Of a stretch of DNA of 41,666 bases, positions 1 to 41,666 are shown in pieces (within the stretch, counting starts at the first letter, position 1; every line of letters begins with the position of its first letter). A program made the position numbers and the translations under genes. The DNA is from an uncultured bacterium. Its GTDB lineage: Bacteria; Pseudomonadota; Gammaproteobacteria; Enterobacterales; Pasteurellaceae. The stretch lies in assembly GCA_905215245.1 (NCBI GenBank), contig CAJMPC010000001.1, positions 1 through 41,666 of the forward strand, written 5' to 3'. The notes under the pieces were generated by a model. That model was not told the origin of the DNA, searched no databases, and saw only the letters and a program-made list of their open reading frames with translations.

Positions 1-594
1 ATGACATCCTAGAAAACCACGATGTGCAGAAAGTGGAGAAGGGTGCGGGGCAGTTAAAACATAATGACGATTGCGATCAATAAATTGTCCTTTTTTCTGT
101 GCATGACTTCCCCAAAGTAAAAATACTATTTTTTCACGGTGCTCATTGAGTGCTGCAATTACTTGGTCTGTGAAGATTTCCCAACCAAATTTAGCGTGTG
201 AATGTGCCATGCCGCGCTCTACAGTTAGTACGGTGTTAAGCAGTAGTACACCTTGCTCCGCCCATTTCACCAAGTAGCCATGATTTGGCATTTGAAAACC
301 AGGAATATCGTTAGCCAATTCTTTATACATATTCAGTAGAGAAGGGGGAATAGCAACCTCAGGTTTTACCGAAAAAGCTAAGCCGTGTGCTTGATTTGGG
401 CCATGGTAGGGATCCTGTCCTAAAATGACGACTTTCACCTCATCAAACGCCGTATATTTAAAGGCATTAAATACTTCGTCTTGCGGTGGGTAAATGGTTT
501 TCCCCGCGAGTCGCTCTTGATGAACTTGTTGTAGAATGTGTTTAAAGTAAGGTTTTTCTTTCTCTTGACCGATAACATCTGTCCAGGTTTTCAT
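1..594 (-). CDS. ung: Uracil-DNA glycosylase (3' end runs off the window)
   Basis: Not in the ORF track. Manual minus-strand translation from ATG at 594 gives [18 protein letters not shown], and the frame contains the family-1 UDG motifs GQDPYHG and [14 protein letters not shown]. Confidence 0.97.
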
Positions 595-669
595 TCTGTA
601 TTTCCTTATTGGATAAGCTTGGGCATATTATAAATGAAATTGCCTAGAAAGGCTTTATCTGTGAGTCGT

Positions 670-684
670 GTTAATATTTTGTTA
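670..684. promoter_or_regulatory. Candidate ArcA box in the ung-grcA intergenic region
   Basis: GTTA-ATATTTT-GTTA, a direct repeat with 11-bp period matching the ArcA consensus GTTA-N7-GTTA. Confidence 0.5.
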
Positions 685-723
685 ATTTTAAATGTATATT
701 GAAGCCTTGTTACACCTAAAATC

Positions 724-779
724 TTAATCTAGATCAATTTTTTAAAAATGCTCGAAAAAAAGAATCTGTTTTAGATCAA
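724..779 (+). promoter_or_regulatory. Two candidate FNR sites upstream of grcA
   Basis: TTAAT-CTAG-ATCAA (724-737) and CTGTT-TTAG-ATCAA (766-779) versus consensus TTGAT-N4-ATCAA. The E. coli grcA/yfiD promoter is known to carry tandem FNR sites. Confidence 0.6.
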
Positions 780-859
780 AATTAATTGAATTCTTCAAAT
801 AGTTTGATAAAATTTGCACAGTTTAATAAATATACAACCGCCAAATTAGGAGGCACTTT

Positions 860-1243
860 ATGATCAAAGGTATTCAAATTACTCAAGCAGCAAATGACAA
901 TCTTTTAAACTCATTCTGGTTATTAGACAGCGAAAAAAATGAAGCTCGTTGTTTATGTGCAAAAGCTGAATTCGCAGAAGACCAAGTAGTAGCAGTGAGC
1001 GAATTAGGCCAAATCGAATACCGTGAATTACCGGTAAACGTAGCACCAACTGTTAAAGTTGAAGGTGGTCAACACTTAAACGTAAACGTATTACGTCGTG
1101 AAACTTTAGAAGATGCAGTAAACAACCCGGATAAATACCCTCAATTAACTATCCGTGTTTCTGGTTACGCAGTACGTTTCAACTCTTTAACACCAGAACA
1201 ACAACGCGACGTTATTACTCGTACTTTCACTGAAAGCCTATAA
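860..1243 (+). CDS. grcA: Autonomous glycyl radical cofactor GrcA (YfiD)
   Basis: 127 aa with C-terminal glycyl radical motif [15 protein letters not shown]; strong RBS AGGAGG. Confidence 0.97.
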
Positions 1244-1264
1244 TTTCAGTTTGAATTAAAAAAG

Positions 1265-1294
1265 AAACCCCGAAGTAATTCGGGGTTTTGTTTT
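1265..1294 (+). terminator. Rho-independent terminator of grcA
   Basis: AAACCCCGAA-gtaa-TTCGGGGTTT followed by a T-rich tail. Confidence 0.85.
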
Positions 1295-1375
1295 ATGTAA
1301 AAGGTTTGAAAATTTGACCGCACTTTCGCTTTATTTTGTGTAAAATACCTAATGTTTTTACACAAAGAGGTATTT

Positions 1376-1975
1376 ATGAGAAAGTTATTTTTTAGTGGTC
1401 TAGTCCTTGCCTTAGTAGGTTGTTCATCAACTCCATCAAACCTAACGAAACAAGATTTTGTGGGAGATTGGTCTTGCTCAATCAAATATGAAGATATTGG
1501 AGTGGGAACTATTGATTTAATTTATCTTAAATCAGACGGTTCTCTTAAAGATGAGAATTTCATTTTTGATCATAGCTTAAGTAGATATGCTGAATTACCA
1601 ATTAAAGACTATTTCTCTTCACCGTTAAAATATTTAACTATTGCTAATGGTAGTTGGAGTTTTAATAATAATTATTTGGTATACAAATTAAAAAAACAAA
1701 GTGCACAACGTTTAATTTATCCTGATACATTTGAGAAAATACAACAGACAAAGAGCTTTAAGAATATTGAGAAAAGTGCTTTTAACATTTATTCAAACAA
1801 TATTGGTAAAGAGGATACTATCGAGTTGAAGGTGACTAAATTCTCAAGAGATAGATTCACGGTAGTTCAGCCTCTTACTAAAACATACGAAGGCGAGTGT
1901 GTACGTAAAGATAAGGCTGAGAATAAATTTAATGGTTTTTTAGAAGCACTTAAAGAAATATTTAAAGTTAAGTAA
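1376..1975 (+). CDS. Hypothetical lipoprotein
   Basis: Start moved to ATG 1376 (RBS GAGG at 1367-1370). Signal peptide MRKLFFSGLVLALVG-C with lipobox LVGC; AT-rich; no family recognised. Confidence 0.8.
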   Translation: MRKLFFSGLVLALVGCSSTPSNLTKQDFVGDWSCSIKYEDIGVGTIDLIYLKSDGSLKDENFIFDHSLSRYAELPIKDYFSSPLKYLTIANGSWSFNNNYLVYKLKKQSAQRLIYPDTFEKIQQTKSFKNIEKSAFNIYSNNIGKEDTIELKVTKFSRDRFTVVQPLTKTYEGECVRKDKAENKFNGFLEALKEIFKVK

Positions 1976-2007
1976 TGTAAAAGCCTCTTATTAAGAGGCT
2001 TTTACAT
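1975..2007. terminator. Bidirectional terminator between the convergent lipoprotein genes
   Basis: Perfect 16-bp inverted repeat ATGTAAAAGCCTCTTA-t-TAAGAGGCTTTTACAT. Confidence 0.85.
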
Positions 2008-2035
2008 ATTAATATTTAGTTTATTATTGTTTTTT

Positions 2036-2521
2036 TTAATTTTTCTGCATTTCGATGAGTGCATTTTCTTTTTCTCCAAATTTTTTCCCAGCATATTGGC
2101 AAACTTTTGCTGATATGAGAGATAAAGGAGTGGTATTTTGCATTTCTATTTTTTGTGCTTTTTCGGGGATGTCAAAAAGTTTTTCACCTTGAGCAAAGAA
2201 CTGAGTATATACTTCAAACTGATTGTTTGCGCTGAGTATAGCCGTCTTATCTGCACAATTTACCGTTGTTAGTTTTTTCATCGACGTGCCTTTTAGAGCT
2301 CGATCAGATGAGCTTATATTAGTTATTAAATAGTACGACAGCTCATTGGAGTTATCAGAATTAACACGGATGCTTGATTTATCTAGATAAAGAGGATCTT
2401 GACCATTTAGGACTTTTAAGTATCTATCTTGTTGCGGTAGTTCTTGATTTGGTAATAGTTTTAGTTGTGAACAACCAATACAAAACAAGCTGATTAATGT
2501 GATAGTTACAAATCTTTTCAT
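2036..2521 (-). CDS. Lipoprotein resembling surface adhesin Protein E (Adhesin_E family)
   Basis: Likely start ATG 2521 (MKRFVTITLISLFCIG-C). Motifs LYLDKSSIRVN, TVNCAD, VYTQFFAQG and KVCQYAGKKF align by eye with the recalled H. influenzae Protein E motifs YYIDSESIWVD, ILNCAN, FYDEFWGQG and IICANYGEAF. Confidence 0.7.
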   Translation of the reverse strand: MKRFVTITLISLFCIGCSQLKLLPNQELPQQDRYLKVLNGQDPLYLDKSSIRVNSDNSNELSYYLITNISSSDRALKGTSMKKLTTVNCADKTAILSANNQFEVYTQFFAQGEKLFDIPEKAQKIEMQNTTPLSLISAKVCQYAGKKFGEKENALIEMQKN

Positions 2522-2690
2522 AGGATTCCCTAGGGATATTGGTATTGATTGAGCCATATTGGGGATTATAGCATTAATTTTTAAATAAAAAACTCACCAT
2601 ATACATCCTTTTATTTTCTAGCGATTTCCACGCTTTTCAGGTACAATCCGCCAGTTAAATTTAATGATTTTTGAGAAAACTAATCTATTT

Positions 2691-4487
2691 ATGAAGAATA
2701 TTCGCAACTTTTCTATTATTGCCCATATTGACCACGGTAAATCGACCCTTTCTGACCGATTAATTCAGACCTGTGGGGGGCTTTCGGATCGTGAAATGGA
2801 AGCGCAGGTATTGGATTCCATGGATCTTGAGCGTGAACGCGGCATTACCATTAAAGCCCAAAGTGTAACCTTAAATTATCAAGCGAAAGATGGTGAAACT
2901 TACCAATTAAACTTTATCGATACACCAGGACACGTGGACTTCTCTTATGAAGTATCACGCTCTCTTGCAGCTTGTGAAGGGGCATTGTTAGTTGTGGATG
3001 CAGGACAGGGCGTAGAAGCACAAACCTTGGCAAACTGCTACACCGCCATTGAAATGGATTTAGAAGTTGTGCCGATTTTAAATAAAATCGACTTACCGGC
3101 AGCAGATCCTGAGCGTGTTGCAGAAGAAATTGAAGATATCGTTGGTATTGATGCGATGGAAGCGGTACGTTGTTCGGCGAAAACCGGTGTGGGTATTGAA
3201 GATGTATTAGAAGAAATTGTTGCGAAAATTCCTGCGCCAGAAGGTGATCCTGATGCGCCGTTACAAGCATTGATTATTGACTCTTGGTTCGATAACTATT
3301 TAGGTGTGGTGTCATTGGTTCGTATTAAGAATGGTGTGTTGCGTAAAGGTGACAAAATCAAAGTAATGTCCACCGGGCAAGCTTACAACGTCGATCGTCT
3401 AGGTATTTTCACGCCAAAACAAGTGGATACGACTGTATTAAATACCGGCGAAGTAGGTTGGGTTGTTTGTGCGATTAAAGATATTTTAGGGGCACCAGTA
3501 GGGGATACCTTAACGCATCAACACAATCCAGCAAGCCATGTATTGCCAGGTTTTAAGAAAGTAAAACCGCAGGTTTATGCTGGTTTATTCCCTGTTAGCT
3601 CTGACGATTATGAAGCTTTCCGTGATGCGTTAGGTAAATTAAGCCTAAACGATGCATCACTTTTCTATGAGCCAGAAAACTCAACGGCTTTAGGTTTTGG
3701 TTTCCGTTGTGGCTTCTTGGGGCTTTTACACATGGAGATCATTCAAGAGCGTTTAGAACGTGAATACGATCTTGATTTGATTACCACAGCACCAACTGTA
3801 ATTTATGAAGTTGAAATGACCAATGGTGAAGTGGTTTATGTGGATAGTCCATCAAAACTGCCACCATTAAATAATATTGCGGAAATTCGTGAGCCAATTG
3901 CAGAGTGTAATATGCTCGTGCCACAGGAATTCTTAGGTAACGTGATTACCCTTTGTGTGGAAAAACGTGGTGTACAAACTAATATGGTATATCACGGTAA
4001 CCAAATTGCGTTAACTTATGAAATCCCAATGGGCGAAGTAGTCTTAGATTTCTTCGATCGTTTGAAATCAACATCGCGTGGTTATGCGTCTTTGGATTAT
4101 GGTTTCAAACGTTTCCAAGCAGCGGACATGGTGCGCGTGGATATCATGATCAACGGTGATCGTGTTGATGCGTTAGCATTAATTGTTCATAAAGATAATG
4201 CACCTTACCGTGGCCGTGAATTAGTTGAAAAAATGCGTGAACTGATTCCACGTCAACAATTTGATATCGCGATCCAAGCCGCGATTGGCAACCACATTAT
4301 TGCGCGTTCAACGGTAAAACAATTGCGTAAAAACGTATTAGCAAAATGTTATGGTGGTGACGTGAGCCGTAAGAAAAAACTCTTACAGAAACAGAAAGAA
4401 GGTAAAAAACGAATGAAATCTTTAGGTAACGTGGAAGTACCGCAAGAAGCGTTTTTAGCGATCTTACATGTTGGTAAAGATAAATAG
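2691..4487 (+). CDS. lepA: Elongation factor 4 (LepA GTPase)
   Basis: [35 protein letters not shown] and C-terminal [14 protein letters not shown]; start moved to ATG 2691. Confidence 0.98.
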
Positions 4488-4499
4488 GAAAGTAGAGCA

Positions 4500-5549
4500 A
4501 TGTCGAATGTATTTTTTATTCTGTTGTTAGCCGTAGGCTTTGCTGGTTGGAAAGCGTTAGATTATTTCCAACTGCCTAACACATTCAGTATTTTATTGCT
4601 GATTTTAACCGCACTTTCCGGCATTTTATGGTGTTATCACCGCTTTGCCGTGATGCCAAGACGTCGTCGTCAAATCGCACGCGCAGAACAACGCTCAGGC
4701 AAAGCATTAACGGATGAAGAAAAAGCGAAAATTGAGCCTATTTCAGAAGGCTCAGAATTTATTTCTTCGCTTTTCCCTGTGTTATCCGTGGTATTCCTTG
4801 TGCGTTCATTTATTTTTGAGCCATTTCAAATTCCATCTGGATCAATGGAAGCGACCTTGCGCGTAGGGGATTTCCTCGTCGTGAACAAATATACTTATGG
4901 CATTAAAGATCCTATTTTCCAAAATACGATTATTGAAGGTAACAAACCAGAACGTGGTGATGTAATTGTGTTTAAAGCACCGGAGCAAGCGTTACTTCGT
5001 ACAAGTTTAGGGGCAACACGAGCGGCTTATGCTGAAAATCTTGCGTTAACATCTAAAAACAATATGTCTGGTGTAGATTACATTAAACGTATTATAGGGA
5101 AAGGCGGTGACCGCATTATCCTTGATGTTGAAAAAAGTGCTTTAACACTGGTTTATGGCAAAGATGGCAAACCTTGCGAAGTAGATTGCCAAACTAAAGC
5201 GTTTGAATATAAACAAGAACCCACAAATCCAGCATTCCCAACGCAAGTGGAATATTTGGAAATCGGTGACGTGACACACAGTATTTTAGTGGAGCCAATG
5301 CGCCGTTATTCGGGGATTGAATTCTATCCACAAGAAGGCTTACCTACTGCTGAATGGATTGTGCCTGAAGGGCAATATTTTGTGATGGGGGATAACCGTG
5401 ATCATAGTGATGACAGCCGTTTTTGGGGATTTGTACCAGAAAAAAATATCGTGGGTAAAGCCACTTATATTTGGATGAGTTTAGAAAAAGAACCAAATGA
5501 GTGGCCTACAGGCTTCCGTTTAGACCGTTTCTTTACAAAAATTAATTAA
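4500..5549 (+). CDS. lepB: Signal peptidase I
   Basis: Catalytic motifs [15 protein letters not shown] and [11 protein letters not shown]; follows lepA. Confidence 0.97.
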
Positions 5550-5550
5550 T

Positions 5551-6234
5551 ATGAATCATTTAGATCGTCTAGAACGAAAAATTGGTTATCAATTTTCCGA
5601 TCTAAAAAATTTAAAATTGGCACTGACACACCGCAGTGCCTCCACTCAACATAATGAACGCCTAGAATTTCTAGGTGATTCGATTCTCAATTATGTCATC
5701 GCGGATGCGCTTTATCATCAATTCCCTCGTTGTAATGAAGGTGAACTTAGCAGAATGCGTGCCACATTAGTTCGTGAGCCAACCCTGGCGATGATTGCCC
5801 GCAATTTTGAGCTTGGGGATTATATGTCCTTAGGTTCTGGTGAATTGAAAAGTGGTGGCTTTCGTCGTGAATCGATTTTGGCGGATTGTGTTGAAGCAGT
5901 AATTGGCGCAATGGCATTAGATTCAAGCTTTGATAAAGCGGCAGATATTGTGCGTAGCTGGTATAAAACGTTACTCGCCGAAATTAAACCGGGTGATAAC
6001 CAAAAAGATGCCAAAACGCGCTTGCAAGAGTATTTACAAGGTAAGCATTTTGCCTTACCAACCTATGAAGTAATAAAAATTGAAGGCGAAGCCCATTGCC
6101 AAACCTTCACCGTAGAATGTACAGTAAAAAATGTACCCAATATTGACCGCACTTTTATTGCGAAAGGTTCTAGCCGCCGTAAAGCAGAACAAGCGGCCGC
6201 AGAACAAATCTTAAAAACATTGGAAATTAAATGA
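5551..6234 (+). CDS. rnc: Ribonuclease III
   Basis: Signature [10 protein letters not shown] and C-terminal dsRNA-binding domain (KTRLQEYLQ...AEQAAA). Confidence 0.98.
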
Positions 6235-7145
6235 CCGAATTAAATCAAGAACAAGAGACCTATTGTGGCTTTATCGCTATAGTAGGTCGCCCAAATGTAG
6301 GGAAATCCACCCTGTTAAATAAAATTTTAGGACAAAAAATTTCGATTACATCTCGCAAGGCGCAAACTACACGTCATCGTATTGTGGGAATTAAAACGGA
6401 AGGTATCTACCAAGAAATTTACGTAGATACGCCGGGGCTTCATATCGAAGAAAAACGCGCGATTAACCGTTTAATGAACCGTGCAGCAAGCTCGGCAATC
6501 GGGGATGTAGATCTCATTATTTTCGTCGTGGATGGTACACATTGGAATGCCGATGATGAAATGGTGTTAAACAAATTACGTAATGCGAAAGCACCTGTCG
6601 TACTCGCCATCAACAAAGTTGATAATATTAAGAATAAAGATGATTTATTGCCATTTATTACAGATTTAGGCAGCAAGTTTAACTTTGCTCACATTGTGCC
6701 GATTTCTGCACAACGTGGTAATAATGTCCATCAATTAGAGAAAATTGTTCGTCAATCATTACGTAAAGGCGTTCATCACTTCCCTGAAGATTATGTAACG
6801 GATCGTTCACAGCGTTTTATGGCATCAGAAATTATTCGTGAAAAATTAATGCGTTTCACAGGGGAAGAGCTACCTTATTCGGTAACGGTTGAAATTGAAC
6901 AATTTAAAGTAAATGAGCGTGGTACTTATGAAATCAATGGCTTGATTTTAGTTGAGCGTGAAGGCCAAAAGAAAATGGTGATCGGTGCTCAAGGGCAAAA
7001 AATTAAAACCATTGGTATGGAAGCGCGTGCTGACATGGAACGCTTATTTGATAATAAAGTACACCTTGAACTTTGGGTAAAAGTGAAGTCCGGTTGGGCG
7101 GATGATGAACGTGCCTTAAGAAGTTTAGGTTATATGGATGAATAA
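6231..7145 (+). CDS. era: GTPase Era
   Basis: [17 protein letters not shown] and KH motif VIGAQG; overlaps the rnc stop. Confidence 0.98.
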
Positions 7146-7150
7146 AAAAC

Positions 7151-7179
7151 TTGAGTAATACTCTATACCGTCCTATTAT
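7151..7179 (+). promoter_or_regulatory. Candidate sigma70 promoter for the lipid cassette
   Basis: TTGAGT (7151-7156), 17 bp spacer, TATTAT (7174-7179). Confidence 0.45.
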
Positions 7180-7223
7180 TGGAAACATATTTATGTTTTT
7201 TAATAAAAACAAGGAGATGGTAG

Positions 7224-7829
7224 ATGAGTATCTATGCCTTAAAACCCAAATTTCAGAATTTACTTCGACCTTTAGTTAGGCAATTAGCGGCAAAAGGCGT
7301 AACGGCAAATCAAGTTACGCTAATTGCCTGCTTACTTTCTATTTTACTCGGTGTGGTTCTCGCACTATTTCCGACATTTTCTTCTCTTTTCTTCCTTATC
7401 CCTATTTGGTTGTTTTTGCGTATGGCGTTGAATGCCATTGATGGCATGCTCGCACGTGAATTTAATCAAAAAAGTCGATTAGGCGGCTATCTTAATGAGA
7501 TCACTGATGTCGTCTCTGATGCAGCACTTTACCTTCCTTTTGCTTTTGTCGCGCCTTTTGATGGTATTCAAATCTCAAGTATTATTTGGCTTGCCGCGTT
7601 GAGTGAGTTATGTGGCATTTTAGGGCAAGTTCAAGGCAAAACGCGTCGTTATGATGGCCCAATGGGTAAAAGTGATCGTGCATTCGTATTTGGTGTGCTC
7701 GGTTTACTCTATGCAGTGAATGGTAGCTTGCATTCACTTTTCTGGTGGGTAGCCAATATCGTCATGATTTTGCTCATTGTGACTTGTATTAAGCGAGTAA
7801 AAAATGGTTTAGCCGAAGTGACGGAATAA
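7224..7829 (+). CDS. CDP-alcohol phosphatidyltransferase family protein (YnbA-like)
   Basis: TANQVT and NAIDGMLAR...GGYLNEITD, a variant of the DxxDGxxAR...GxxxDxxxD motif; hydrophobic; N-terminus MSIYALKPKFQNLLRP typical of YnbA-like proteins. Confidence 0.88.
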   Translation: MSIYALKPKFQNLLRPLVRQLAAKGVTANQVTLIACLLSILLGVVLALFPTFSSLFFLIPIWLFLRMALNAIDGMLAREFNQKSRLGGYLNEITDVVSDAALYLPFAFVAPFDGIQISSIIWLAALSELCGILGQVQGKTRRYDGPMGKSDRAFVFGVLGLLYAVNGSLHSLFWWVANIVMILLIVTCIKRVKNGLAEVTE

Positions 7830-7840
7830 TAGGAGCAAAT

Positions 7841-8473
7841 ATGTTTGCGAGATTAATCGATTTTTTATTGTGTCGTTTTGCTTCTTTTATTACAGGCGTT
7901 CGACCACAAGCCGCAATTGTGGAACAATCTTCAGAAGGGCATCGTGTCTATTTTGCCAATCATAATAGTCATGGGGATTTTATCTTACTTTGGATTTCAT
8001 TGCCTTATGAAGTGAGAAAACAAACTCGACCTGTTGCAGGCAAAGATTATTGGACGAAAGGCGCAATTCGTCGCTTTTTAGCCTATAAAGTGTTTAATAT
8101 GTTACTGATTGAACGTAATAGTCAAGATCCAAAAGCTGCCATACGACAAATGAGTGAAGCATTAGTCAATGACTCCCTGATTATTTTCCCTGAAGGAACT
8201 CGTAAGATGGATGATGATTTGCCACTTCAACCATTTAAAAGCGGATTGTTTTATTTAGCAAAAGAAAATCCTGATTGTGAGTTTGTACCCGTTTGGATTA
8301 GTAATATGAATAATGTTTTACCAAAAGGCTTTATTTTACCGATCCCATTGTTATGTGATCTTTATGTAGGTGAGCCATTAAAGATTGGGACTGATGAAAC
8401 TAAAGAGGTGTTTCTGACTCGTGCTCAATCGGCATTATTAAGTTTAAATGTCAGTGAAAAAGGCAAATCTTAG
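7841..8473 (+). CDS. Lysophospholipid (1-acyl-sn-glycerol-3-phosphate) acyltransferase family protein
   Basis: PlsC-type motifs ANHNSHGD and IFPEGTR. Confidence 0.88.
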   Translation: MFARLIDFLLCRFASFITGVRPQAAIVEQSSEGHRVYFANHNSHGDFILLWISLPYEVRKQTRPVAGKDYWTKGAIRRFLAYKVFNMLLIERNSQDPKAAIRQMSEALVNDSLIIFPEGTRKMDDDLPLQPFKSGLFYLAKENPDCEFVPVWISNMNNVLPKGFILPIPLLCDLYVGEPLKIGTDETKEVFLTRAQSALLSLNVSEKGKS

Positions 8474-8479
8474 GAGCAA

Positions 8480-9415
8480 ATGATGACAGAAATATGGCAA
8501 CTCTTCGGTGGTTTATTTATCGCCTTAATTTTTGCTTCCTCAGTGGGATATATTTTAAAACGCAGATCGGGTGTGGATACAACGAATAGCGTTATTGATA
8601 ACCTGAATGCACGCATCAATGCTTGGTGGGTGATGATTGGGATTATCTTTATTGCGAGTTTATTGGGCTTTTATGGCGTAATTGGGCTCTTTTTGATTAT
8701 TTCATTTATGGGATTGCGTGAGTTTCTTTCTCTATTGAATATTCGTCGAGGCGATCATCTTGCGCTAGCCGCTTGTTTTTATGTGATCTTGCCATTGCAA
8801 TATTTTTTAGTCGCCATTGATTGGTTTAGCATGTTCACAATTTTCATTCCCGTATATGGCTTCTTATTTTTACCTATTCTGTCGGCATTACTCGGCGATC
8901 CGGCGCATTTCTTAGATCGTTCAACGAAAATTCAGTGGGCATTGATGATTAGTGTATTCTGTATTTCACATATTCCCGCTTTATTGACCCTTGATATCTC
9001 TGGTTATGAAGGAAAAAATCTTTTATTAATGATCTTCTTAATCTTGGTAGTACAGTCAAGTGATGTGTTGCAATACGTTTGGGGTAAACTTTTTGGTAAG
9101 CATAAAATTGCACCAACCTTATCGCCATCTAAAACAGTAGAAGGTTTTGTTGGTGGGGTATTAAGCGCAAGTTTATTAGGTATGTTGCTTCATTGGCTGA
9201 CACCATTTAATGCATGGCAAGCCTTTTTAATGAGTCTGTTAATTTGCCTAATGGGATTCTTAGGAGGGCTCGTGATGTCAGCAATGAAACGCAGTATGGG
9301 CGTGAAAGACTGGGGGAATATGATCAGTGGCCATGGTGGTATTTTAGATCGAATGGATTCACTTTGTTTCTCCGCACCTATTTTCTTCCATGTGGTGCGT
9401 TATTTCTGGGCATAG
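8480..9415 (+). CDS. Phosphatidate cytidylyltransferase family protein (YnbB-like CdsA paralog)
   Basis: SPSKTVEG and KDWG...GHGGILDRMDS CTP-transferase motifs; multiple transmembrane segments. Confidence 0.9.
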   Translation: MMTEIWQLFGGLFIALIFASSVGYILKRRSGVDTTNSVIDNLNARINAWWVMIGIIFIASLLGFYGVIGLFLIISFMGLREFLSLLNIRRGDHLALAACFYVILPLQYFLVAIDWFSMFTIFIPVYGFLFLPILSALLGDPAHFLDRSTKIQWALMISVFCISHIPALLTLDISGYEGKNLLLMIFLILVVQSSDVLQYVWGKLFGKHKIAPTLSPSKTVEGFVGGVLSASLLGMLLHWLTPFNAWQAFLMSLLICLMGFLGGLVMSAMKRSMGVKDWGNMISGHGGILDRMDSLCFSAPIFFHVVRYFWA

Positions 9416-9431
9416 TTATAAATCATGAAAT

Positions 9432-9463
9432 AAAAAAAGAGCGGTTAATTAACCGCTCTTTTT
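9432..9463. terminator. Bidirectional terminator built from two inverted near-USS copies
   Basis: AAAAAGAGCGGTTA-at-TAACCGCTCTTTTT; each arm contains AAGAGCGGT (8/9 match to the USS). Confidence 0.85.
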
Positions 9464-9465
9464 TA

Positions 9466-10680
9466 TTATTGACGATAAGTCTCTAAGAATCGTGCCAATT
9501 TGCCAATTGCCTCTTCTAATTGACCGGTATAAGGAAGTGTTACCACACGGAAGTGATCCGGTGAATGCCAGTTAAAGCCTTTACCATGAACAAGAAGCAC
9601 TTTCTCTTTACGTAATAAATCGAGCACAAATTTTTCATCACTATGAATGTTGAATTTTTGGATATCGAGTTTCGGGAACATATACATCGCCCCCATTGGT
9701 TTTACGCAGCTAATGCCCGGTATTTGAGTGAGCAATTCATAGGCTTTATTGCGTTGTTCCAGCAAACGACCGCCCGGTTGAACAAATTCATTAATACTTT
9801 GATAGCCACCTAATGCGGTTTGAATGGCGTGCTGCATTGGTACGTTTGCACATAAACGCATAGACGCTAACATATCTAAGCCTTCAATATAGCCTTTAGC
9901 ATGTTGTTTCGGACCATTTAAAATCATCCAACCCTGACGGAAACCCGCAACACGATACGCTTTTGATAAGCCATTGAATGTAATGGTTAATACATCTGGT
10001 GCAAGAGCTGCAATATGGTGGTGGACAGCACCATCGTAGAGAATTTTGTCATAAATCTCGTCTGCAAAAATAATCAGATTATTTTCACGTGCAACTTGGA
10101 TAATTTCTTCAAGTAACTCTTTGCTATAAACTGCACCCGTTGGGTTGTTCGGGTTGATCACGACGATAGCTTTAGTTTTGGCATTAACTTTCGCGCGAAT
10201 ATCATCAATAGCAGGGAACCAACCAGCCTCTTCATCACATAAATAATGTACTGCATTTCCGCCCGCTAAGGTCACAGCCGCTGTCCATAATGGATAGTCT
10301 GGCATTGGAACTAATACTTCATCACCATCATTGAGAAGTGCTTGCATGGACATGGTGATCAATTCTGATACACCATTTCCGATGTACACATCGTTTACTG
10401 TCGCATCATGAATACCTTTAGATTGATAGTATTGCACTATAGCCTTACGTGCCGAATATAACCCTTTGGAATCGCAATAACCTTGTGCAGATGGTAGGTT
10501 TCGGATCACATCGACTAAAATTTCATCAGGCGCTTCAAAACCAAATGGGGCAGGGTTGCCAATATTAAGTTTTAAAATTTTATTGCCTTCTTCTTCTAGG
10601 CGTAAAGCTTCTTTGTGAACCGGTCCACGAATATCGTAGCAAACGTGTTCTAATTTGTCTGATTTCGGAAAAGATCTCAT
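9466..10680 (-). CDS. alaA: Glutamate-pyruvate (alanine) aminotransferase AlaA, PLP-dependent class I
   Basis: KSDKLEHVCYDIRGPV, NPNNPTG, DEIYDK and GLSKAYRVAGFRQGW; start moved to ATG 10680. Confidence 0.92.
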   Translation of the reverse strand: MRSFPKSDKLEHVCYDIRGPVHKEALRLEEEGNKILKLNIGNPAPFGFEAPDEILVDVIRNLPSAQGYCDSKGLYSARKAIVQYYQSKGIHDATVNDVYIGNGVSELITMSMQALLNDGDEVLVPMPDYPLWTAAVTLAGGNAVHYLCDEEAGWFPAIDDIRAKVNAKTKAIVVINPNNPTGAVYSKELLEEIIQVARENNLIIFADEIYDKILYDGAVHHHIAALAPDVLTITFNGLSKAYRVAGFRQGWMILNGPKQHAKGYIEGLDMLASMRLCANVPMQHAIQTALGGYQSINEFVQPGGRLLEQRNKAYELLTQIPGISCVKPMGAMYMFPKLDIQKFNIHSDEKFVLDLLRKEKVLLVHGKGFNWHSPDHFRVVTLPYTGQLEEAIGKLARFLETYRQ

Positions 10681-10834
10681 TAGTAACATCCTATAATAAT
10701 TAGATTTTCATTCAAAAATTACGTCTAATTTACGCTTAAATTCTTATCTTGAAAAGATTTAATAAAAAAATTTTTTGAATGTATTAAAGTGCGGTAGAAT
10801 ATGGGCTAATTTTTTGTGTGTTTTATTATTTTTC

Positions 10835-12115
10835 ATGGGCCCTTTAGAACAAGCTAAATCTGAGCTAATTCGCCAGTTTGAAACCTTGGCGACAACTGAG
10901 CAGCAACCTGCTATTGCACGTCTTCAAACGAAGATGAAATTGGGTGTTGATCTTTTGGCATGGATGAAAGGGCAACTTGTTTATCCACAATTTTATTTAC
11001 GTTTTCGTGATGAAGGTAAAACCGTCGCAGCGGTGGGGAAAGTGCGGTCATTTTCAGATGTGAATTTGGCACAGCAATTTATTCAAGAGTACGATTTCCC
11101 TTTAGTGGGCGGTTTACAGTTCCAAGGTGAAAGCCAGTTTATTTTGCCTCAAGTTTTAATTGAACAACAACATGGTGAGACAGTAGTTTCTGTGTTTGTT
11201 GAAACAAATGAGCTTGATTCAGCAAAAGCGGTGTTGAATTCATTCGAAAAAACAACCGCACTTTTACCACTTAATCAATTAACCATCGAAAGCATGGTGC
11301 CAAAAGCAAACCAAGAAACGTGGTGTGATTGGGTCAATCAAGCACTCACTCGTATTCGACAAGGTGAATTAACCAAGCTTGTGTTAGCAAATGAAACCGT
11401 GTTTGGTCTTCAGAGTAAGTTAAACGGAAAAGATTTTCTTGCAGCAAGCCAAGAAAAAAATAGTGGTTGTTACCATTTTTTATGGGCAGATAATGCAGAA
11501 CACTGTTTTGTAGGTTCGACGCCTGAACGCTTATTCGCACGAGATGATCGTCAGTTATTTACGGAGGCGCTTGCGGGCACAGCAGCTGTTAGTGATAATC
11601 CTAGTGAAAATAATGAACGTGCGAATTGGTTATTAAATGATGAAAAAAACCTCAATGAAAACTGGTTGGTGGTTGAAGATATTTCACAAAATATCAGTCA
11701 CTTAGTGGAACAAATTACCGTTGATGATGTCGCATTAAAGTCATTACGCAAAGTGCAGCATTTGATTCGAAAAATGCAAGCAAAATTGACCGCACTTTGT
11801 ACGGATGCCGATTTACTGAAGGCGATTCATCCAACGGCAGCGGTATCAGGCTTACCACAGCAGCAAGCAAAGAAAGCCTTGGCTGAAATTGAAACTTTTG
11901 ATCGTCGTTGGTATGCCGGAACATTAGGCGTGATGAGCCAACATCTCTCAGAATTTTGTGTTACTATTCGTTCGGCTTTTATTGAAGAAAACCGAGTGCG
12001 TGTATTTGCTGGAGCCGGTATTGTGGAAGGCTCACAACCTGTAGAAGAGTGGTTGGAAATTGAACGTAAAGCGGCAGGGCTCATTTCCCTGTTTGCAGAG
12101 AATAACGGAGAATAA
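10835..12115 (+). CDS. menF: Menaquinone-specific isochorismate synthase
   Basis: Chorismate-binding motifs GSTPERL, EALAGT, HPTAAVSG and FAGAGIV; directly upstream of menD. Start uncertain (10835 preferred). Confidence 0.92.
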   Translation: MGPLEQAKSELIRQFETLATTEQQPAIARLQTKMKLGVDLLAWMKGQLVYPQFYLRFRDEGKTVAAVGKVRSFSDVNLAQQFIQEYDFPLVGGLQFQGESQFILPQVLIEQQHGETVVSVFVETNELDSAKAVLNSFEKTTALLPLNQLTIESMVPKANQETWCDWVNQALTRIRQGELTKLVLANETVFGLQSKLNGKDFLAASQEKNSGCYHFLWADNAEHCFVGSTPERLFARDDRQLFTEALAGTAAVSDNPSENNERANWLLNDEKNLNENWLVVEDISQNISHLVEQITVDDVALKSLRKVQHLIRKMQAKLTALCTDADLLKAIHPTAAVSGLPQQQAKKALAEIETFDRRWYAGTLGVMSQHLSEFCVTIRSAFIEENRVRVFAGAGIVEGSQPVEEWLEIERKAAGLISLFAENNGE

Positions 12116-12120
12116 GAAGA

Positions 12121-13827
12121 ATGTCTGTAAGCGTATTTAATCGTTGTTGGTCAAAGGTGATCTTAGAAACTTTGGTTCGCCAAGGAGTCAGTCACTTTTG
12201 TATTGCGCCCGGTTCACGCTCAACACCTTTAACGCTAGAAGCTGTGCGTTTACAAAATGCCTCTCGAGCAACGTGCCATAGTCACTTTGATGAACGTGGC
12301 TTGGGCTTTTTTGCCTTGGGTATTGCAAAATCTACGCAAGCACCTGTTGCCGTGATTGTAACCTCAGGTACTGCGGCAGCCAATTTATATCCAGCAATTA
12401 TCGAAGCTCGTCAAACAGGCGTGAATTTAATTATTCTTACCGCTGATCGCCCACCTGAATTATGGGAGTGTGGGGCGAATCAAGCGATCGTGCAACAAAA
12501 TATGTTTGCCGATTACCCAGTTGCAAGTGTAAATCTACCGAAACCTCAAGCAGATTATGCGGCGAAATGGTTAATTTCTACGTTAGAGCAAGCTTGCTAT
12601 AAACAAAAACAACAACCAGGCGTGGTACATATCAATGTGCCTTTTGCTGAGCCGCTTTATAATGCGCAAGAACAAGAAATTGACAGCCATCCGTGGTTAA
12701 TGCCAATTCAACGTTGGTTAAGTCAGCCTAAAAATTGGGTTGATCATCAGCCATTGCAACAAGAAGTATTGATGCACGAGAATTGGGATAGTTGGCGCAC
12801 AAAACGTGGTGTGATTGTCGCAGGGCAATTAACCCCAGAACAAGCAATGGGGATTAACTCATGGGCTAATACCATGGGCTGGATTTTGCTGACGGATATT
12901 CAATCTGGTGTCGAGCCGCTTACCCCTTATGCAGATATTTGGTTAGCAAATCAAACCGTGAAACAAAAACTACTTCAAGCTGATATCGTGATTCAATTTG
13001 GTTCTCGTTTTATCAGTAAACGTATTAATCAATTCTTAGCGGAATTCCAAGGCGAATTTTGGGTGGTGGAGCAAAGTCAAAATGCAGTCGATCCAAATCA
13101 CCATACGCAAACTCGCTTTAACGCCAAAGCACATCATTGGTTGCGTGCACATCCGCCATTGCGTCAAAAACCTTGGTTACTCGAGCCACTTGCGCTTTCA
13201 AAATTCTGTGCAACCTTTATCGAACAACAAGTTGGTGGCAATCTTAATGAAGCCTCATTAGCACATCATATTGAACGTGTTTTACCTTACAACGGTATTT
13301 TGTTCTTAGGAAATAGCCTTTTTGTGCGTTTGGTTGATGCGTTAACGAAACTACCAGAAGGATATCCAATTTTTACTAACCGTGGCGCAAGCGGAATTGA
13401 TGGTTTATTAGCAACCGCAGCGGGGATTGGTATTGGTTCGAATCAACCTGTAGTGGCGATGATTGGCGATACGTCCACGCTTTATGATTTGAACTCTTTA
13501 GCATTATTTAAGAACGTGACTCAACCAACCATTATTTTTGTGATTAACAATAATGGTGGTGCAATCTTTGATATGTTGCCGGTGGATGAAGAGGTGAAAG
13601 AGCAGTTCTATCGCTTGCCACATAATGGTGATTTCTCTCAAGTCGCGGCAATGTTTGGCTTAAAATATGCCTTGCCTTACACCTGGGCAGATTTAAGCTC
13701 CGTGTTAAAACAAGCTTATACTCGCCGCCGTGCGACATTAATTGAAATCAAAACAAACCCAAGTGATGGCAGCGCAACCTATAAGCGCTTGATTGAACAA
13801 ATCAGCCACGCGGTGATTGGTGAATAA
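12121..13827 (+). CDS. menD: SEPHCHC synthase MenD
   Basis: APGSRSTPL, HFDERGLGF, TSGTA, NRGASGIDG and the TPP-binding GD...NNNGG motif. Confidence 0.97.
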   Translation: MSVSVFNRCWSKVILETLVRQGVSHFCIAPGSRSTPLTLEAVRLQNASRATCHSHFDERGLGFFALGIAKSTQAPVAVIVTSGTAAANLYPAIIEARQTGVNLIILTADRPPELWECGANQAIVQQNMFADYPVASVNLPKPQADYAAKWLISTLEQACYKQKQQPGVVHINVPFAEPLYNAQEQEIDSHPWLMPIQRWLSQPKNWVDHQPLQQEVLMHENWDSWRTKRGVIVAGQLTPEQAMGINSWANTMGWILLTDIQSGVEPLTPYADIWLANQTVKQKLLQADIVIQFGSRFISKRINQFLAEFQGEFWVVEQSQNAVDPNHHTQTRFNAKAHHWLRAHPPLRQKPWLLEPLALSKFCATFIEQQVGGNLNEASLAHHIERVLPYNGILFLGNSLFVRLVDALTKLPEGYPIFTNRGASGIDGLLATAAGIGIGSNQPVVAMIGDTSTLYDLNSLALFKNVTQPTIIFVINNNGGAIFDMLPVDEEVKEQFYRLPHNGDFSQVAAMFGLKYALPYTWADLSSVLKQAYTRRRATLIEIKTNPSDGSATYKRLIEQISHAVIGE

Positions 13828-13833
13828 TTTCTT

Positions 13834-13861
13834 TCCCCTCTTATATAGAGGGGATTTCTTT
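13834..13861 (+). terminator. Terminator-like hairpin between menD and menH
   Basis: TCCCCTCT-tatat-AGAGGGGA followed by TTTCTTT. Confidence 0.55.
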
Positions 13862-13874
13862 ATATGGCATTATT

Positions 13875-14618
13875 ATGATGAATCTTGTTTTTCTTCATGG
13901 TTTATTAGGTACGAAATCAGATTGGCAAAAAGTCATCGAAAATCTACCGCACTTTCGTTGTTTCTCTCTCGATTTACCGTTTCACGGTGAGAATAAAGTT
14001 GTTGCCGTTGAAGATTTTGAGCAAACCGCTCAGTTCCTTGAAGAACAAATTCAACATCTCATAAAAGATGAGCCCTATATCTTAATTGGTTATTCACTTG
14101 GTGGACGAATCGCACAATATTATGCACTGCAAGCTAGAGTGAAAATAGGGCATTTAAAGGCCGTCATTTTAGAAGGGGCGAATTTAGGTTTACAATCTGA
14201 ACAAGAAAAACAAAGCCGTCTAGTCAATGACAACATGTGGGCTGAGCGTTTTTTCCATGAAAAGCCTGAAACCGTGCTCGAAGATTGGTATCAACAACCT
14301 GTTTTTTCTCATTTAAATGAACAGCAACGTAAGGCATTAATTGAAAAGCGAAAAGCCAATTGTGGGGCAAATATTGGTCATATGTTATTAGCCACTAGTC
14401 TTGCTAAACAGCCTGATTTTCGCGAGAAAGTGCGGTCAAGTTTGCTGCTATTTTTTTATTTTTGTGGTGAACGAGATCAGAAGTTTCGTCAAATGGCAGA
14501 GAATAATCAACTTGATTTAACGCTTATTCCTGACGCTGGTCATAATGCACATTTAGAAAATCCGACATATTTTGCTGAAAAAATCGAAAATATCGTATTA
14601 AAAATTGCTCAACCTTAA
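13875..14618 (+). CDS. menH: SHCHC synthase MenH (alpha/beta hydrolase)
   Basis: FLHGLLG, nucleophile elbow GYSLGGR, GERDQKF and AGHNAHLENP; follows menD. Confidence 0.93.
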   Translation: MMNLVFLHGLLGTKSDWQKVIENLPHFRCFSLDLPFHGENKVVAVEDFEQTAQFLEEQIQHLIKDEPYILIGYSLGGRIAQYYALQARVKIGHLKAVILEGANLGLQSEQEKQSRLVNDNMWAERFFHEKPETVLEDWYQQPVFSHLNEQQRKALIEKRKANCGANIGHMLLATSLAKQPDFREKVRSSLLLFFYFCGERDQKFRQMAENNQLDLTLIPDAGHNAHLENPTYFAEKIENIVLKIAQP

Positions 14619-14671
14619 GGGAAATGCTAGGATTTAGCCCTTTCATTTTATTTGACTCTTAAGGAAGCAAA

Positions 14672-15988
14672 ATGTCCTCACAACTTCGTAATGATCCACT
14701 TAAGGTTGCTTTAGCCTCTATGGTGGGTACCGCAATTGAATTCTTCGATTATTATATCTATGCCGCTGCGGCAGTATTAGTTTTTAACACGCAATTCTTC
14801 CATAGTGGCGATCCGCTTTCAGATGATTTGCTTTCTCTTTCGACATTAGCCTTAGCGTTCTTTGCTCGTCCAATTGGCTCCGCTTTATTTGGGCACTTTG
14901 GTGACAAGATTGGTCGTAAGAAAACCTTGGTCGCCTCTTTGGTTTTAATGGGCGGATCGACGGTCGTTATCGGTTTATTGCCGACTTATTCTCAAATTGG
15001 TATTTGGGCACCGATTTTGTTATGTATTTGCCGAGTCGGTCAGGGTATTGGTCTTGGTGGTGAATGGGGCGGCGCTGCTTTAGTGGCAACAGAAAATGCG
15101 CCAGAAGGAAAACGTGCTTGGTATGGTACATTCCCTCAATTAGGTGCGCCAATAGGTTTATTTGTGGCTAATGCGACCTTCTTCTTAGTGAGCTATTTCT
15201 GGGGGCAACAAGCCCTTGTTGAGTGGGCATGGCGTATCCCGTTTGTTTCTTCTTTAGCCTTAGTTTTAGTTGGGTTGTATGTTCGTTTAACTTTACATGA
15301 GAGCCATGTCTTCGTTGAAGCGGAAGAAAAAGGGAAAAAATTAAAAGCACCAGTGAGTGTGGTATTCACTAAACACTTTAAACCAATGGTGATTGGTACA
15401 TTTATCATGGTGGCAACCTATTCCTTGTTCTATATTATGACCGCCTTTGCTCAAGCGTATTCTCGTACACCGGCAACCCTTTCAGAAGCGGGCTATCCTA
15501 TGGGGTTAGGCATTCCTGCCAATACCTTCACGGGATTACTTTTAATGAGTGCGATTGTTTTTGCGATTTTTATTAGTATTTCAGGTCTTTATGCAGATAA
15601 AATCGGTCGTCGCAAATGGTTAATTTGGACAACAGTCAGCATTTTAATTTTTGCATTATGTATGCCATTATTCCTTGGAAATGGTACACCGGCTTCTGTA
15701 TTTGCTTTCTTAGTAATTGGTATGGCATTAATGGGCATGACATTTGGCCCAATGGCGGCGTTATTACCTGAATTATTCCCAACGGAAGTACGCTATTCTG
15801 GCGCTTCTTTAGCCTACAATATTGCATCCATTATCGGGGCAACCATTGCGGCAATGATTTCATTAAAAATCAATGCGCTCTATGGCTTAATGGGCGTGGG
15901 GATTTATTTAGCCATTAATGCATTCTTAACCTTGTTAGCATTATTAGCCTCAAAAGAAACGAAAAACGTCGATTTAACGCAAATCTAG
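14672..15988 (+). CDS. MFS transporter, metabolite:H+ symporter (MHS) family
   Basis: GTAIEFFDY, GHFGDKIGRK, GLGGEWGGA and ELFPTEVRYSG; about 12 transmembrane segments. Confidence 0.92.
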   Translation: MSSQLRNDPLKVALASMVGTAIEFFDYYIYAAAAVLVFNTQFFHSGDPLSDDLLSLSTLALAFFARPIGSALFGHFGDKIGRKKTLVASLVLMGGSTVVIGLLPTYSQIGIWAPILLCICRVGQGIGLGGEWGGAALVATENAPEGKRAWYGTFPQLGAPIGLFVANATFFLVSYFWGQQALVEWAWRIPFVSSLALVLVGLYVRLTLHESHVFVEAEEKGKKLKAPVSVVFTKHFKPMVIGTFIMVATYSLFYIMTAFAQAYSRTPATLSEAGYPMGLGIPANTFTGLLLMSAIVFAIFISISGLYADKIGRRKWLIWTTVSILIFALCMPLFLGNGTPASVFAFLVIGMALMGMTFGPMAALLPELFPTEVRYSGASLAYNIASIIGATIAAMISLKINALYGLMGVGIYLAINAFLTLLALLASKETKNVDLTQI

Positions 15989-16004
15989 TGACAAATTGAT
16001 AATG

Positions 16005-16036
16005 AAAAAGCTGATGTGAATAACATCAGCTTTTTT
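16005..16036 (+). terminator. Terminator of the MFS gene
   Basis: AAAAAGCTGATGT-gaata-ACATCAGCTTTTTT. Confidence 0.85.
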
Positions 16037-16055
16037 ATTTATTGAAAGGAAGTAA

Positions 16056-16081
16056 TAAAAAAGAGCGTATTGCTACGCTCT
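16056..16081 (-). terminator. Terminator of the MetE-like gene
   Basis: AGAGCGTA-ttgc-TACGCTCT preceded on the + strand by an A-run (U-tail on the minus strand). Confidence 0.7.
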
Positions 16082-16129
16082 CAGATTATAAAAGTGCGGT
16101 TAAAAAACAGTATGTTTTTATGAAAAGAA

Positions 16130-17224
16130 TTAATCTTCACCCCATACTTCTTTAGCAATTTCTTCAACGTAACGGACTTTTGCCCATTGTTGCGCTTCCG
16201 TCATGATATTCCCTTCTTCTGTTGACGCAAAACCACATTGTGGGCTTAAGCAAAGCTGTTCAAGTGGAACATATTGAGTCGCTTCTTCAATGCGTGCTTT
16301 AATAGCCGTTTTATCTTCTAATTCAGGGAATTTTGAACTGATTAAGCCTAATACCACGCGGCCTTTGTGTGGGTTATTGGCAAAGTGTTTTAATGGCTCA
16401 AACCCACCAGAACGTTCGTCATCATATTCAAGGAAGTAGCCATCGTATTGGGTTTGGCCAAATAAAGCATCCGCAATAGGATCGTATGCGCCGGTTAATA
16501 AATAGGTTGAACGGAAATTGCCACGACAAACATGCGTTGTGATAACCATATCTGCTGGTTTAGCGGCTAATACAACTTGAATATTTTCAAGGGCTTGCGC
16601 TTTATCTGCTTCAAATTCTGGTTTTAAGTGATTATTACAGAGTGAACCCCAATACACATCATCAAATTGTAAATAACGGCAACCCGCATCATAGAAGGCT
16701 TTGATCGCATCTTTATAAGCTTGTTGAACATCTTTGGCAAATTCTGCACGCGTCGCATAAACTCCTGTATCCCATTGAATTGGATACATTAATTGATTCG
16801 GACTTGGAATGGTATATTTTACGATGCCACGATCCCCAACAATGTCTTTTAATTTTTTGAAATGTTCGATAAATGGATGGTTTGGATTCCAAGATACTTT
16901 ACCGCAGCAGCGAGTATTGTAAGGTTTGGTTTCCACGCCATTAAATTTATAACCGTGTTCAGGGTGATAACCTTCAATACCATTTAAGTGTTCTAAGAAA
17001 TCGATATGCCAAAATGCACGGCGATATTCTCCATCCGTGATGACTTGAATACCTGCATCTAACTGAGCTTGTACTAATTTTGCAATTTCTTGATCTTCAA
17101 CTTCTGTTAATTGTTCACGCGAAAGTTCACCTGCTGCAAATTTTGCACGGGCTTCTTTTAAAGGTTGAGAACGTAAATATGAGCCCACAGTATCAGCGTG
17201 AAAGGGAAGTGTTTTTGATGTCAT
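16130..17224 (-). CDS. Cobalamin-independent methionine synthase II family protein (single-barrel, YxjG/YxjH-like)
   Basis: 364 aa; ADTVGSYLR, ITDGEYRR, and zinc ligands in HVCRGN, FLEYD and SPQCGFAS; about half the length of full MetE. Confidence 0.88.
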   Translation of the reverse strand: MTSKTLPFHADTVGSYLRSQPLKEARAKFAAGELSREQLTEVEDQEIAKLVQAQLDAGIQVITDGEYRRAFWHIDFLEHLNGIEGYHPEHGYKFNGVETKPYNTRCCGKVSWNPNHPFIEHFKKLKDIVGDRGIVKYTIPSPNQLMYPIQWDTGVYATRAEFAKDVQQAYKDAIKAFYDAGCRYLQFDDVYWGSLCNNHLKPEFEADKAQALENIQVVLAAKPADMVITTHVCRGNFRSTYLLTGAYDPIADALFGQTQYDGYFLEYDDERSGGFEPLKHFANNPHKGRVVLGLISSKFPELEDKTAIKARIEEATQYVPLEQLCLSPQCGFASTEEGNIMTEAQQWAKVRYVEEIAKEVWGED

Positions 17225-17307
17225 GTTTATATCCTTCTTTTCATTTTAGTATGATGATTTTAACGTAAGGATATTTCATGATCAAAGTAATGATTTTTCC
17301 ATTCATG

Positions 17308-17322
17308 ATGAAAATAATTAAT
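17308..17322. promoter_or_regulatory. Possible MetR (LysR-type) site upstream of the MetE-like gene
   Basis: ATGAA-AATAA-TTAAT, one mismatch from ATGAA-N5-TTCAT; the region is AT-rich so a chance match is possible. Confidence 0.3.
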
Positions 17323-17333
17323 GCAGAGAAAGA

Positions 17334-18536
17334 TTAGCCTTCAGCAATTCCCATCGCACAAACGGCAGCCGAACTCCATGCCCATTGGAAATTGTAGCCA
17401 CCTAACCAGCCGACAACATCGAGCACTTCACCGATAAAATAGAGGCCTTTAATCTTTGTGGCTTCCATGGTTTTGGATGAAATCTCATGGGTATCAACAC
17501 CGCCCATCGTGACTTCAGCTGTGCGGTAGCCCTCAGTGCCATTAGGAATGAATTGCCAATTGTGGATTAAATTCTCTAGATTTTCTAACCGCACTTTACT
17601 TAAGTTCGCGATCACTTCGTCTTGAATTAAGCCTTGTTCTAACCAAAGTTCGACTAATTTCTTCGGCAATAAGCGACTTAATACGGTTTTTAGCTGCAAT
17701 TTTGGCGAAGATTGACGCATCTCATCGAGATGATGACGAATATCGTTATAAGGTAATAAATCTAAATGAATGCTCTCACCCGGTTGCCAATAATTTGAAA
17801 TTTGCAAAATGGCTGGACCAGATAAACCGCGATGAGTGAATAACATTTGATGAGTAAAAGTTTTGTTTTGATTCGTCGCAGCCACATCTAATGAAACACC
17901 AGAGAGTGCCGAGTAGAATTTTTCACTTTCTCGCCATGTGAACGGTACAAGGCTTGCACGCGGAGGAATCACATTTAATCCAAACTGTTCTGCAATTTGA
18001 TAGCCAAAAGGCGAAGTGCCTAAGCCAGGCATAGAGAGCCCGCCCGTGGCAATAATCAAATTCTGACATTGCCATTCAACTGCATTTACCTTTAATTTGA
18101 ACCGTGCGTTAGGGATATTTTCAACGGCTTCAATATCACTCACTTCGCTTCGTAGTTGAATGTTGACACCGTATTTGTCACATTCGGCTCCGAGCATCTT
18201 CACAATATCTTCTGCGCCATTATCACAAAATAACTGACCTAATTCTTTTTCGTGGTAAGGGATGCCGTACTCAGCGACTAAAGCAATGAAGTCCCATTGT
18301 GTATAACGTTTTAAGGCGGATTTGACAAAGTGTTTGTTTTGGCTGATATAACGGCTAGAGGTGATTTCCATATTGGTGAAATTACAGAATCCACCGCCAG
18401 ACATTAAAATTTTTCGACCAATTTTTTTACCGTTATCAAAAATGGTGACTTGTTTGCCAAGTTTGCCTAACTGGGCGGCACAAAATAAGCCGGCAGCACC
18501 GGCTCCAATAATGATATTTTCTGAATAATGAGACAT
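17334..18536 (-). CDS. HI0933/YhiN/BaiN-family NAD(P)/FAD-dependent flavoprotein
   Basis: IIIGAGAAG, GRKILMSGGGFCNFTN, ATGGLS, LFTHRGLSGP and GGYNFQWAWSS. Confidence 0.93.
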   Translation of the reverse strand: MSHYSENIIIGAGAAGLFCAAQLGKLGKQVTIFDNGKKIGRKILMSGGGFCNFTNMEITSSRYISQNKHFVKSALKRYTQWDFIALVAEYGIPYHEKELGQLFCDNGAEDIVKMLGAECDKYGVNIQLRSEVSDIEAVENIPNARFKLKVNAVEWQCQNLIIATGGLSMPGLGTSPFGYQIAEQFGLNVIPPRASLVPFTWRESEKFYSALSGVSLDVAATNQNKTFTHQMLFTHRGLSGPAILQISNYWQPGESIHLDLLPYNDIRHHLDEMRQSSPKLQLKTVLSRLLPKKLVELWLEQGLIQDEVIANLSKVRLENLENLIHNWQFIPNGTEGYRTAEVTMGGVDTHEISSKTMEATKIKGLYFIGEVLDVVGWLGGYNFQWAWSSAAVCAMGIAEG

Positions 18537-18539
18537 AGC

Positions 18540-19595
18540 TTATTGTGAGGTTTGTCCTTTTTCAAAATAGTCTATCATTTTGATTCGTTGGATAACAGTA
18601 CGACGATCCACGGCAGCATTACCTGAATCTAATAATTGCTGCCAATAAGCTTTGGCTTTTTCAGCTTCATGATTTTTAAAGGCTTCGGTCGCCAATAATG
18701 TCATTACGGATATTTCATGTTTATCTTGTTTTAACGCCTCATCCATTATTTGCTGGATTTGTGGTGTGATGTTTTGACCGGCTTGATAATAAAGTGCGGT
18801 TGCTTTTAAGCCTAAAATAGCGGGTGTTGTGCCTGAAATTTTTTCTGCATTGCTATAGGCGATGAGCGCATGATCAAATTCATCATTTTGCATGTAGGCA
18901 TCACCTAGCTGAGTCCAAAGCTCAGGGTTATTTACATCTTCTCGAATTTTATTTTGAATTTTGAGCACCATATCTTCTTTTTGATGCACCATTGATGTAT
19001 CTGTTTTTTTATTGGCAAGCTCAAGCATCTCTTTTTCGCCTTGTTGAACACGTTCAAAACGATCAAGGGAGAAGTAATAACCTAAAGGAAGAACTAATAA
19101 AATAGCAAAGACCCAAATGGCGGATTTAGTTTCAAATTTGACCGCACTTTTTTCTTCTTTAGGAGCTCTATGAGGTTGATTTTCGAGTTGTTTTGGCTCG
19201 CCTTCTGATTTTTTAGTAGAAAATAAAATTAATGCAAAAGCCCCAATTAATAACAAAATAGGCAATAGCCAGAGTAGTGCCGTATTCCATTGAAAAGGGG
19301 GCTTATAGTTCACAAAATTACCGAAACGAGCTGTCATCGTGTCGATAATTTGCTGATTTGTTTTTCCTTCATCCACCATTTTATAGACTTCAATGCGTAA
19401 GTCATAAGCAATCGGTGAATTGGACTCAACTAAGTTTTGATTCTGACATTGTGGGCAACGTAAGGATTTTGCTAGCTCAACAGCACGAGTGCGATCGGCT
19501 TGGTTTTTAAACGCATAGGTGTCGACCATTTCTGCGTGAGCAAAAAGGGCAAACGTCAGTAAAAGTGCGGTCAGAAATCGGGTTAATTTTTTCAT
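18540..19595 (-). CDS. nrfF: Fused NrfF (CcmH-like) / NrfG (TPR) heme lyase subunit
   Basis: N-terminal LRCPQCQNQ redox motif, two central hydrophobic segments and a C-terminal TPR-like region (ELWTQLGDAYMQNDEFDHALIAYSNA). Confidence 0.88.
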   Translation of the reverse strand: MKKLTRFLTALLLTFALFAHAEMVDTYAFKNQADRTRAVELAKSLRCPQCQNQNLVESNSPIAYDLRIEVYKMVDEGKTNQQIIDTMTARFGNFVNYKPPFQWNTALLWLLPILLLIGAFALILFSTKKSEGEPKQLENQPHRAPKEEKSAVKFETKSAIWVFAILLVLPLGYYFSLDRFERVQQGEKEMLELANKKTDTSMVHQKEDMVLKIQNKIREDVNNPELWTQLGDAYMQNDEFDHALIAYSNAEKISGTTPAILGLKATALYYQAGQNITPQIQQIMDEALKQDKHEISVMTLLATEAFKNHEAEKAKAYWQQLLDSGNAAVDRRTVIQRIKMIDYFEKGQTSQ

Positions 19596-19596
19596 T

Positions 19597-20127
19597 TTAC
19601 TTTTTAGTTAATCCATCAAGTTTTGGTTTGATCTCAGTGAGCCATGTCTCTCTATCCATATAGCCAGAATGACGATAACGGATCATGCCGTGCTCATCGA
19701 CAATATAGGTTTCTGGTGCACCATCTACGCCCAATTGCATCGCAAATTCACCACGGCTATCGTCAATAGTGAGTATAAATGGATTGCCCATGCGTTCGAG
19801 CATCGCAATGCCGTTTTGAGGTTTGTCACGATAGTCGATTCCAACAATGGGCACTTCTTTTGAAATTTCCATCAAAAGAGGGTGTTCCTGTTGGCAATAG
19901 CCACACCAACTTCCCCACACGTTAAGTAGGAAAGGTTTCTTTGGAAAATCTCTCGGGCTGACAATTTGACTCGGTTCAAGCAAATTCGCTTGATAGAATT
20001 CCGGCACAGGCTTATCAATGAGTGCTGAGGCAATTTGTTTTGGATCTTTATGTAACCCAACAAAAAGCAGTAAGCAAATACTCAATAACAAAATCAGCGG
20101 TAAAAACAAAATAAACTTTTTATTCAT
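19597..20127 (-). CDS. dsbE: Thiol:disulfide interchange protein DsbE/CcmG (NrfX)
   Basis: [12 protein letters not shown] thioredoxin motif, GVDGAPETY and an N-terminal membrane anchor. Confidence 0.92.
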
Positions 20128-22024
20128 CACGTTTTCTCTTCAAATTGATAGCTGAACATAATGCGCCAAGTGTCATTAAAATGCCCCCGAGCCATAACCA
20201 GCGAATAAGCGGTTTGTAATGCAATCGGAATGTGAACTCGCCTTTGCCTAAGTTATCCCCCATAACAATGTATAAATCGCCCCAAAAGCCAGCATCTAAC
20301 CCTACTTCACTCATGGTCATAGTTCGAACATCATAATAACGGCGTTCCGGTACAATTTCAGCGTAAGGTTTGTCTTGTTTTGACACGCTAAAGAAAGCGA
20401 CTTCGGCGGTAAAGTTTGGCCCAATTTCATTAGAAAAACGATCGTAGTGGAATTCAAATTGACCTAATTGTTGGCTTTGTTGTGGTGCGAGTCTAACACC
20501 TAATTCACTACCAAAGTAACTACTCATTACGGCACCCATTGTGGCAATCGCCACGCCGCAGTGTGCAAGAATCATCCCGAAATAGGCAAGTCTTACTTTT
20601 GTCCAATTTTGCCATAAGGTGACGAATAATACCCAAATAGCGAGGGTGAGCAACACATAAGCGAAGAAATGGAAACGTAACGCACTGTCATTTTGCAACG
20701 CGTTCCAAATCATGCCATAAGCAATTACTGCAGCGGGAATAAGTAATAACAGACGTTTGAAAAAGCGTTTTTTGTCTGATTTAAACCAGCTTAAGCAAAG
20801 CGTCGCCGCCATCGCAAAAAGCACTAACGTGAGCAATGGCAAGAAAATACTATTAAAGTAAGGGGCCCCCACAGAAATACTTCCCCAATTCATGGCTTGG
20901 AATAGCATCGGATAGAAGGTGCCTAAGAAGGTACTGACGGTGGCGACGGCCAATACGATGTTTAAACCTAAAATAGCCCCAGTTTTAGAAATGAGTGGAA
21001 ATTTGACCGCACTTTCATTGGTATTTGTGCGTAGGGCAAATAAACTGAGTGAGCCGACAGTCAATAAGAAGAAAATAAGTAATAGTACATAACCACGGGA
21101 GCTATCTAAAGAAAAAGCATGAACAGAGGTTAATGCACCTGAACGGACAATAAATGTGCCTAATACACTAAATGCAAAAGCGAGTAGGGAAAAGAGTGTT
21201 GTCCAGTAGCTAAACATGCCTTGTCTTTCAGTCACCATTAAGCTGTGTAAAAGTGCAAGTCCTAATAACCATGGCATAAGTGAGGCGTTTTCTACAGGGT
21301 CCCAGAACCACCAGCCACCCCAGCCTAATTCGTAATATGCCCACCAGGCACCGAGCACGATCCCTAACGTTAAGAATAACCAAGAAACGAGAACCCAAGC
21401 TCGCATCGCACGTGCAATTACTTGTGCAGAACGATTAAAGATTAAGGCAGAAATTGACATGGCAAAGTTAACAGCAAAGCCCACATAACCTACATATAAA
21501 AGCGGCGGATGGAAAATTAAGCCAATATCTTGCAGCATTGGGTTGAGATCTCGCCCTTCTGCAGGGGCAGGAAAAGCACGTCCAAATGGATTGGAGTAGA
21601 ATAAAATGAAAATAGCAAACCCAAGACAAATTAAGCCGAGTAAAGAAAGGGTTTGTGCAGAAAAAGTGCGGTCATTTTTACGAGAGAAAAAGGCAAAAGC
21701 CACTAACCAAAGACTTAATGTGAAAAGCCAAAATAAAATGGAGCCTTCATGTCCGCCCCAGGTGGCGGCGACTTTAAAAAATGTCGGGAGTTGAGAATTG
21801 GAGTGCGCTGCCACGTATTCCAAAGTGAAATCATCTGTCGCAAAAGAGTAGGCAAGAATACCGATAGAAACGCTCGTAAAAATACCGAAGCAATAACTTA
21901 ATCCCCAAGCCGTGTTGGTGAGAGAGGGTTTATTTCGCCAAATACCAATTTGCGGCACGATAGAAAGTAAGAGTGCCGCGGTGGTGGCAAAGAGTAATGA
22001 GAGAAATCCGAATTCGGGGAGCAT
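20120..22024 (-). CDS. nrfE: Heme lyase NrfE (CcmF family)
   Basis: WGGHEGS, LNPMLQD...HPP and [12 protein letters not shown] (WWD domain); lies within the nrf cluster. Confidence 0.94.
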
Positions 22025-22128
22025 AGTATTTATTCTTCAGTATTAATGGTTGTATTTAACAAAATAAGGTTAATTTTAAGCATGAAAAACATACGCAAAA
22101 TTAACCGCACTTTAGTCTTTTAAATAAA

Positions 22129-22155
22129 CAAAAGGCGTATTGTATACGCCTTTTG
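22129..22155 (-). terminator. Terminator-like hairpin between nrfD and nrfE
   Basis: CAAAAGGCGTAT-tgt-ATACGCCTTTTG with an A-rich left flank. Confidence 0.75.
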
Positions 22156-22175
22156 ATTAAATAAGAAGTTTATCC

Positions 22176-23141
22176 TTACGCAACGGTAAGTTGTCCTGCA
22201 TACAAGATGAAGTAACGTAAGCAGAGAACCCCGATTAAGTCGAAGATTGACACAAGGATAATAAAGTTCTTGTTGTATTTTAAGTTGTCTTTTACTGCAA
22301 GGTTCGCAAGTAGAGGAATTAAGATACCAATTAAGAATACCCCAATCCAGAACACTGCACCCCAGAAGCCGGAAAGTGCATTGTGTAATGCAACCACTTT
22401 CTGACCACCACCGAAGTGTAGACCAACAAAGAAACAGATTAATAAACCAAGTTCAGTCACCATAATTGGCACTTCAAATTTATGAATGAAGTGTGATTCA
22501 TGGCTATCACCTTTTAATTTACCTGCAATGAGGATAAATAAGAAGGTTGCTGCGATACCTGAAGAGGTACCAGAAGCCAGGAATAACGCTGGTAGAACAG
22601 GGTTATTCAACATTGGGTAACTGATCAATGCTGAAAGTAAGAAACCAGTATAAGCCCCTAGCACAGCGGCTAAGATGAAGAGAATAACTTCTACAGGACC
22701 AGTTAAACGTTCTAATACATTGATAATTTTACCGACGAAGCCAAGTTTTGGCATAAAACGTTGAATGAACGCCATGATATCTTCTTTGAAGATAACCGCA
22801 CACCAACATACCAAGAACAGCATATAAACTTGGAATAACATTACCCCCATAGACATTACAGAGTTGAATTGATAGTTAAACATCAATTTCCAGAATGTCC
22901 AAGGACGTGCCAAGTGGAAAATTAACAGGGTTAAACCAATTAATGTTGGCACAGAACCTAAAACGGCGGCCGCTCGGATAATCCAGTTTTTGCTAGGATT
23001 TTCTAATTTGTGACTACGTTTATAAGCAATCGCTAATTGTACCGCACCGGAAGAAATACCAAGTAAGAATAAATAGATAGCGATTGTTGAATCCCACACC
23101 AAATTAGGTGTGTGAAACGGAACAGGATAATCTAATGTCAT
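22176..23141 (-). CDS. nrfD: Nitrite reductase membrane subunit NrfD
   Basis: WDSTIAIYLFLLG, HLARPWTFW, SVMSMG and YTGFLLS; polytopic membrane protein. Confidence 0.96.
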   Translation of the reverse strand: MTLDYPVPFHTPNLVWDSTIAIYLFLLGISSGAVQLAIAYKRSHKLENPSKNWIIRAAAVLGSVPTLIGLTLLIFHLARPWTFWKLMFNYQFNSVMSMGVMLFQVYMLFLVCWCAVIFKEDIMAFIQRFMPKLGFVGKIINVLERLTGPVEVILFILAAVLGAYTGFLLSALISYPMLNNPVLPALFLASGTSSGIAATFLFILIAGKLKGDSHESHFIHKFEVPIMVTELGLLICFFVGLHFGGGQKVVALHNALSGFWGAVFWIGVFLIGILIPLLANLAVKDNLKYNKNFIILVSIFDLIGVLCLRYFILYAGQLTVA

Positions 23142-23815
23142 CTTCTTGGCTCCCCGTGTTGGAATGGAATATGGTAAAGATTTGGTTGAGTACCTAATTC
23201 CACTTTCGTGCGATAAACCGGTTTTTCTTTCACTTTGCGGGAAACTTCGCTGCTTGGGTCATTCATATCACCAAAGGTTAATGCTTTGGTTGGACAAGCT
23301 TCTACACAAGCAGGTTGTTTGCCAGCTGCTAAGTTTGTATCGCGACAGAAGTTACATTTATCCGCAGTACGGTGTACTGGATGAATGAAACGTACGCGGT
23401 AAGGACAAACTGCAACACAGTATTGGCAACCTACACAAAGATCTTTATGCACATCGACGATACCTGTTTCAGGATCAATAAATGATGCACCGGTTGGACA
23501 AACAGCCACACAAGGGGCGTTTGTACAGTGTTGGCAAGATTGACGGAAAAACTCGTATTCTTGATTTGGGAATTCGCCGTAAGGTTCACTACGGAGAATT
23601 TCCAAACGTGAAACGCCTTCAGGAACGTGGTTTGTTTCACGACAAGCATCCATACAAGCGGTACAGCCGATACAAGCTGTTTCGTCGTGTACCATTGCAT
23701 AGCGTTTCGGTTTATCCGCCTTTTCCTCTTTCGCTAAAGAGGTAACTGATGTCCCCGTCATAAGGATTAATGCCCCCATGCCGGAAACAAAGTTTCGGCG
23801 TGAACAAGCTGTCAT
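23138..23815 (-). CDS. nrfC: Nitrite reductase Fe-S subunit NrfC
   Basis: Tat signal SRRNFV and four Cys clusters (CIGCTACMDAC, CQHC...CVAVCP, CVGCQYCVAVCP, CNFC...CVEACP). Confidence 0.96.
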   Translation of the reverse strand: MTACSRRNFVSGMGALILMTGTSVTSLAKEEKADKPKRYAMVHDETACIGCTACMDACRETNHVPEGVSRLEILRSEPYGEFPNQEYEFFRQSCQHCTNAPCVAVCPTGASFIDPETGIVDVHKDLCVGCQYCVAVCPYRVRFIHPVHRTADKCNFCRDTNLAAGKQPACVEACPTKALTFGDMNDPSSEVSRKVKEKPVYRTKVELGTQPNLYHIPFQHGEPRR

Positions 23816-24480
23816 TATTTATCCTTTTGTTCGGTTGATTGCGTTTGTGATTGTGTATCTTTTGCCGCTTTGCGTTTTTGTTGTTCGCCGTGGCAATCTA
23901 CACAAAGTTTCACACGATTTTTCGGTTGAATACCTTTCATCGCATCATCTTTCGGGTGTAATGTGTGGCAGCTTGCACAAGGCAATTTCATTGCGTGAAC
24001 ATCGTGCGCCCAAAGTTTTTCACGAAGTTTTGCTGGTTGGTGACAAGCAAAACAAACTTGGTTTTGTTCTTGCGCGGTATACATTGGTTTTTTATCACCA
24101 AAGATATCACCATCAAAACGCATCACATCTTTTGCACCACGACGGTGATCTTCCGAAATATTACCGTGACAGTTTACACAGTTAATCGGTTTACCTGTGT
24201 TAGGGCTTTTTTGATTTAAGTGTGCGCCGTGGAATTTACCAAAGTGTAATTCACCACCAGATTGATCTAAAGTTTGGTTTTTATCGACTTTGTCAAATTT
24301 GTGACATTTTGCACAATATTGGTTTGGGTCACGTTGGTTATCCAATTGTGGCTCATAAGTGAGTTGAGAGGCAGGTGTTTTTGCCATCTCTTCCGCACTT
24401 GCAGCCATTGGCATTGCCGCAAGCATTGCAAGCAATGCGAGGGATTTTGCCGATTTGCTGATTAAAGAAGTTAAATTCAT
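23815..24480 (-). CDS. nrfB: Pentaheme cytochrome c NrfB
   Basis: Signal peptide and five CxxCH motifs (CAKCH, CVNCH, CFACH, CASCH, CVDCH). Confidence 0.96.
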   Translation of the reverse strand: MNLTSLISKSAKSLALLAMLAAMPMAASAEEMAKTPASQLTYEPQLDNQRDPNQYCAKCHKFDKVDKNQTLDQSGGELHFGKFHGAHLNQKSPNTGKPINCVNCHGNISEDHRRGAKDVMRFDGDIFGDKKPMYTAQEQNQVCFACHQPAKLREKLWAHDVHAMKLPCASCHTLHPKDDAMKGIQPKNRVKLCVDCHGEQQKRKAAKDTQSQTQSTEQKDK

Positions 24481-24511
24481 TCTGATTACCTCAAATATAT
24501 GGTTAAAAATG

Positions 24512-24546
24512 ACCGCACTTCGACACTTTAAGTTACAAAGTGCGGT
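24512..24546. repeat. Inverted pair of uptake signal sequences between nrfA and nrfB
   Basis: ACCGCACTT (24512-24520) and AAGTGCGGT (24538-24546). Confidence 0.9.
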
Positions 24547-24553
24547 TCTTTTT

Positions 24554-26077
24554 TTATTGTTTTGTTGCGGTATCTTCAGCTAATTTGCCATTGGCTTTCG
24601 CTTCTTTTACCCATTGAGGTACAACAGTTTCTAAGAATTCTTTTTTCGCTTGACGTTCTTTCTCGATATCAATACCCATTACTTTCCATGCTTTATCAGC
24701 TGTAGAAATATCTGGTACTTCAACCGGAGTTTTCACGCCATGTTTAGTTAAGATTGCTGCAAGTTTAGCGCGTGCATCCGCTGCTTTGTCTATGCCAGAA
24801 CCTAATACGCGAAGCATTACATCAGGTGCGTGCATGTGACCACCGTGGCTTGCTGCTGCGTAGTCCCAACGCCATTGAGCGTGACGGATATCCATTAAAG
24901 CAGGTTCCATTTCTTCTTTAGTTGCACCTGCATCCCATGCCGCTTTCGCTTCAAAGTGAGCACGAACAACTTGATCTTCTAAACGACCCATTACATCTTT
25001 CACTTCTTTTTTACGTGAAGCAACGATGTCTTTAAGTTTTTCTTTGCTTTGATCGTGACAGTTTGCACAAGTGGTATCAAATGCATCGAATGGGTTTTGG
25101 ATTTGGTGGTCGGTGTAAACTTTACCGTCTTTACCTTGTACTTTAGGCATGTGACAGTCGATACAAGTTACGCCGTTTTTACCGTGCATACCTAAAGACC
25201 AAATTTCAAAGTCAGGGTGTTGCGCTTTTAACATTGGTGCTTTAGAAAGAGAGTGAGTCCAGTCACTGAAGCCGATATCATCGTAGTATTTTTCGATGTC
25301 ATCAACAGTTTGACCGTTGTTCCACGGGTAGGTTACTTGTTTTAAGTCGCCCGCGAAGTAGTATTCAACGTGACAGTTTGCACAGATTTCAGCACGTTTT
25401 TCAGTACGAGCAGCTGTGTTAAAGCTTAAGTTAGCTTGTTCTTTACCTTCAGCTTTTGCTTTTGCTTGAAGTGCATTATTTAAGTGATCTAATGCACGAA
25501 GAACGTGTGGACGAGCAATACGTAATGCAGGTTTGCCTTCAGCAAAGTCTTTAGAGGTCGTATCGTGACAGTCAGCACAACCGATCGAGTTGACAATTTC
25601 TGGTCCACCTTTAGCCCATTTGGCACCAAAGTAACCATCTTCACCCCATTCTGCAATTAAACGAGGAACGTCTGGACCTTTACAAGTCCAACATGCCATT
25701 GGTTGTGGGCCATCATTTGCATTTTTGGGCGCACCAGTACGTAAAATATTACGTACATCTTCTACTGCATAAACGTGACCACGAGGTGCGTTATATTCTT
25801 TTGCGAAAGAATAGCCCCCCCATAACACGATTAAACGAGGATCTTGTTCATTAGCATAGATGATTTTGTCGCCTTTTTCAGTCGCTTTCCACGAATTGAA
25901 TTGGCTAGGATATTTCTCAGCAAATTTTTCATTCACTGCTTCGATTTTTAAATTAGGGTTTGGTGCTTCCACAGGTTGGTCAACAGGCTTATATACCATT
26001 TCAGCCATCGCTGAGTTGTATACACCTAAAGCTGCGAAAGAAGTCGCCAGAATAAGGCTTTTTCTCAATGCGTTCAC
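24554..26077 (-). CDS. nrfA: Ammonia-forming cytochrome c552 nitrite reductase NrfA
   Basis: Active-site CWTCK plus four CxxCH motifs (CADCH, CANCH, CIDCH, CANCH) and LKAQHPDFE. Probable start GTG 26077, 8 nt after RBS GGAG. Confidence 0.97.
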
Positions 26078-26224
26078 GATAATCACTCCATTAGGAAAGA
26101 ATAAAAAAACAATTTTAAATGCGAACAATTCCTATTAAGCTTTTGAATTCACTCATAAAAATAGCTCAACGCAAGCATAAGATACCAAAAAGCAGTAGTT
26201 TTCCTAAGGTTTTTTTTCAAAACT

Positions 26225-26238
26225 TTGAGGTTGATCAA
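26225..26238 (-). promoter_or_regulatory. FNR site upstream of nrfA
   Basis: TTGAG-GTTG-ATCAA, 9/10 match to TTGAT-N4-ATCAA. Confidence 0.8.
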
Positions 26239-26253
26239 ACTTTAAAATAAAAA

Positions 26254-26269
26254 TACTCACAAAGGGGTA
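26254..26269 (-). promoter_or_regulatory. NarP 7-2-7 site upstream of nrfA
   Basis: TACTCAC-AA-AGGGGTA versus consensus TACYYMT-NN-AKRRGTA, centred 30 bp upstream of the FNR site, similar to the E. coli nrfA layout. Confidence 0.75.
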
Positions 26270-26587
26270 TGCTGGGTGTAGAAAAAATGGTAAGAGGAGA
26301 ATACCTTGAAAGAGGAAAAAGTGCGGTTGATTTTCATCTTGTTTTTTACTTGTTTGAGAGAGATTAAATCCTTGTGATTAGTCACTCTAGATGGCTTTTT
26401 CTAATACCATTGTTACGCAAACGTTAAAATGTAAATTTTTTGTAAAAAACAGTGTAAAAAGCAAACATTTACTTGATCTTATGCTTCGCTCCTATATACT
26501 CCAAGAACTTTATTATTTACTTGCTTAGTTTGCATTATTTTAGCTTCGCAACAACTTATTGGCCTATTTGTTTGGGAGAACCTTTTT

Positions 26588-29500
26588 ATGAACAAAGTAT
26601 TTAAGATTATTTGGAACAAAACGACACAATCTTTTGTCGTGACATCAGAATTAGCGAAAGGGGCAGTAAAAGCCTCTTCAAACTCAGAACAACGTGTAAC
26701 AAGCGAAACACGTTTATCTTCTCTTTTCAAACTTTCAGCATTTGCACTTTCTTTGTCTGCTGTGATGATGCCGGCACAGGCTGTAGATTTAAGTACTCCT
26801 CTTATTAAAATTACGGCTGGAAGAAGTGGTAATATGTTTACTGGTGAAGCATCTGGTGGTGGCGGTTCTAATATTGCGATAGGTAATGAGGCAACAGTTG
26901 CAAATCAAAATGCTTTTGGAAGAAATATAGCTATTGGTTCAGGAGCTTATATATCTGGAGCATATAGCGAAGAATCTATTGCAATAGGTAGTACAGGAAA
27001 AGGCCCTCAAACTCAACGAACAGAAGTGAGAGGCGATCAATCTATTGCTATTGGTGGAAATACTTTGGCTCAAGGTAATTCATCTATTGCAATTGGTAAT
27101 GATGATCTTAATAAAGTCGGTGCCTCAACTTATACAGGGGCAGAAAAGTTTATTCAATATGATAAGAGTGGTAATAAGACAGGCGAATATATTCTAAATG
27201 GAAACGCTTTAAGAAATATCTATAAAGAGATGACTGGTGATACGATGAACCATGGGGCGTACACAAGCACAACTTCGGGAGAGGGGGCTGTTGCTATAGG
27301 TGTGCAAGCATATTCTCCAGCAGCGTTATCATTAGCGATAGGTACGAAAGCTAATGCATCTGTTTTTGGGGCGACAGCTCTTGGTACAGGGGCAAAAGCA
27401 GATAAATTAAACTCAGTTGCATTAGGTACTGCTTCAGTTATATCTAAGGCTGGTAAGGCTTATGTTGAAAGAACTATCTTAGGTACAAAATATACTTGGG
27501 CGGGCGGTGCACAAGTAGATGAAGGTGATGTGGTTTCTATCGGTAACGTAGGCTATGAACGTCAAATTATTAACCTTGCACCTGGTGATATTTCTGCAAC
27601 ATCTACTGATGCAATCAATGGTTCTCAGCTTTACGCTGCGATGGCTGAAATTGAAAAAATCCGTTATTTTTCGGTTAATTCGACTGTTGAAGGGAACAAA
27701 AATAATAATGGTGCAACGGCAGTTAATTCTATTGCAATTGGTCCTGATGCAAAATCAAGTGCAGTTAATGGCGTTTCATTAGGTAATAATGCAACCAGTA
27801 ATTATTCAAACTCTACAGCGATAGGTTTTGCGACTCATGCGGATGGCGGTAATGCTACGGCTGTTGGTACAAATGCTAAAGCTGTTACCAACTCGACAGC
27901 GCTAGGTTCTAATACAGATGCGAAAGAGTTAGGTGTGGCTATCGGTCATACTGCCTCTTCTGCTTATGCAGGCGTTGCTACAGGGGCAAATGCAAATGTT
28001 AGTGGTATTTATGGTATTGCTGTAGGTAATAATGCTAATGCTTCTGCACAAGCATCTATTGCTATCGGTAAAGGTGCAGTAGGTACAGCAGCTGATGGTG
28101 TAGCGATTGGTTCATCAGCTAATGCAACGGTACAAAATTCAGTTGCACTAGGTAAAGATAGTGTTGCAGGTGGCAATGTTTTCGGTGGAGCTGCCCATGA
28201 AGCCGCTTTCAAAAATGATACTGGCGTGAGTGAAAATAAACAGTTTAAAGCAGGTTTAGCTAATAATTCGCTTGGTGCTGTTTCAGTTGGTAAAGAAGGT
28301 TTTGAACGTCAAATTCAAAATGTAGGTGCGGGCCGTGTTACTGCAAACTCTACTGATGCAATCAACGGTTCACAGCTTTATGCCGTATTAACTTATAGTG
28401 GCTTTAACGTACAACAAAATGGTACTGATAAATCACGTATTAATAACAACGGTTTTGTGAACTTTAAAGATGGTAATTTAACCACTGTAAATGTAACTGA
28501 TGCGGATAATGGCACCATTGTGAAATTTGATGTGAATACAACAAATTTCACGACTGATGCAGCAGGCAATGTAACTGCAGCGAATCCAAATAATATTGCT
28601 ACAGCAGGCGATGTCACTGACGCAATTAATAAAGTGCGTAACATGCCAATTACTTTCACGGGTAATACCGGAAGTGCGGTCAAAAAATTAGGTGAATCTT
28701 TAGGCATTGTAGGTGATGGTACCGATATTACAAGTACAGCCGATGCAAACAATGTGACATTTAAGTTAAATAAATCAACAGCCGTTACAGCAGGGGATAA
28801 TAAGGCTGTAACCAGTGGGGCAGTTGATACCGCCATTAAAGCCATCAACTTGATTACAGCAGGTAATACAGGGGCTGGCGCGGTTAATCTCGCAACACAA
28901 TCTTTAAATATCACAGGTTCAAATGGTTTAACTACCGTAGCCAAAGATAATGGCATTGAAGTGAAAATTGATGATGAAACCCGTAAGAAAATTGATGCTG
29001 CAAGTTCGGCAAAAGAGGTTTCAGCTTCGGTTTCTGGTTCATCTGCAGTTTCTGTCACACCAAATGGCACAACAAAAAATGCTGATGGTGTAGAAGTGAC
29101 AGATTATGCGGTGGATCTTTCTCAAGCAACCAAAGATGATATTCAAAAAGGTGTTGATGCGAATACTACCGTTAACACTAAAGGCTTAACGTTTACTGGT
29201 GATACTAAAGAGTCTGATGTTAAGAAATTAGGAGATAAAGTCGCTATTACTGGTGATGATAATATTACCACTGAAGCGAATCCTAATGGTGTTCAAGTTA
29301 AGTTAAACAAAGATCTTAAAGTTGATAGCGTCAAGGCCGGTGATACAACCATTAATAACGATGGTTTAACTGTTAACGGTGGACCAAGTGTAACTAAATC
29401 AGGTATTAATGCAGGTGACAAAAAAATCACAGGCGTTGCAGCAGGTACCGATGACACTGATGCAGTGAATGTTTCACAATTGAAAGAAGTGAAAGAGATT

Positions 29501-31813
29501 GCTAACAAAGGTTGGAATCTATCAGTAAATACCGGTGAAAATAAATCTAATATCGCACCAGATGCGACAGTCGATTTAAGAAGTGCCAATGACAACATTC
29601 AAATCACTAAAGATGGCAATAATGTAACATTTAAGTTAAATGACACGATTAATGTGACTAATGTTAATGCTACAGGTAATGTAACAGCAGGTGATACAAC
29701 CATTAATAACGATGGTTTGACGATTACTGGTGGCCCAAGTGTGACTAAATCAGGTATTGATGCTGCAGGTAACAAAATTAGCAACGTGGCAGACGGTAAT
29801 GTAGCACCGGATAGCAAAGAAGCTGTGAACGGTAGTCAATTATATTCATTAGGCGATACAATCAATAAGAAAATTGATGGTATGGGCTTCAATTTAACAA
29901 CGAATGGTACTGAGACACCGGCTCTTTCTGACGCAGATAAACGTATTACGAGCAATGAAACATTTGCAATTAATCAAGGTAAAAATATTAAGGTTACCCA
30001 AATTACAAATGGTTATGAAATTGCGACATCAGATAATATGACACTAGGCGAAAAAGCAGAAGATGGAAAACCAGGTACTGATGGATCGTTAGATGTTAAA
30101 GGTAAAGATGGTTCTGCTGTTTCAATTAACGGAAAAGATGGTTCAATCGGTCTAGCGGGTAAAGATGGTGCAAATCCACTTACAATTAAGACCGCAGAGG
30201 GTCCTGCTGGTGTAGATGGTGATGATACAACTAAGAAACCTCGCCTAGATGTAAACGGGGAAAGTGTTGCAACTTTAAATGATGGCTTGAAGTTTACAGG
30301 TAATAATGAAAGTACGGTAAACAAACATAAACTGAATACCTTAGTGAAAATTAAAGGTGAAGGTGTAGCTGAAGCAGAGTCAACAAACTTTAAATCAGCA
30401 GCAGGTAATATCAATGTTAAAGCAGATGGCACTGATACATTAGAAGTTCAGTTAGCTAAAGACTTAAAAGGTTTAAATAGTGCTGAATTTAAAGATGCTA
30501 CAGGTGATGTAACCAAAATCACTCCGGCAGGTGTTGCAGTTAATAAAGCGGATAACTTTAATAAAGATGGTTCAGTTAAAGATCCAAATAAAACTGTGTC
30601 AATCTCTAATGCTGGCGTGAATGCAGGTGGAAACAAAGTCACTAATGTTGCCGATGGTGATGTGAATGCAGATAGCAAAGATGCAATAAACGGTAGCCAA
30701 CTTTATAATGCTGTAGCGACCACTAATTTAACACCTAATTCAACAGGAAAAATTGATGCACCTGTAGACGGCTCTAAATTGGTGAATGCAACCACAGTTG
30801 CAAATGCAATTAATAATTCTGGTTGGAATGTCACTGTGAATAAAGACGGTGGTGAAGCTGAAGGTGAAACTGTTCAAAAGGTAAGCCCAGGTAATACCGT
30901 GACTTATATCGCAGGACAGAATATCAAAATTAAGCAAGATGGTATGAATTTTACCATTTCAACCACAAAAGACTTGAAAGCTGAAAATGTGACTGCTACA
31001 ACCGTTAATACCACCACAATCAATCTTGGTGAAGGTGATAATTCAACGCCAATTACAGTAGTAAGTGGTAAAGATGCAGCTCCAAATCTTGATGGTAAAA
31101 CACCAAATCGTATGAACTTTGGTGGTGAAACTATCGCAACATTAAGCGATGGCTTAAAATTTGGCGCAAATGTAGGCGATGTTTACGGTGCGAAATTAAA
31201 TAGCCAAATCAATGTGAAAGGCGCAGATAGCAACACAAACTGGAGTGAGTTTGATGGTGGTGATAATGTGATGACAAACATTGATAAGAGCGGTAATGTT
31301 CGTGTAGGTATCAAGAAAAACCTTAAAGTGGAAAGCGTAACGGCAAACAAATTCACTGCGGGTGATACGGTGATGGATGGCAATGGCGTCACCATTAAAA
31401 ATGGTCCAAGTATGACTAAAAATGGTATTGATGCAGGTAATAAACAAATTACCAATGTTGCACCAGGACGCATTGCAGCAGACAGTACTGATGCGGTAAA
31501 TGGCAGCCAATTACACGAAGTAAAAGCTGACATGAATAACAAGATCAACCACTTAAATGGTCAAGTGAACAAGTTAGGTAAACGTGTAAATGCAGGTACT
31601 GCAAGCGCGTTAGCGGCTTCTCAATTACCACAGGCTTACATTCCAGGTAAGAGCATGGTATCTGTGGCAGCGGGTAATTACCAAGGTCAAAATGCAGTGG
31701 CATTAGGTATGTCACGTATTTCAGACAACGGTAAAATCATTATTCGTTTAGCCGGTACTAGCGATACACAAGGTAAAGTGGGTGTAGCAGTTGGTGCGGG
31801 TTACCACTGGTAA
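26588..31813 (+). CDS. Trimeric autotransporter adhesin (YadA/Hia/Hsf/EmaA-type)
   Basis: ESPR signal MNKVFKIIWNKTTQSFVVTSELAK; two blocks of SIAIG head repeats; neck motifs (RQIxNxAxG...DAINGSQL); Trp-ring-like KGWNL/SGWNV; GIN-like repeats; YadA anchor ending GVAVGAGYHW. Confidence 0.96.
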   Translation: MNKVFKIIWNKTTQSFVVTSELAKGAVKASSNSEQRVTSETRLSSLFKLSAFALSLSAVMMPAQAVDLSTPLIKITAGRSGNMFTGEASGGGGSNIAIGNEATVANQNAFGRNIAIGSGAYISGAYSEESIAIGSTGKGPQTQRTEVRGDQSIAIGGNTLAQGNSSIAIGNDDLNKVGASTYTGAEKFIQYDKSGNKTGEYILNGNALRNIYKEMTGDTMNHGAYTSTTSGEGAVAIGVQAYSPAALSLAIGTKANASVFGATALGTGAKADKLNSVALGTASVISKAGKAYVERTILGTKYTWAGGAQVDEGDVVSIGNVGYERQIINLAPGDISATSTDAINGSQLYAAMAEIEKIRYFSVNSTVEGNKNNNGATAVNSIAIGPDAKSSAVNGVSLGNNATSNYSNSTAIGFATHADGGNATAVGTNAKAVTNSTALGSNTDAKELGVAIGHTASSAYAGVATGANANVSGIYGIAVGNNANASAQASIAIGKGAVGTAADGVAIGSSANATVQNSVALGKDSVAGGNVFGGAAHEAAFKNDTGVSENKQFKAGLANNSLGAVSVGKEGFERQIQNVGAGRVTANSTDAINGSQLYAVLTYSGFNVQQNGTDKSRINNNGFVNFKDGNLTTVNVTDADNGTIVKFDVNTTNFTTDAAGNVTAANPNNIATAGDVTDAINKVRNMPITFTGNTGSAVKKLGESLGIVGDGTDITSTADANNVTFKLNKSTAVTAGDNKAVTSGAVDTAIKAINLITAGNTGAGAVNLATQSLNITGSNGLTTVAKDNGIEVKIDDETRKKIDAASSAKEVSASVSGSSAVSVTPNGTTKNADGVEVTDYAVDLSQATKDDIQKGVDANTTVNTKGLTFTGDTKESDVKKLGDKVAITGDDNITTEANPNGVQVKLNKDLKVDSVKAGDTTINNDGLTVNGGPSVTKSGINAGDKKITGVAAGTDDTDAVNVSQLKEVKEIANKGWNLSVNTGENKSNIAPDATVDLRSANDNIQITKDGNNVTFKLNDTINVTNVNATGNVTAGDTTINNDGLTITGGPSVTKSGIDAAGNKISNVADGNVAPDSKEAVNGSQLYSLGDTINKKIDGMGFNLTTNGTETPALSDADKRITSNETFAINQGKNIKVTQITNGYEIATSDNMTLGEKAEDGKPGTDGSLDVKGKDGSAVSINGKDGSIGLAGKDGANPLTIKTAEGPAGVDGDDTTKKPRLDVNGESVATLNDGLKFTGNNESTVNKHKLNTLVKIKGEGVAEAESTNFKSAAGNINVKADGTDTLEVQLAKDLKGLNSAEFKDATGDVTKITPAGVAVNKADNFNKDGSVKDPNKTVSISNAGVNAGGNKVTNVADGDVNADSKDAINGSQLYNAVATTNLTPNSTGKIDAPVDGSKLVNATTVANAINNSGWNVTVNKDGGEAEGETVQKVSPGNTVTYIAGQNIKIKQDGMNFTISTTKDLKAENVTATTVNTTTINLGEGDNSTPITVVSGKDAAPNLDGKTPNRMNFGGETIATLSDGLKFGANVGDVYGAKLNSQINVKGADSNTNWSEFDGGDNVMTNIDKSGNVRVGIKKNLKVESVTANKFTAGDTVMDGNGVTIKNGPSMTKNGIDAGNKQITNVAPGRIAADSTDAVNGSQLHEVKADMNNKINHLNGQVNKLGKRVNAGTASALAASQLPQAYIPGKSMVSVAAGNYQGQNAVALGMSRISDNGKIIIRLAGTSDTQGKVGVAVGAGYHW
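29339..29770 (+). repeat. Internal DNA duplication in the adhesin stalk (copies start at 29339 and 29690)
   Basis: GGTGATACAACCATTAATAACGATGGTTT is identical in both copies and is followed by near-identical CCAAGTGT(A/G)ACTAAATCAGGTATT; a more diverged third copy lies at about 31361-31440. Confidence 0.85.
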
Positions 31814-31829
31814 TTTATCGTTAATAAAC

Positions 31830-31857
31830 AAAAGGCATGGGAAACCATGCCTTTTTT
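31830..31857 (+). terminator. Terminator of the adhesin gene
   Basis: AAAAGGCATGG-gaaa-CCATGCCTTTTTT. Confidence 0.9.
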
Positions 31858-31927
31858 ATTGCCAAAAGTGCGGTCGATTTTCGATCTATTTTTCGTATAA
31901 TAGAAAGAACTTAACTCGGAGAAGAAT

Positions 31928-32647
31928 ATGATTATCGGACCTTATATTAATGCTCTGGCGATTATTAGTGGCGCAGTTATTGGCTCACTGCTAGGTGGAC
32001 GAATCCCAGAACGTTTACGCACTAATTTAACCTTGATCTTTGGTCTGTGTTCTATGGGCATGGGCATTGTGATGGTAGCGAAAACGACAAATATGCCTGC
32101 AATGATTTTATCGGTGTTATTGGGTACGATTATTGGTGAGTTGCTTTTATTAGAACACGGAATTAATAAGCTTGCCTCATCAGCGAAAGGTCTTGTTGAA
32201 AAGATGTTCCCTGATACACCAAGTAGCATGCATAGCCAAGAAGAGTTTTTATCTAAATTTGTTGCGATTGTAGTTTTATTTTCATTTAGTGGAACGGGTA
32301 TTTTCGGGGCTATGAATGAAGGGATGACGGGGAATTTTGATATCCTCATTGTGAAATCCTTTCTAGATTTCTTCACGGCGATGATCTTTGCTACATCGCT
32401 TGGTATTTCTGTAGCAAGTATTTTTGTGCCACAAACATTGGTCCAAGTGATTTTAGCTTATTCTGCGGTGTTTATTATTCCTTTCGTGACACCTGAAATG
32501 CGAGGTGATTTTGCGGCGGTAGGTGGTATGTTAATGATAGCGGCAGGCTTTCGCATTTGTAATATTCAAATGTTCCATGTAGCGAATATGTTGCCGGCTC
32601 TTTTCCTCGCCATGCCGATTTCTCATTTCTGGAGCACCTTTTTCTAA
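31928..32647 (+). CDS. DUF554 (YqgA/YdfK-like) membrane protein
   Basis: GPYINALAII.G..IG, GIFGAMNEG..G, KSFLD and VANMLPAL are characteristic of DUF554; hydrophobic. Confidence 0.85.
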   Translation: MIIGPYINALAIISGAVIGSLLGGRIPERLRTNLTLIFGLCSMGMGIVMVAKTTNMPAMILSVLLGTIIGELLLLEHGINKLASSAKGLVEKMFPDTPSSMHSQEEFLSKFVAIVVLFSFSGTGIFGAMNEGMTGNFDILIVKSFLDFFTAMIFATSLGISVASIFVPQTLVQVILAYSAVFIIPFVTPEMRGDFAAVGGMLMIAAGFRICNIQMFHVANMLPALFLAMPISHFWSTFF

Positions 32648-32648
32648 A

Positions 32649-32673
32649 AAATAGGCGTGTATAGCGCCTATTT
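32649..32673. terminator. Bidirectional terminator between the DUF554 gene and mutM
   Basis: AAATAGGCG-tgtatag-CGCCTATTT, overlapping the mutM stop codon. Confidence 0.75.
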
Positions 32674-33483
32674 CTTTTTCTGACAATGTGGGCAATAAAA
32701 GCTATTGCGTTGCCCAATAATCATACTTTCAATCTTAGTGCCACATTTTGGACAAGGTTTGTCTTTGTTTCCGTAAACTAACAATTCTTGCGCAAAATAC
32801 CCGGGGCGACCATCAGGTTGTAAGAAATCTTTTAATGTTGTTCCACCTTGTGTAATGGCTTTTGCTAATACATTTTTAATTGTTTTAACGAGTAAGGCAC
32901 ATTGGTTTCGTGTGAGGTTTTCGGCTAATTTCATTGGGTGTAAACCACATAAAAAGAGCGTTTCATTGGCATAAATATTTCCTACACCCACGACGACAGC
33001 ATTATCCATTAAAAAGGTTTTAAGTGCGGTCGATTTTTTGCGTGATTTTTTAAAAAGGTATTCGGTATTAAATTCATCTGAAAGTGGTTCAGGTCCAAGT
33101 TTTAGGAAAAGATGAAAGTCGTCTAAGCTTTCAGTCCATAGCCATGCACCAAAGCGTCTAGGGTCGTTATAACGCAGTAATTTGCCATTATTCATCACAA
33201 TATCAAGGTGATCGTGTTTATCAATAGGACTGTCATGAGGCACAATTCGAACGGAGCCAGACATCCCTAAATGGCCAATGATATAACCTTTTTCTGTATG
33301 AATAATGAGATATTTCGCACGACGAGAAGTATCCAAAATGTTGATGTTTTTTAGCGTGGTTAATTCAGGAGAAACAACCCAGCGTAATTGTGGTTGGCGC
33401 ACTACAATTTTTTCAATGGTAAAACCTTTCAAATAGGGGCTGACACCGCGTAGGGCAGTTTCGACTTCAGGAAGTTCTGGCAT
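32668..33483 (-). CDS. mutM: Formamidopyrimidine-DNA glycosylase
   Basis: Catalytic N-terminus MPELPEVE (start 33483), [21 protein letters not shown] and zinc finger CPKC...CPHC. Confidence 0.98.
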
Positions 33484-33512
33484 AGATAATCTCGGTAATG
33501 AATTTGTGGTAT

Positions 33513-33542
33513 AAAAAAACCCGAACAATGTCGGGCTTTTTT
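33513..33542 (-). terminator. Terminator after rpmG
   Basis: A-run then CCCGA-acaatg-TCGGG, then T-run. Confidence 0.7.
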
Positions 33543-33555
33543 CAAATCAGCAAAA

Positions 33556-33726
33556 TTATTTGATTTTTGCTTCTTTATAGATAACGTGTTTACGCACTAC
33601 TGGATCAAATTTTTTGATTTCCATTTTTTCAGGCATATTACGTTTGTTTTTATCAGTTGTGTAGAAGTGACCAGTCTCTGCTGTAGAAACTAAACGGATT
33701 TTCTCACGAGCGCCTTTAGCTGCCAT
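33556..33726 (-). CDS. rpmG: 50S ribosomal protein L33
   Basis: Not in the ORF track (56 aa). Manual translation: [63 protein letters not shown]. Confidence 0.98.
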
Positions 33727-33737
33727 GTTTTAGCTCC

Positions 33738-33974
33738 TTAGATTTTTTCGCCACGAGCACGGATTTCAGCTAACACTGCATCAATGCCTTTTTTATCGAT
33801 AATACGCATACCTTTCGCAGTTAAACGTAAGGTCACGAAACGGTTTTCACTTTCAACCCAGAAACGGTGAGTGTGAAGGTTTGGAAGAAAACGACGACGT
33901 GTCGCATTCAACGCGTGTGAGCGGTTGTTACCCACAGCTGGACGCTTGCCTGTTACTTGACAAACTCTAGACAT
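33738..33974 (-). CDS. rpmB: 50S ribosomal protein L28
   Basis: [33 protein letters not shown]; start 33974. Confidence 0.98.
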
Positions 33975-34096
33975 AATAATCTCCAATAATTTAAATATAA
34001 GCTCGAGCTTATGGTTCGGATAATGAAGCTTAAAACTAAGCTTGCTTCCTCGTCAGGTCGCAGTATCCGACCCACTTACTATATTAAAGGTCGCAA

Positions 34097-34125
34097 ATTA
34101 TACTGACTTTATTTTCATTTCTCAA
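34097..34125 (-). promoter_or_regulatory. sigma70 promoter of rpmB-rpmG
   Basis: Minus strand TTGAGA (34125-34120), 17 bp spacer, TATAAT (34102-34097). Confidence 0.8.
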
Positions 34126-34192
34126 GTCCAAAAGCGATTTTTCCGTCTTTAAATGGAAATGAACGATAAAAAAATCATCAAATTCCCTAAAA

Positions 34193-34858
34193 CTATAACA
34201 GATTATGTTCTGCAAAAGAATAACAAGTCCCTTTGCCGACAATAAAATGATCTAAAATACGAATCTCCATTAACTCGGCGGCTTCAATAATTTTTTGTGT
34301 GATCATTTTATCTGAATAACTGGGTTCTGCGATACCAGAAGGATGATTATGAGCTAAAATTAATGCGGCTGCATTGCAGTAAAGGCTTTCTTTGATGATT
34401 TCACGAGGATAAACATTCGTCACATTAATTGTGCCTAAAAATAACCGCTCTTTTTTAATCAAACGATGTTGATTATCTAAAAATAACACCATAAAAATTT
34501 CACGTTCTTCGTGGTGAAGCTCCGATTGAAGATAAAGCTTTACCGTAGATGTGTCTCTAAATACATGCTCTATTAACAATTCTTGCTTGAGATAGCGTTT
34601 GGTCATTTCTGTGGTGGCTTGTAGTTGAATAAACTGCGTAATGCCTAATCCTTTTACTTTGCAAAAGGCTTCTTTATCTGCGCTTAATAATATTCGAAGA
34701 GAGCCAAAATGTTGCAGCACGTTATGTGATAATTCCATGACAGGGCAGCCTTTAATCCCTGTACGTAAGAAAATAGCGAGTAATTCGTGATCTTCGAGGG
34801 CTTCAACGCCGTATTCCAATAATTTTTCACGAGGCATTAAAGGAGAGTTTGTTTGCAT
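34193..34858 (-). CDS. radC: RadC/YicR JAB-domain protein
   Basis: MPREKLL...ELLAIFLRTG and JAB motif LAHNHPSG...SYSD...ILDHFIVG. Confidence 0.95.
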   Translation of the reverse strand: MQTNSPLMPREKLLEYGVEALEDHELLAIFLRTGIKGCPVMELSHNVLQHFGSLRILLSADKEAFCKVKGLGITQFIQLQATTEMTKRYLKQELLIEHVFRDTSTVKLYLQSELHHEEREIFMVLFLDNQHRLIKKERLFLGTINVTNVYPREIIKESLYCNAAALILAHNHPSGIAEPSYSDKMITQKIIEAAELMEIRILDHFIVGKGTCYSFAEHNLL

Positions 34859-34932
34859 ATTAATTAATGAAAAGAAAAAAAGTGCGGTTAATTTTCAGGA
34901 TGTTTTCAATCTTTGCGAGAAGTCAGTTTTGT

Positions 34933-34954
34933 TTTTGGTATAGCGATCGCAAAA
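34933..34954 (-). promoter_or_regulatory. Candidate degenerate CRP-S (Sxy-dependent) site upstream of radC
   Basis: Minus strand TTT-TGCGA-TCGCTA-TACCA-AAA: one perfect TGCGA half-site and a second half matching 3/5. radC belongs to the CRP-S competence regulon in H. influenzae. Confidence 0.45.
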
Positions 34955-35060
34955 TAAAATTTTTTATTGGTGAAATTTGAAGTAAAATAGGCAACCTTAA
35001 GTTGTTAAGTACTAACACACAAAAACATATCCATTCTATTAAGTCGTAGCGGAGTAGCAA

Positions 35061-36263
35061 ATGAGCTTGAGCGGAAAGCGTATTGTTGTCGGGATTACAG
35101 GGGGCATTGCCGCCTATAAAACCATTGAGTTTATTCGTTTATTACGCAAATCTAACGCAGAAGTTCGAGTGGCTTTAACACCCGCTGCCGCTGAATTTGT
35201 CACACCTTTAACGCTACAAGCCATTTCTGGCAATGCGGTTTCTCAATCTTTACTTGATCCTCAAGCGGAATTAGCTATGGGGCATATTGAGCTCGCAAAA
35301 TGGGCTGATGCGATTGTGATTGCGCCAGCTAGCGCCGATTTTATTGCGCGTTTAACCGTTGGAATGGCAAATGATTTACTCAGTACGATTTGTCTTGCGA
35401 CAAGTGCACCTATTTTGCTCGCACCGGCTATGAATCAGCAAATGTACCGCCAGGCGATTACACAACAAAATTTGACCGCTCTTTCTGCGCGAGGTATTCA
35501 TTTTGTTGGGCCAAATAGCGGTTTTCAAGCTTGTGGCGATGTGGGTGCAGGTAGAATGTCCGAGCCCGCTGAAATTTTCGAATCACTTCAATCACTTTTT
35601 GCTATTCAACAAGATTTAGCCGATTTAAGTGTCACTATTACAGCTGGTCCGACGCGTGAAGCTATCGATCCGGTTCGTTATATTTCTAATCACAGCTCAG
35701 GTAAAATGGGCTTTGCAATTGCCGAGGTTTTTGCAAAACGTGGGGCAAATGTCACCTTAATTGCAGGGCCTGTTAATCTGGCTACACCGAAAAATGTTCA
35801 TCGTATTGATGTGACAACCGCCCATGAAATGTGGCAAGCCTCCCTTGAAAGTGCGGTCAAAAATCGCATCTTTATTGGCTGTGCCGCGGTGGCTGATTAT
35901 CGAGTTGCGGAAGTCGCTGATCAAAAAATTAAGAAAACCAATGATAACGATGAGCTTTCTCTTAAATTGGTGAAAAATCCAGACATTATCGCAACTGTGG
36001 CAAGTTTAGAAAAAGATCGTCCATTTGTGGTGGGCTTTGCCGCTGAAACGCAAAATGTCGCTGAGTATGCGAAGAGCAAACTTCAACGCAAAAATTTAGA
36101 TATGATTTGTGCCAATGATGTATCGGGTGGGCAAGTATTCGGACAAGATCAAAATGCCTTGCAGATCTTTTGGAAAACAGGCGAAAAAACCTTGCCATTA
36201 GCCGATAAAAATACATTGGCAGAAGTGTTGGTTTCTGAAATTGTTGAGCATTATCACAAATAA
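35061..36263 (+). CDS. coaBC: Bifunctional phosphopantothenoylcysteine decarboxylase/ligase
   Basis: [50 protein letters not shown] and VGFAAET. Confidence 0.97.
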
Positions 36264-36335
36264 AATACGTTCAAAATTCGTTGGATTTTGTGACCGCACT
36301 TTTGTATTTAAGATTTCTTTTAAAGGATAATAAGC

Positions 36336-36791
36336 ATGAAGAAAATTGATGTAAAAATTTTAGATAGCCGTATTGGCAACGAATTTCCTTTACCAACCTA
36401 TGCAACCGAAGGTTCAGCAGGTTTGGATTTACGTGCATTGCTTGAAGAGGGGATTGAGATTCAGCCAGGCGAAACTAAACTTATCCCAACAGGCCTTTCA
36501 ATTTATATTGCCGATCCGAACCTTGCAGCAGTGATTCTGCCTCGTTCGGGTTTGGGTCATAAACACGGTATCGTATTAGGTAACTTAGTGGGCTTAATTG
36601 ATTCAGATTATCAAGGTCCATTAATGGTGTCTGTATGGAATCGTGGCCATGAACCGTTCAAAATTGAAGTCGGTGATCGTATTGCACAATTAGTCTTTGT
36701 GCCAGTCGTACAAGCAGAATTCAATATTGTCAGTGAATTTACTGAAACTGAACGCGGTGAGGGCGGTTTTGGTCATTCAGGTAAAAAATAA
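36336..36791 (+). CDS. dut: dUTP diphosphatase
   Basis: [26 protein letters not shown] and [10 protein letters not shown]. Confidence 0.98.
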
Positions 36792-36794
36792 ACT

Positions 36795-37448
36795 ATGGTA
36801 GAACAATTATCTCTCGTAGAAGTTGATGAGATTGCCGCGGAAATCAAACCGCCAAAAATCGAAAAACGTACGGTAAAAGAACGTCGGCAACAAGTGTTGA
36901 CGGTGCTTACCCATATGCTGCATTCTGAACGCGGAATGGAGCGTATGACGACAGCGCGTTTAGCGGAAGAAGTAGGGGTGTCAGAAGCGGCTCTTTATCG
37001 TTACTTCCCAAGTAAAACCAAAATGTTTGAAGCGTTGATCGATAATATCGAAGCGAATTTATTTAGCCGTATCACCACATCAATTCGTAATGAAACCAAT
37101 ACGATGAATCGAGTGCGTGACATTATGCAGATGATCCTCGACTTTGCACGTAAAAACCCAGGTTTAACCCGTATTTTGACTGGACATGCATTGATGTTTG
37201 AAGAGCCACTTTTACAGGCTCGTGTCGCGCAATTTTTCGATCGTCTTGAAATGCAATTTGTGAATATTTTACAAATGCGCAAATTACGTGAAGGGCGCGG
37301 TTTTAACGTTGATGAACGTATTATTGCAGGGCATTTAGTGACCCTTTGTGAAGGGCAGTTTATGCGTTATGTCCGCACAAACTTCCGTTTAGGCGCAAAT
37401 CAAAGTTTTGAACAGCAATGGCGTTTTCTAGAACCACTTTTTGCTTAA
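36795..37448 (+). CDS. slmA: Nucleoid occlusion factor SlmA (TetR family)
   Basis: [26 protein letters not shown] and [13 protein letters not shown]; follows dut. Confidence 0.95.
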
Positions 37449-37469
37449 TTGACTTTAGTTGATAAATAT

Positions 37470-37688
37470 ATGATTATTCCGTGGCAAGAATTGCCAACCG
37501 AAACCTTAGAAAACATTGTGGAAAGTGTGGTACTTAGAGAAGGTACCGATTATGGTTCACACGAATTTTCGTTAGAACAAAAAAAACAACACCTACTAAA
37601 CAAGATTCACAATGGAAGTGCTGTGATTGTTTGGTCAGAATTACATGAATCCATTGATATAAAAGATAAAATGGAATTTCTAAAATGA
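37470..37688 (+). CDS. yheU: YheU family protein
   Basis: [26 protein letters not shown]; start moved to ATG 37470. Confidence 0.9.
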
Positions 37689-37704
37689 ATCAATAGGAGC
37701 TTAT

Positions 37705-38373
37705 ATGTCAGAAGATGTAGAATTACTTGAAGAACAAAAGTTACAAGACGATGATCAGCAACGCGATCCTGCTCTGGATTGGTTCCTAACGCACTGTCAT
37801 TTGCATAAATATCCTGCAAAATCGACCTTAATCCATGCAGGGGAAGATGCCAATATTTTATATTTCTTAATTAAAGGAAGCGTGATGGTTTCATCGAAAG
37901 ATGATGAAGGCAAAGAGATGATTTTATCTTATTTAGGTGCCGGACAATTTTTTGGTGAAGCAGGTTTATTTGACGAAGGTTCGAAACGTTCTGCTTGGGT
38001 AAAAACGAAAACCCCTTGTGAAATTGCAGAAATTTCCTATAAAAAATATCGTCAGCTTATTCAAATTAATCCTGAGATTTTAATGTTCCTTACCGCTCAG
38101 TTATCAAAACGCTTGCAAAATACATCTCGACAAGTGACTAACTTGGCCTTTTTGGATGTGGCAGGCCGTATTGCTCAGGCGCTTATGCACTTGGCAAAAC
38201 AGCCAGAGGCCATGACTCATCCTGATGGTATGCAGATTAAAATTACACGTCAGGAAATCGGTCAAATGGTGGGCTGTTCACGTGAAACCGTAGGGCGAAT
38301 AATTAAGATGCTGGAAGATCAAAATCTAATTCATGCGCACGGTAAAACCATTGTGGTTTACGGCACTCGATAG
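37705..38373 (+). CDS. crp: cAMP receptor protein
   Basis: cNMP-binding domain (FFGEAGLF...RSAWV) and [22 protein letters not shown]. Confidence 0.98.
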
Positions 38374-38375
38374 TA

Positions 38376-38413
38376 AAAATAACCGTCTTTAATAAGACGG
38401 TTATTTTGTTTTT
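38376..38413 (+). terminator. Terminator of crp
   Basis: AAAATAACCGTCTT-taat-AAGACGGTTATTTT followed by a T-rich tail. Confidence 0.9.
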
Positions 38414-38497
38414 GTTACATTGATGTGATAGTTGAAATGCCTTTGTTAATTTTTATACGAAAAGCAAAAAAATACTTCTTTTAGTGCAATATCTTAA

Positions 38498-38526
38498 TTG
38501 ACAAAATAGCGGAAGACTTCTATCAT
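38498..38526 (+). promoter_or_regulatory. Near-consensus sigma70 promoter with no downstream CDS
   Basis: TTGACA (38498-38503), 17 bp spacer, TATCAT (38521-38526). Confidence 0.8.
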
Positions 38527-38534
38527 ACCACTGC

Positions 38535-38622
38535 CTTCCAATGTAGTTTCTTTGGAAGTCAGGATTGGTCTCCTGAATATATAAGTGGCTTTTAAAAGAT
38601 TCTGAATCTTTTAATTTTATAT
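38535..38622 (+). promoter_or_regulatory. Structured leader with C4-type target sites (a1/b1-like) and an attenuator-like hairpin
   Basis: Hairpin CTTCCAA/TTGGAAG (38535-38558); hairpin TCAGGA-ttggtc-TCCTGA (38559-38576); site AAGTGGCTT (38583-38591); 11-bp inverted repeat TTAAAAGATTC-t-GAATCTTTTAA (38592-38614) followed by TTTT. Confidence 0.65.
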
Positions 38623-38656
38623 CGCAGACTGGAACCCCAGAGATGCTTTAAATCTA

Positions 38657-38737
38657 TGGTGGGCTAGGTAGAAATCCCGCAGGGATGCGATGCAGTAAGC
38701 CACTTGCTGTTAAGACCAATTCTGCTTAGTTCCACCA
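38657..38737 (+). ncRNA. C4/CI-like antisense RNA (81-nt cloverleaf)
   Basis: Manual fold gives a 17-bp outer stem TGGTGGGCTAGGTAGAA / TTCTGCTTAGT(T)CCACCA with G-U pairs and a 1-nt bulge, plus hairpins ATCCC-gca-GGGAT and GCAGTAA-gccac-TTGCTGT. The exposed regions are complementary to two upstream sites, and the RNA ends in CCACCA. Confidence 0.72.
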
Positions 38738-38834
38738 CCCTTCAAAACAATCTTCAATTTTCAAACTTTATTTAACTCACTTCAAACGAGAAATTCTCAG
38801 CTAAAGTGCGGTCATTTTTTACTTTATTTTTGGC

Positions 38835-38868
38835 AAAAAAATACCGACCCATTTCGGAGTCGGTATTT
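38835..38868 (-). terminator. Terminator of nagE (possibly bidirectional)
   Basis: A-run then AAATACCGAC...GTCGGTATTT. Confidence 0.8.
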
Positions 38869-38879
38869 CATTTGGTGTG

Positions 38880-40346
38880 TTATTTCACTTTTTGTTTCAT
38901 GGCTTCTGCCACAAGTTCAGCTTCAGGGCCGAGAACCACTTGTAAGCCATCGTTACCAATTTTCACGATACCTTTTGCACCAAGAGACTTGAGCTGTTCT
39001 TCATTGATTTTGTGTTGATCCACTAAGCTTAAACGTAAGCGAGTGATACAAGCATCAATATTTTTGAAGTTATCAGCACCACCTAAAGCATCAATAAATT
39101 TGACCGCTCTTTCTTCACGAGATTGGCTCGCTGATGGTTGTGCTGCAGTCGTTTCTTCCGTTTCTTCTGTGCGACCTAATGTTTTTAAGTTGAACGCTTT
39201 AATTGCAAAACGGAATACTGCATAGTAAATCACGAAGAATACTAAGCCTTGTACGATTAGCATATACCATTCAACGGCTAATGGGTTGCGTGATGAAAGC
39301 ACCATATCCACGAGACCCGCACTGAAACCGAAGCCTGCGATCCAATGCATTGTTGCGGCGATGAAGACGGAAATACCGGTCAATATCGCGTGGATGAAGT
39401 AAAGCACTGGTGCAACAAACATGAAAGAGAATTCTAATGGCTCGGTGATACCAGTGAAGAATGAGGCGAACGCACCAGCAAGCATGATTGATGCCACTTT
39501 AGTTCTTTGACTTGGTTTAGCGCTGAGATAAATCGCTAATGCGGCACCTGGTAAACCGAACATCATGACAGGGAAGAAACCGGCTTGGTACATACCCGTT
39601 ACACCAACCGTTGCAGTGCCTTCAGCAAGTGATTTCGCACCACCTAAGAAGTTTGGAATGTCATTGATGCCCGCTACGTCAAACCAGAATACAGAGTTCA
39701 ATGCATGGTGTAAGCCAACAGGAATGAGTAAACGGTTGAAGAAACCGTAAAGACCTGCACCAACAGCGCCTAAGTCTTTAATGCTTTCACCAAATGACAC
39801 TAAACCGCCGAAAATATATGGCCAGATATAGAGCAATACGAAGCTGAGAAGCATCATGACAAAAGACACAACAATCGGCACGAGACGTTTTCCGCTAAAG
39901 AAGGAGAGTGCTTTAGGCAACTCCACTTGATAGAAGCGGTTATAAAGTTCAGCCGAAATCACCCCGATCAAAATCCCAATAAATTGGTTATTGATTTTCC
40001 CGAAAGCGGCGGGCACTTCACTTACATCGATATGTTGTAACTGAGCAACACTACCAGGTGAAAGTAGAGTTGTTACCACATAGTAACCCACTAAACCTGA
40101 AAGTGCAGCAGAACCATGTTTGTCCTTAGATAAACCGAAAGCAACGCCAACGGCAAAAAGCAGGCCCATGTTATCGATGATAGCACCGCCCGATTTAATT
40201 AAAAATGCAGCAAGTTGACTGTTAGCTCCCCAGCCATCTGGGTCAAGCCAATAACCAATACCCATCAGTACAGCCGCTGCTGGTAAGACAGCAACAGGTA
40301 CCATTAAGGCTTGCCCAATTTTTTGCGCATAACCTAACACATTCAT
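38880..40346 (-). CDS. nagE: PTS N-acetylglucosamine-type transporter, EIICB (no EIIA domain)
   Basis: QKIGQALMVPVAVLPAAA, GLHHALNSVFWFDVAGINDI, TGITEPLEFSF and the EIIB phosphorylation motif DACITRLR. Confidence 0.9.
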   Translation of the reverse strand: MNVLGYAQKIGQALMVPVAVLPAAAVLMGIGYWLDPDGWGANSQLAAFLIKSGGAIIDNMGLLFAVGVAFGLSKDKHGSAALSGLVGYYVVTTLLSPGSVAQLQHIDVSEVPAAFGKINNQFIGILIGVISAELYNRFYQVELPKALSFFSGKRLVPIVVSFVMMLLSFVLLYIWPYIFGGLVSFGESIKDLGAVGAGLYGFFNRLLIPVGLHHALNSVFWFDVAGINDIPNFLGGAKSLAEGTATVGVTGMYQAGFFPVMMFGLPGAALAIYLSAKPSQRTKVASIMLAGAFASFFTGITEPLEFSFMFVAPVLYFIHAILTGISVFIAATMHWIAGFGFSAGLVDMVLSSRNPLAVEWYMLIVQGLVFFVIYYAVFRFAIKAFNLKTLGRTEETEETTAAQPSASQSREERAVKFIDALGGADNFKNIDACITRLRLSLVDQHKINEEQLKSLGAKGIVKIGNDGLQVVLGPEAELVAEAMKQKVK

Positions 40347-40368
40347 TTTTTTCTCCTATTTATAAGTA

Positions 40369-40475
40369 ATGAAGTATTACTTCATATTCTAAAGTAAAAA
40401 AAAATATTTTGTACAAATGTGGTAACTTTATCTCAAAATTGAGAAGCCGATCACAATTTTTGAAATTGTACTTCA
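40369..40475. promoter_or_regulatory. Two palindromic operators (SiaR/RpiR-type candidates) flanking a CRP site in the nagE-nanE divergent region
   Basis: ATGAAGTA-T-TACTTCAT (40369-40385) and TGAAATTGTACTTCA (40461-40475); CRP site TGAGA-AGCCGA-TCACA (40440-40455). Confidence 0.7.
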
Positions 40476-40574
40476 AAAAATATTTTTTTATGGTGCAAGT
40501 TTTACTGCGTTTTACTATAATGGACAAAAAGCCAAAAAGGAAACCAAGTGTTACTGTCTAATGTAGGAGTTTAT

Positions 40575-41264
40575 ATGTCGAAATTATCACATAATGAAGT
40601 CTTAGATAAAATCAAATTTGGTCTGATTGCTTCTTGTCAGCCTGTTGATGACGGCCCGATGGATAAACCAGAAATTGTGGCGGCGATGGCACAGGCTTCT
40701 GTTATTGGTGGCGCAGCGGGATTGCGCATTGAGGGCGTAGAAAATCTCAAAGCAACACGCCCTACCGTGAATGTACCGATTATTGGTATTGTGAAACGTG
40801 ATTTACCTGACAGCCCTGTACGAATTACCCCGTTTTTGCATGATATTGAAGATTTAGCGAAAGCCGGTGCAGATATTATTGCCGTGGATGGGACAAATCG
40901 TCCTAGACCGGTAGATATTGAAAGTGCGGTCAAAAAAATCCACGAATTAGGCTGTTTAGCCATGGCTGATTGTTCGAATTTAGAAGAAGGCTTGTACTGT
41001 CAAAAACTCGGTTTTGATATTGTGGGCAGTACGATGTCTGGCTACACAGGTGGCACGGTGCCGGAAGAACCTGATTATCAATTAGTTAAAGATTTGAAAG
41101 CTGCAGGCTGCCGAGTCATGGCGGAAGGACGTTATAACACCCCTGAGTTGGCGAAAACTGCCATTGAAATTGGTGCTTATTGCGTGACAGTTGGTTCTGC
41201 ATTAACGCGTTTAGAGCATATTGTAAGCTGGTTTGCTAAAGCCATTCATTCAGCAAAAAAATAA
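40575..41264 (+). CDS. nanE: N-acetylmannosamine-6-phosphate 2-epimerase
   Basis: [23 protein letters not shown]...[13 protein letters not shown] and VGSALTR; start ATG 40575 after RBS AGGAG. Confidence 0.96.
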
Positions 41265-41275
41265 AGGAAGAAGAC

Positions 41276-41666
41276 ATGTCATTAACAGTGGATAGTGGTC
41301 AGACATTACAGCGTTGTTTGGCATTAGATATTGGTGGCACGAAAATTGCTTCTGCTATTGTGAAAAATGGCGAAATTGAGCAGCGAAAACAGATTTCCAC
41401 GCCACAAGATGATGCCGCGCAAGCCATGCATCAAACTCTTGCTCAGTTGCTAAAAGAATATGAAGGACAGTTTGATTATGTTGCCGTTGCTTCAACGGGC
41501 ATTATTAATCAAGGCATTCTGACTGCACTTAACCCTAAAAATTTGGGTGGATTAGCCCAATTTCCGCTAAAAGACAGCATTGCACAGCATACTGATAAAC
41601 CGATTGGGTTGCTTAATGACGTGCAAGCTGCAGCCTATGCTGAGTATCAATTACAAAACCCTAATG
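41276..41666 (+). CDS. nanK: N-acetylmannosamine kinase, ROK family (runs off the window)
   Basis: Not in the ORF track. Manual translation: [34 protein letters not shown]...VAVASTGII...[10 protein letters not shown]...LLNDVQAAA; follows nanE. Confidence 0.93.

Follow-up and report, generated by a model that had tools for sequence, protein, structure and literature searches.

The crp-nagE gap and its RNA cassette

The window, i.e. the whole stretch of 41,666 nucleotides that was analysed, contains the gene order slmA, a UPF0270 gene, crp (37705-38373), a gap of 500 bp and the convergent N-acetylglucosamine PTS gene nagE (38880-40346). The gap holds the terminator of crp, a promoter (38498-38526) and a structured stretch (38657-38737). 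The features are the following, with the evidence for each in parentheses:

38376..38407, + strand: intrinsic terminator of crp, separating the cassette from crp (14-bp stem and T run)
38498..38526, + strand: sigma-70-type promoter, -35 TTGACA, -10 TATCAT (consensus scan and conservation in 25 copies)
38533..38620, + strand: IsrK/SeqA-like leader consisting of a 5' hairpin, the b1 hairpin, a1, an AU-rich hairpin and a T-rich run, with its 5' end placed at 38533 from the -10 box (below-cut-off isrK match, predicted fold, starts of RNA-library contigs)
38560..38575, + strand: b1 hairpin CAGG-ATTGGTCT-CCTG, target of b' (identity between copies and pairing with b')
38583..38591, + strand: a1 target word AAGTGGCTT (pairs with a'; AAGCGG in accA-linked copies, where it changed together with the loop)
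38657..38737, + strand: body of the C4-type RNA, whose mature form is predicted to be about 80 nt long (fold, Rfam C4 match below cut-off, stem pairing, clade)
38697..38705, + strand: antisense word a', located in the loop arm; its core is CCACTT, or CCGCTT in Aggregatibacter (alignment and predicted fold)
38713..38720, + strand: b' antisense word AGACCAAT in a single-stranded junction (invariant in 25/25 distinct copies, mostly unpaired in the prediction)
38839..38868, unstranded: likely terminator of nagE, a hairpin that lies past the cassette and before the nagE 3' end, outside the conserved cassette

The genes flanking the C4-type RNA are housekeeping genes, with no phage, prophage or satellite context, and a blastn comparison of the cassette with 50,697 phage records yielded no meaningful match, only four chance matches. 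From 38804-38812 onward, AAGTGCGGT and the flanking AT-rich bases have dozens of short matches in genome G000 and its relatives; the word at 38804-38812 presumably resembles the Haemophilus DNA uptake signal. Elsewhere the window has an ORF of 1741 aa (26588-31813), together with several long opposite-strand ORFs.

A sequence-only reading of this DNA had proposed a TTGACA-17-TATCAT promoter behind the crp terminator. It was found at 38498-38526, agrees with the consensus at 11 of 12 positions and is the sole promoter-like match between 38200 and 39400. The scan alone proves little, because shuffled sequence gives 2.6 matches. Both hexamers are, however, kept in 25 distinct copies (TTGACA and the T, A, T and T of the -10 box are invariant or nearly so), whereas the spacer is variable, only 5-9 of its 17 bases being identical between genera. 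In the leader, the Rfam isrK model (RF01394) matches 38546-38617 with 27.3 bits (E 6e-4), which is below the cut-off of 50 bits. The b1 word (38564-38571) sits, as had been proposed, in a predicted CAGG...CCTG hairpin, followed by a1 and by a third hairpin, which is AU-rich, poorly conserved in sequence and not called as a terminator. The claim that about 350 bp lack a + strand ORF did not hold to the letter, as there are short ORFs of 23 aa (at 38704) and 70 aa (at 38806), but none of them is conserved in 10 copies. As the frames that run through the cassette are not the same in different genera, no peptide is kept.

The cloverleaf that had been drawn for the body was reproduced in part. The stretch 38657-38745 is predicted to fold with -35.2 kcal/mol (z = -4.22; none of 200 shuffles was as good) and to form the 17-bp outer stem, with one bulge, whereas just two pairs of the first inner hairpin are invariant. 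The 3' CCACCA, previously taken for a tRNA-like end, is paired within the outer stem of the predicted fold and leaves no free tail; no tRNA was called in the cassette by ARAGORN or Rfam. A GGT at 38658 is like the start described in the accessible part of PMC5320573. The a' word is not exposed as had been thought: in the predicted fold only its CCA is unpaired, and sequence variation suggests a loop of 5-7 nt. Compared with the arms of C4 RNAs of mobile elements, the arm carrying a' is longer in the stem and smaller in the loop.

Both antisense pairs are present, a1 with a' (38583-38591 with 38697-38705, 9/9) and b1 with b' (38564-38571 with 38713-38720, 8/8). The two together arose in 4 of 200,000 base-shuffled leaders, with query windows that were picked after the match had been seen. 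The Rfam search gave no gathering-level match in the window; C4 (RF01695) matched over its full length (model positions 1-87) with 35.1 bits (E 5e-5), the gathering cut-off being 45 bits. Three other host copies, i.e. copies outside mobile elements, scored 34.0-37.9 bits and four more had no match at E 0.05. The two-site layout of C4/CI RNAs, with an outer stem, a' and b' complementary to upstream a1 and b1, and an isrK-like leader, is nevertheless there. The cassette is real and conserved; in cis it works like a C4/CI RNA, but its score, its lack of downstream targets and its location set it apart from the known members.

One study has two RNA libraries in which the cassette formed a contig of its own, 38546-38751 (depth 33) and 38546-38768 (depth 30); in the same libraries the contigs at the nagE end had depths of 3-4 and crp was uncovered, contig depth being a poor measure. 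A third run, RNA by guess, has a contig that begins at 38547. The RNA contigs run through leader and body together. In run X15 the leader was uncovered, and in run X10 genes and cassette were covered alike, therefore these two runs do not support separate transcription. The RNA-library contigs are a weak hint that the cassette is transcribed separately, and its RNA is probably expressed. Record 4 of run X10, labelled bat metagenome, is a contig with Aggregatibacter-type flanks around a C4 body.

Distribution, conservation and origin

A DNA search of 236 Pasteurellaceae genomes gave matches in 101. Among the 100 matches listed, 97 of the 236 genomes were carriers with one full or contig-cut copy each: 54/56 in group g1 (both misses are genomes 64% complete), 20/20 in g46, 12/12 in g29 and 11/14 in g68. 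The three remaining listed matches were short and fell in leaders of mobile elements (G131, G213, G241). From the shared neighbour and words we infer that g1 is the H. parainfluenzae group, g46 H. influenzae/haemolyticus, g68 Rodentibacter and g29 Aggregatibacter. When the leader pattern was run over 185,579 species genomes, it gave 74 matches, all with titles naming Haemophilus, Aggregatibacter, Rodentibacter, Pasteurellaceae or an uncultured bacterium. Of these 74 named loci 65 lie behind crp and carry AGTGG/CCACTT, 8 (Aggregatibacter) are divergent from accA and carry AGCGG/CCGCTT, and 1 is unplaced. The upstream gene is crp in 6/6 g1, 20/20 g46 and 10/11 g68 loci and accA in 12/12 g29 loci, whereas the downstream neighbour varies (nagE, glmU, rlmC, dcu, malic enzyme, folD, narQ, guaA). 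That downstream targets and a regulated gene are missing was confirmed: within 150 nt 3' of the body both words occur in none of the 74 loci (1 b-like and 3 a-like hexamers were seen, and 1 locus stops short of the body).

We searched a draw of 151 genomes with a model made from 25 distinct host bodies: matches reached 100-115 bits in 29 of the 30 genomes that belong to the four genera, and no match outside them exceeded 59 bits. Twelve lower-scoring matches were fetched, and those that could be parsed were mobile modules. In a tree of 90 columns with a rough bootstrap, the 25 host bodies lie on one side of a branch and 26 mobile bodies on the other (100/100); a long branch (0.68) leads to the host clade, and those after it are very short. 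The body is 93-100% identical between genera, compared with 29-38% at four-fold sites of crp, and the b1 hairpin has the same 17/17 bases in all 9 crp-linked copies compared. In the 25 bodies 574 of 575 stem cells are paired, two pairs beside a misplaced gap left out. Of the 23 stem pairs, 16 never vary, 6 vary on one side and none on both, so that covariation gives limited support to the stems. Pairing between leader and body is kept in 96.5% of the cells (b1/b' in 199/200); 6 g46 rows have an unpaired first a1 position, 6 g29 rows an unpaired last one. In 6 of the 25 rows, of Aggregatibacter type, leader and loop have a compensatory change from U-A to C-G, which is probably one event.

The sequence-only reading had suggested a domesticated RNA, and these results bear it out: there is a single copy in a single clade, strongly conserved and with a compensatory change in leader and loop. 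For the same reasons a decaying prophage remnant is untenable. Loss or decay of the cassette in 3/14 g68 genomes and the failure to find a target (see below) would fit neutrality, but the excess of body identity over the four-fold sites, the almost complete stem pairing, the compensatory change, promoter boxes that are kept while their spacer drifts, and the intact cassettes at two other locations make it very improbable indeed. Of the signs by which a remnant was to be recognized, decay of stems and of loop/target complementarity across strains was not seen; the C4 score does lie below gathering.

Frozen stems could also mean that the RNA is a structure bound by a protein (e.g. RNase P, a nuclease or a toxin, for which it might be a decoy or a ligand), with the leader pairing merely setting its level. 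The 16 invariant pairs and the lack of two-sided changes, the longer stem and smaller loop than in mobile C4s, and the long branch followed by very short ones are in line with it. No partner protein is linked to the cassette, however, the neighbours vary, and low variation may reflect just strong constraint on a short RNA; we regard this explanation as distinctly doubtful.

G236 and G238 have no cassette behind crp. In G241 a decayed one (L543) directly follows crp; its -35 box is altered, a1 is degenerate and the C4 body is deleted, and the b1 hairpin is intact. Retention of this hairpin after loss of the body, and its invariance elsewhere, would be expected if the short IsrK-like leader RNA were the effector and the C4 body merely set the amount made; according to the accessible text of PMC4825925, IsrK of Gifsy-1 acts in trans in Salmonella, switching on anrP. 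Outside b1 and a1, however, the leader has diverged strongly, compared with 93% identity per column in the body, and the RNA contigs cover leader and body together, making an effector role of the leader improbable.

Mobile modules and candidate targets

Rfam C4 matches above the cut-off were found in 105 of 151 genomes of the family (234 matches, up to 27 in one genome, G197). From the 150 listed of the 234 matches 99 distinct modules were parsed, a number that includes 3 added from the search with the host leader. The order in the mobile modules is promoter, b1, a1, terminator, C4, b2, a2, ATG. Both downstream words (at least 6 nt, as found by the parser) are present in 87 of the 99, and in most of them a2 lies 6-10 nt before the ATG. 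Five module genes that were tested encode AntA, KilA-N or Bro-N proteins, and a similar region of Mannheimia phage vB_MhS_587AP2 is annotated with promoter, terminator and antirepressor. The words are hypervariable, with 67 a2 cores and many b words among the 99 modules. Judged by these sequences, the C4 modules of Pasteurellaceae mobile elements would form a combinatorial code in which a2 usually doubles as the ribosome-binding region. The shared order and the hypervariable words of the mobile modules thus identify the host copy as the 5' half of such a module, its words having become frozen.

Several mobile modules have features of their own. In L530-L532 the loop arm begins with GCAGTAAG and ends with CTGT like the host arm, the b word is ATTGGCGT, and a1 and a2 differ in one base, which G-U pairing could tolerate; these modules are a possible donor of the host arm. 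The prophage module L107 (G213) has lost the 3' half of C4, b2 and a2, and its remains are fused into the antirepressor coding region. Its leader sequence AAGTGGCT was considered as a target and rejected, as it lies in a terminator stem and a1 is a different word. Rfam AaHKsRNA82 matches the terminator part of the L106 and L107 leaders, beside isrK matches. In Table S5 of PMC5909427, an article accessible in part, this RNA is listed with isrK similarity, and it is probably the leader of such a mobile module.

It had been proposed that the RNA may confer immunity against phages or satellites with matching target words, which could be searched for in Pasteurellaceae prophages. In this search none of the 99 modules matched the CCACUU variant with both words, and none has CCACTT or CCGCTT in its loop. 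Modules matching both host words do exist among viral sequences, where 36 of 50 loci belong to the class with b = ATTGGTCT and a = CTAAGTGG; the predicted duplexes are -9.0 to -9.8 kcal/mol at a2 and -11.2 to -11.3 kcal/mol at b2. At least 80% of the length of one such module is matched in 82 of 5426 E. coli genomes, and the eight matches listed are all at 'phage antirepressor Ant'. Full matches to the CCACUU variant look enterobacterial. The Pasteurellaceae module L533 (G197), with a = AAAAGCGG, fits the Aggregatibacter variant. A Pasteurellaceae-type module with the word AAGTGG was not found in the scans: Pasteurellaceae-type b2 combined with AAGYGG gave 2 viral and 17 metagenome contig matches, none of them a module, and the host loop pattern gave 10 matches in viral contigs, none of them a C4. 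In the viral locus L292 there is a host cassette of Aggregatibacter type that lacks b2 and a2; we take it to be a chromosomal flank.

Modules with the host b word are distributed unevenly. They occur in 0/97 carriers and in 8/139 non-carriers (G071, G125, G131, G197, G208, G213 with a broken body, G233 and G241), whereas siblings with a different b word are as common in carriers (12/97) as in non-carriers (18/139). Of the 10 genomes matched by one pattern, G111, G195 and G245 had been removed as non-modules; a second match in G213, from another pattern, had been removed as chance because of its sequence. G241 is the only genome of the four genera with a host-b-word module (L105), and its own cassette is decayed (see above). 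Naive one-sided Fisher tests give p = 0.013 (8/139 and 0/97), 0.032 (conditional, for the union of patterns) and 0.24 (for one pattern), with kin that are non-independent throughout. The exclusion of host-b-word modules from carriers is a weak signal, no more than suggestive.

The alternative that the mature RNA is a co-opted host regulator, using a' and/or b' to pair with at least one core mRNA while the leader loop steadies its level, was approached through the start regions of genes. In G000, one genome with crude gene starts, both seeds occur in 2 of 1665 predicted start regions. The top duplex, at the nagZ end and rlmC start, follows Trp-Ser and Trp-Leu codons and is unconserved: its a site is absent in 20/20 g46, 5/5 g29 and 8/8 g68 loci and present in a non-carrier. 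The two-word site in an MFS transporter gene (15047) is an amino-acid motif that 6 homologues have not retained; a search of 8 carriers did not find the gene in 4. The suggested regulation of host genes thus lost both of its G000 candidates on conservation. A core-gene-like distribution, frozen sequence, a b' word invariant in 25/25 copies though mobile b words vary freely, and the contig depths in two RNA libraries (30-33, with 3-4 at the nagE end; a poor measure, see above) speak for such a regulator, and in its accessible part PMC5320573 proposes the same idea for Acinetobacter C4-like sRNAs. We consider a host regulator possible, though rather unlikely.

Proposed mode of action and known systems

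The observations show the layout of the cassette, that its regulated gene is gone, that it arose once, that purifying selection on it is strong and that the pairing of leader and RNA has been kept. An ancestor of Haemophilus, Rodentibacter and Aggregatibacter would have taken in part of a phage module for antirepressor control, its 5' half with promoter, b1/a1 leader and C4 RNA, and the captured module would have lost b2, a2 and the antirepressor gene. By analogy with P1 C4 and P4 CI, for which processing and feedback are modelled on the accessible parts of PMC5320573, PMC4825925 and PMC12197685, the promoter would produce a precursor of about 210 nt, from which RNase P and 3' trimming would free a stable RNA of about 80 nt. 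This RNA would pair back on b1 and a1 of new transcripts and so limit its own synthesis. Because feedback alone brings no benefit, the product must act elsewhere, and the carrier bacteria appear to use the RNA for a job of their own.

Our tentative preference, held with somewhat less than even confidence, is that the host RNA may act on b-matching antirepressor leaders of mobile elements. The targets could be the leaders of modules, newly arriving or already resident, in which the b word is ATTGGTCT as well; modules that also have a matching a word would be silenced, others would have their own C4 control jammed, and elements sharing the b word would thus fail to settle in carriers. The existence of modules matching both words and, weakly, the absence of host-b-word modules from carriers support this reading. 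Against it, near-fixation and frozen stems are unusual for defence genes, and a frozen word covers little, since there are 67 a2 words and none of the 99 modules has CCACTT or CCGCTT. A difference of 4 nt in a' is said, in the accessible text of PMC5320573, to restrict the specificity of P1 and P7, so that action through b only is at most a candidate mechanism. In a narrower form, the host RNA or leader would be a jammer that occupies the b site common to a whole class of antirepressor switches of phages and satellites, whatever the a word, uncoupling them from their own C4 control and barring stable lysogeny. We consider this form unlikely; if true, it would be a protein-free, vertically inherited anti-phage system made from the phages' own immunity RNA.

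Whatever its targets, the cassette is a clear example of a chromosomal gene that began as a regulatory RNA of a phage. It can be expected to be among the most sequence-conserved intergenic elements of H. influenzae, H. parainfluenzae and A. actinomycetemcomitans, but its score stays under the Rfam cut-off. With known seeds and a natural compensatory variant, the targets of a co-opted C4, phage or host mRNA, are directly testable in a genetically tractable species. No description of this element was found in the literature, subscription journals lying outside the search. Two host strings were absent from the alignment file of PMC2864571, whose gaps could hide them. The numbered sRNAs of about 200 nt of A. 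actinomycetemcomitans in the accessible part of PMC5909427 might include the Aggregatibacter copy.

With the C4 of P1 and P7 (RF01695, immI) the host RNA shares the long outer stem, two inner hairpins, a' and b' words, upstream a1 and b1 targets in the same transcript, and ATGG...CCACC ends. In contrast to it, the host copy is below the gathering score, has no b2/a2 and no icd/ant, carries a smaller a' loop on a longer stem, and is chromosomal and single-copy with fixed, not hypervariable, words. P4 CI (seqA/seqC) and Gifsy-1 IsrK-STnc1160-anrP, the latter as described in the accessible part of PMC4825925, likewise have an IsrK/SeqA-like leader upstream of a complementary processed antisense RNA, but the host cassette lacks an equivalent of seqC, a conserved orf45/kil-like peptide and an antirepressor, and lies outside a prophage.

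The antirepressor modules with b = ATTGGTCT of Pasteurellaceae and E. coli prophages (L304, L319, L533) have the same order of promoter, leader and C4 and the same b word; L319 has the 7-nt loop word GCCACTT in common with the host, and L533 fits the Aggregatibacter loop. They differ in having retained b2, a2 and the gene, in scoring at most 59 bits on the host model compared with 100-115, and in falling outside the host clade. The Group 1 C4-like sRNAs of A. baumannii are, according to the accessible part of PMC5320573, also C4-like RNAs, expressed from a bacterial genome, processed from longer transcripts and proposed to be co-opted. They have many copies and variable a' words, and in that part of the article the authors were unable to affirm that individual elements are conserved, whereas the host cassette is one orthologous copy with a fixed word, kept in four genera.
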